Notes under the pieces: model-generated
Databases searched by the model: none
Told to the model about the DNA's origin: nothing
Seen by the model: only the letters and a program-made list of their open reading frames with translations
Part shown: in pieces, positions 1 to 64,000 of the stretch
How positions within the stretch are numbered: position 1 is the first letter of the stretch
How the letters are laid out: every line of letters starts with the position of its first letter
From: Eledone cirrhosa
Lineage: Eukaryota
Direction of reading: 5' to 3'
DNA: 64,000 nucleotides
NCBI GenBank assembly: GCA_964016885.1
Contig: OZ024742.1
Coordinates: 155,310,001-155,374,000 of the forward strand
Translations under genes and position numbers: made by a program

Positions 1-166
<166 letters not shown>

Positions 167-327
167 GCTTATATTAATGTATCAATTTATTATTCAAATA
201 TATGATGTCTGTCTAAATGTGTAGTGTAGCTACGAAAGTTTTTATTCTAATTATTAGATATGCCAGGGCATTCTAACTTTATTACTGTTTTCTGTTAAAT
301 GCTGACTGAAATAGAAAATAAAATAAT

Positions 328-508
328 TGTTCCTACTTTAGGCACAAGGCCAGCAAATACTCAGTGCATTACTGGTACTTTATTTTATCGACCCCGTAAG
401 GATGAAAGGCAAAGTCAACCTCGGTGGGATTTGAACTCAGATCGTAAAGGGACGTAACTATGCTGGAAAGCATGGCGTCCGACCCTCTACCGATACTGCC
501 AATCCAAC
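328..508 (-). mobile_element. tRNA-related SINE, subfamily A
   Basis: Contains the window-wide repeat core tactggtactttattttatcgaccccgtaaggatgaaaggcaaagtcaacctcgg...atttgaactcag. The minus strand reads a B-box-like GAGTTCAAATCC. Flanked by atagaaaataaaataat direct repeats. Confidence 0.85.
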
Positions 509-525
509 ATAGAAAATAAAATAAT

Positions 526-711
526 TGTTTCTACATTTGGCACAAGGCCAGGAATACCCCAGTGCATTACTGGTACTTTATTTTAACGACCCCGTAAGGA
601 TGAAAGGCAAAGTTAACCTCGGCGGGATTTGAACTCAGAATAGCAAGGGCCGTAACTCTATGCATCAAAGCATGGCGCCCGACCCTCTACCGATACTGCC
701 AATTCACCGCC
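526..711 (-). mobile_element. tRNA-related SINE, subfamily B
   Basis: Same core as 328-508, but with the diagnostic segment aatagcaagggccgtaactctatgcatcaaagcatg, shared with the copies at 20159 and 37523. Confidence 0.85.
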
Positions 712-929
712 ATAGAAAATTAAATAATGGGAAATAGACATGAAATGCAATCCAAAAGTAATATGTACAACATCGTGATTCCTTCCCTATATGATATCTA
801 TATATTTTCCTTTTCAATGTACATACTAACGTATGAGTTGAATTACTTTTAATAGAAACTTTCCGAAAATATATGAAAATTAAATCAAAATTAAATAAAT
901 ATGAGCATAAATATACAATTTCTTTTCTA

Positions 930-1075
930 ACATACCCATAAGGTCAGCTATTTTTTGGTAAGGAAAACTAGATTAAATCAACCAGGGATGATTATCGTTA
1001 CTTTGTTTTATCGAGACCGTAATGATGTGAGATAGATTTGACCTCGACATGACTCGACCTTGTGACGTAAAAATA
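930..1075 (-). mobile_element. Highly decayed SINE copy
   Basis: Degenerate match (cataaggtcagc...tactttgttttatcgagaccgtaatgatgtga...ttgacctcg) to the SINE core. Confidence 0.45.
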
Positions 1076-2004
1076 CATAACTAAATCCGCATAATCGTCA
1101 CATGAATATATAATGAATCATGTTATATGTTCAATATGCCATAATTTTCACAAGATGGTTTGAAAATGTAATGTTAAAATTGAATTCAATTCTAAATTAA
1201 TATTGGATTGGCTATATACAAAATAATGAATCATCTTATAAAACCTATCCCTTATAAACTCTTAAATGTGGATTCTATTCTTAAATTCAAATCTATTACT
1301 AGCTGTCAACACTTTACTTTCCTAACAATTATTTGTACACATTTCTCTTATCATCTACTCATTTTCCTTAATTCTTTCTCTCGGTGTCCATACCCGGGAA
1401 TTCATCGACATTGGCATATATCGTATGAAGTCTGATATTTGAATTATAATTCAACCAAACTGCTACCAATAATGCGTTTCAAGTTTCAAATCAATAAACT
1501 ATCCATCTATTCAACAAGATCACCCCTCTCACTATAGGGTTCACAGAATTCTTTCCGTGTTTTTTTTCAGTACTGCGCTTTCATATATAGAATAATTCAC
1601 GGTGATATGGTTTTTGTTTCGAATAATTGTTCAGCAAGAATTATACGAATTCTCCTCTCACACCCTAGCCAAATAGTGGGTCAGTTATGTGACAAAAACG
1701 CACACATGCATCCACCCTCGTTTAAAATGAGGTTATATATAAGTCATACTAAATAGAAAGAAAGCTATGGAGTAGCAAGTAGTCGAGGCTGTGAGGTGTT
1801 TTGTATTGGCATGCGCACCCCATTTGATGTTACCTAGCTGATTTAGGATGTTATTTCTTGAACCGACCCTGGCTTTATGGTCCTTGTAAAGAGTTACCCC
1901 AAATCTACACTAAATAGTTGAAGGAGCGTTCTCATCGTGCTCCCCTTCAGATGAGTTCTCTGAATAGCTAATCCTTCTACTATGCTACATTAACCCCCTA
2001 CCCG

Positions 2005-2054
<50 letters not shown>

Positions 2055-2633
2055 AAGAACCCGATGTGAAACGGCAGGAAACTGCTGTCAAAAAAGATAC
2101 GCATTACGTTTCAACAGTTTGTAGTGTACATTATATGTTTGCATTCTATTAGAACTGTTTCATTCATGAGAACTCATTACGAAGGAAACACTTCTAGTCC
2201 TGAAGAAGTCATTTACGTACAAAAAATGAATATATATATATATATATATATAATGTAGGAGGTGAGTTTTATTGTAGTACAATAAAGCAATGCAGATATC
2301 GGATAAAAGTTATTTATCCCTAAATAAAATATTTTTTCCTCGCACATATCCTCCCTTCGTTAATTTTCAAAATTTTTAATTTATACAGTATCTTCCAACG
2401 GTTTTCAACCTCTCTATGTAAAAAATATATCTCCTCTCAGTTATAAAAACTATCTCTTTCTCTCTATCACCCATCTCTCCCTCTCATCTCCTTCCCTTTT
2501 CATCCTTCCCTCCCCCCCTCTCTAAATAAAATATTTTTCCCAATATCACACATCAATCTAAAACCACTTTTCATATGTTGATTTAAAACTGCACTATCCA
2601 CAAGTGTTTTTTAGCCTTCATATCATGTTCTCC

Positions 2634-2704
2634 TGTTTTATCTGATGAAAACACAAATATTATTGCATGATGATGTTTGTTTTTGAAATGCGCATAATAA
2701 AATA
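2634..2704 (+). ncRNA. Type I hammerhead ribozyme motif with minimal palindromic stem III
   Basis: tgttttat CTGATGA [aaacacaaatattatt...atgatgtttgttttt] GAAA tgcgca TA ataaaata. Stem I is 8 bp (tgttttat/ataaaata), stem II is long, stem III is TGCGCA, and the AUA cleavage triplet ends at 2696. Confidence 0.8.
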
Positions 2705-2735
2705 TATGGAACTCCTTTAACCATCTTTTGATCTC

Positions 2736-2811
<76 letters not shown>

Positions 2812-2835
2812 TAATTATTTCTAGTGCATATATAT

Positions 2836-2938
2836 ATAATTGTCTCTACTTTTGACACAAGGCCAGGAGTTAACCAGTACATTACTGGTACTTTATTTTA
2901 TCGACCCCGTAAGGATGAAAGACAAAGGTAACCTCGAC
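2836..2938 (-). mobile_element. 5'-truncated SINE
   Basis: 3' half of the SINE core (acacaaggccagg...tactggtactttattttatcgaccccgtaaggatgaaag). Confidence 0.8.
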
Positions 2939-3318
2939 AGCTGCATCTCAGATTCAAGAAATGCAAATCTTTGATCTTTTTCTCATACATGGGAAATACG
3001 AAAATGACCTAGTATCCTTCTCTGAAGCGAAGCAAGCACGAAATGGCATACTCACGCTCAGATAAAGTCATGACTGTGCTTGAAGCTTTCTTAAGTGAGG
3101 CCAAGTATTGCACAGGATGAATCCCACTCTTTGAACAACAGTGTTAGCTATCTAGATTGAAGACCAGGTCGACATGGTTGATTGACATTTCTTCGCAGGT
3201 TAATATAAATGTTTCCCTTCTCCTGGAATGTCACCTTAACACAAACTAGGGATCTCACACTCCCGGTGGGCTGAGCACGAATTCGGGCACCAAACTGAAT
3301 ATTTCCACGTACCCAGGC

Positions 3319-3400
<82 letters not shown>

Positions 3401-3471
3401 CATATGTGTATGTGTGTGGGTGTGTGTGTGTCTGTGCGTATGTGTGTATGTGTGTATATATTGGACAGTCA

Positions 3472-3520
3472 GCTTCCTGATGATTTCTCACGAATGAAAC
3501 AGTTCTAGTCCTGTAGAAGC
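3472..3520 (+). ncRNA. Type I hammerhead ribozyme motif
   Basis: gcttc CTGATGA t-ttc-tcac-gaa-t GAAA cag-ttctagtc-ctg TA gaagc. Stem I gcttc/gaagc is perfect, stem III is cag/ctg, and the GUA triplet ends at 3515. There is a U-U at the base of stem II. Confidence 0.75.
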
Positions 3521-3530
3521 GATTCTATAT

Positions 3531-3650
<120 letters not shown>

Positions 3651-4332
3651 CATATATATACTTGATCGTCCGTTAAATTTTATTCTAAATGATACGAACA
3701 AAGTGGTGTCACGCTCTATAACCGAACTGGATACCATGCAGTTGCAGAATATACAATTTAACCATTCTTATATCTATTTAACTCTCAAACTCTTTATGCT
3801 TTCTTCCCATTAAATATTCAATTTTGCACTATCCCATTTACATTGTATTTCTATATCTTATTCCTATCCCCATCCCCACTTTTGTATTCATCATCGTATT
3901 CATAATCTCTTTTTGTATTTCTTTCTGTCAATTTTAAAACTGAACGCTGCTGTCTTTGTCTCGTAATAGATATTACACATTAAATTGGATTGCTTTTAAA
4001 ATTGACATCGAGACATTCTTTATATCGGCGCCGTTTTAAGTGATGTGATTTAATATCAGCAAAATCTATAAATTGAAGGCAAGTTGAATGATGCTTTTCA
4101 TTGTGCTACAAAAGTAATGATGAGAAGGATGCATTCATTATTTTCTTACCGTTTAAGAAATAGAATATTATAAAATACCCATGATTCGCATCCAAAGTAT
4201 TGTAAATCATGACGTCGCAAATTCTGTATTAAATAAGATAGAACGTACCACAAGACGAACATATACATTAAGTGCCTAGAGGTAACGCTTTAGATTGCTT
4301 TAAAGTATGAATATTTTAAAGTAATAACAATA

Positions 4333-4471
4333 ATAATGGTTTCTGTGTAGGTAAAATGCCGGCAATTTGTTTAAAGGAAAGTCGATTAAATGATCCCAAT
4401 TCATTACTGATACATTATTTTATCAATCCCGTAAGGATGAAAGACAATGATACGCTCGGCGGGATTTGAAC
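4333..4471 (-). mobile_element. Decayed SINE
   Basis: ttttatcaatcccgtaaggatgaaagac...ctcggcgggatttgaac matches the SINE core. Confidence 0.65.
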
Positions 4472-4559
4472 AAATGATAAAAAATTAATTAAATGTGTAA
4501 GCCAAAAATGACAGAAAATTAGAAGGATTGTTACTCTCTAACATGCTAGGTTCATATAA

Positions 4560-4910
4560 GTATAAAATCAGAAGGACTGTTGAAGACAATCAAGGTGTTC
4601 AAGTATTATGAATGGGTGGGATTTAGATTGGAAAAATGCGCCAAAGCAACATTAAAAGAAGGTTAAAAGATATGCACAAACTCAATGAAAATACATGTGA
4701 ATTAGGGAACCAGAATAGGAAGAATCATAAAGAAATCTAAGTATCATTGAAGCGAAAGAAGAGAAATTCGGAAAAGGAAGATAAATTCAGGAAAGAATAC
4801 TACAGGAGAGTACATGGTGTCTTGAAAACTGTACTTAACTCAAGAAATAAATTATCTGTCATTAAGCGCTTGGAATCCGAGTTGTCACCTACAGTTTCAA
4901 TATAATAAAT
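4560..4910 (+). pseudogene. Old R4/Dong-type reverse transcriptase fragment
   Basis: Frameshifted translation gives GFRLEKCAKATLKEG and KFRKEYYRRVHGVLKTVLNSRNKLSVIKRL. These align by eye with MQFGIGKCGVIVMKRG and LLRTEYIRRVRSVLKSHLNSRNAISAVNSR of the element at 26021-28552. Confidence 0.7.
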
Positions 4911-5046
4911 ATGATAAAATACATCACACTCTAGGCTGGTTAATTTGAGGAGGAGAGGGTTGCTTCCCCGGGTGCCTTCGAAGTTTTAGGTCTAGCTGGT
5001 TTCAACCACACCCTATCTGATATATATATATATATAAATATGATGC

Positions 5047-5860
5047 CAGCGAGATCAAATTTCGGCAGTTGTCAAAATCAAAGCGAAACGCAATTTCCGA
5101 GATATGCGGCAAGCGCCCAATGGACTAAAAAAAGACCAGAGCTATAGACATAGGTTATAGAGGCCAAACCAACTGAGAATGTCGGTCAAGAAGCCATCAG
5201 ACACCTAAGCCAAAAATACGAAGCCAGCTAAACAGGTCAAACGAAAGAATCTACATGGACCCCTTGGAATTGATGGGATAATCTAGTAAAGGGTTTCTAC
5301 GACACCTAAATCAATTATACTGCCTGCTTCCATATTAAGCTTTGTGTATAATGATCGAACAATGCTGCCTCTTCGTCAAGAGGTATTTTGTTCTCAGCTA
5401 GCGAGCGGGATCCCAGCAGTAGTAATGTGTTGTAGTTATAACCCCACGTGTATTATCCTGCAAGGGAGTTAACCCCAGTTTTTGGCGGATGAATTCAGCA
5501 TGTGCAAAATTAATGCAAGTATTGCAAAAACTGCACAAATCGAATTAAGCTCTCGACCGGGTTGTATTTAAAATAAACTTAAGCAATTAATCAGTCAATA
5601 TAATTATATAATAGAATTATCTAATAGAATTAACTTGTTAATTGCTAGGTCCGGGTGATTAATACAAATATAATTACAGCGAGATCGAATTTCAGCAGTG
5701 GTCAAAAACAAAGCGAAACGCAATTTCCGAGATATGCAGCACGCATAGCAATAAACATAGGTTATCGAGGTCAAACAAACTGAGAATGGCGGTCAAGAAG
5801 CCATCAGCCACCTAAGCCAATACAACGAAGCAAGCTAAACAGGTCAAGCGAAAGAATTTA
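5047..5860. repeat. Diverged direct repeat pair (about 5047-5252 and 5677-5858)
   Basis: cagcgagatc(a/g)aatttc...aaagcgaaacgcaatttccgagatatgc...gaagccatcag...gctaaacaggtcaa occurs twice about 630 bp apart. The second copy has an internal deletion. Confidence 0.85.
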
Positions 5861-5891
5861 TATATATATATATGTCTCAGCACTGGAGATA

Positions 5892-5967
<76 letters not shown>

Positions 5968-6271
5968 AGAGAGGGCGAGAGGGAGAGATATTGCGTTGGT
6001 GTGTGTGTGTGGTAATAACTAGCTAGACATAACCAAGGTACAAAGGACCTCATGTTCATTGGAGGAGTTTTAATATAATTATTAAGGGTAGTTACTACAA
6101 ATGAGTCTTGACAGGTATGTACATTTCATTGGCCTAGAGCAAATATTTCAATCTATATCCAGGACATAGTTTGAATAAGATGATCACACATGTCATTGAA
6201 AACTACGTTCGTAATAGAGCTCCGTTGTAGAAACTGGCCTTCATAATTTTATATATACATATATATATTTA

Positions 6272-6330
<59 letters not shown>

Positions 6331-7432
6331 ATGTGTGTGTGTGTGTGTGTGCATGTATGTAATCCGTAATTCAATTTGATGTAGAAATGCGCTCACGTAT
6401 TTCAATATCGGCATTAATTACCTAATATCAAAACATCTGTAAATAAATGTATTAATAAGCATGATGCACTAAACTGTAAATTATCTATGTAAAATTTTGC
6501 CTTGAAGGAAATAAACAGTCGATACTTCATTTGCTTACGCGTGACGTTTTATTGATATTAAATGATTATTACTACTACTAAGAAATTTCATTGTGTTATA
6601 ATTACAATTGGATTCTCTCAGAACACAAAAAATCAAAGGACATATTTCAAATATTGATGCTTGGAGCGTGGAATTACGCAGTAGGGTATTTTTCTTTGTT
6701 TCTATTGTAAATCTTATGAAATATAACTATGAACAATTGCAAAAAATAAAAAGAAATAAAACTGATAATATGCCCTGATGGTTTCCTGTAGAGTACGTAG
6801 CTTTTAGGCTTATTTCTTCAATATTTCTCAAACAGCCTTTTGAGAAATATTGAAGAAACTCAGAAATTATTTATGTAAGGGAAATAAATATAATATTCTT
6901 TTAATCTGTGAAAAAAGAAACACGAACATATTCAAACACATACACAAACAGATCAAAAAAGTTATACATACATACAAACACACACGCACACAAATGTATA
7001 TATATTCATACAAACTCCCACATACACACATTTATATATATATATATATATATATTTATTTATATACATAAACACATACGCACACACACATATATATATT
7101 TATTTATATACATATATAAACACACACACACACACACATATATATTTATTTATATACATATATAACAACACACACACACACATATATATATATATTTGTG
7201 AAAATCAGTCATATGGAACTATTGTCATCTTGCCTGACGGTTGTGAACTTTATAACACCACCTGCCTCTTTGAGGTCAAATACCAACCCTACTAGCATCT
7301 ACAAACTGACCAATGAGAATTAAGACTATTCCTGCTGACAACATTAAATTATTCCTAACATGCTCATATGTCCCAATGCTCTGATACCATCAACACTAGA
7401 AACACAGAGCTGGCATATCTAAGAACTGACTA

Positions 7433-7488
7433 ACTGCCTGATGAAGTCATATCCATTCAATGGCTATCATCGAAATATATATAGCAGT
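7433..7488 (+). ncRNA. Type I hammerhead ribozyme motif with minimal palindromic stem III
   Basis: actgc CTGATGA agtcat...atggct-atcatc GAAA tatata TA gcagt. Stem I is actgc/gcagt, stem III is TATATA, and the AUA triplet ends at 7483. Confidence 0.7.
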
Positions 7489-7904
7489 AAATAAAGGATT
7501 ATGAGTTCATACAATTGACATATGTTTTGTCACTATATATATATATATATGTGTGGGGGGGGGGTATGTGTGTGTGTGCGTGTGTGTGTTCACTTGGTTA
7601 GCTTACGAATCGTTGAGATTTTACGCATTTAGTGATATAGCGGTCACAATGCCCAAAATTATATTAATAGATGATATATCAGGTAAAGTAAAAGTGAGTG
7701 CATTTAACCATCGACCAACCACAATTTCAGGTAACTCAGTATAGAGGACAGGTGTGCTCTGATTCCCCATATGATCTACTGGCCAAACATTTTTCTTTCT
7801 CCGTACCAATTCTCGCGAATTATTCAGCTATTCTTCATAGTTACGAAGTATTACTATTCGTACCTGTATAGTATATGTTGAAATATTTATTTGTATACGC
7901 ACAC

Positions 7905-8069
<165 letters not shown>

Positions 8070-8616
8070 GTTCACAAACAACTATATCTTGAAATTATTT
8101 TTTAGCTATTCTTTTAAATTTAATTAATCTTTTTCTGTTGATTTTTCATTCAACTACAGAAAATAATTTTTTTTTATGATAGAGAAACAAATTAATAACT
8201 TCAGGTTATAAGATGAGAAATGTTAGCAACATTTTATTTATGTAAGAATAACACAATATAAAGTAGGTGATGTATACTCAATAGATCTATGGCTTCTACG
8301 ATAAGTATGATACCTCAACATATTTATATTTTTTTATTATTTTATTACACATTCTCATTCACAACTCAGACTAATTTTTGGGACCTGCAAATCTGTTTCA
8401 ATCAACCCCAGTATTTGACTGTTTTTTTTCATTTATCTAATCCGGATACATGAAATTAAAATTTAATCTGTAGGTACCTTAACACATGGTGCTATGATGT
8501 TTTATCTGACACTCTACCAATTACCTTCATAGAGTGAAGCCTAAACGGACCTAATATTCTTTATATTTCTTGCCTGGTTTATGAATGATATAACAGTTAT
8601 ACATAGAGTATAGTTT

Positions 8617-9235
8617 TTCTTCTTCTTCTTCTTCTTCTTCTTCTTCTTCTTCTTCTTCTTCTTCTTCTTCTTCTTCTTCTTCTTCTTCTTCTTCTTCTTC
8701 TTCTTCTTCTTCTTCTTCTTCTTCGTATTCCTGCAAGTTTCATTTGACGCAGGGCCCTCAAACACTCTTTTCCAGAGGGTCTATTTAGAAGAAAAAGCCT
8801 CCAATTGATCCTGCTGGATCGCCAAGCGAGACCAGCCGCGCTCAAAATCTTATCCAACAATCATGCTCGAGGTCTAACGCTGTGTCTCCTATCGGTCTGT
8901 CTTGTTCATTAAATGTACCCTGCGATATTATCTTGAAGCATTCTTACCACATGCCCTTTGTATCGGATATGCGATGTTTCACTTTGGAGAAGTATTGGCT
9001 CTACATGGTGCGACTCTCTGAACGGCGAGCTACGCATTCTTTCTAATAACATTACTCCAAAAACTCTTCAGAAGGACCCCGTTACGGACGCTTCTATTCA
9101 CGATCGCGTCCATTCGGTTATTAGACAAGATTCATAAACATATATGTGGATTGGGACAAATACCGAATTAAACATAACAAGTTTTAGTTTCACATTTAGT
9201 TCCCTTGTTCTGATGACCAAATGCTGACCTATATG
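8617..9235 (-). mobile_element. RTE-clade LINE 3' fragment with (GAA)n tail
   Basis: Minus-strand translation with stops and frameshifts gives KLVMFNSVFVPIHIYVYESCLITEWTRS, ERMRSSPFRESHHVEPILLQ and GHVVRMLQ, typical of the RTE ORF C-terminus. It ends in the (TTC)n run 8617-8724. Confidence 0.7.
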
Positions 9236-9495
9236 TACCCAATTAATAGAAATATTTTGTTTATTATTTTGTTATAATATAATAAATGATGCTATTATTA
9301 CGTGATTTCAATTGCACTGCATTCTTTAATAAAATGTACATTCCAATTAGCTGAACATGATACAATAAGCAAAAGCACGGAATGTTATGCGTATCTTCCA
9401 TCGAGTATGTGGTTTCTTGTGGTTGATGAATACATGGATTAGAATAATCTAATGAAAAAAGCCTTGATTCCAAATATTTTTTTAATGCCGCAAAA

Positions 9496-9544
9496 TCACT
9501 ATGCGTATTTCTATGGATGACAGTCCCACGTCATCAGATCATGA
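9496..9544 (-). ncRNA. Degenerate type I hammerhead motif
   Basis: Minus strand: tcatgat CTGATGA c-gtgg-gactgtcat-ccat-a GAAA tacgca TA gtga. The core is intact, stem III is near-palindromic and stem I is weak. Confidence 0.5.
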
Positions 9545-10344
9545 CGCAAGAGAATTTAAACAAAGAATCTATCTATCAATATATATATCTATCTATCTAT
9601 ACATCTATCCATCGATATATCTATACATATAGAGATAGAAAGACAGACAGAGAGGAATATAGATAGGTAGATATATGTGTGATGGTGTGTGAGTGTGTGT
9701 GTGTGTTTACGTGTGTGTGTGTTTACGTTTGTGCGTACAACCTGCCGCCCTTTAGAATATCCCTCACAGTGTATATTTTTATAAAGGCCTGGTATTTCAG
9801 TCTGAATATTATTAGATAGTTGATACGATTATTCATTTCATTTGTCATTGTAAACGTGAGAGACTTGAAATATAGGAAAGGGATCCAGCTTACTCCAGTA
9901 TATTTCGTTTCCTTTCTCACTGTTCTAGTTTTGTATATTCACTTTCGAATCGTTAGTATCATGTAATAGGTATTGTTATTAGAGTGCCTGAATCAGTTGT
10001 CTAAGACATTTCCAATGTACAATTAGGCTTGTGTTTACTTAAGTAAAAAATCAATATTTGCGCCATGCTCATATGCACATCTAAAATATATAATGGCGAT
10101 GCATGCGCAGTGTATATTTCATGCGTGGTTGTATAATGATGAAACAAATCCTGTCTCTTAAAACCATAAGAATCAGAGGAACAACGCCAACAGCTACAAT
10201 AACAAAATAAATCAATTTATGAATAATGGATCATATTTTGATATTACCGCTATCAATTCTTAGAGAAATAGATCAATGCTATTAAAACACAAAGTTGATT
10301 TCCTGCATTCCTGCATCTCCGTGTGTGTCGTTATGTATGAGTGA

Positions 10345-10369
10345 CTATATATATGTCTATATCTATATA

Positions 10370-10462
<93 letters not shown>

Positions 10463-10478
10463 GATATATATATATATG

Positions 10479-10557
<79 letters not shown>

Positions 10558-10638
10558 ATATATATATATGAAATATATATATATAGTTATATATATATAT
10601 ATATATACAAATATATATATATATTTATACATATATAA

Positions 10639-10711
<73 letters not shown>

Positions 10712-10722
10712 TACATATATAA

Positions 10723-10791
<69 letters not shown>

Positions 10792-10857
10792 ATATATATA
10801 CTTATATATATATATATATACAAATATATATATATATATATATTTATACATATATAA

Positions 10858-10930
<73 letters not shown>

Positions 10931-10939
10931 CATATATAA

Positions 10940-11017
<78 letters not shown>

Positions 11018-11059
11018 TTATATATATATATATATATTTATATATTTATATATATACAC

Positions 11060-11090
<31 letters not shown>

Positions 11091-11091
11091 C
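10345..11091. repeat. Complex (TA)n microsatellite with higher-order repeated interruptions
   Basis: TA tract about 750 bp long with recurring tacatatataaatacatacat and atgaaatat motifs. Confidence 0.95.
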
Positions 11092-12316
11092 ATTCCTGTT
11101 TATCTGTGGACCTATATACATATGCGTGTTTATCTTTGTGTTCATTTATTACTGTGTTCATATGAATGTTTATTTAAATGTAGGTGGGTTAGACATTGCC
11201 TATGTTTGCCTGTTAATCTTAGTAGTGGGGCTGGGTAGGGTAAATTAATAAGTACACCGTCCATTTACCGATTAAATCCAACTTATGTATACGATAATAC
11301 ATGAATCAGCACACACATGCGTACATACACTGCAACAATCATAAATATGTTTGTACATACACATCAAATATATTATCTATTATATTTCTGTACATCTCCT
11401 TGGCGTTGACTTGAACGTTTTTAACTCTCTACCTCAGTTTATACGTAAATATGTACGTGCGCCACTGAATGTAAGCACGCATATTAAGTCAATCAGATTT
11501 TATCATAGGAACTCTTACGCTATCTGATTACTGAGTGAATAGATAGTGAATAATAAGATATTCTTGGTTAACCATTACTAGCAAAAGCAATGAATGTAAC
11601 GAGGAGTAAGCCGTCCTCTGCAGAGAAGGGTTGTTGTTGATCATAATCAGCTAAGCTTTAGAGACATGGCAATCTAATAGTGCAGCTATACAATCAACCT
11701 GACCAAACAGTTTACTTAAGCCTCAAGCACATAGAATAGCATTGTAAAGTGTATATACTTTTCTCTCGATACTTCTTCACATATTAATCTAATCGGCCAA
11801 TCTACTTAACATAGGATAATATTCAAACTTTGACGAGAATACGAAGATAGTCAATTCCCTTCTTTCTGTATTTAGGAATATATTCTGGTAGTGATTTATG
11901 ATTACGTATTGTAAACAAGGTCTACACAACCTAAATGTATGTGCGTAGATAGGTATGGATAAAAATAAGGTTTTCGTCATATTTATTACGAGCAGAGTGT
12001 CGTGGATATGAGACTCGGTACACAATCAGGAAAATGTTGAACTACGTACTTAGCAGAATCCCAGTGAGAATTCATTCAATCTTTATTCCATTTGGGGTCA
12101 CTAAACTGAATAAAATACAAATATTATCGACTGCTTGTTGTCGACTATAATCCTCTTTCAATATATGTCATAAAATGTCAATTATGGAATATATATATAG
12201 TAATAATAAATACAAAAACCAAAATCCGAAGAGGGCTCGTTAACGATTGTCTCTCTCTCTCTCCCTCTCTCTCCCTATCTCTCCCTCTGTCTCCTTCTAA
12301 GTCACTATTTCTCTCA

Positions 12317-12379
<63 letters not shown>

Positions 12380-13488
12380 GTATATCTATATATCTATCCA
12401 TCTATCTATCTCTCTCTCTATATATATACATATATTAGTATATATAAACCCGTAGATTAAATATGTATTATAAGTATAGACGAAAGTTTATTCTAAACCA
12501 CTAATACACACACACTTTCACACACACTCACACACACACACACTTACACACACACATACATAGGCGGGCACACACACACACACATATATATATAAATATA
12601 TACATTTATTGGATTGGGTAAACCACTGAAAGTGTACCATGCTCTCGGTAATTATTTGTTGAACTTTACATTCAATGTTGAAAGACCTCCTAGGCCATCT
12701 ATTATTTTCGGTTGTAGACAAATTAACAAACCATTTAAGTACTGAGATCGTGGACACTTTCCACATATTTCTGTCCCTTTTCCACTGTGGTATATAAATA
12801 CCATGTAGACTTAACGCTATGGATTTGGTAGGATACCAGAGATGCTGTTACAGTATATTTTGACAAGATGTCGGTTTTTGTTATTTATTATAAATCTATG
12901 CTAAACGTATTGTCGTTTTACTTTTCGGAGACCGACATTTTTTTGTGTTTTCCTGTTTTTTATTCAGGGATTTGCCTGCGGAAGAATTTCCGCGCACGTG
13001 CCAGGACATTCCAAATAACTTGCATTCATGACGTCTTTCTCAGGCGGATTTAGTGTGAAATATTGCGTGGCAAGAACGACCCTCATATTGGATTGGAAAA
13101 GCGTGAAATCATGTTCCTTTCTCACGGTGCCGATAATTGGACAGATCCCTAAAATCTGGAAATAAATGCCGTAACCGCTAAGTCACACGTCTTCACACAC
13201 AAACATTTAAAAGACTGAAATGTGAAGCATTGTCCTTACGAGAGAATTCATTAGATATGTATTTTGCAATATGCGTTGAGATGGCTTAAATCCACTGAAG
13301 ACTGAATTTCATTTATATGATTCTGTTGCGTCCCTAAATATTCTTTGCCGTTTCTTTTCAGAGTCTATAAGAAACACTGTTAATATATACTAGAGATAAA
13401 TTGAATCAACATATAATAATTGATAAATGATGTGAAGTAATGAAAATGGATGTGCAATATTTGTCTTACGTTATTTATACCCAGAGAC

Positions 13489-13612
13489 GGCGAATTGGCG
13501 GAGTCGTTAGAAAGTTGAATGTAATGATTTTCTCTATTGGTTCTGTCTCTTTACTCTCTGAGTTCAAATCCTGCCGAGGTCAACTTCGCCTTGCATCCTT
13601 TCAAGGTCGATA
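13489..13612 (+). mobile_element. Decayed SINE (5' part)
   Basis: ggcgaattggcggagtcgttag...ctgagttcaaatcctgccgaggtcaacttcgccttgcatccttt. Confidence 0.65.
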
Positions 13613-13711
13613 CACAAATTATCAATCTAATAATCGGGGCGTTTCTTCCGCTATATCCCTTTCTCACTTCCAATCTCCCTCTTACACTCTCTCTAACTTT
13701 CTCTCTAACTC

Positions 13712-13765
<54 letters not shown>

Positions 13766-15234
13766 CTTCTCTGGAAGAAATATGCTGTATTTAGTCCTGC
13801 AGAGTAGATGGGATCTACCAGGCCGTATTTCGATCATTAGTTACTTGGCCACACACACGTTCAATGAACACCAGGTTTCGTTTTTATCATCAAACGGTAG
13901 ATGGTAACCCAGTAATAAATCTACTCCTAAAATATATAATTTTTGCAATGGCTATGTAAGAATATTGTATTTATTCATAATTTTGTAATGTAGTTTATTG
14001 AATAATTATTTCTGTGTCCGATACGGGCAAAAAGCTAGTTGTTGGAGCCTCGTAACATGCTTAGCATATTTTGGCGACTCTTTACCGAGTGAGTTCATAT
14101 CTTGCCGGAGTCTTTCCGGGAGAGGTAATATAATGTACGAATCTAAAACTAGTGGAAATATAATTGTCTTTCACCTCCGAATACATCGTTAGTCATGTAC
14201 CTGAATTTGAAATAATAATTATTTCTGCATTTGTTTATATTCCTGGTCGAATTATGTTATATTCTCACACGCTCTAATTTCAAATACTAATCTCGCTGAT
14301 TTCGCGTTAAAAGCCTATCAAACTGTTTCTATAAATCGATCATGAATAATTCAATAAACACCCATATTTGGGAGTATTTACAATCAGATATCAGTAGAAT
14401 ATTAAAAAAACAAAAAAAATAAATAAAATAAAAATATCAGAATTATATAATGCACATTACTAAAGACTGTCTTTATTATTTTGTTAAATATTCCAATTGG
14501 TTACGCCTTGTTATGTCTTCAGAGTTCAATACAATCAATGCAGTTACTTAGGAAAGAAATATTCAGAAAGTGCAAATCGTAAGTTAACAACCGATACTTA
14601 GGTAAATTATTGATTAGAATGGAATACGAACTGGTTGTATATGAATTTTCATAATGCAGTGCTATATCAGAGACATGAGGTGGAATATTTTCCGCTACGC
14701 CTCTGCAAATACTAAAGTACAAAAAGGAGGAGCATAGTTGAATATAGAATATGCTGAATGCATGTCTATAAAATTTAAACTGAAGACAATATCTGAACCT
14801 GATATTTATGTGTGATATACCAACATAACACATGATTTAATAGAGTTAATCTTGAAAATGTGTTACAAATTCGGAAAGTTACTCCGACAAGGAAAGCGTC
14901 AAACGATAAATATAAGATATATTAGGAAGAAAACACAAAATATCTGAACATGGTGTTCAATCGACGTATTCTTCTGTGTTAAACAAACATATACGCATAC
15001 ACAGCAGCACATACACACACACACAAACAAACAAACACACATATATACATGTGTATAGATACATATGTGTATATATATAGATACATATATATAAATATAT
15101 CTGTGTGAGTGTGTGTGTGTGCGTGTGTGCGTGTGTGCGTGAGGATAGATAGATAGAGAGAAAGAAAGAGAGGGAGAGACGGAGAGACAGAGAGAGATAG
15201 AGAAAGAGAGAGAGAAAGACTTGATATATATATA

Positions 15235-16107
15235 TTGGTAAACGGAATAGAAAATGCTGACAAACTGTTCACAGTTGAAAAATGGTTTAATTAGGAATAA
15301 AAGAGTATTAGTGATTGTATGGGTTAGTATTCGGTTGTGGTTTTAAGTTTTTAAGCTTTTACCGGTTGCGCATTTCTAAATGCTTTTCAAAAATAATTTT
15401 GAGATAGAGTGTCCGTGTTGTTTGCTCTGATCTGATTAGTTTTGGGAATTCTACCTGTTTTTATGTGAAAAAAGTGGCTCCAGCGTTACTTTGGTGTTGC
15501 AAAAATTATTGTGGTCAAAACAATTTTGATTGGTCGGTAGAGGTCATATGAATGTAAAAAATTGATTTTGCGCCAAGACTGTTTTTTTGTTAAAAAAGTG
15601 GCTCCAGCGTTATTTGGTGTTTGCAAAAATTCTTGTGGTCAAAACAATTTTGATTGGTCGGTAGAGGTCATGTGAATAAAAAATTGGTTTCACACCTTTT
15701 ATTGTTAAGATTTTTGATGTTCTATTAAGAGAACCAATTTTACTGACAAAATCGAATAATTTACACCATTTTACCAGGGGGCTAAAAAATACTAGTTCCC
15801 CCCCCACACACACACATATATACATACACACACATACACACGCGTACATTAACATAGAAAGAGACTTATACACACACACACACACACGCACTTCTCCGTA
15901 TAAGACAAAAGCTGAAAAATATCTGTTGACATGCTAAAATACCCCCCCATTGCTTTCAGACACATTCTTACTGACCATCCCTGCTACCACGAATTACTCT
16001 GCTATATACACACACACACACACACACACATACACACACTTATCTTAATAGCCATTTGACACACATCCCTGCTAACCATTATCACAACATCGAACACCTT
16101 ACTACTA

Positions 16108-16143
<36 letters not shown>

Positions 16144-16432
16144 TTGTTGTGAAAGAGTCATTTCTCAATCTTGGCGCAAAAATATTTTTTATTCACATGA
16201 CCTCTACCGACCAATCAAAATTGTTTTGACCACAAGAATTTTTGCAAACACCAAATAACGCTGGAGACACTTATTTTTGAAAAGCATTTAGAAATGCGCA
16301 ACCGGTAAAAACTTAAAAACTTAAAACCACAACTGAATACTAACCCATACAATCACTAATACTCTTTTATTCCTAATTAAACCATTTTTCAACTGTGAAC
16401 AATTTGTCAGCATTTTCTATTCCGTTTACCAA
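15235..16432. mobile_element. Non-autonomous element with about 160-bp terminal inverted repeats and additional internal inverted/direct repeats
   Basis: 15235-15396 is the near-perfect reverse complement of 16271-16432. About 15602-15685 is inverted at about 16183-16266 and directly duplicated at about 15465-15575. Both ends abut TA. A related copy of the terminus lies at 54018-54203. Confidence 0.8.
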
Positions 16433-16467
16433 TATATAATAACTTTTCTGTTACACCTCTATTCTTT

Positions 16468-16539
<72 letters not shown>

Positions 16540-16886
16540 TAAATGCATATATACACATATACTTGTTATTTCTATATGTTTGATCTATGCATTTAATATT
16601 AGCCTGAATAATTCAGAAATTATTTAAACAAACATTATTGACTAATAACTTGTTAGGAACAGAATGTCATGAGCAACTTGCTGAAATGTCAGATGTTTAT
16701 GTAGGAAGGGCTTAGTGTACTCAAATATACGCCATCTCTAATTCAGTAATAGTTGGTTCGTGTCTACAACTTTGAGGTTCTAAGTATACGCCATTTTTGT
16801 ATGAATCTGTCTGCATCACGATCTTCTCGACGTTAGTTTACATGAACTTAACTGTACTATATGAGTGTGCATTGACTGTGGATTCG

Positions 16887-16954
<68 letters not shown>

Positions 16955-17619
16955 TAAAATAAATATATACATATTGCGAAAGCGCGTAGATTTATTTCGC
17001 GCGTTTTCAACTCACGATTAAGTGAGGGTGACCTCGGTCACCGACTGCGATTAGTGTCCTTGAGGTAGATAAATGTTTTCAGGTTGTTCCAATACACATA
17101 GCTGAATAAATAATTAAATTTACCTAAAATTCAAAGAACCAATCAGGAATAAGGCGAGGAATATACCTTCAAAAACTCATTGAAGCATTGTATATTGAGT
17201 CCTCAGTATCCTGTATTTTATTAATTAACCAGTACAAATAACAGAAAAAAACAACAAATAAACAAAAAAAGAAATAAACAGGACTCTCGTTGTCCTAACT
17301 GATAGCGGCGCACATACAGGTATATATAGCACGCGCGTGGGTGAATAGTTTTAATATCATTTGTAATACCAATGTCTGAATGTATTTTAAATTGTTGAAC
17401 ATATGTAGGATTACAGTAGTGTTAAGTTGGTTTAGCAGGCAGTGTGTATCTAAATTAAATAGCATGAATTTCGGTGTTTACTCTAGCGAATATGCTGGTG
17501 TGTGGACTAAAAAGTCGCACTCGTTCAACGCATCGGTAGGGTTTCTCCTACATGGATGTAAAGTAGTGGCCGTACTCGAAAATGAGTTGGCAGCCACCGT
17601 ATGTATGTATGTATGCATG

Positions 17620-17930
17620 TCATGACACCAGTTGGTGCTACTGGTAATATGTATCCCAGTACAACCTGTCTCATGGTCGGGTCATTGGCGACTAAACTGG
17701 CAACCCCACCAAGGTTACTTGGTGAGGAGGGTGACTTTGGACATCCTGCAGGACTAAACACAAAACCTGCCGAAGGGCAAAGGAGCTCGTAAGAGTCAAT
17801 GGCAATCCAAAATATCCGGGAGAGATGACCCCTTAACCTTTGTCAAGGCAGAATTCTAGGAGAAGGTAAACTCTGATATAACACCTGCAACCCTGATGAT
17901 ATCCAATGATGTTGACTTGTTCTTCTTTTT
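17620..17930 (+). mobile_element. Probable 5' UTR fragment of an RTE-clade LINE
   Basis: GC-richer island following a (tgta)n tract, containing ctaggagaaggtaaactctga and aaaacctgccgaagggc, motifs I recall from invertebrate RTE 5' regions. Multiple hairpins; no ORF. Confidence 0.45.
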
Positions 17931-18573
17931 GGTAAATATTATCTTGGTTAAGAGAGTAGGACTGGCTTTGTGCAGTGCCTTTGCTCACTATAAAAAGCTT
18001 CACGGCACAGGCATTGCTTTATATCTGGAGATCTCTCTGCCCTTGTCATCACCGGGTACTTTCTAATATGCTGGCAATGCAAGTTAATTAATAGTGCACT
18101 ACAGAGTCGGTATTTAGAATATTTTGATATGCACATAGATAAGTAGCAACTACACGTGTGTATCTTGTATATCCACTTACGTATCTTGCAACAATCAGCC
18201 AAAATCAGTCGGTGCAATGCTCCTATCTCTATGTTAATTAAACAAATAACACAGACGGAAACTACCTCTAAATACACTCCATATATATATAATATCAAAT
18301 GCGAGAAACCTGGGTGAAAGAAATCCTCGATAAACAACTCCCACGTTCCGAATGATATCAATTTTTTATCAACCATTCCGCTTCGTTGAATTTCTTTATA
18401 TGGTTTTACATAAAATGTTATTATTCTTGTTTTATGCGTTTTATTAAAGTATTATGTTGTGTTCGTTGTCGGTATTTGTTTGATTTGTACAACAGAAATT
18501 AATAGATACATTGGTTTGAGACTGAATGTAATAAAGATTCTACAGGAATCTATTAAAAATATATATATTACAA

Positions 18574-18757
18574 ATAATTGTTTCTTCTTTAGGCACAAGG
18601 CCAGCAATTATCCAGTGCATTACCGGTACTTTATTTTATCGACCCCGTAAGGATAACAGGCAAAGTCAACCTCGTTGGGATTTGCACTCAGATCGTAAAC
18701 GGACATAACTATGCTGGAAAGCATTGGTGTCCCATCCTCGACCGATACTGCCAATCC
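18574..18757 (-). mobile_element. SINE, subfamily A
   Basis: Full core plus atcgtaaacggacataactatgctggaaagcat. Flanked by caaataat on both sides (putative TSD). Confidence 0.85.
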
Positions 18758-18797
18758 AAATAATATATACATATGTATATATACACACACACACGCT

Positions 18798-18828
<31 letters not shown>

Positions 18829-18846
18829 GCATCTCACCCTCTCTAT

Positions 18847-18952
<106 letters not shown>

Positions 18953-19008
18953 TGAAACAAAATGAAAACGAAATTTCATTTCTCACTCTTAGTATGGCAC
19001 TTACTTAA

Positions 19009-19405
19009 ATGTAAGTATGCATGTATACGTACATACATATATGTATACAGACGTACAGTAGCATGCACATATATATATATATATATACATATATATATAC
19101 ATATGCATACAGGTACACATACATATATGCACGTATCAGTTTAGCGGCGCTAACGTCGCTTTGTTCGTTTGTAAACAAACTGAACAGCCTGAATTTATGC
19201 CATACGGTGTTAAGGCAACCACTTCAGGCTGTTCAGTTTGTTTACAAACGAACAAAGCGACGTTAGCGCCGCTAAACTGATACGTGCATATATGTATGTG
19301 TACCTGTATGCATATGTATATATATATGTATATATATATATATATGTGCATGCTACTGTACGTCTGTATACATATATGTATGTACGTATACATGCATACT
19401 TACAT
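19009..19405. repeat. Near-perfect palindrome (about 184-bp arms, 29-bp spacer)
   Basis: 19009-19193 is the reverse complement of 19223-19405, apart from TA-run length. Confidence 0.95.
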
Positions 19406-19575
19406 ATATATATATATATTTACTAAAATAACAGATTAAAGTTTAAGCAAAGAATCGCTGCTTTCACCCTTAACGGGATCTTCTGAACAATATTTGCTCT
19501 ACGGTTCTTATATATTTGATATATATTTATCCTATCGAGCCCTCTTTGGATTTTAGTCTTCAAATTTATTATTAT

Positions 19576-19882
<307 letters not shown>

Positions 19883-19967
19883 AATATATATATATATACA
19901 GAACAGAAAGGACAAACACATTTCTTCTAGCTAGTACATATCTGTAGGACCGCAACTACAGGTGTCT

Positions 19968-20150
19968 GCAGTATCGGTAGACGGTCGGACGTCATGCTTT
20001 GACGCATAGAGTTACATCCCTTGCCATTCTGAGTTCAAATCCCGCTGAGGTTAACTTTGCCGTTCATTCCTACGGGGTCGATAAAATAAAGTACCAGTAA
20101 TGCACTGGGGTAATAGCTGGCCTTGTGCCAAAAGTAGAAACAATTATTAT
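19968..20150 (+). mobile_element. SINE, subfamily B
   Basis: gcagtatcggtagacgg...ttctgagttcaaatcccgctgaggttaactttgcc...ggccttgtgccaaaagtagaaacaattatt. Confidence 0.85.
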
Positions 20151-20158
20151 TTAGGCAA

Positions 20159-20362
20159 TGGATGGGCAGTATCGGTAGAGGATCGGACCTCATGCTTTGA
20201 TGCATAGAGTTACGGCCCTTGCCATTCTGAGTTCAAATCCCGCCGAGGTTAACTTTGCCTTTCATCCTTACGGGGTCAATAATATAAAGTACCAGTCACG
20301 CACTGGGGTCAATTTCATCGAATAACCCCCCCATTGCTGGCCTTGTGCCTAAATAAGAAACA
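20159..20362 (+). mobile_element. SINE, subfamily B (tandem to previous copy)
   Basis: Same head and core, with a longer 3' segment (ggggtcaatttcatcgaataacccccc). Confidence 0.85.
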
Positions 20363-20389
20363 GACAGAAATAGACAGTCTTCATAGACA

Positions 20390-23348
20390 AGGGCCCGGTT
20401 ACTGGAAGCGGAACGCGTCTTTCCGGCGCCCAAAGCCTACACAGACCGGATTAGCGTAGTAAGTAAAGCGGGCGTTGACGGGAGCGGTCGCCAACAACAG
20501 GTTGTGGTTCGCGCTGAAAATTGCAATTAAAGTAGAGTCTATTATGTTTAGCAAAGGACTAGTGATAGAGGAAAATAGAGTAGAGCGAAAGACAGTCAGA
20601 AGGCAAGAAGAGGCAAGAAGAGGCAAGAAGAGGCGTTTAGGACAGGCATCGCAAACGAAGTGCTTCCGGCGAGATTGGCACTCGACCAATTCTTCAAAAC
20701 ACGAAGGCTGCGTTGTCAGAGTTGGAGCGCGTGCTCTGAAACACGAGGGGACAAAAGCCGTCCAATGTGGTCGGGTGGCAGAGACGCGACGTGGTAACAA
20801 AGCCTCAATTCGGTTTTTGTCTGACCCAAAACGGGTGCTGAACTGTTCGGGAGCAGCAGCGGCTCGGATCGGGGCATGGACTTCAGTTCATACCTCGGCG
20901 GCTGCCTCGGCTCACGACAACCGCAGCACAGTGTTTCGAAAAGCCAATAACAGCCGGTGAAATACGGGAAACGATGAGGGGTAACGATGAGGGGTAAATC
21001 TCCCGGTTTGGATGGTCTGCCCTTCGAGCTTTATGCATTTATGCCAGACTTGTTCGGTGACCTCTTGGCAGACGTCTACTCTAACTGGCAGCAGAATGGG
21101 AGCATTCCCAGTTTTGTGAGCCGGGGAGCGATGGGACTGCTGAGAAAAGACCCGAACAAGGGGGATGTTATCGATAATTTCAGGCCCATAACGCTGCTAA
21201 ACGCAGAGTTCAAGATTTTGGCCAAGGTGTTAGAAACAAGATTGGCGCTCGTCGTCAAGGGTCTGCTGGGAGAGTCGCAGACATGCGCCATTCCGGACAG
21301 ATCCACACACGACCTCTACATCATGCGATACATCATAGAGATGGTGGTTAAGGAACCTGGCATGGGTGGGGCCATGGTCAACTTGGATGAATCCAAAGCA
21401 TACGATAGGGACGACCATCGGCACCTGGCGGCGGTGTTGAGGCAGCCGGTTTAGGGCCCGTTTTCATGGGTTGGATCACTGCAATGTACAGCGACATCTG
21501 CTTATTTGTGAAGGTGGACGGTCACTTGTCGCAGCCGTTCAGCATCATGCGCTCAGTCCGCCAGGGTTGCCCCCTCTCTTCCCTCTTGTACGTATTGGTT
21601 CTCGAGCCGTTACTGCACATACTGATGGCGATGAAGTGCTTCCCACGCGAACTAGGATGCGGGAGATCCGAGTCGGCTAACGCCGACGACTTCACCATGG
21701 TGTTGTCGAGCACCAGATACGTACAGATGCTGTGCACCGCTCTCAAGGAATACGAAGCGGTGACAGGCGCAAAGATAAATCAGGAAAAGTCGGCGGGCTT
21801 GCGGCTCGGTACCTGGAGAGACAAGTCCATGCCGTCCGACAGCGTCGTGGTGCGTTTGACGGACGGACCGGTTAAATTGCTCGGTGTCTGGTTCGGACCA
21901 AACCTCCAGATGGAGAAACAACTGGAACGAGGTGACGAGCAAGGTGGCCGCACTCAACCAGAAATGGGCAGAGAGAAAGCTGTCCTTGAAAGGCCGGGCG
22001 GAGGTGGCGAATGCGTACATCGCATCCGTCATCTGCTACCGCCTCACCGTCGTCCCTTGCTCCGGCCCAACTCTCACCAAAATGGAGCCCCTCCACTTCC
22101 GTTCTATGTTGAAGGGACGCGCTCCCATGGTCAGACGATCCATCTCCTGTCACACCCGTTGCGTGGAGGACTGGAGATGCCATGGCTGAATATGCGCAAA
22201 CATGCGCTGAGGCTGCGACATCTCTTTTGCTTCCTTGACAGTAAACAGGTGTGGTCGCCGTTCGCCAGGCACGTTTTCCCCACAGCTCGTCTCCTTCACG
22301 GAGCTGCAGTCCTGGGTCAGACAAAAACCGAGGGATAGCGCTTGGAAACAGGAATGTCTCCAGGCGCTCACTGCCCTCTGCCAGCTGGGCACCAGTATCG
22401 GTGGAACACCTACCTCGGCGTTTTATAGAGGACTAGTGGAGGAGAAGAGCGGCGACGTTCTCGGAGAGATCCTGGGCGTCGAAGAAGATCAGCTGTTTGC
22501 ACTCTTCCGGAGAACTTTCAGCCAGGGCCTATGGTTAACTTCCAAAAATCCATGGCCTGGCAGTGCTACCCGGGAGCGTTGCCGGTTCAAGATAAGCTCT
22601 ACAGGTACTGAAGTGCTGTCAGCCGAGCCTGTCCGAGATGCGCGCAGAGCAACGAAATCGTCGTACACGCACTCGTTCAGTGCCTGAGCATTTCTGACTT
22701 GTTGGGCTATGTCGAACAGTTGCTGTCGCGTGTAGGACTGATCCGGTCATCGACTGAGTCCATTGTGCAGATGGTCTCCTTCGAGGAGGAAGGGCAGGCG
22801 GTTTTCATCTGCCTGGTGGCCATGACGAAAGAGATTGTGTGGTGGACAAGTTTGAAAGGGTTAAATACAGACACTTTCCTCTTCGGCGAATCCCTAATTA
22901 AGTTTTTCAAGTTTCACTTGAACAAGAAAATAAGGGTGGAGAGACATGTGCTGCCTTCTAGCAAGTTTGTTGAAATGTGGGTGAATGTAACGCGATTGGT
23001 CTGAGTGAACGGGAACGTTCTGAATATACGCCTCTAGTTTGAGAAATGGAAACATTGAGAGAGGGCACTTGCCCTGGTGGTCAGGGTGGCTGTGGTCTTT
23101 TGTGTGGTTTTCGCCACGAGTAACCATCGGAGGTTTCCCCCCTATTGGGAAATTATTCATTGTTTCAATTTTTATTGTTATTGTTTATATATATATACGT
23201 TTCTGTCTTTTTTAAAACTTTTTTATATAAATAATAAACATTTCTACACTCACAGAACCCACATCGTACCGTCCTGTGCCGTCTGTAATGTTTTTCTTGA
23301 TGTCAGTCCCTGTGGCCAATAAAGAAATTATTATTATTATTATTATTA
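20390..23348 (+). mobile_element. 5'-truncated, frameshifted L1/Tx1-clade LINE (ORF2 pseudogene)
   Basis: Starts with GPGYWKRNAS (end of the APE endonuclease). RT motifs GKSPGLDGLPFELY, NFRPITLLNAEFKILAK, SVRQGCPLS and ADD are split over ORFs 20475-20960, 20987-21454, 21466-22338, 21884-22189 and 22699-23004. AATAAA at about 23318 is followed by an (ATT)n tail. Confidence 0.9.
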
Positions 23349-24471
23349 CAGCTGCATTTATCTTGCTTTATGTTCATACGAGTTATCACCAAGTCAAAAC
23401 CAGTGACCTCAAGAGACAACAAGGTCCGCCATGTTCAAGAAAGAACATACATATTCACACATGCATCTTTAGTGTTTAGACTTGTGATGTACTTTTATTG
23501 ACAGAATCTTCCTTAGTATATGGGCAGTTCCCATTAGTACTATCTTTTGTATTTCTCCTATACGCGGGTTTCCTGGGATTTGCGATAAGTAATCATTAGC
23601 CCCCTTAGGTATCATTCCCAGAGCGCCTACAACCACTGGTATTGTTTTAGTTCTCAATTTCCACATTTTTCCAATTTCTATCTCCAGGTCCTTATACTTG
23701 CTCAATTTTTCAAATGTTTTTATAGATACATTCCTGTCTATTGGAACAGACATATCAATTAGCAGGCATACCCTCTTTTGAAAGTCTTTCAATATTATAT
23801 CAGGTCTGTTTGCATCTATTTTTCGGTCTGTTTGGATGCTAAAGTTCCACAAGATTGAGATGTGATCTTTTTCAAGTATGGGAGGTGGTTGATGCTCCCA
23901 CCAATTCTTTTGATGGGGCAGGTCAAAATGCTTACACATTATCCAATGTATGTATTGTGCAGCTCTGTCATGCCTGTTTAGATATTCGGTTGGAGCTATA
24001 GGACTGCTCATTGAATTTATATGGTCAATGGTCTCTGGTTGTTTTTTGCATACACGGCATAATGGGCTGCACCCATTTTTTATTATGTTGGCTTGGTAAT
24101 ATTTTGTTGGCAGACACTGATCTTGTGCCGATATAATCAGTCCTTCAGTCTCCGATTTCAGTCCAGAGGATGCTAACCACTGATGGGTTAAAGTTTTGTC
24201 AACATCAGGATTGTTAGCTCGCTCTGGGTATTTTCCATACAGAGGCTTTTCTTGCCATTTCTTAGCCAGTTTCTGTAGCAGTTCTTTCTTTGCAGTTACT
24301 TTTACCTGCTTTGCTTTTTCTGTGTTTTCCATTTCAGCAGTAAATGGGACTTCTGAAATTTGTAGTCCATTACTGTATCTTTGTGCATCTTTTGTAATGG
24401 AATATGATCTTTTGATACTTTCGTGTTTCAAAATGAGTTTGATCATCCAATCATGTGATTCCCTTAGATAT

Positions 24472-24473
<2 letters not shown>
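23349..24473 (-). mobile_element. 5'-truncated R4/Dong-type LINE, family B (C-terminal zinc knuckle + restriction-like endonuclease)
   Basis: ORF 23469-24446 has CRVC...ETIDHI, RHD, NRPDIIL...IDM and EKLSKYKDL...IPVVVGALG. Bounded by (TTA)n at both ends. Clearly divergent from family A. Confidence 0.9.
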
Positions 24474-24518
<45 letters not shown>

Positions 24519-24525
24519 GTTATTA

Positions 24526-25041
24526 TTCCTTAAATTTCAGTCATTGATGTTAGTTAACTGGAAAGTCCGTTGGAATGAATATCAAGCCACTACCTGCCGC
24601 CTCAGATATTCAGGATATTCAGGACGTATCGGAGGGTTTTTGCTGTTCCCAGCAAGCATGCCTTTTGAAGCGTTCCAAAAAGCGTGAAGGGGCCGATTTT
24701 CTTTAACCATCCCTGGAAACTTTTGGAGATAGTCCCCAGTGCGCCTATGGGAATCGGGATCACCCTGACTTCATGGCAGTTCCAAATCCTTTTTACCTCC
24801 TACTTTAAGTCCTGGTATCGGTTAATTTTCTCCCTCTCCTTCTCTTGCACTCTCGTGTCGAATGGGCAGGCTACATCCACAATCAGGCACGATCGTTTTT
24901 CTTTGTCCAGAACCACCAGGTCAGGTCTATTGTGTTCCAGTTTCTTGTCCGTTTGTATCCTAAAATCCCACAGCACCTTCACCTGATCGTTCTCCATCAC
25001 CGCCTCTGGCTTATGCTCATACCATTTCTCAGATTGTGGTA
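24526..25041 (-). mobile_element. R4/Dong-type LINE family A, short 3' fragment
   Basis: Nearly identical to 25087-25591, with a stop, a small deletion and a gatattcag duplication. Flanked by (TTA)n. Confidence 0.92.
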
Positions 25042-25160
25042 ATTATTATTATTATTATTATCATCATTATTATTGTTATTGTTATTCCTTGAATCTCAGT
25101 CATTGATGTTGGTTAACTGGAAAGTCCGTTGGATTGAATATCAAGCCACTACCTGCAGCC

Positions 25161-26024
25161 TCAGATATTCAGGACGTATCGGAGGGTTCTTGCTGTTCCA
25201 AGCAAGCATGCCTTTTGAAGCGTTCCAAAAAGCGTGAAGGGGCCGATTTTCTTTAACCATCCCTGGAAACTTTTGGAGATAGTCCCCAGTGCGCCTATGA
25301 CAATCGGGATCACTTTGACTTCATGGCAGTTCCAAATCCTTTTCACCTCCCACTTTAGGTCCTGGTATCGCTTAATTTTCTCCCTCTCCTTCTCTTGCAC
25401 TCTCGTGTCGAACGGGCAGGCCACATCCACAATCAGGCACGATCTTTTTTCTTTGTCCACAACCACCAGGTCAGGTCTATTGTGTTCCAGTTTTTTGTCC
25501 GTCTGTGTCCCAAAATCCCACAGCACCTTCACCTGATTGTTCTCCATCACCGCCTCTGGCCTATGCTCATACCATTTCTCAGAATGTGGTAGATTGTTTA
25601 CTTTGCACAGGTGCCAGTGGATCACCCTGCCCATCACATCGTGTCTCCAGCCCTTATAGTGGGTCTGGGCTAGGTGTTTACACTCGGACACAATGTGAGC
25701 CACAGTCTCCTCTCTTTCTCCACAGATCCTGCACAGTGGGCTGGCCTTCTCCTTGTAGATATGGTGCTTCAACCACTTCGTTTTGAGGGCCTGCTCCTGC
25801 GCAGCCATTAGCATTCCTTCTGTAGCCTTTTTGAGGTCTCCTCTTCTCAACCAGTTCCATGTCTGTGGATCTCTAAATTCAGTTTTCTCAAAGAAGGTAC
25901 TATGAAGGGGTTTTCCCTTAAGGCTGCTCTTCCTCCTTGATGTTATTTCCTCCCTGGACATCCCCTGGCCTACTGTCCCCTCCTTCAGTACAGCTCTGAG
26001 CATTGGCTCCTTACTATAGGTCAC
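25161..26024 (-). CDS. R4/Dong retrotransposon ORF, C-terminal zinc knuckle/RLE part (continuation after frameshift)
   Basis: 287-aa ORF that is continuous with the RT in the sister copy 55980-57668. Confidence 0.88.
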   Translation of the reverse strand: MTYSKEPMLRAVLKEGTVGQGMSREEITSRRKSSLKGKPLHSTFFEKTEFRDPQTWNWLRRGDLKKATEGMLMAAQEQALKTKWLKHHIYKEKASPLCRICGEREETVAHIVSECKHLAQTHYKGWRHDVMGRVIHWHLCKVNNLPHSEKWYEHRPEAVMENNQVKVLWDFGTQTDKKLEHNRPDLVVVDKEKRSCLIVDVACPFDTRVQEKEREKIKRYQDLKWEVKRIWNCHEVKVIPIVIGALGTISKSFQGWLKKIGPFTLFGTLQKACLLGTARTLRYVLNI

Positions 26025-28552
26025 GTATTTGTATAGGTTGTTTTTCTCTCCATCTGAACACAGTCCTCTATGCTGATAAGACCTCTTCCACCCTCAGATC
26101 TCCTTAGGTAGAGTCTATCGACATCACTCCTCTTGTGGAACATGTTGTAGATAGTCAATAGCTTCCTAGTCTTCCTATCCATTTCATTCTGTTCAGCAAC
26201 ATTCCATCTCAGAATTCCCGCACTGTACCTAATAATAGACACAGCTCGGGAATTTACTGCGCTTATGGCATTTCTGCTGTTCAGATGTGACTTCAATACG
26301 CTCCTTACTCTCCGAATGTATTCAGTTCTTAACAATTCCTTCATTTTTTTGTTCTTTATGCCATCAGCCTCCAGAACGCCCAAATACTTGTATCCTTCCT
26401 CAGAGTCAATTTCCTTTATCATCTCACCTGTTGGTATCTGGATCCCGTTACTTCTGCTCAACCTACCCCTCTTCATCACAATGACTCCACATTTACCAAT
26501 ACCAAACTGCATACATATATCACTGCTGAAAATACGGACAGTGTCAACAAGCACATCCAACTCCTTCTCACTTTTCCCGAAGAGCTTAAGATCGTCCATG
26601 AAGAGGAGGTGATTGATGGTAAGCTCTCCTCTTCCCAACTTGTATCCTGCTCTCACTTTTCGCAGCATAATGGTCAAGGGCATCAGGGCAAGGACAAACA
26701 ACAGAGGGGACAGGCTATCTCCCTGGAAGATACCTCTCTTGATCTTCACGCTTCCCAAGGATACTCCAGTTGATGTCAACTCTGTCTCCCAGGACCCCTT
26801 ACTCCTGCCTAGCAACTGTCTGATGTTATCTGCCACCCTGAAGATCTCCAGGCTTTTGGTGATCCAGGAATGAGGCACCATGTCAAATGCCTTTCTGTAG
26901 TCTATCCATCCCATGGCAAGATCAGTGTGTCTCCTCCTGCAATTCCCCATTACCATCTTATCAATAAGCAACTGGTCCTTTGTACTACGTGACTTCTTTC
27001 GGCATCCTTTCTGTTCGTCCGGTAACAAGTTGTTTGTGTGGAGGTGATGGTAGATTTCCTCAGACACAATGCTCGTCAACAGTTTCCACATTACGGGCAG
27101 ACATGTGATAGGTCTATAGTTGGTAGCATCATTACCCTTGATTCGGTCTTTCATTATCAGAACTGTGGTACCTTTTGTCAACCACTCTGGCACCTCACCC
27201 GACACCAAGCAGTCATTGAACATGGCCGTCAGCTTCGGGTGGAGGGATGTTAGATGTTTAATCCAATACCCCTGCACACCATCTGGGCCTGGTGATTTCC
27301 AGTTGGTTAGTTTTTTGGCTTGCCCCTTAAGAGTTTCAACTGTGATACTCAAATCAGTCTGTTGCTGTGCCTGCTCACCGATCTCCCTCTGTACTGTCTC
27401 AATCCACCCTGCCTGGGCATTGTGTCTAACATCCTGCTCCCATATTCCTCTCCAGAATGTTTTAGTTTGCTCCGCCCCAGGGATCAAGTCGTTGCCTCTT
27501 TCTTTGCCCTCAAGCTGTCCAAACAACATCTTCTGGTTGTTGTCGAACATGCGGTTCTGTTTATACTGACTGACTCTGTTCTCGTATCGCCTGATTTTTG
27601 CACTCTTTGCTACAATGCGTTGCTTCAATTCCTCTATGATAATTAGCTTTTTACTCCTAGTTTTGTATTTTATTTCCAGTCTATTTTTAGTGCCTATGTT
27701 TTTTAGTGTCCCATTCAGTAGTGACTCAAGCTTTCCTATGTCATTTCTCATTTCCCCGATTTGCCCACTCAGTCGCTTCTTCCACCACGGCTCTGCTCTT
27801 TCTTGTCTGTTGTTTCCTCTCGCTTTTATACCAAGTAGTTTCCTCACCGTATTTGCTGTTGCTCTGAGGATATTGTTGCACTGGTGAAGGCTCCTTGCCT
27901 CAAGGTATGGGATGACTTTGTTTACCTTAGCTGTTGTTTCTTTTAACTTTTTCCTGTCTACAAATCTTAGGTTCATAGGTCTCCCACTATCATTGTTCAA
28001 TTCATCTACCACTAAATTTAGGATGTCAACCGAATCTTGTCCTAGCCCGTCAGCTTTCATCTCCTCAGTGGCCGCATCTCTGTTCCAGGTATTATTTATC
28101 TCAGTACTCAGATCATTGTCTGCTTCGGGTGGTTCCTCCGTTCTCAGGACCTCCTCACCTTCATTTCCCACCGGCTCGCTTGTCTGGCATACTACACCCG
28201 CCATCTCCAAGCCATTCTCTCTGCTCAGTTCCTCCAGTTCCAGCTCGCTTATCCACCCATTAGTTCTTATTACCCGAGCCTGCCCGGCCAATTTTTGTTC
28301 ATCCAATTTAAATAAACCAATCTCGTTCCAGATGTTATGCATCCGTCTCCTGTAGCCCCTCTCCTTGGGGTTACTTTTCAGGTAGCATTGCATAACAGTT
28401 CTATTCAATTCTTTCGTCCAGTTGGTTCTGGCCCCTTTCCTTCTTCTCCTTCCTCCAACATCAGCAGTATTTGGTTGACAGTCAGGTTCCTGCTGCTGAG
28501 CCAGGGGGCACCTGTTGGGTGAGAGTCTGTCACATGACGTTCTAGTCTCCAT
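26021..28552 (-). CDS. R4/Dong retrotransposon ORF, N-terminal + RT part (frameshifted at 3' end)
   Basis: 843-aa ORF with a complete set of non-LTR RT motifs. Confidence 0.9.
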   Translation of the reverse strand: METRTSCDRLSPNRCPLAQQQEPDCQPNTADVGGRRRRKGARTNWTKELNRTVMQCYLKSNPKERGYRRRMHNIWNEIGLFKLDEQKLAGQARVIRTNGWISELELEELSRENGLEMAGVVCQTSEPVGNEGEEVLRTEEPPEADNDLSTEINNTWNRDAATEEMKADGLGQDSVDILNLVVDELNNDSGRPMNLRFVDRKKLKETTAKVNKVIPYLEARSLHQCNNILRATANTVRKLLGIKARGNNRQERAEPWWKKRLSGQIGEMRNDIGKLESLLNGTLKNIGTKNRLEIKYKTRSKKLIIIEELKQRIVAKSAKIRRYENRVSQYKQNRMFDNNQKMLFGQLEGKERGNDLIPGAEQTKTFWRGIWEQDVRHNAQAGWIETVQREIGEQAQQQTDLSITVETLKGQAKKLTNWKSPGPDGVQGYWIKHLTSLHPKLTAMFNDCLVSGEVPEWLTKGTTVLIMKDRIKGNDATNYRPITCLPVMWKLLTSIVSEEIYHHLHTNNLLPDEQKGCRKKSRSTKDQLLIDKMVMGNCRRRHTDLAMGWIDYRKAFDMVPHSWITKSLEIFRVADNIRQLLGRSKGSWETELTSTGVSLGSVKIKRGIFQGDSLSPLLFVLALMPLTIMLRKVRAGYKLGRGELTINHLLFMDDLKLFGKSEKELDVLVDTVRIFSSDICMQFGIGKCGVIVMKRGRLSRSNGIQIPTGEMIKEIDSEEGYKYLGVLEADGIKNKKMKELLRTEYIRRVRSVLKSHLNSRNAISAVNSRAVSIIRYSAGILRWNVAEQNEMDRKTRKLLTIYNMFHKRSDVDRLYLRRSEGGRGLISIEDCVQMERKTTYTNT

Positions 28553-29498
28553 TTCACCGTTATTCGAACTGTTTATGTTCGATATTTAAACACTCTTATC
28601 GAGGATTGGCGAATGTATGTTTACATAGCCATCTGTGGATCCGCCATCCCACTTGGCCCTTGTGTGGCATTATCACCACGCTGTATACGAACACACATAA
28701 ACAAACAAACACACAGGCAGAAAGGGCCCCAGAAATGAATAAGCATATGTTTCATTGTAATGTAGTGTTCGAATGTCTGTATTATTATTATTATTATTAT
28801 TAGTAGTAGTATTATTATTATTATCGACATCGCCATCGTCACATTAACTCTATTGCTGAAATCATTAACATGACTGGTTTTTGAAATCTCCATGGTTTCC
28901 AAAATTTGCCCACGCCAGTAATAAAATGTATGCACACCAGTTTTAACTAACACATTATATCATATCATTGGAAAGACTAAAATAAAAATCAGAATTTACA
29001 AAACCAACTACACTATAACAGCTCAAACGTGGACATTAACAACAATAACATGACGATGATCTTAGAGACTTTAGCATTAGGCTGTTTTCAACCTAGTAAC
29101 AATAAAGCTCACCTAACAACCAAAGAGATATCCTGTTCATCTTTGTAATTCTATTAATCATCATCGTCATTATCGTGACCATCTCAAGCTTCAGACATCG
29201 ACTTTACCATTGTTCTTCAAAACTAGAACCATTATCACAAGTATTTAGTGATGTTGTTTTTTTCTGCCTCATAATTTTTTATTGAGGTCATACATAGTTC
29301 ATCCAAAACAAAATGTAAACAACACAGCATTCATAGATATTTTATGGTATAATATAATATAACTTAATATTACACAATATTATATAACATTGTATTTTAC
29401 TATTATAATACTATATACTATTATTGCATTTACGCAGTCCAGTGTTTAAGGAAATGTAGAAACTGGTCACAAATTGTAGTCAGGGGCATACGTATATG

Positions 29499-29640
<142 letters not shown>

Positions 29641-32600
29641 AGCGTATGCCTCTCTCCCTCTCTCTTTATAAGGATAGAACCACTTTGAAACTAGCTGTTG
29701 AAACTGCAACCGCTCAGTCGTTGGGTCCTGACTCTATCTATCTATCCATCTCTCTCCCTCTCCCTCTCTCTATTTCTCTCTCTCTCTCTCATACACATTC
29801 TCTCTCGCTCTCTCCTTCTCTCTAGGGGTATGTATATTTTACATAGACACATAACTGGTAACAAAGACTGATCTTTATTTTATAGAGATATTATTCATCG
29901 TTTGTGCAACTTGTTAAGTAAAACTCTGCAAATATTTTATTGAGGTTGGCTAGGTTCTCTCCAGAACTCGTCAATCTTTACACTATATAATCTGGCTTTC
30001 GATCATGGGCTCGACGACTAAATTGTCCACATTCAGTCTATCATATTGACCGTATCTAGCATACAGACACTTGCTTTATAATTTATTAATTTGTTATATA
30101 CCGGAATCCGATTAATTGATTTTACACTTTTTTTCTTGTACAAAATTTAAACAAAAATGATAATAATTAAATACGGTTTTGTACATTGGAATGAGATCGA
30201 TAACTGAGTCATTGAATAAACACTCCATGTAATGTGATGACAAATATAACACAATGATTAATGTGTACGGTCAACACACTCAAAGTGTAATGTGTTTGTT
30301 CAGTAAAGATGTCGAGTATTGCTTGAAATTACTGGCCCGCACATTTAGATTTTAACTGTTGAAAGATAATCTTTCTGCAAATGTTTAACAGAGGCACGTT
30401 TACCTTACGTGACCCGATATTTAAAGAAATCTAATGGTTAAATATTTAAAGCTTTCGCCTGCAATAAATTATATGTTATTGTATGCTTCCTAAGCTGTTT
30501 ATGAACTGTTTTTCTGTTAAATTTGAAATGCTTCCGACGTTTTAATTGCTCACTGTGACTTATGACATAAGTGAAAGTCCAAAATATCTAGTGAAGGTAA
30601 ACGTAGTCTCTATTCACGACTTCAGTTTTCTACATTATGTGGCCATAGCTTGGAGTTATTCTGAATATTTAAATATAAAATCAATTGTTCAGGCGTTTCA
30701 ATCACACAATATGTACTCCTAAACAAATACGATATCCTTTTTGTTAGCTCCGCCATACATCAGCACCCTACCAAGTTAATACGAATATTCATATCGTGTC
30801 GATTATAAAAGCATCAGAACCTTGACTATATGCGATAACTACTGCAGGACATGAGATGCTTTGCAGTATGAAAGAAAATAAACATCTATTGGAAACTGTA
30901 ACAAGCTGGGAATTGATTAAAATGAAGTTATTACATCAATGTCGGTTTTAAAACCTTGATTTGGAAGTGTCATAATGTTTGCTCACATGAAACGACATTA
31001 GACTTCATTTTGCAATATTTCACAATATGATTAATAACATATATATGTTATTCCTTTCAATTTTCATGAATAGTTTGTTTTATACTAGCCTCATATCAAA
31101 CTGTACACGAACGCCTTTAAGACTAGAAGTCCAAGCTTATAACAAATGTATACACGTTTAATTCTAGTTACCATCTTAATTGGCAGAATCTATTGAGCGA
31201 CACTTGTACTAAAGTTGAGTTTCTTTACAATAGAAAAGACGCTACGATAGGCTTTATCAACCCACTAACAGAAGCAACGTGCATTTATTTGTCTGTCTAT
31301 CTTTCTATATTTAAACTACAATGACAACAATAAAGACAACTATCGGACGTATCTGCGGTTGTTTATGCTGTGTTTTATGTAAATACACACACGCCCGCAC
31401 CCGCAACCACATACACTCACGCATGCACACACAAACACACACAGATACATACCCCCCCCCCCCCACACACATATATATATATATACGCGTCTACATACTG
31501 ATAGGCACTATAAAGACATTAATATATATATATATACGGCCAAGAGTCTAAATATTGTTTTAGTCATCTAGGTCTATGTTCATTTGGATTTGTGTTTGTT
31601 TTCTAAGTTGCCGCCTTCCTACTTATGATTGTTTTAAACGTACCAGGAAATGTCACCAGAATTTACAATTATTGCAATTTTCTTCGCCAACTTTAACATT
31701 TACGAGAAACAATCTATAACAACGGTATTTTCAGTAGAGGAGTGTGTCTCATCGGTGTAGCAATGCTGCTATTGTTCGTTTTCTTTTCTTCTTTTTTTTC
31801 AGACTAAGCAATAAAATCTTCAATATATGCGTCAGTTTAGGTCTTTCTGATCTCAAGGGATACACTCCAATTCGCATAGTAACAAAGAAAAAAAACATTT
31901 AAATCATCTGGGAGTTATGTCCGATTGTAATCGTACCAAAACAATTCTAATCAAGATAATTATGATGTAATATCATTAAATGGATTCCGATAAATATTTT
32001 CACTCAAAGGATATAACATTATAAAAATAAATCATTTACTAAACAAAACATTAAATGCAAAATGAAATTTAAAATAAACAAAATCATATCTTTGACTCCA
32101 GTCACGCCTATGTGCATAGGAACCTCATTTTTTGCTGATGCTAAGGAAGGAGACATCCGGTATATTATGTAAAGTGGTGTGTGAGAGGAAGCACATCCAG
32201 TAGGGGAATATTCTTCACACAAATGGACGAGCCAATTCTTCAGTTGTCTCAATTACACAAACAACCTATGAAGTTCGTGAGGCGATGAAATACGCATGAT
32301 ACAGTCTGTAATGTGGTTGGTGACAATTTCAGAATCAACCTGTAACGAAACTAGCATATTATGGGTCATGAAGACTCATATGTGTTTTCAAAGACATGAA
32401 AAATTCGCTAGTTTTGTTGCTTCGATAATATTCACTTGGTGCATCCTCTAGATTGCTGGAAAGTATTCAAATAAGATATGGCACCCAATTTGCCCGAGTG
32501 ATTAGCGGATCTGAGTGAGTGCTGCATTGCTATGTCTATATTCTAGTACAGAAAAAAGACGTCATTTTGCATACTATTCTGCCCGAACCACTATACTAAT

Positions 32601-32786
32601 ACATAATAATTGTTATATGTGATATTAATCACTACTATTGGCTTTGCAGTTAAGTGCTTAATTCGATGCAATTCCATCACCTAACTATATACATTTCATT
32701 GTTCTAAGATTAGTTTATGATGTATATATGTTATATAGATAAATTTCATGTCTGTATAATGCTAACATTTTAACATATTTAAAGAA

Positions 32787-33003
32787 GGTGGATCAGCAAA
32801 TTCAGTAGAGCATCGGGTTATATACCATTGTATTATATGTTCTGTTTCTTTATATTCTGTGTCTAACTCCCACCAATGTCAGCTCTGCCATCCATCCTTC
32901 CGGCATCGGTAAATTAAAATAACATTCAAATTCTGGGATTTATTTGATTCACTTTATCCTTCTCCAAAATTTGCTGGCCCTTTACCTGGATTAGAAATCA
33001 ATA
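32787..33003 (+). mobile_element. Decayed SINE
   Basis: ttctgtgtctaactcccaccaatgtcagctctgccatccatccttccggcatcggtaaattaa...atttgctggccc...ttagaaatcaat is a degenerate match to the SINE. Confidence 0.55.
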
Positions 33004-34044
33004 TTTAAATGTATTTCGGCTTCGTTGTGTACAGAGGAATCAGTAAGATTAATTTAGAAATATCAAAGAAAACGTGATGGATCTATTAGGACAGCGAGAG
33101 GGGAAACAACTCTGTTTAACACAAGTCGGCTTGTATGGCGTAAAAAATGTTTTGTCGTAATAGGCATAAACACCTATATTATATATCGTGGACGTTCTGG
33201 ACACATGAAAAGAAATCGTTGCTGTCTACAATATAAACAAAGATCAATGAATATTGTCATGAATGCATGTCAATACAACATTCTATGAAATATAACGTTT
33301 CAGGCCTTATTAATCTGCTGCTTACTTTGAGTTATTTCCAAAGAGAATATCTTATGAATCAGAACTTGAAAGAAAATTAATTACGAATTATCTAGACATG
33401 GTAGTTCTTACACATGGCGATGATATATGATTACTTCCAATAACATGCAGCTGCACACTGAATGAATTTCATGATGTAATAATGGATAGAGAAAAAAACT
33501 TAGTCTCAATTCTATTAGTTGTTGTTATGTTACTAGCAATTTATTTTTCTTTAAAGCGAGGGGAATATCTAAATTATCAGATGATATTCAGATAATAATT
33601 GGAATATATATGTGATTGTAAAGCATACTTCAAGTAACACACACACAGCTAAATACTGCTTTATACGTTGTTAATAATATGCAAATGTTTATCATGTAAT
33701 AAATAAACCATCAGGAATATATTCCTGCACCACATTTCAATTTCTTTAACACTAAAAAAATAATTGAAATTCACTCTAGTTCACTTTCCACTTATATAAA
33801 CACAAATTTAATGAATGTTTAGGTATACAATATCAATTTCAGTGGTCATCTGGAGTCTTTTTTATAAACAAGACTTGGCAGAGAAAGGAATAAGCTAGAG
33901 CTAGATATTTAACTGTTATAAAGTGGTATGTGCATGCACATACACCCACACACACGTACACTCTCACACGCATACATATATTTATAAATGTGAGCGACTT
34001 CCGTCCATCCGTCCATCTGCCTTTCCGTTAAACACTAGTGTTGA

Positions 34045-34142
34045 CTGAGGAAGGAAGGGGGGATGATCATCACGCACCAGATATGATTGAGGAAGGAAGA
34101 GGTGATGGCGTCACGCACTAGAGATAACTGAGAAAGTAAGGG
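34045..34142. repeat. Short tandem repeat, about 41-bp unit x2.3
   Basis: gactgaggaaggaaggg...tcacgcaccagatat / gattgaggaaggaagag...tcacgcactagagat / aactgagaaagtaaggg. Confidence 0.7.
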
Positions 34143-35020
34143 TATAAGTAGAAAATCGCTATGGCTCAAACATCATTTGTTGATTACTTTCGGATCTAGA
34201 AATGTCATTGTTCTATGTATCTTCATCCTATTTAAGCCATTTTAAAGATATTTCATAAGTATTTCTAGCCCGTTGATCTAAATATTCAGATCAATTATAT
34301 TTCAATGTTAAATTCAAATATATATTAGATTTAGTTCAAACGAACAAAATATTAGTTAACATATAAATTACGTGGTTCCGTCAATATCTCAATAAATGCC
34401 ACAGGAAGCTGCAGTATTTTGAAAAAAATAGAGTAAGTAAAGAATTTTAAAACGTATTTCGGTAAAAGCATAAAACATTCCTATTCACATATCTTTGCCA
34501 TTCATAACGTTAAATTCAGTCTGTTATTTAGTTTCACATAGCATTTCAGAAAATTAGATTACGTCATATTCTCAGAATTATGTGATAAATAATTTCATAG
34601 AAAATTGCTGGTTTATAAATTCCCTTTTCTCAGTTTAAAATTAGCCAATCGTATGTTATCTACTGAAGAATAACGAATTCCAGTTGTGTAACATACAATA
34701 TGACGTGGAAAATATCTTCCACATGAATACATTCGATTTAGGAAAAAGAAATTATTCATTGCTTTTGCAATGTTTGACAAATGCTCAAATAGACATTACA
34801 GCTGGCTCAATATTACGAGCTATCATTTTTAAATAATCCAACAGACGAATACAGAAACACATGGACAAACCTCCTTAGTAATTATTATTATACCCCTTCA
34901 AAAGAGGGATATATATATATCAAATATATAAGAACCGTAGAGCAAATATTTATTAAAATAACAGATTGAAGTTTAAGCAAAGAATCGCTTCTTTCGCCCT
35001 TACCGGGATCTTCTGAAACT

Positions 35021-35113
<93 letters not shown>

Positions 35114-35416
35114 ATGGAGGTGTGTTTTCCTAACAATCTTTTTTTTTTTATTTCTGCCACTATCCAGGGTCCTATATCTTATTATTTATTTTTCTTTTCT
35201 ATTTTCTAATGAAAGACAAGGGCCAGAAACGCTAAAACTCTTTTACTGCTATATCAAATGTAATACTAATAACATATTTCTCCATTGTGCTGTATCGTCC
35301 ACTTAGGTATTTCTGTTTTCATTTTGCATAGACACAGACACATGCAAACGCATGCACACACACACACACACACACAAAGTGTTCCGTGCGTACGTGTGTG
35401 TATGTTAAATCTACTG

Positions 35417-35468
<52 letters not shown>

Positions 35469-35469
35469 T

Positions 35470-35500
<31 letters not shown>

Positions 35501-35833
35501 AAGTGAGAGAGTTTGTGCGTGTTTAATGGTTTGTGATGTGTGACGTAAATGTTTCCGAGTTTGACTCGCATTCGTAGTGTAAGCTCAATAATACCCAACG
35601 TTGGTTTCTTAAGTAACACATTTTATTTCCTGTTGTTGCAGTCTATACCACTGGTGAAAACATGTTATAAGCCTAAATAGAATCTTCGGCCAAGAATGAA
35701 CCATGACATATCCAATCAACACTAGACCTAGACTTTATTTTCAAAAGCAAGATATTCCTTTGCTTTAACAATATATATTCTCTTCGTTATAACCGGTGGA
35801 GCATTTCCAACATCATATATATATATATTATTA

Positions 35834-35921
<88 letters not shown>

Positions 35922-36310
35922 TATATTTAGAGTTTAAACTCAAAGTCATTTACAATTAATTAGCTCAAAGAAAGAAGCATTTCTGAGCAGTGAAATACAA
36001 GTTAATATATATTAATATATGATAAACACATACGTGTTTGTATTGCAAAAGACCAAGTTAGCTAGAATGAAATAAACTAATTAAAATGAATACAATTTGT
36101 CTGTCTCGATATAAGTCAATAAAGACAAGCTTATATTGGCAAACGCCGTGATTCCTGGACAAATTTAAATTTCAAAATGCAAACCTGCTGCGTAGATGAA
36201 TTTGAACTTCGAAACCTAAATATGTTTCGCTACCTTCCTCTTTTGCAATACAAACACGTATCTGTTTATCATATATTAATATATATTAACTTGTATATAT
36301 ATATATATAT

Positions 36311-36341
<31 letters not shown>

Positions 36342-37522
36342 ATGTGTGTGTGTGTGTGTGCATGTATATGCATGTATGTATGTATGCATGCATGCATGTA
36401 TGTATGTATGTATGTATGTAAGTATGTATGTATATATATTGTTCACATGTATATATGTAAACATGCCAGAAAACAAGAATTCTGTAAATAAAAAAAATTG
36501 CTAAACACATCTAATCCTTTTTTAGGGCCTTCTTGGTTCCTCATTTTAACACTCCACAAGAAAACATGTACCTGATGGGCTCATATATCCATTCGCGCCT
36601 AGTAGCATTCTGAAATGGACGTACTGATGTATGCATATAATTAATGCGAGTGTTATTATTTCATTAATTAAGATATATAATATAATGTGCGCACTTATAC
36701 ATTGCACACATCGTAATAGATATATTAGTGAGCCACTCTACCCTCCAGAGGTAAGGCTAAGAACAGAGAAATATAGCTCTCTCTCTCTAACATGGATTTT
36801 ACGTTAAGACAAGTGAGAATGATGTCAGATGTGACCGTCTTTGTGGGTGTGTTATACATGCTAGAGATCTATGACAGTAAGTGGAGGGTGAGAAAATATG
36901 ATATGGGAGCGTGGCAGATGGCAGATGGCAAAGTAACGAGAGTATATGTTACGTGTGTAAACAAGTGTGGCGGAATTTGACATGTTGATGAGCTGGAGTG
37001 TAGGCGTTGATCCCCTATAGAATGGGTGGTCTTGAGATGATAAAAGCGGTATTAATGATTTATGACGTCTGTGTTAGCACATACGAGGTGTGAGATAATG
37101 AATGGCAGTGTGAGATGATTATAGTTGGAAAATCGTTCTGGTTGCAGAGTAATCTCCAATCTTCACACTTCTCTCGAGAATTTAAGTTTTCTAACATTGG
37201 TCCTCCCATAGCACTTTGCCTATTTGATGCACTTCTTCAACGAATCACTGCCACAAATTTCCCTGACCATCTTTAAAGTGTGGTTAACTTCCGTGTGTAT
37301 CACATATTCATATTAACGCATTGTTCTCTGTTGCACACTACATCCGAATCTTCTAATTGAGAGTGTTTGTCAAGGTTCACGTAGGCTCTATGGACCATGC
37401 ACATTATCATTACTCATTCACTCGGTTTCACACGCTTAATACACCTTACATTCGGAGTTAAAACATGTTTGTTATTAGCAGAGATTCTAGAACCCTACTT
37501 CCAGCATATTATTACTCATGCT

Positions 37523-37716
37523 GGCGAGTTGGATTGGCAGCATCGGTAGAGGGTCGGATGCCATGCTTTGAAGCACAGAGTTACGGCCCTTGCCATTCTG
37601 AGTTCAAATCCCGCGGAGGTTAACTTTGCCGTTCATCCTTACGTGGTCGATAAAATAAAGCACCAGTAATGCACTGGGTCATGTGCCATGCTGATCTTGT
37701 GCCAAAAGTAGAAACA
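37523..37716 (+). mobile_element. SINE, subfamily B, with 15-bp target-site duplication
   Basis: Full SINE flanked by attattactcatgct / attattactgatgct. Confidence 0.88.
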
Positions 37717-38302
37717 ATTATTACTGATGCTACCACACTTTCGTAGCCAATTCACGGGTGCAAACAACATCACCAACGTAAAATAACATTTCAACCACAT
37801 CCAGAGCGTATCCACAATCTGTATATCTTTATCAGACAAAGTCATTTTTTCTCAATTTGCTCATCTGTAATCCAACTATATCTCTAATGCCTCATTAGAT
37901 TTCACTCTATGCAACCACTGTCACTCACATAACCGCATATAGAAAAAGACCACTCTCCTTAGAGTATCAGATTCTTCTCCTTTTCCTACAAATTGAGAAC
38001 GTATATTTTCGATACGATTATATATAGGTCTTTCGATACTAGATTATTCGTTCATGTCTGGAGAGTGACTTTCACTCTCTGCTGTGTGAGGATATGGGTG
38101 TGTCTACTTGAGTACATATATGTATGTATATGTAATTATGAACTTGTGTATTTGTATATACATATTTCTAACTGACACTTTTTTTAAGTTGGCAAAAGGG
38201 AATGCGTGCTTACTCATACCCGCAGTCACATAAGGCCACACACATACACGTACACGCACAACCCCACACGCATGCATCTATATTACATACAGACACACAC
38301 GC

Positions 38303-38381
<79 letters not shown>

Positions 38382-39161
38382 GGGGGAGGGTGTATGTTGG
38401 TGTGCGTGTGTGTGTGTGTGTATGCATACATATATATATATATATACACGCACACATATATACATATATATAAACACACACATGTGCGTATGTACATATA
38501 TTTGATTATATGCAGGAGCTTGTGTATGAAAATCTGATTGTGAGCGTGTGCATATACGTGTGTTATGAGGAGTTTATATTTTTATATATATAAATGTATT
38601 TGCTTGCGGATAAATCTGTGTGCTTGTGTGTTTGTGCGCTGTGGGTTCTCTGGAAATATGTGCCTCAGAAAGTAAATACGCTATTGCTTTCGTATTCAAT
38701 TAAAATTAGAAAATGTTTATCGATCCCACCGTGGGATCTCAATAGCAGACGAAAAAGGAAAAAAAAGAAATGAAAGCCCAGACTAATTGGATGCTTGCTT
38801 CTTTCTACGTGATTTTTTTCATAGTTATCTACTTTATTATGTGAGCTCGATATTCAATGTTGATCTTTTACGTGACTTAAGAGGCGAGTTAACCTCTCGA
38901 CATCATATCTGCGCTGTCTGCTGCGCGCAAATGCAATGAAATCATATGCAAACTATTTATATATTGACTTATTCATTTATTCATTCATATGTTTAGTTAT
39001 TCGTTTCTCGATAGTTATATACATGTAATGATGAGAGCCGAACTACTTTTGGAGTGATTTAGAATATTGAATTTTCAGCAATTCGGTTCCTCGTTCCAAA
39101 CCTAGAACGGGTATGAATTCTTATCTTATATTGGTACATTTTGCACACGAAGGAAATATGT

Positions 39162-39198
<37 letters not shown>

Positions 39199-39449
39199 AT
39201 AAATTAACGGAGGCATAGGCCGTCGTTATTCCCTGTTAATAATGTGCTCAAAGGAGAAGAGATCCTGAGCCCTTTAGAATATAATATGTTGAGAAGGTAA
39301 CACACCAGAGAGAGATATATAGTGCGTTATCAATAATACAGGGAAAAAACCACCAGTGTATGGAATCTATAACCTATGAAAGGCAGACTATAGGCACGAT
39401 AATTAAAAATATAAATTAAAGCGTAAATAAATACCTCTATAACTATATA

Positions 39450-39528
39450 ACACACGTACAAATCCAGAGATATGTTTCACCAGAGAATTTGTTGAAAGAA
39501 ATGTTAGTCTCGGTTCATCAGCGTGTGT
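39450..39528 (-). ncRNA. Type I hammerhead ribozyme (inverted copy)
   Basis: Exact reverse complement of 39814-39892. Confidence 0.82.
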
Positions 39529-39813
39529 AAGGCTATACATTTCAGACAACACTAAGAGAATTTTACAATTGACTGTCCAGCTACACGTGGGAGAGAGAAG
39601 TCACAGCGTGTTTAAGGGCAGTGAACCAGTGGCCTCTGAGAGACGAACTGCTAGAAAGGGCAGCCCAAAGCCACTCAGAGAAGAGTGCTCAACCAAACAA
39701 AGATAGGAAAGGCTGGTTCACTGCCCTTAAATACGCTGTGACTTCTCTCTCCCACGTGTAGCTGGACAGTCAATTGTAAAATTCTCTTAGTGTTGTCTGA
39801 AATGTATAGCCTT

Positions 39814-39892
39814 ACACACGCTGATGAACCGAGACTAACATTTCTTTCAACAAATTCTCTGGTGAAACATATCTCTGGATTTGTACGTGTGT
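39814..39892 (+). ncRNA. Type I hammerhead ribozyme
   Basis: acacacg CTGATGA acc-gaga...tctc-t-ggt GAAA ca-tatctctggatt-tg TA cgtgtgt. Stem I is a perfect 7 bp, stem II is paired, and the GUA triplet ends at 39885. Confidence 0.85.
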
Positions 39893-40096
39893 TATATAGT
39901 TATAGAGGTATTTATTTACGCTTTAATTTATATTTTTAATTATCGTGTCTATAGTCTGCCTTTCATAGGTTATAGATTCCATACACTGGTGGTTTTTTCC
40001 CTGTATTATTGATAACGCACTATATATCTCTCTCTGGTGTGTTACCTTCTCAACATATTATATCTATATATATATGTATATCTCTATGTAGGAGCA

Positions 40097-40185
<89 letters not shown>

Positions 40186-41629
40186 TGCGTTGATTTATTA
40201 TGTTCTTATATAATGATTGAGTATGGATATAAAGTTCACCGCAATCAAGTTATCAAGAAAAGGAATGGATAACAATGTACCGAGAAAAGATGATCCCCGT
40301 TTTCATGGAGGACAAAATATATTTCAGGCCAAGCTGGAACTATTGTGTTTCACTTGAGATCCAAGGAAGTCAAACACTGTTTTTTTTTTATTTACATAAC
40401 TTACACGGACTTTGGCTCTGGATATTTAGGAACAACAATGTATTTATTGAAAAACAAAACATTATATGATTACAAATCTAACAGGTTTTTCAATTTATCA
40501 TCTCCAGATTGTGAAGCAGGTATTTCATGTTTACACAGCATATGATTCTGACTGATCGGCAAAGTTTAAACTGGATATGATGTGAGGTCTATTACCTCAA
40601 AACGTATATGTTGTTTACTGTGCTGGACAATTAATACACTTCGTATATAAATGTATTTTTCATTTCAAAAGGAAAGGTAGCACAGTTTCGGCTAGCAGTT
40701 TAGGTGACATGTTGTTATATTACCTTCCTTTGTATAAGCAATATACATATATGTAGGTATTGGGATGATCTCCTACATGAGATACCTAATATTAATAATG
40801 TTATAATTATTTAAGAAGGAGATTAGTATATGCAAAAAGTAAACGGAAAAATAGTTCATTGAAACGATACAGTACAATGGAGACATATATTAGTTTCGGA
40901 AGCTAGTCATTAATCAGAAAAGAAAATAAGAAATAAAAATATCGACGAGACTAACAAGAGAGAGGGACAATCTTTGTGCATTTTCAGTGGACATGTGTTT
41001 GTGTATGTGCGTGTGTTTGTGTATGTGTATATATGTGTGTATGTATATGTGTGTGCGTGTGTGCATGTGTGTTTGCTTATTTGCAGGATACAAGTTGTAA
41101 GGGTCTTTGCGTCTAACCATGGCGAATCTGGAATCAGTCTTTGGAGTGTAGATGTGTGAGCGCGCAGAAGTAAAATGTCCAACGCAGGGACGGACAGTAG
41201 TTAGGGGAGTAGCCGTACACGTGTGTGTATGTATATAATCACGTGCATACATGTCACCGCTGTTTCCATATATGTGTATTGTGCGAAAATATAAAAGTGC
41301 ACAAACAAGTACATGTATTGGAAAAGTGCTGTAGTGAATGGAAGGTGATTAAGATAATGTATGTTGCTCTAACCTATGGGGTTTCTCTGGCCCTGTGATA
41401 ATGGCAACCGTGAAGAATGGCGCCATAATATTATCACCACAGAACGCCTAACTGCGAAGGGTAAATTCACTGCATACGTGAAGAGGGATTGAGCCAGAAA
41501 GTAATAGGGACCCTGAATATAGGTGTGGTGTCATTTATCACCATCGAGGCACTAGCTCCGGCAATGCGCGTCATACTAACAGAGCAGCAAACCCAGGATT
41601 CACACGTATAGGTGCTCCGTGAAGCGACG

Positions 41630-42069
41630 ACCCTTAATACACATACGTTCATGTATGAAATATGTTTCTATATATAAGACTTATGACGTAAATATTTAAT
41701 AGAAAGCAAGATGAATAAAGAAAGGAATAATGAAGTGATGAACTAAAATATTCGGTTTGATTTATTGAAACTTTCAGATAAATTGTGACATAAGTGGGAA
41801 AAGATATATTTCGAAAAAAAGAAAAGAAAAACAAGAAAAATATCATGTGGACATATATGGATGAATAAAAATCAAACGAAACATATGGAGATGAATTGAA
41901 ATGAGAGAAAGAAAGCTTCAGTAATAGATATGAATATAAACTGTAAAGTAACTAAAGAAAATAATAATATTAGGCAAAAAAAGGGATGTTCTAGAGTGAT
42001 GTTTCTCGCAATACAACTGATTTAAGTAGCTCTCGTGTTACACCGTAGAGCGTAGTATGTGGACACGTT
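41630..42069. repeat. About 435-bp direct repeat, copy 1
   Basis: acccttaatacacatacgttcat...gtagtatgtggacacgtt is repeated at 44801-45230 with scattered substitutions and small indels. Confidence 0.92.
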
Positions 42070-43032
42070 TGATGTAACTTTAATTAAATATATACATAAC
42101 TTCCTGCTGTGACACTGGCATAAACGATGGGAAACAGAAGATATCAAAGAGCCTAGGACATAACAGAGCAGTATCATTTGGGGAAGAAATACGTATTATG
42201 TGAACATAAATGTTTGTATACATATATATATATATATATACATACATCAGAATGAAAGAAATATATATTAAAAATACGTATGCGGGCGTGAGTAAATACA
42301 TAATTATATCGTTGTATGTATATATCATGAAATGTATTTCAGTAGATATTAAGGAAACTGTTTACACATTTATATACAAATAGACGAACAGACGCTTTCG
42401 TTTTATCTTTCTACCAGAAAGTGTGTATGTGAGTTTACATAATATATACTCAATAAATGTATACAATTTCCATATATATATATTTGTGTAGGTATATGCA
42501 TTTGTGTGTATGTGTTTGTTTGTGTGTGCGTGTCTGTGTGTGCGTGTGTGTGTGTGCATAAGCGAAAAGGTGGGCGACGGAGTATCGTTAGATTGTTGCA
42601 GATGTATGTGCTTTATGTTCAAATGTGGACGAGTATATATTCTGGGGCTGATCCGAAAATATACTTTTAAAATAATCTGTTTGAGCAGAAACAATAACAA
42701 GTTGGATAGTATTCATTGGATTGACCGAGCCGTCGTATCAGTCGAACTAATAAATTTAGGGGAACACTGTTCATAGCAGAACAGTTGTGTCATTATATAT
42801 ATACTTATTCACCAACAAACCAAATTACTTCTTTAAAAACCTAGCAATTCGAGTCAGTTTTTTCCATATAAAACAGAAGTAACATTCAAAGACCAACCAA
42901 ACGTGAGAAAAACCACCATCTCAATTCTATTTTTGAAAAGCAGAAGAACTGCGAAACCGGTAAAGGGACCAAATAAATATATATATTTAAAAGAAAAAAA
43001 ACTCCAGTTGCATTTTAGATTTCATCTTTTTT

Positions 43033-43106
<74 letters not shown>

Positions 43107-43109
<3 letters not shown>

Positions 43110-43405
43110 ATATTATAAAGAACGAGGAATCAGTATTGCATCAATTCATAATTTATTAACATATAACATATGTTTCTCCGCCGATCAGTTCGAGGCAGGA
43201 TCTGTTAAAGGTGGAACCCGACTCTACATTCGAAGAGTCTTCAGATATGTCTCATCTCAAGATATATCTGAAGACTCTTCGTATGCAGAATCCGGTTCGA
43301 TCTGTAACAGAGCCAGCATCGAGCTGATCGACCGAGAAACATAAGTAATATGTTTATAAATTATGGTTTGAGGCAATACGCGTTCCTCGTTCTGTATAAT
43401 ATTAT
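43107..43405. mobile_element. Diverged inverted repeat (about 145-bp arms) with a hammerhead-like motif in each arm
   Basis: Right arm (+): gatatat CTGAAGA...GAAAC ataa GTA atatgtt (43261-43354). Left arm (-): acatat CTGAAGA...GAAAC atat GTT atatgt (43159-43250). Adjacent to (TA)n. Confidence 0.7.
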
Positions 43406-43763
43406 AGTCTGATCTGTGCGAGCATCGAGTTCTCATTCGGCACACCGCCTATGGACGCATTTACCTGCAACCCTACAACCCCTATATCTGTATATATATA
43501 TGTGTGTGTGTGTAGAGAGAGAGAGAGAAAGAGAGAGATTTGCGTGTCTGTTTGTGCGCGTCTGTGTGTAAGTGTGTAATGTCGTCTCATTCTTCTTATT
43601 TACGCCACATACTCAAGGGAGGGTCGTTTGGGCAGTGTGATCAACCTCGCCCCCAGTAAGACCTGACCTCCGAGGTACACTTTCTACAGATTAATGTTAC
43701 TCTAAAGTCCCTTCTGTGTACCCCTTATCGGCTGTTTATTTTTATAATCAGATAGACCCCTCC

Positions 43764-43806
<43 letters not shown>

Positions 43807-43976
43807 CACAAATATTCTAGGGTGCTTCTCTGCTTTTTCAACGTGCAGTTGCCTCCCTTGGGGATTATGCCCCGTTCACAGTCACCATTAATATTTTGGT
43901 CTACGATGGAGACGTAAATATACTGTGAATAGATCCAACCAGATATGACGGTATATTTATTGATGAGATTGTATTA

Positions 43977-44041
43977 ACAAACATTTCTCTGAAGATCCCG
44001 CATGATTCTTTAATGAGGGTGAAACATTATGTAAGATTTGT
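43977..44041 (+). ncRNA. Type I hammerhead ribozyme motif
   Basis: acaaa-catt-tct CTGAAGA t-ccc...ggg-t GAAAC attat GTA aga-tttgt. Stem I is tct/aga plus acaaa/tttgt across a bulge; the GUA triplet ends at 44033. Confidence 0.68.
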
Positions 44042-44242
44042 ATAAAGAACGTGTTATAACGGCTAGTAATTCCTTCATTCATTCACTTGCTTATACCTGC
44101 TCAGCTTGAACACTCTACTAAATATTAAGTCCTCCACTAACCCAGGTATGAGCACATTTCGCTTCGGCTATCGGCATATAATAATCTGTATCGCACCTAT
44201 CTGTATCTTTCTAACTCCTCCACTCCTACGATAAATATACCC

Positions 44243-44311
<69 letters not shown>

Positions 44312-44800
44312 GTGTGTTAGAGACAGATATATAAGGAAGTTTATAAAATGTGTTCGTGTAATTTTAATATAATCAGCGTGGGTGTTTTACGAAGAGCATT
44401 TTCTGGGCTGAGATTTTCTCATTAACTATGATTTTAAGCACAATAATTATACCTGCGTCCCACAAATATTACCCAGATGCATGCCATAACGAATGAGAAG
44501 TTTCTCTGGTCGTGATAGACGTGAAATAGCAGATATACGATCAGTTTTGTAAACGCAATACATATATTCGGACATAATTTTAGGGTGATTCTTCTGCTAA
44601 TTATTGCAGGTAGAAGCCACGTTTTATAAGGAATTTCTGTTGTGCCATATTTCGAGGTTATAGAAATCTTAATTGGCACTCAATATTCGTATTGGGAAAC
44701 CATGAAATATAGAGAACAAAATTCGTGTCTGTGAAGGAAATTACAGATCAGTTACAATCTCAATTTGCAAGTGAATTAATTAAGTATACGTGCCCTGAGA

Positions 44801-45230
44801 ACCCTTAATACACATACGTTCATATATGAAATATGTTTCTATATATAAGACTTATGACGCAAATATGTAATAGAAAGCAAAATGAATAAAGAAAGGAATA
44901 ATGAAGTGATGAACTAAAATATTCGGTTTGATTTATTGAAACTTTCAGATAAGTTATGACATAAGTGGGAAAAAATATATATCGAAAAAAAAGAAGAAAA
45001 ACGAGAAAAATACCATGTGGACATATATGGACGAATAAAAATCAAACGAAACATTTGGAGATGAATTGAAATGAGAGAAAGAAAGCTTCAGTAATAGATA
45101 TGAATATAAACTGTAAAGAAAATAATAACATTAGACAAAAAAAGGAATGTTCTAGAGTGATGTTTCTCGCAATACAACTGATTTAAGTAGATCTCGTGTT
45201 AAACTAAAGAGCGTAGTATGTGGACACGTT
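44801..45230. repeat. About 430-bp direct repeat, copy 2
   Basis: Paralog of 41630-42069. Confidence 0.92.
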
Positions 45231-45362
45231 GGAAATTTTGGACGAATACACTTTCAACATCCTGGAAGTAACATGCATATTTTATAATTTATATATTGAA
45301 TCACTGTAAAGAACTTATGTACACATACATACATATACATACGCATGTACAAGTACACACTC

Positions 45363-45431
<69 letters not shown>

Positions 45432-45618
45432 AACGTTTTATTTAAATTGTTGGTATACAACAAGCAAATATGTTTATAACTGATATAAAGCACTCGACAA
45501 ATATTTGGAGTAGATATACGATATTAATAAATGGAAACTATCCTGATGGCCCCCGAAAACAACGGTCAATTTTTAAAAGGGGTACGTCAATGTCTATTTA
45601 TAAAACTGTTATATATTG

Positions 45619-45683
45619 TATTTTGTCTGATGAAGGCATACCATAATGTAACTTGGTATCCTTGAAATATATATAATGAAATA
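45619..45683 (+). ncRNA. Type I hammerhead ribozyme with minimal palindromic stem III, inside a 200-bp unit with 28-bp inverted ends
   Basis: tattttgt CTGATGA agg-c-atacca...tggtat-cct-t GAAA tatata TA atgaaata. atatacgatattaataaatggaaactat (45514-45541) is inverted at 45687-45714. Confidence 0.8.
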
Positions 45684-46767
45684 AATATAGTTTCCATTTA
45701 TTAATATCGTATATATATATATATATATATATAGTGTATTTTAAAATAAGAGGGAGTCATAAACGGGGTACATTCCCGAGCGTATATATATATATATATA
45801 TATAATTGCGTGCGCCTCCAGAGCGAGTTGCCCTGCGCAGAAAGGTCTATTCACTAAATATGTTATAGCTATCTTATATTATGTTCCGTTTGGAGATGTG
45901 TAATAAAAAACAACAACAACCAATTATATTAGTATTTAGGGAGTTCTTTAACTTAATGCCCCATATCTGTTCTACTTCAAAGATTCGGAGAGGATTTATT
46001 ACCGCAGTTTCATGGATTGGTTGTATTTATAAATCTGGTAATTATTGTGATGGCTGAGGAAGTAGCATGGAGATGGATCTTGAATTCAAATCTGGAGTTT
46101 TATATAAACAGTCAAATTGCATTTTTTTCTTATTACCCTTTGGCTAATTATAATTATTGGCATTCTTCCTGTGCATTTCTTTCTTAATTCCTCTTAATCA
46201 ATCCCTATTTTTCTGGAAGAAATCGGCTGTTCTGATCTGGCGGGGCTCTGCCTTATCTAAACACTACCGTGTTTAACCGTTATATACATACATGACATTT
46301 TATTTAATAGATATTTCTCTGGACTACGATAAAGAACACACATGTTAGGTGAAGCATTCATTTGCATCAGCTTACACGAAAATATATGCATTTTATTAAC
46401 AGGAGATGGGAATTCTCGCGGAGCATGATCATTTGTTTATTGGAGAGGTCATCATTTATGTATTTGTGAGAAGATTCGACATTTTTCAATAAACATGAAA
46501 TACAAAGTATATTTTCAGTAACAATCATCCGTACCCATCAGTCAAATGAAAGAATAGTTTCCTTTAATATTTCAATTGCTGGTCATATTTAGCGGTGGCA
46601 AACGTTGGCGGAAGGATTAGCAAGAAATAACATATTTTTTTAAGGATACAACGTACCACCTACAAAAGGTATTGAACGATTAACCCTCTGATTGTGAGTC
46701 CAAAATGTTCCTATCACCTCACACAGTGCACGGACACACATACATACATAAACACACACCCACACCA

Positions 46768-46769
<2 letters not shown>

Positions 46770-46807
<38 letters not shown>

Positions 46808-46808
46808 A

Positions 46809-46854
<46 letters not shown>

Positions 46855-47031
46855 ATGTATATATATTTGCGCCTATACATTTAATTATATTTCTCTATAC
46901 ACATTTACGCCTATATTTGCACCACGCATGCACATCAATATATATAAAAATAACACAAGTACAACCACCCCCCCACACACACACAAACATAAACACACAC
47001 ATATATATATATATGTATGTATGTATATATT

Positions 47032-47071
<40 letters not shown>

Positions 47072-47093
47072 CATTACATATATATATATACAT

Positions 47094-47152
<59 letters not shown>

Positions 47153-47169
47153 CATATATATATATACAT

Positions 47170-47213
<44 letters not shown>

Positions 47214-47230
47214 ATGTATATATATATATG

Positions 47231-47283
<53 letters not shown>

Positions 47284-47333
47284 ATGTATATATATATATG
47301 TAATGTATATATATATATGTATATATGTATATA

Positions 47334-47400
<67 letters not shown>
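46770..47400. repeat. Complex TA/CA microsatellite including a mirror-inverted block
   Basis: cattacat interruptions (47072-47175) recur as atgtaatg (47209-47306) in inverse order. Confidence 0.9.
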
Positions 47401-47401
<1 letters not shown>

Positions 47402-47778
47402 AGTCTTGGCATCTTATTGTTTCAATACATCAAACTAATGCGTATATAAATATGTTGTAAATATATCTCTAATGTTAATATATATTTCACCAATGTTTAC
47501 TTACATCAAATGATAGTTTAAAAAATATGCAACAATACTAATTTTCTGCACGAGCTATTCCATTATCTACACGTGATTCAGTTAATTTTCAAAATAATGT
47601 TTCATGATACAAATAACAAGGAAAGATACACTGATATCAAAACTGCTACGATCTAATTATAAAAGCTATTTCCCCACAATGCTGACAGATAACTCAGTAT
47701 AATTTATATATCTCACATTACACATCTACACACACACAAACATATATATTTCATATATACGCACATATATATTTATTA

Positions 47779-47892
<114 letters not shown>

Positions 47893-47929
47893 GTATATAT
47901 ATATATATAAATTGAAATCCTCCCCGACG

Positions 47930-47968
<39 letters not shown>

Positions 47969-48746
47969 GTCTCTCATATATATATATGTGTGTGTGCGTG
48001 TTCGCATGTGTGTGTGTATATGTGTGTGAGTGTGTGTAATTAGTGGGAATGCAGAATAGATTATTCTCTTCTACACGTCATGTAACCGCAAAAGTTAATC
48101 CTGCTCAACATTAAATATCATAGACACATAATCACATGCCACAGTTATACGTATGTGTTTCATTCTGATATTTTATTCATAAATACATGTTTAAAATATA
48201 TGATATATATTTAAAATTTGTCAAATCAATGTCATAAATTAAATTTTTAAACAAGCAGGACTATTATATATATATGTATATATGACATAGATTTATAGAT
48301 ATATCGTGTTCATAATTATTTGTTACCTTTGTGGCTCCAATGTCGAAGTTAACATGAATGCCCTCGAGGTGATATTGCAACAATGCTGCGTACTCTGCTG
48401 ACACATTTTCATTGTTAATTCCATTCATACTATTAACTGTTGTTTAATAAAAAAAATATGTTTTTAGACACCCTAAATGTGTTACCCTTTACATATTTCA
48501 TATGAATGTTTATATCAAAAATGTTTCTTCCAAAACCACTCAATGATTCAAATATCAAGGTGGTTTTCTGCGTAGTTTCCATCAATTTACAACTAACATA
48601 AAATGACTGTACAATTTACGTTATTGGCATAATATATATTTTGAAAGTAAATTGGTTTCTACCCACGTTTTAGATATGTTGCTGACATAAGGGATCTCAT
48701 ATGCCTAAGACGAGCGTTTGAAATATACACTATATATAAATATAAA

Positions 48747-48777
<31 letters not shown>

Positions 48778-48822
48778 CACACACATACAGGCAAAATTCC
48801 GTTATAACGGAAAGAGATGGGT

Positions 48823-48892
48823 GATGTGTTGGTGTAATGGTAGCACAGTGGTCGCGATAAGCAAAGATGTGGGTTCGCCCCCATGTACGTCA
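48823..48892 (+). pseudogene. tRNA-like sequence, copy 1 (pseudogene or SINE head)
   Basis: A-box tggtgtaatggt and a damaged B-box ggttcgcccc. Part of a duplicated unit of about 259-bp period. Confidence 0.6.
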
Positions 48893-49081
48893 ATACTCAA
48901 CTTTTTCCATTTATCTAAGGGTTCTAAACCCCATTATCAGGCTAACATTCCATTACTCAAAAATACGGTGAACGCTATTCTATTTTATAATTTCAAACCT
49001 GCTCACTGTTTCAAAACATACTTAATTGCCATTTAAACTCGCTAAGAATGTAGCTTCCAATTTGAATGGAAATAGATGGGT

Positions 49082-49152
49082 GATGTGTTGGTGTAATGGT
49101 AGCACAGTGGTCGCGATAACCAAATATGTGGGTTCGACTCCCATGTACGTCA
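49082..49152 (+). pseudogene. tRNA-like cloverleaf, copy 2 (apparent CGA anticodon, short variable loop)
   Basis: Acceptor gatgtgt/gtacgtc, D-arm gtgt-aatggta-gcac, anticodon arm tggt-cgCGAta-acca, T-arm gtggg-ttcgact-cccat, followed by a T-tract. G at position 33 argues against a functional tRNA. Confidence 0.65.
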
Positions 49153-50270
49153 ATACTTATTTTTTTTCATTTATCTGAGGGTTCTAAACCCCATTACCAG
49201 GCTAAAATCCCTTTAGTCAAACATACGGTAAAAGCTATTCTATTTTCTAATATATATATAATCCCCTATATTGGATAGGCATTACTTTTATCATGTCTTG
49301 CCGGATATACAGAAGATTTTGCCCCTTAAATGAAATCGCGGAAATGATTTTTGTAGTATTTTGTTATAGGATATATTTATAAAAAAATGGGAAATGTTAT
49401 TGTTTATACCTAAATCTGTAATCTATTATTTCAAGTTCAGCTTAATATTGATTAAGTTAAGTTTATAACCAAACTTTTTTAACGAAAACGTTTACGTTGC
49501 GATTGAATGCAAATATATCTATACAATTGCCTTTTTATAACCTTTATACACAAATATATAAGAGGGAAGGAAAACAAAGCAAAACTCATTTGTTTTATGT
49601 TCTAATTTGCAAAGTGCTTGAAATTAATTATAATATTACTAGTTTATTTATAGTAAGTATTTTGTCGCTATTGATGTTGCATCTACTGAACTTGGTACTT
49701 TAGCTTCAATGGTATCATAGATTTGGGAATGATTATATGAAGTTCCCATTCTTTGTAAAATATCCAGGGGATATATTATACAAGAGGTGTCAATGATTAA
49801 ACTAATCTGATAAACGATATTTCTACCACATAGCATTTATCTTCACTCACGCATTCATATTTAACATATTTAAGAAAATATTGATTAGGTTTATATTGCA
49901 AAACGAATATACAACTGCATTACCGTAGCCTTTACACACGCAATCAATTTCCTCCCTTTCCCTTACACATCTAGGTGAGTGATTAATTGACACACGAAAA
50001 GTATTATTGGTGTATGGTATTTTAGAAATAACGATCAATGGAATATCCTACCCACAACCATGTTCTGATTTGTTGTTAAACTCCTGTATGCTAGAAATGA
50101 GTAGTTTTCATATAATATTTACATCTGATGACTATAAATAAGATCTTATGGAATAACTATAAACATAGCACCAATCAAAGGTTACGCTTCGATTCGAAAT
50201 TGTCATAACTCATAAAACAGGTAAATAGAATAATGAAATCTCTTCTTTCTAATTCAATTCGTGTTGTTCG

Positions 50271-50350
50271 TTCAAGTGTGCGGTCAAATGGTAGCATTCG
50301 CTTTAGTGTGTGGTCAAACGGTAGCATTTATTTTAGTGTGAGATCAAACG
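50271..50350. repeat. 30-bp tandem minisatellite (about 2.6 units)
   Basis: agtgtgcggtcaaatggtagcatt / agtgtgtggtcaaacggtagcatt / agtgtgagatcaaacg. Confidence 0.8.
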
Positions 50351-52480
50351 CCCGACAAGAGCTGTGGAATGAGACATCGTCTTATGTTTCCGTCAGCAAT
50401 GAAGCACTCTTCCTGGACGAGAATAATAATCTATAACTTACATCCTATTTTATGAAATTCTTGGTGGTACAAAATCATAATTTAATGATAACGTAGATGG
50501 TATCCGTTCCGTATTTCTTAAGAAGACAGAACAAAATTGGTTTTAATTTCTAGACCCATAGAGAGTAATTTCCTTTGTCACTGATTTATGACTAAAAGCT
50601 AGGTCTCACAATGAATCACCCAGGAAAATTATAAGACTAATCAATTTTAGTCACATTAGTTTATTGTTACGCATTAATGAATATGGGCATCGAAGATTGT
50701 TTACTATGATTTTTTTTTTTTCCTATTTTAATGACACCTTTGTATAAACTGGCAGAAAGCCTGTATCCAAGGCCCTGCCCTTCAGATTGATTATGTTTTA
50801 GTGATGTTGCTGTAGTTCTTTTTGAACACTATTCAATACGTTAACGACCAGGACCATGGTTTATTTAATGTTATAGTTTCTAGCATCGAATTCACAATAC
50901 GAGTTACTGTTGTCTTCATTGAAATCATTGATGTTCGTGGACAAATGAAAGAAAAACTATCAGCAAAACTAAGAGTAATAATGTGAATTACCGTTTCATA
51001 GATTCTCAATTTTTATGAGAGATGGACGGTATTCGAGAGGAAAGGGTTGGGTATCCCACCCTTCTTCGATATTTATTCTACATAATGTTAAAAAAATAAA
51101 TAGAACACAGTAAAAAACAGTTGTGATATTTCTTTTGTTGTATTGCTTTTACCTTTGAAAACTTACAAACGCATCAAAAATGAAATAAACAGCTAAAAAA
51201 AGTTATTTCAAAACATGAAACAAGTTTACAAACAAAAATTGCTTGTAAAATTATTGAATTTGAAGTCGATTATAGTAGCAAAAATTATTTTATTTCTATA
51301 TGCGTGTCTGTGCACAGATGTCCTGTCTGATTCCCTGCATAACAGTGTGAATGTGTGCGCGTGTATGTGTAAAGGTATACGTAAATAGGTACTCATTTAT
51401 ATGTATACATATGTTTGTTCGTGTGGTGTGGTGTACTTCTAGGTTATCTTAGAAATTAAAAGCAGTACTGAGTATATATATATATGTGTGTAAAGGTGCT
51501 CGTCTATATCTGTTTGTAATAGAACTATTATACAATGTATGTTGCTATGTTGTAAATATTATCTTAAATATTTCACCTTCAAAGTCGTCACCAGCCATAA
51601 ACTCTGCAAAAGAGAATTTATTTTTCATTATTTTTTTCTTTCTATCTAATTTTATTATTTTGAATTATATAACATGATATATTTCTCAAGCAACAGCAAT
51701 TCTTGCAGTTGCGGTATTAATACGCTTTTTCAACGATGTGTTGCATCAATCTGCTTTCATTGTATTGTCATCAATTCATTTGCAATGTGTAATGTGCGTT
51801 CACTATTTATTTGGAATTTATATTTTCTAAATTCAAATTTACCTAAATTAGATGGTTTTATATCCCCATGAGAGAATTGGCTTGGTTTCTGTGTATTTAC
51901 TAATATCAGTTGGAGAAATAGTCGAAATTCTTAAGTAACAGATTGTAACCAGTAAATAGATGTATTGTAGTTCTTAGTTTAATTTACTCTATACAAAGGA
52001 ACACATACATTTCTGTGTTTAGGCATTAGTAGATGACCTTGAGCTGTTTTGTTAAATACGCATTTCTTTGTTATTTCCCGTAAGCGGTTGTTAGTCTGAG
52101 ATAAATTGCTTTGTCCATGGATTCATTTCGGTATTGCTGTGAAATTTCCCCGTGTATGCGGTTTTGGTTAATATGCAGGGACTATTTCGCAAGAAGCTCC
52201 TTTCCACATCGTTCTTATACATGAGTTCTTATACTATGTATGTGTGTATGTATGAATGTATGTGCGTATGTGGGTGTGTATGTATGAATACATGTGCAAC
52301 TTGGAAACACCTGTGTATCATTACACATAAAGAAACAGCGAATCAGATTTCTTCCCCTTCTTTATTTCATGTTTTAATTACGAAACGTTCTTCTAATAGT
52401 TTTCTTAAATCCGAACAATGACAACTCAGTTTCTTATCTATTATTTAAAGTTCACGGCGTTCAAGAAAAGAGAAAGTTTA

Positions 52481-52687
52481 CAACACAATGCCAACAAATT
52501 TTGGTGAATGGGAAAATCGATTATATCGGACAAAAGTTCATTACCTGATGCTTAGTTTTGTCGATCCTGTAAAGATGGAAAGCAAAACAAAGCTCGTTGG
52601 GATCTGAACTCAGAAGGAAAAGGGCCGTGACTCTATCCTGCGAAGCATGATATCTGATGCTCTGCCGATACTGGCAATTCATCGCCC
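52481..52687 (-). mobile_element. Decayed SINE
   Basis: ttttgtcgatcctgtaaagatggaaagcaaa...gatctgaactcagaag...gccgatactggcaattcatcgcc. Confidence 0.7.
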
Positions 52688-53357
52688 CACTGACGAAAAT
52701 AATGAAAATGTATGATCTGCAATTTGTAAACCCTTATATAATTATTACCAACCTCATCAAAAACGGGTTTGCTTATTTATTTTGCTACATTCCATTATAA
52801 TTTAAAAGAGTTTGTGGGATGTCAGAACAGCTGTATAATTTATTGATAACAAGGACAGGAAGTAAATAATATTAATTGTTCATGCATAAAAAAAATGTCA
52901 TTTTCATATAAACTTCAAAATATATTAGAAAAACCAAGGGAAAAAATCAAATAAATTGTTTATAATTTATTTCATTTTTAATATTTCCTTTCGCAATAAT
53001 TGTCTTTAATAATTAAAATAATCAAAAGTTATAAAAAATTAATGTAATGCCTTATGTAATATAACTTCAAATTATATTCTTGACGCAATGTCGACAATTA
53101 TTAATTCATTTCTCATTAATGTTTCATTATTTCTTTTACATGGAACGAAAATTCAATTAGAATCCAGACTAATAGAGTCAAACATGAATAACACGCAACG
53201 ATATTTGTTGAACATAAAATCAATCCCTTCTTATTAAATATGCATTGCAGTATAAGTTAGTTTTTCACTAAAATCATTGTGTATTTATGAAAAGCACGAA
53301 TTTCACACCCCATGAATCTCTCTCTCTCTCTCTCGCTACCGCTCTCTCTCTCGCTAC

Positions 53358-53419
<62 letters not shown>

Positions 53420-53513
53420 GTATATATGTATGTATATATAGGAAAATAATCAATTCCCGACGGCTTAGCTCCGGCCGTTTCGACACTAGATCGGAACTAA
53501 TATAGTAGTATTA

Positions 53514-53697
53514 TGGATTGGAAGTATCAGTAGAGGGTCGGACGCCATGCTTTCCAGCATAGTTACGTCCCTTTACGATCAGAGTCCAAATCCCGCCGAA
53601 GTTGACTTTGCCTTTCATCCTTACGGGGTCGATAAAATAAAGTACCAGTAATGCACTGGTTAATTGCTGGCCTTGTGCCTAAAGTAGAAACAATTAT
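53514..53697 (+). mobile_element. SINE, subfamily A
   Basis: Reverse complement of the 328-508 type (gctttccagcatagttacgtccctttacgatc). Confidence 0.88.
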
Positions 53698-54017
53698 GAG
53701 GGAAGAGACTTAGCTGAACTTATCATGGGGTACAGTCCTTATATGGGCATACAATCAAAACAGGGGATGTATAAATGCATATATATAAATAAATATATAT
53801 ATATATATATATATAATTGTGTGTATATGTTTGTTTTAAAAATACGAAATTTCTATAAACACACACACACATACACACACACACACACATATATATATAT
53901 ACATACATAGATATATATATATATTACCCACTCTACTATCCGAAGTATCGAGTATCCTGGTGCGTTATGGTCCACCTGTTATCTTACCACACCTTCTTTG
54001 TTATATATATATATATA

Positions 54018-54203
54018 TTGGTAAAAGGAAAAGAAAATGCTGACAAATTGTTCCCAGTGAAAAATAGTTTAATTAAGAATGAGAAAAAATTAGTAATAAG
54101 TATTGGTTAGTATTCAGTTTTAGATTTAAATTTTCACCGGTTGCGCATTTCTAATGCTTTTCAAAAATAATTTTGAGATAGTGTGCCCGTGATGTTTGCT
54201 CTA
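54018..54203 (+). mobile_element. Solo terminus of the 15235-16432 element family in (TA)n
   Basis: ttggtaaaagg...aaaatgctgacaaattgttc...accggttgcgcatttctaatgcttttcaaaaataattttgagatag...gtttgctct matches 15235-15428. Confidence 0.8.
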
Positions 54204-54280
54204 ATATATATATATACATATATATATTTATCTATCTAGCTATCTGTCCTTCTGTCTATATATCTCTGTATATATATATA

Positions 54281-54410
<130 letters not shown>

Positions 54411-54416
54411 TATATT

Positions 54417-54447
<31 letters not shown>

Positions 54448-55266
54448 ATATATACAAACAGAAACTGAATATTGGTATCCCACGTCTATGTCTCTACGCC
54501 CCCATATATATATATATTATACTAGTGGTAAATATGAGTTGTACAATTTGTTCCATATTCAAGACAACTTTAATTTTTGATGTACCATTCAACAGCTCAG
54601 TGATTGTGGCGCCATATCTCAACGTGTGTATTTAAAAACTGTCGTTTCTCTAATTAAGTTATTGATCAGGTTGTCGAGAAGTATTAGCTATGAAAAGAAA
54701 CGATACAATTATCATGAATGGTATATTCTTTTCAGCTTTTTCCCTATGACATTATCTAGTTATATCCAATTTTAGTAGCTAATGTAATGTGATACTTCGA
54801 TAATAACCGACATAATTCATTACTATACGAATCCTTTTGGAAAGGGAGACAATATCAATCAGTAACCTTTGGTGTAATAACATTCTCAAACCCATTACCC
54901 ATGCAACGACAGATCTATAGGTGTTGGCATACATGATATATTTTATTGAAATATTTATTCGTTATAGAATCATTCTGCCTAGTCTCACATGTTTTACACT
55001 TCTGTTCCATGTTTCAAACGTGCCACATTTTGTAAATGTGCGAATCATCTCAGCCTACATTTAGATGTTGTGATATTTCTTTGACTATCATTTCTAAGTC
55101 AAATTATATGACAACTGTTATGAAAACTTTTAACAAAATAAAAATGTTTAGTGGTATAGATGATGTATGATGCATTCTCTTTCACATTGAAATCTATGAT
55201 TATTGATTTCATGAGGTTGTTGCTCTTCAGTCACATATTAAGATCGCAATATTTACCGCTCTACAG

Positions 55267-55403
55267 GGCGGTAGAGGCTCGGACGCCATGCGTTTTAGCA
55301 TAGTGTTACGGGGTCGATTAAATAAAGTACCAGTCACGCATGTGGGGTCACTTTAATCGACTTTCCCCTCCTCCAAATTGCTGGCCTTGTGCCTATGCAA
55401 GAA
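55267..55403 (+). mobile_element. Internally deleted SINE
   Basis: Head and tail of the SINE without the B-box core. Flanked by caatatttac(c)gctct direct repeats. Confidence 0.7.
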
Positions 55404-55675
55404 TCCAATATTTACGCTCTCTCTTAATTTCTTTTCTTCACGTTTTCGCTCATTTTCACCCCTACCGCTCTGCCTCTCTCTGTGGAATTGTACAAATTAA
55501 TTTAAGATCTCATTATGTCATTTGATGTCACACTACTAAGCATTATCATTTTCAGAATTCATTTTTTTTCTTATAACAAATGATGGGGGAAATATTGCGT
55601 TTCACAACACATGAAGGGAATATCCTTCTTATAATTTAAAAACGTCATGTTTCAAGGACGCAGAGTAATACACTA

Positions 55676-55816
55676 TCTTCTTCTTCTTCTTCTTCTTCTT
55701 CTTCTTCTTCTTCTTCTTCTTCTTCTTCTTCTTCTTCTTCTCTTGCTCCTCTTCATCCTTCCCTCCTTCTCTTCCACCTCCTCCTCCTCATCTTCTTCTT
55801 CTTCTTCTTCTTCTTC

Positions 55817-55892
<76 letters not shown>
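55676..55892. repeat. Compound (CTT)n/(TTA)n microsatellite (LINE target)
   Basis: Direct reading; abuts the 3' end of the R4/Dong copy. Confidence 0.95.
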
Positions 55893-55893
<1 letters not shown>

Positions 55894-58451
55894 GTTATTG
55901 TTATTCCTTGAATCTCAGTCATTGATGTTGGTTAACTGGAAAGTCCGTTGGATTGAATACCAAGCCACTACCTGCAGCCTCAGATATTCAGGACGTATCG
56001 GAGGGTTCTTGCCGTTCCAAGCAAGCATGCCTTTTGAAGCGTTCCAAAAAGCGTGAAGGGGCCGATTTTCTTTAACCATCCCTGGAAACCTTTGGAGATA
56101 GTCCCCAGTGCGCCTATGACAAGCGGGATCACTTTGACGTCATGGCAGTTCCAAATCCTTTTCACCTCCCACTTTAGGTCCTGGTATCGGTTAATTTTCT
56201 CCCTCTCCTTCTCTTGCACTCTCCTGTCGAACGGGCAGGCCACATCCACAATCAGGCACGATCTTTTTTCTTTGTCCACAACCACCAGGTCAGGTCTATT
56301 GTGTTCCAGTTTTTTGTCCGTCTGTATCCTAAAATCCCACAGCACCTTCACCTGACTGTTCTCCATCACCGCCTCTGGCCTATGCTCATACCATTTCTCA
56401 GAATGTGGTAGATTGTTTACTTTGCACAGGTGCCAGTGGATCACCCTGCCCATCACATCGTGTCTCCAGCCCTTATAGTGGGTCTGGGCTAGGTGTTTAC
56501 ACTCGGACACAATGTGAGCCACAGTCTCCTCTCTCTCTCCACAGATCCTGCACAGTGGGCTAGCCTCCTCCTTGTAGATATGGTGCTTCAACCACTTCGT
56601 TTTGAGGGCCTGCTCCTGCGCAGCCATTAGCATTCCTTCTGTAGCCTTTTTGAGGTCTCCTCTTCTCAACCAGTTCCATGTCTGTGGATCTCTAAATTCA
56701 GTTTTCTCAAAGAAGGTACTATGAAGGGATTTTCCCTTAAGGCTTTTCTTCCTTCTTGATGTTATTTCCTCCTTGGATATCCCCTGGCCTACTGTCCCCT
56801 CCTTCAGTACAGCTCTGAGCATTGGCTCCTTACTATAGGTCACGTATTTGTATAGGTTGTTTTTCTCCATCTGAACACAGTCCTCTATGCTGATAAGACC
56901 TCTTCCACCCTCAGATCTCCTTAGGTAGAGTCTATCGACATCACTCCTCTTATGGAACATGTTGTAGATAGTCAATATCTTCCTAGTCTTCCTATCCATT
57001 TCTTTTTGTTCAGCAACATTCCATCTCAGAATTCCCGCACTGTACCTAATAATAGACACAGCTCGGGAATTTACTGCGCTTATGGCATTTCTGCTGTTCA
57101 GATGTGACTTCAATACGCTCCTTACTCTCCGAATGTATTCAGTTCTTAACAATTCCTTCATTTTTTTGTTCTTTATGCCATCAGCCTCCAGAACGCCCAA
57201 ATACTTGTATCCTTCCTCAGAGTCAATTTCCTTTATCATCTCACCTGTTGGTATCTGGATCCCGTTACTTCTGCTCAACCTACCCCTCTTCATCACAATG
57301 ACTCCACATTTACCAATACCAAACTGCATACATATATCACTGCTGAAAATACGGACAGTGTCAACAAGCACATCCAACTCCTTCTCACTTTTCCCGAAGA
57401 GCTTAAGATCATCCATGAAGAGGAGGTGATTGATGGTAAGCTCTCCCCTTCCCAACTTGTATCCTGCTCTCACTTTTCGCAGCATAATGGTCAAGGGCAT
57501 CAGGGCAAGGACAAACAACAGATGGGACAGGCTATCTCCCTGGAAGATACCTCTCTTGATCTTCACGCTTCCCAAGGATACTCCAGTTGATGTCAACTCT
57601 GTCTCCCAGGACCCCATACTCCTGTCCAGCAACTGTCTGATGTTATCTGCCACCCTGAAGATCTCCAAGCTTTTGGTGATCTAGGAATGAGGCACCATGT
57701 CAAATGCCTTTCTGTAGTCTATCCATCCCATGGCAAGATCAGTGTGTCTCCTCCTGCAATTCCCCATTACCATCTTATCAATAAGCAACTGGTCCTTTGT
57801 ACCACGTGACTTCTTTCGGCATCCTTTCTGTTCGTCCGGTAACAAGTTGTTTGTGTGGAGGTGATGGTAGATTTCCTCAGACACAATGCTCGTCAACAGT
57901 TTCCACATTACGGGCAGACATGTGATAGGTCTATAGTTGGTAACATCATTACCCTTGATTCGGTCTTTCATTATCAGAACTGTGGTACCTTTTGTCAACC
58001 ACTCTGGCACCTCACCCGACACCAAGCAGTCATTGAACATGGCCGTCAGCTTCGGGTGGAGGGATGTTAAATGTTTAATCCAATACCCCTGCACACCATC
58101 TGGGCCTGGTGATTTCCAGTTGGTTAGTTTTTTGGCTTGCCCCTTAAGAGTTTCAACTGTGATACTCAAATCAGTCTGTTGTTGTGCCTGCTCACCGATC
58201 TCCCTCTGTACTGTCTCAATCCACCCTGCCTGGGCATTGTGTCTAACATCCTGCTCCCATATTCCTCTCCAGAATGTTTTAGCTTGTTCCGCCCCAGGGA
58301 TCAAGTCGTTGCCTCTTTCTTTCCCCTCAAGCTGTCCAAACAGCATCTTCTGGTTGTTGTCGAACATGCGGTTCTGTTTATACTGACTGACTCTGTTCTC
58401 GTATCGCCTGATTTTGGCACTCTTTGCTACAATGCGTTGCTTCAATTCCTC

Positions 58452-58452
<1 letters not shown>
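55893..58452 (-). mobile_element. 5'-truncated R4/Dong-type LINE family A, second long copy
   Basis: Nearly identical to 25087-27635. ORF interrupted by TGG>TAG at 57681-57683. Both ends lie in (TAA)n. Confidence 0.93.
55980..57668 (-). CDS. R4/Dong RT-knuckle-RLE open frame (downstream of premature stop)
   Basis: 562-aa ORF with GIFQGDSLS, LFMDD, CRIC...H...C and RPD motifs. Confidence 0.85.
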   Translation of the reverse strand: MEIFRVADNIRQLLDRSMGSWETELTSTGVSLGSVKIKRGIFQGDSLSHLLFVLALMPLTIMLRKVRAGYKLGRGELTINHLLFMDDLKLFGKSEKELDVLVDTVRIFSSDICMQFGIGKCGVIVMKRGRLSRSNGIQIPTGEMIKEIDSEEGYKYLGVLEADGIKNKKMKELLRTEYIRRVRSVLKSHLNSRNAISAVNSRAVSIIRYSAGILRWNVAEQKEMDRKTRKILTIYNMFHKRSDVDRLYLRRSEGGRGLISIEDCVQMEKNNLYKYVTYSKEPMLRAVLKEGTVGQGISKEEITSRRKKSLKGKSLHSTFFEKTEFRDPQTWNWLRRGDLKKATEGMLMAAQEQALKTKWLKHHIYKEEASPLCRICGEREETVAHIVSECKHLAQTHYKGWRHDVMGRVIHWHLCKVNNLPHSEKWYEHRPEAVMENSQVKVLWDFRIQTDKKLEHNRPDLVVVDKEKRSCLIVDVACPFDRRVQEKEREKINRYQDLKWEVKRIWNCHDVKVIPLVIGALGTISKGFQGWLKKIGPFTLFGTLQKACLLGTARTLRYVLNI

Positions 58453-58512
<60 letters not shown>

Positions 58513-58642
58513 TTCCTCCTCCTCCTCCTCTTCCTCCTCATCACGTTTCTCCTCCTCCTCCTCCGACTATTCTTCTTCTTCTTCTTCTTCTTCTTCTTCT
58601 TCTTCTTCTTCTTCTTCTTCTTCTTCTTCTTCTTCTTCTTCT
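58453..58642. repeat. Compound (TTA)n/(CCT)n/(CTT)n microsatellite
   Basis: Direct reading. Confidence 0.95.
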
Positions 58643-59049
58643 TTGTCCCTTATTCCTGGAAGAGTCATTTGGTGCCGAGTCCACACACAAGGGTTCCTCT
58701 CAGAAAGTGGGGTTAACTCGTGTTTGATGAAGGAACGGAGTTAGAAAAATAAACGACAAAAGAAGGCTGGACAGAGTTTACACCCAAGGCCTTCTTGAAT
58801 CACTTGTTTTCATTCGTGAAGCACTTACAAGCAAATATATCCGGTGCATGTCATTTAGACTGCAACTCTAACATTTCTGCAAATAATATACTTTTAGTAT
58901 GATTTAAACAATCAGCTTATGCAGGAAAACTAAGTTCATAGAAACAGAATATGTATGAATACATATGATAACATTTAATTTTGTTTGAATTAGTTCCCTC
59001 TAATTTGTACTGGTAAATTGCATGTGTGTATATATGATTATAATTGTAT

Positions 59050-59112
<63 letters not shown>

Positions 59113-59204
59113 ATATATGTGTGTGTGTGCAGGTGTGTGTGTGTGTGTTCGCGAACTGGTCATTTTATTTTACTTAATGTTAATGATTTTTGTTCTCATT
59201 TCAG

Positions 59205-59299
59205 AACCCAATTTCCACCTGCCTGTTATGAACGTGACCTATGTTTCCGGTACGACAGCAATTTTGCCATGTTCCGTGGAACACCTAGGCGATTATTCG
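59205..59299 (+). CDS. Internal coding exon of an Ig-superfamily cell-surface protein (Dpr/DIP/lachesin/IgLON-like, first strands of an Ig domain)
   Basis: Polypyrimidine acceptor tttttgttctcatttcAG and donor GTAAGT. The 95 nt (phase 1 to phase 0) encode (E)PNFHLPVMNVTYVSGTTAILPCSVEHLGDYS, matching the P-x-F...NVT...G-x-TA-x-LPC-x-V-x-x-LG-x-Y pattern. Confidence 0.82.
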
Positions 59300-59343
59300 G
59301 TAAGTTAATTTGGTATCCTTCTCATATATATATATATACACAT

Positions 59344-59422
<79 letters not shown>

Positions 59423-59429
<7 letters not shown>

Positions 59430-60990
59430 CAATTCAATATATTTGGCAGAAAGTAAAACATAGATGCTTCAGATTTCATGTAAGGAGGGGAGAGGGGGGC
59501 AACATTTACACAGTCGGAAACACAGTGGTCCAACACCGGTCCAATTTCGCCTTGAATTGTTGCGTGGTTGGCGCGTTGACTACTTCTTCTGGAAGCCGAT
59601 TCCAGGGTCCAGAGATACGTTTCGAGAAAGCAGCTTTCTGTCTATTTAGGCGAAAGCGGCGGTGAAACACCTTTTTGTCATGTCCACGTAGACCCGTTTC
59701 AAGTGCCTGAGTGAATAGGAGATCTTGAGGGAGATTGTAATGGCCATTCAAGAGATTGTAAGCCAAAATGAGATCGCCTCGTAGCCATCGACGCTCCAAG
59801 GAGAAGAGGTCCAGCTTCTGCAGCCGATTTCGTAGGGCAGCTCATGAAGACCCTGTACCATTCCAGTCGCTAGTCGTTGAACTCTCTCCTAGTGATGGAT
59901 ATCCCGGATGAGATATGGGTTTGATGCTTGGATGCCATATTCTAAGTGCGGTCTCTCGAGGGCGACATAAAGAGGCCTGACATTTTCTGGAGTGAGTTTG
60001 GCCAAGAAGAGTCGAATAAGAAAAAGAGAGCTCCTCGCCTTGTTTGCGGCTTGAATGCAATGTTTTGATGGTTTGAAGGACGAGTCGACGAGCAGCCCAA
60101 GATCTTTAGTCTCCTCAACTTCCTTGAAAGGAGCAGAGGCACCGTTGGGATTAAGAGCTTAGTTATAAGGTGTAACCACTGCCATTTGGCAACACTTATC
60201 AACATTGAGGTATACATTCCAGTCAACGTACCAACTCCAGGCGCGCTGGAGGCTGGACTTGAGATTGTCGACCTCGCTCCTACGGGCTACCATCTTCACA
60301 TCATCTGCAAATAGGAGCATGTTTCCACCAATCACATGTATAGAACTAAGAAAATTGGGCCCAACTAAGAGCCCTAGGACACGCCACTGCCTACACCCAC
60401 CCACGATGACAAAACTGCCAATGATCCAAACTCTGCAAGTACGACCGTCAATAAATGATCCAATCCACTTTATAATCGAGTCATGGAGACCATAGTTGCT
60501 GAGCTTCTACAGGAGCAGGCGGTGGTTGACAGAGTCAAAGGCTTTGGCGAAGTCGAGAAAGATAATATCGGCCGCATCTCCATCGTCCACTATCATCCTC
60601 ACCAATTCTTCCATCACGAGTAGGTTTGTGAGACAGGAACGTTTCGGGATGAACCCCTGTTGAGATGGAGAGATGGCAGTGAAAGACGCAAGATGAGCAA
60701 TAATTGCCCGCTTGATTAGAGATTCCAAGGCCTTACAGACAATTGAGGCGAGGCTCACGGGTCTGTAGTTCACCGGGTCTTCTTTGTCGCCTTTTTTAAA
60801 GATAGGGCAAATTGTACCTACTTTCCAGTAGGCATGAACAACTCCGGTAGCCAATGATAGGTTGAATAGTGTGGCTAGATGTTTAGCAAGGTTGGGTGCA
60901 ACTGCACCCAAACTTGCTGGATGTAGACCGTCTGGACCATGCCCCTTATACACATATAAGGACAAATGCAACTTTTCCACTTCGTCCGGT
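59423..60990 (-). mobile_element. Decayed CR1-clade LINE (RT and 3' end) with (TTGAA)n tail
   Basis: Motifs GPDGLHP, NYRPVSLASIVCK, DFAKAFDSVNH, LFADD, ERRWLRGDLILAY and LRGH...WNRLPEEVV...FKAKLD. The attcaattcaattcaat tail is at 59423-59438. Confidence 0.9.
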
Positions 60991-61614
60991 ATATAATGTT
61001 ATGAAACGAAAGGAGCTGTGTGGTTACTCAAAACAAGGTTTAGGATGGGGGTTAGGACGGAACAGGAGGAGAAAGGAAGAAAGGAGTTTCCATCGTCAGC
61101 TGTAAATCTTTCCCGAACCGATGTTTCGGCGCTGAATTACAGGACATCGTTGTAGTTCGGGTGCGCCCGGGGCTTTTTATTAATCAAAAGGCCAGGTGGA
61201 AAAGGAGAGAGAAAGAGAGAAAGAAGTGTACAGGTCCCATCGCGGGAAGACACAGGTGAAAGAAACATGCACAAATGTAATCGTGGAAAGATAGGGAAAG
61301 TAAGTTGTGGCCAAACTGGGAGACTTTAGCCTGGTGGTCAGCTACGACTGGGAGCAGGTATAATTGTGCTGCCTCTCACATAGGCAGGAGAAAGTGAGAG
61401 AGCGACACGGGCAACAATATAAAAAATTGGAAACATAGGTGAAGTTAAAACACCTCAAAATGCAGTAATTTATTATAATGAACAGTACATAAAGGCTATG
61501 TTTAATAATTCTTTGAATACTTTTTTTCAAACAAGCATGTGTACACAATTCTCTAAGGTTAGAAATAATTATTACGCTTGAAGTAAATTATTCATTAAAG
61601 TAATTACCAAATAC

Positions 61615-61756
61615 GATTTTGTTGTCTAGTGGTTAGAATTCCTGGCTTTCGCCTGGGCGGTTCGGGTTCGATTCCCGGTATGGGAACGCATGTTTCTTCA
61701 TGGGTGGTCTCTCAGAGTGGCCTCAGTCGGATGGCTGGAACATGTAAAAGAGTAAT
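61615..61756 (+). mobile_element. tRNA-Glu(TTC)-derived sequence (61615-61686) with SINE-like tail
   Basis: gtctagtggttagaattcctggctTTCgcctgggcggttcgggttcgattcccggtatgggaa closely resembles eukaryotic tRNA-Glu, but the 5' acceptor strand is lost. The tail tggcctcagtcggatggctggaac...aaaagag recurs at 62043-62098. Confidence 0.7.
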
Positions 61757-63851
61757 ATATATATATACCTTTGGAATAGAATGCGCGTGTGTGCGTAGGT
61801 ATGTATACACATGTTCATCGAGTTAATAATATACTACCATTGTTATGAATGTATTTTTATTTCATGTAAACATTGAAGTACCATATAAGAATGACATTTT
61901 CAAATTTATTTCAAACTTAATATTGTATTTTGATTTGTATAAAATATATAGCTACGAAACAATTTGATAAGTCCATATTACTTCGCCTAACCTTTCATAC
62001 TAACCAAAATATTGTAAAACAAATTCAAATATATATATATGTCTGGTGCCCCAGCATGGCCTCAGCCGGATGGATGGAATATTTAAAAGAATAAAAGATG
62101 TATATATATATATAATCTGTCAAAAAATTTACGGCATGCATGCTCAACATTTCCTGCTCCCTGTCTCTATGTTTAGCTCCTTCACATAAACTTACACACA
62201 TATAAGTATGTATCTCAGTGTGCCTCTGCGTGTGTGTGATTGTTACATTTATACATCAGTTACCTAAATATTCATAACGATGCTATTATTTTTAATAGCA
62301 CGAATGTCTCTTGTTCAACATGAATCAACAATTTAGTGAGGTGCTTATATATTTATAATATAGAACGTTAATGTTACAGGAAATTAAGAAATAAACAAAT
62401 AAATACTGGTCGACGCTTTCCTCGTTGGTGACTTTATCAATTGAAATTCATATCAGTAATATTCATAGGCATAGGCGTAAATATTGTCTTACCTCCACCA
62501 TAGAATATGTTGTAAATTATGAGCATCTTTATTCAGACACCTGCACACATTTGTCTATTCACTCAGTGTTCATTCATGGATTAGGCTCGCTGGCATATCT
62601 AAGCCCGTAAATAGGAAAACATTTAAGAGTCAGTCATACATTTGTTCAGCTCAATAAAGAAAATATCTTGATATTCTATTAAAAGCCTCTTTCTTTTCAA
62701 GTATCTCATAGCTAATATGTTTCTAGTTAGCATGGATATTACACTTGCTTCTACAATATTCGGTAATTTTATCCGCAAGGGATACATATTCAATTTATAC
62801 ATCAATGTATTACCCCTAATTGTCATATACATCATGGAAAATGTGTAATGGTCATGAAATATAATTTTCCTCTAACATATACTTGTATAAATGGCATGTG
62901 TTGAAAATATAAATAGATAGACCTTTAAAACTCATAACAGATATAGCATATTTGATTTTTTCACATATATCGATACACTTCATCAAAAAGTATAATCATA
63001 ATTGTTAATATATACATGTTTTCACGCCCCCATCAAAACAAATACATTTACATATATATGAATGTATTCAAAATTGTATAATACTAAACTATTGAATATA
63101 TCTTTCATGCATTACTAATTTATGCAACATTTCAAGAAAATATTAAAATGATGACGCAAAAGCGCTGCTTTCAAATATTATATATAGCTTTGTATATTTC
63201 ATAATGATTAAATTTATGTTATTGTACAGTAAATATATATGATCCCAGTAAATAAGAGATTTTCGATAACATTCTAGACGGGATTTATTAACAACAACGG
63301 ATAATCAGAAAGAGAAATTAACTAAAACTTCAGTTTATCTGATGACTGGGAAAGGTGAAGAAAATATATAGTGTCTTGCTCGGGCATCAAATATTTCCTC
63401 ATGATGAGAATCATCATTAATTGATTGGATATACAGTATACTGAGATTGACTTTTGCCAATAATATCTTGCTAGGTATTAAATTGCATTTTCTTATAATT
63501 TATCAATATTTTCCATATAGCAATATGTTAACAAAAGAATAATATTAACATAATATACATAGAATAATCTATTTATACAAACACGCATTATATCGTGTTA
63601 GGTTGTAAAAAAGATAGTCAATTTGGATAACAAAGTAATGTTTTACCCAGTATATTCTAACACGATAATTGTATCATTTCCCTTTCACATTGTAATAACA
63701 TGTTGAATGTATCTCCTTTATTATCCTTTTCTATATGTCTAACGCATTGGATCGGCTTTTTGGAATATATAAATATATACATTAGAGGGATATATATATA
63801 TATATATATACAATATTAAATAAATGGAAACTATATTTATAAAACCATATT

Positions 63852-63917
63852 TATTTCATTATATATATTTCAGGGATATCATATTAACAATATGCTATGC
63901 CTTCCTCAGACAAAATA
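63852..63917 (-). ncRNA. Type I hammerhead ribozyme, same family as 45619-45683
   Basis: Minus strand: tattttgt CTGAGGA agg-c-atagcatatt-gtt-aatatgatat-ccct GAAA tatata TA atgaaata. Flanks match 45590-45705, and the 3' end faces (TA)n at 63791-63810. Confidence 0.8.
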
Positions 63918-64000
63918 CAATATAAACAGTTTTATAGATAAATAGATTCGACATACCGTAACAACATCGACTTTTATTTAATCTGTTTGGTATGATGCTT

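What the first reader, a model, noticed from the sequence alone, without database searches (positions are those of the whole stretch)
45514..45714. 200-bp unit with 28-bp inverted ends and a hammerhead; paralog at 63.9 kb changes sequence but keeps the fold
45619-45683 and 63852-63917 share identical stem I, GAAA-TATATA-TA and flanks. They differ at the variable N7 core position (CUGAUGA versus CUGAGGA) and in distal stem II (atacca/tggtat versus atagcatatt/aatatgatat), which still pairs in both. Variation where hammerheads tolerate it is internal evidence that the fold is real. The left 28 bp is an inverted copy of the 3' tail, the same outward-facing layout in miniature.
Basis: seen in the sequence. 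Interest (0 to 1): 0.72.

Follow-up and report, generated by a model that had tools for sequence, protein, structure and literature searches.

The report
Penelope retrotransposon stub with twin starts
This is a short leftover of a known kind of jumping gene (a Penelope-like retrotransposon) in a TA repeat, with a hammerhead ribozyme motif whose cutting is only predicted; its two back-to-back arms end at two fixed sites, each just before a small conserved RNA hairpin that likely tells the enzyme where to start copying.

Summary
The 28-bp inverted repeat and both hammerhead motifs are real, but the unit is mis-bounded. It spans 45429-45709 (281 bp) between (TA)n tracts: the left arm carries a further 90-bp 'tail'. 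It is one truncated insertion of an abundant Hydra-type Penelope-like element (742-aa telomerase-like RT; 12,329 hammerhead-pattern matches in the genome). Arm lengths vary from about 20 bp to kilobases, so these are not terminal repeats. Outward-facing pairs carry one tailed and one tail-less end (97 of 101; 43 of 43 in a position-ordered sample). Both end sites fit a point 7 nt before a bulged hairpin present twice in the leader. Its stem covaries in relatives chosen by protein alone (76 of 76). Arms' 5' ends pile up at an initiator/DPE-like site, where this copy's long arm starts. Kind, tail and inversion are published. I found the twin hairpin and one-of-each rule in no paper searched; this scan noted both before on other DNA. 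Nothing was tested biochemically.

The parts
45364..45428 (.). (TA)n target tract, left
45429..45541 (-). Left (inverted) arm, 113 bp: starts 23 nt 5' of site B, runs through the tail and ends at site A
   Evidence: 118 of 291 ends stop at the same offset
45429..45518 (-). 90-bp tail between site B and site A; in full-length copies part of the leader between hammerhead and ATG
45489..45511 (-). Hairpin 1: ACUC-stem-loop-2-nt bulge-GAGU-GCU, starting 7 nt after site B; hairpin 2 lies beyond site A and is not in this copy
45537..45541 (.). Inversion junction; 5 nt (ACTAT) shared by both arms
45537..45709 (+). Right arm, 173 bp (187 nt in family coordinates, 14-nt deletion): from the initiator-like A to site B
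45564..45568 (+). DPE-like GGTCA at +28 to +32 from 45537 (consensus recalled; promoter predicted)
45581..45587 (+). Splice-donor-like GGTACGT, GT at +46 (untested)
   Evidence: Penelope intron 46 bp after the start, PMC2377424 passage
45619..45683 (+). Type I hammerhead motif: stem I 45619-26/45676-83, CUGAUGA 45627-33, stem II 45634-63, GAAA 45664-67, palindromic stem III 45667-74, predicted cut 45675/45676
45710..45733 (.). (TA)n target tract, right
63811..63979 (-). Lone tail-less arm of a sister subfamily with its hammerhead motif at 63852-63917
7431..7530 (+). End of a more distant Hydra-type family: hammerhead with the same stem III palindrome, tail-less end at (TA)n

Best explanation
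This is a short, doubly truncated insertion of an autonomous Hydra-type Penelope-like retrotransposon in (TA)n, likely made when both strands of the cut TA target primed reverse transcription at two different internal sites of the element's RNA leader. Shown: the arms match the ends of an RT-encoding family; ends fall at two fixed sites about 90 nt apart; paired ends are one of each; a covarying bulged hairpin follows each site; 5' ends pile up at an initiator/DPE-like motif. Inferred: (1) RNA starts at that motif; (2) the protein, probably two copies, binds hairpins 1 and 2 and starts about 7 nt 5' of each; (3) the site-B cDNA ran to the RNA 5' end (right arm) and the site-A cDNA stopped 23 nt past site B (left arm); (4) the two cDNA ends joined through 5 shared bases. 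The hammerhead is a family-conserved type I motif predicted to cut only as a dimer; this copy holds one and is likely inert. Odds: identity 0.95, one start per strand at two sites 0.75, hairpins set the starts 0.6, promoter run-off 0.55.
For: Arms flank an ORF in long copies; full 742-aa frame with RWR, DKT, YRDD, CxCx5C, CxxC, CxH matching the Hydra description; model pLDDT 88, best fold match telomerase, E 4.6e-9. Ends bimodal: 138 B and 128 A of 291. One-of-each: 97 of 101 classifiable pairs and 43 of 43 outward pairs among 175 position-ordered exact matches. Twin motif 320 matches against 15 control; second hairpin predicted and then found in the 7.4-kb family, 21 against 0. Offset 7 fits 128 of 136 B and 102 of 116 A ends and is the only offset in both peaks. 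Relatives chosen by protein: 33 of 48 have one or two hairpins against 5 of 2,400 shuffles; first upper pair 76 of 76, C-G 50 and U-A 26, 0 of 10,000 shuffles. 5' ends within -3..+5 of the initiator-like A: 18 of 42 in the position-ordered sample, 1.0 expected. In vitro, an anole element cuts and extends both strands and starts at two internal sites that bound the tail (PMC11167929).
Against: No biochemistry. 15 of 48 relatives lack a strict hairpin and only 21 have two. Only 11 of 23 relatives' 3' copies end 1-8 nt before a hairpin, 3 of them at contig ends, and their TA sits at -6/-5 rather than -7. 4 of 101 pairs break the rule and 66 of 274 terminal ends had no partner in the DNA held. Both arms copy the same stretch, so one RNA needs strand displacement, or two RNAs are used; either arm can reach further (41 versus 24). 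The initiator/DPE pair is in 32 of 34 related references but 1 of 37 metagenome relatives, and the 7.4-kb family shows no clear pile-up. The anole element starts in an AC-rich stem-loop inside its ORF, not at this hairpin. The unit is 4.2 kb, longer than the 'generally <3 kb' of Hydra. No GIY-YIG structure was among the listed fold matches.
Confidence: 0.75

Rival explanations
1. Same element, but only one end is primed on RNA; the inverted arm arises by fold-back or template switching on the nascent cDNA and is trimmed at site B by the endonuclease, with the hairpin read as DNA.
For: Craig et al. ascribe the tail to endonuclease resolution of the intermediate. The D. virilis endonuclease needed the tail for DNA cleavage (cited). 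Arm reaches are correlated (rho 0.45) and many junctions share bases.
Against: Either arm may be the longer and may carry the ORF, which a copy-back of one arm explains poorly. Both A and B arms stop at the initiator-like A (21 and 28 of 49). Site A also has its own hairpin, which is never inserted. Two RNA start sites were seen in vitro for an anole element.
Confidence: 0.15
2. The hairpins have another role (translation, RNA folding or protein loading), and the two end sites are set only by TA microhomology between target and RNA.
For: Both sites are followed by 2-6 bases that match (TA)n; TA at -6/-5 in 33 of 62 relative hairpins; the hairpins lie in the 5' leader close to the ATG.
Against: The leader holds longer TA runs, such as the stem III palindrome, that are not used as ends. 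The spacing to the hairpin is kept where the junction bases differ between families.
Confidence: 0.2
3. A self-standing non-autonomous 200-bp element with terminal inverted repeats (MITE-like) or a retrozyme that copies itself.
For: Exact 28-bp inverted repeat; two other short copies of similar build, L003 and L005; retrozymes derive from such ends.
Against: L003 and L005 have different junctions and all carry the tail on one side. Arm lengths run from about 20 bp to 4 kb. No second copy with this junction among 40 scored candidates. No tandem array here.
Confidence: 0.03

Closest known systems
Hydra clade of C-terminal-endonuclease Penelope-like elements (Craig et al. 2021, PMC8557442), e.g. 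Hydra-1_Obim, Penelope-13_HM
   Same: Single ORF with DKT, CxCx5C, CxxC and CxH motifs; (TA)n target; type I hammerhead with palindromic stem III; inverted 5'-truncated copy; tail on one end.
   Different: RWR for RWK; 4.2-kb unit with 1.9-kb 3' region; tail 90 nt against 30-40 nt; hammerhead and leader unlike Hydra-1_Obim. The parts of the paper I read describe no twin hairpin, though by eye it lies in its Hydra-1_Ajap, Hydra-2_Ajap and Hydra-2_Amil consensus sequences.
Poseidon element of Anolis carolinensis, PAc (Frangieh et al. 2024, PMC11167929)
   Same: Both strands cut and extended; two internal start sites bound the tail; hammerhead 5' of the starts and not needed for insertion in vitro.
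   Different: Other clade; starts lie in an AC-rich stem-loop inside the ORF with no target homology. Here they lie in the untranslated leader, with TA microhomology and a repeated hairpin. No one-site-per-strand rule is reported there.
Hammerheads of Penelope-like elements (Cervera and de la Pena 2014, PMC4209133)
   Same: Type I, extra base after A9, long stem II, palindromic stem III for dimers; pairs on opposite strands 100-700 bp apart already noted.
   Different: Stem II has an inner C.C mismatch and a variable distal part; activity of this motif untested.
Penelope of Drosophila virilis internal promoter (Schostak et al. 2008, PMC2377424)
   Same: TATA-less internal promoter with initiator and downstream element, splice donor 46 bp after the start, inverted repeats of variable size.
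   Different: Here inferred only from motifs and truncation points; no acceptor or spliced RNA shown.
L1 twin priming (recalled, not read)
   Same: Second target strand primes internally, giving an inversion joined by microhomology.
   Different: In L1 the two pieces do not overlap and the second site varies; here both arms copy the same stretch from two fixed sites.

Membership tests
Penelope-like element | Telomerase-like RT in a single ORF | tested here: met
   742-aa frame; best fold match telomerase, E 4.6e-9, retron RTs close behind. Pfam and PDB sequence searches gave nothing significant.
Penelope-like element | Partial tandem pseudo-LTR, inverted 5'-truncated copy, one-sided tail | tested here: met
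Hydra clade | C-terminal GIY-YIG endonuclease | tested here: inconclusive
   VVY...YVG strand pair and later R, E, N residues read in the C-terminal domain; no profile or fold hit names it.
Hydra clade | RWK, DKT and CxCx5C motifs; CxxC and CxH around the conserved E and N | tested here: met
   RWR (variant), SDKT, CNCRNKSNC, CDLC, CRH against the text
Hydra clade | CCHH motif absent from the endonuclease | tested here: inconclusive
   None seen by reading the protein; not aligned to CCHH-bearing references.
Hydra clade | Insertion into (TA)n and canonical hammerhead | tested here: met
Hydra clade | Placement in an RT tree with the published references | not tested
   References were only read in the supplement.
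Type I hammerhead ribozyme | Conserved core with free N7 and three stems | tested here: met
   269 flank-selected copies; stem II covariation in the family, stem I varying on one side only; stem I of 3 bp or more in 49 of 57 relatives against at most 19 in controls
Type I hammerhead ribozyme | Self-cleavage | not testable with these tools
   Only a hint: 3 of 278 arms, in two insertions, begin exactly at the predicted cut.
MITE / terminal-inverted-repeat element | Fixed-length inverted termini at both ends, many like copies | tested here: not met
Non-LTR retrozyme | Head-to-tail tandem monomers, each with a hammerhead | tested here: not met
   One hammerhead, inverted layout; definition

The most novel reading that the evidence does not exclude
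Hydra-clade elements carry a duplicated RNA signal, a bulged hairpin conserved across phyla, that docks two reverse transcriptases 60-100 nt apart on one leader. Each is assigned one strand of the cut (TA)n and starts 7 nt before its own hairpin, so tail, inversion and pseudo-LTR are all products of one programmed two-primer reaction that runs off at an internal promoter.
Probability: 0.45. Interest if true: 0.72.

Novelty: new member of a known kind. Interest (0 to 1): 0.48.

Why it matters
How Penelope-like elements make their tails and inverted ends is open; one element has been reconstituted in vitro. This family gives exact predictions: two start sites, each about 7 nt before a 20-30-nt hairpin, one used per target strand, and run-off at a defined 5' end. 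A portable start signal for a telomerase-like enzyme would bear on how telomerase came to copy a fixed internal template, and on RNA-templated insertion tools. The insertion itself is ordinary debris, one of thousands.

Tried and rejected
Rfam: no hit for the hammerhead or hairpin (window at gathering score; 13 loci at E<=1). Single-strand folding: no excess stability. Pfam on 10 frame pieces and PDB by sequence: nothing significant. Homodimer prediction, residues 1-480: no verdict. Sequencing runs: no RNA holder listed. Contigs of 4 runs (one study, possibly the source sample) fall in depth after site A and show loose (AT)n ends at site B, but contigs cannot show ends and are not counted. A first end classifier was too loose and was replaced (then 40 and 48). 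A first hairpin-2 offset was 5 nt off for 4 references and was corrected (then 60). Junction microhomology (0-8 shared bases in 54 of 67 resolved pairs, 28 of 95 unresolved) has no random control and BLAST extension inflates it. The CTGATGG...GAAA stretch at 45544-45559 was considered as a second hammerhead and dropped: G at A9, and it is not kept in the sister subfamilies. Literature searches for the twin hairpin or a one-site-per-strand rule listed nothing that describes them; the library lacks most subscription papers, and figures, the Frangieh supplement and bioRxiv supplements were not seen.

Full report
OBSERVATION. The 28-bp inverted repeat is exact and cannot be extended. The 45.6-kb copy also lacks 14 nt after stem I. 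Neither motif folds better than shuffles and Rfam misses both.

WHAT IT BELONGS TO. The window lies in a 3.0-Gb animal genome; I did not identify it, and the only named homologues are from Argonauta hians (36% identity). The unit's best matches come as outward-facing pairs 0.2-7.6 kb apart, and the long ones enclose an ORF. An intact 742-aa frame has RWR, SDKT, YRDD, CxCx5C, CDLC and CRH, the marks given for the Hydra clade of Penelope-like elements (PMC8557442, section 11). Its model (pLDDT 88) matches telomerase best. The endonuclease is assigned from motifs only. The unit is 4,234 bp with a 140-nt leader after site B and a 1.9-kb 3' region. Exact patterns give 12,329 and 14,659 matches against 0 for reversed controls. 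The 63.9-kb copy is a lone arm of a sister subfamily whose 40 scored copies are 99-100% alike.

TWO FIXED ENDS, ONE OF EACH. Of 291 distinct ends, 138 stop at site B, 128 at site A about 90 nt further, 15 read through to the ATG and 10 are other. After dropping the read-through ends, one at a locus edge and one half-hit, 274 remain. They form 104 outward pairs: 97 have one A and one B, 1 is A/A, 3 are B/B and 3 have an unclassified end; 66 ends had no partner in the DNA held. One B/B is a diverged subfamily with a tail my reference could not align. As a check free of similarity ranking I took exact matches in chromosome order (75 tailed and 100 tail-less ends in the first 182 Mb of C1, out of 1,654 and 2,233 genome-wide). 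All 43 outward neighbours within 8 kb were one of each. Either arm can reach further (B 41, A 24 of 67 resolved among 95 pairs). The focal copy is the short extreme: A arm left, B arm right, joined through 5 shared bases.

TWIN HAIRPIN. In read-through copies the motif RCUC-stem-loop-2-nt bulge-GAGY-RCU follows both sites. The doubled 3' part has 320 genome matches against 15 (that set is selected on the motif). I predicted a second hairpin after site A of the distant 7.4-kb family and found 21 matches against 0. Allowing for bases shared with (TA)n, a junction 7 nt before the hairpin fits 128 of 136 B ends (range 5-7) and 102 of 116 A ends (range 7-9). For an independent test I fetched 78 metagenome loci by protein alone. 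Of the 48 with the N-terminus matched and 130 nt upstream, 21 have two hairpins, 12 one and 15 none; several of the 15 are rearranged or near misses. Controls: 1 of 48 antisense, 5 of 2,400 shuffles, 7 of 491 ORF windows. Selecting on the outer letters only, the first upper pair forms in 76 of 76 distinct hairpins (C-G 50, U-A 26; shuffle mean 58.9, 0 of 10,000), the second in 52 of 70 and the third in 37 of 43, and only with a 2-nt bulge. These shuffles ignore relatedness. In 11 of 23 loci with a second copy the 3' copy stops 1-8 nt before a hairpin, 3 of them at contig ends; the rest stop elsewhere or diverge. By eye the motif is also in published consensus sequences of sea cucumber (twice in the Hydra-1_Ajap leader) and coral. 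Rfam has no match.

5' ENDS. Truncation points pile up 184-191 nt before site B in subfamilies whose sequence there differs. They coincide with the A of a TCACT motif that has an RGWYV motif at +27/+28 in 32 of 34 related references against 6 of 1,937 background windows (initiator and DPE consensus recalled). 49 of 156 arms end within -3..+5 of that A (3.8 expected if uniform), and 18 of 42 in the position-ordered sample (1.0 expected). The focal right arm starts on it. D. virilis Penelope has such an internal promoter and a donor 46 bp on (PMC2377424, abstract and passages); a donor-like GT lies at +46 here. Against generality: 1 of 37 relatives shows the pair, and the 7.4-kb family has no clear pile-up. 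A strong enzyme stop could give the same peak.

HAMMERHEAD. In 269 copies chosen by flanks, N7 is T155, G68, A41, C5; the other CUGAnGA positions have at most 2 departures and GAAA at most 4, some from deletions. Several non-core positions are as constant, so this alone is modest. On 13 hand-picked subfamily sequences 92.7% of cells pair (34-60% when slid); six stem II pairs change on both sides (143 of 500 shuffles reach that count; 0 of 500 reach the 20 cells). One distal pair is broken in 7 of 13 and stem I varies on one side only. In 57 distinct relatives, selected on the core, stem II pairs in 55 of 57, 53 of 56 and 49 of 51, stem I has 3 bp or more in 49 (control maximum 19), and stem III is palindromic. 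This is the dimer-type motif of PMC4209133 (parts 1-2 of 4), which also notes opposite-strand pairs 100-700 bp apart and low activity in vitro. The focal copy has one motif, so cutting in cis is not expected. Most arms run through the cut site, so the template was mostly uncut; 3 of 278 arms begin exactly at it.

MECHANISM. Shown by sequence: family, two sites, one-of-each, hairpins, pile-up. From the literature: an anole element cuts and extends both strands and starts at two internal sites that bound the tail, with the hammerhead dispensable (PMC11167929, parts 1-2 of 4). Inferred: each cut TA strand primes at one site under one hairpin, the cDNAs run toward the RNA 5' end, and their ends join. 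Unresolved: one RNA with strand displacement or two RNAs; RNA versus DNA reading of the hairpin; how full-length copies arise.

NOVELTY. Clade, target, hammerhead, inverted copy and one-sided tail are published (PMC8557442: passages, section 11, supplement parts 2, 52, 53). A 2026 preprint on retrozymes has no 'hairpin', 'stem' or 'tail' in its main text (part 1 of 5 and a term search). Nine searches listed no description of the twin hairpin or the one-of-each rule; unseen figures, supplements and subscription papers could hold one. Earlier AI notes of this scan report the same kind, the hairpin and the one-arm tail on other DNA; I read them after my own tests and do not count them as support. 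No note held my promoter words. Verdict: new member of a known kind; ordinary as an insertion, moderately interesting for the testable start signal. Interest 0.48.

Noticed in passing
window 39279-39629 and 39713-40063: 351-bp inverted arms, 99% complementary, each with CTGATGA but no near GAAA; about 80 extra bases on the left arm before (TA)n. Looks like another fold-back family with a one-sided tail.
   Followed up: no
window 7431-7530: Third hammerhead, distant Hydra-type family with G-C-rich stem I and the same stem III palindrome; 1,952 first-look candidates; same tail and twin hairpin.
   Followed up: yes
L144 (G000:C7:24049110-24049307) and L158: Three arms begin exactly at the predicted hammerhead cut (-48); in L144 both do. 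Possible trace of cleaved RNA, or of annealing at the palindrome.
   Followed up: partly
window 45581-45587 and all subfamilies: GGTAYGT, splice-donor-like, kept at about +46 where neighbouring bases differ; no acceptor identified.
   Followed up: partly
window 25161-28585 and 55980-58649 (-), 23469-24536 (-): Two near-identical non-LTR retrotransposon frames with RT and a C-terminal RPD-type nuclease motif (label recalled), one interrupted by simple repeats, and a piece of a relative.
   Followed up: no
window 20978-22687 (+) and 60507-60998 (-): Broken fragments of two other LINE-like RTs.
   Followed up: no
window 49082-49152 (+): Weak tRNA match (39.7 bits), perhaps a tRNA-derived SINE head.
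   Followed up: no
L043:1455-8999: Both inverted arms reach into the ORF (about 3.5 and 4.1 kb), a 7.6-kb palindrome-like insertion.
   Followed up: partly
G000:C1:132398356-132398421: Two tail-less ends face each other across one short TA tract: separate insertions into the same repeat.
   Followed up: no
L272 (G000:C1:219359068 on): 76-bp tandem array containing the hairpin's 3' motif and a TA run; origin unknown.
   Followed up: no
L123:6629-8225: An array of about 0.5-kb repeats interrupts the 3' region of an otherwise intact copy.
   Followed up: no
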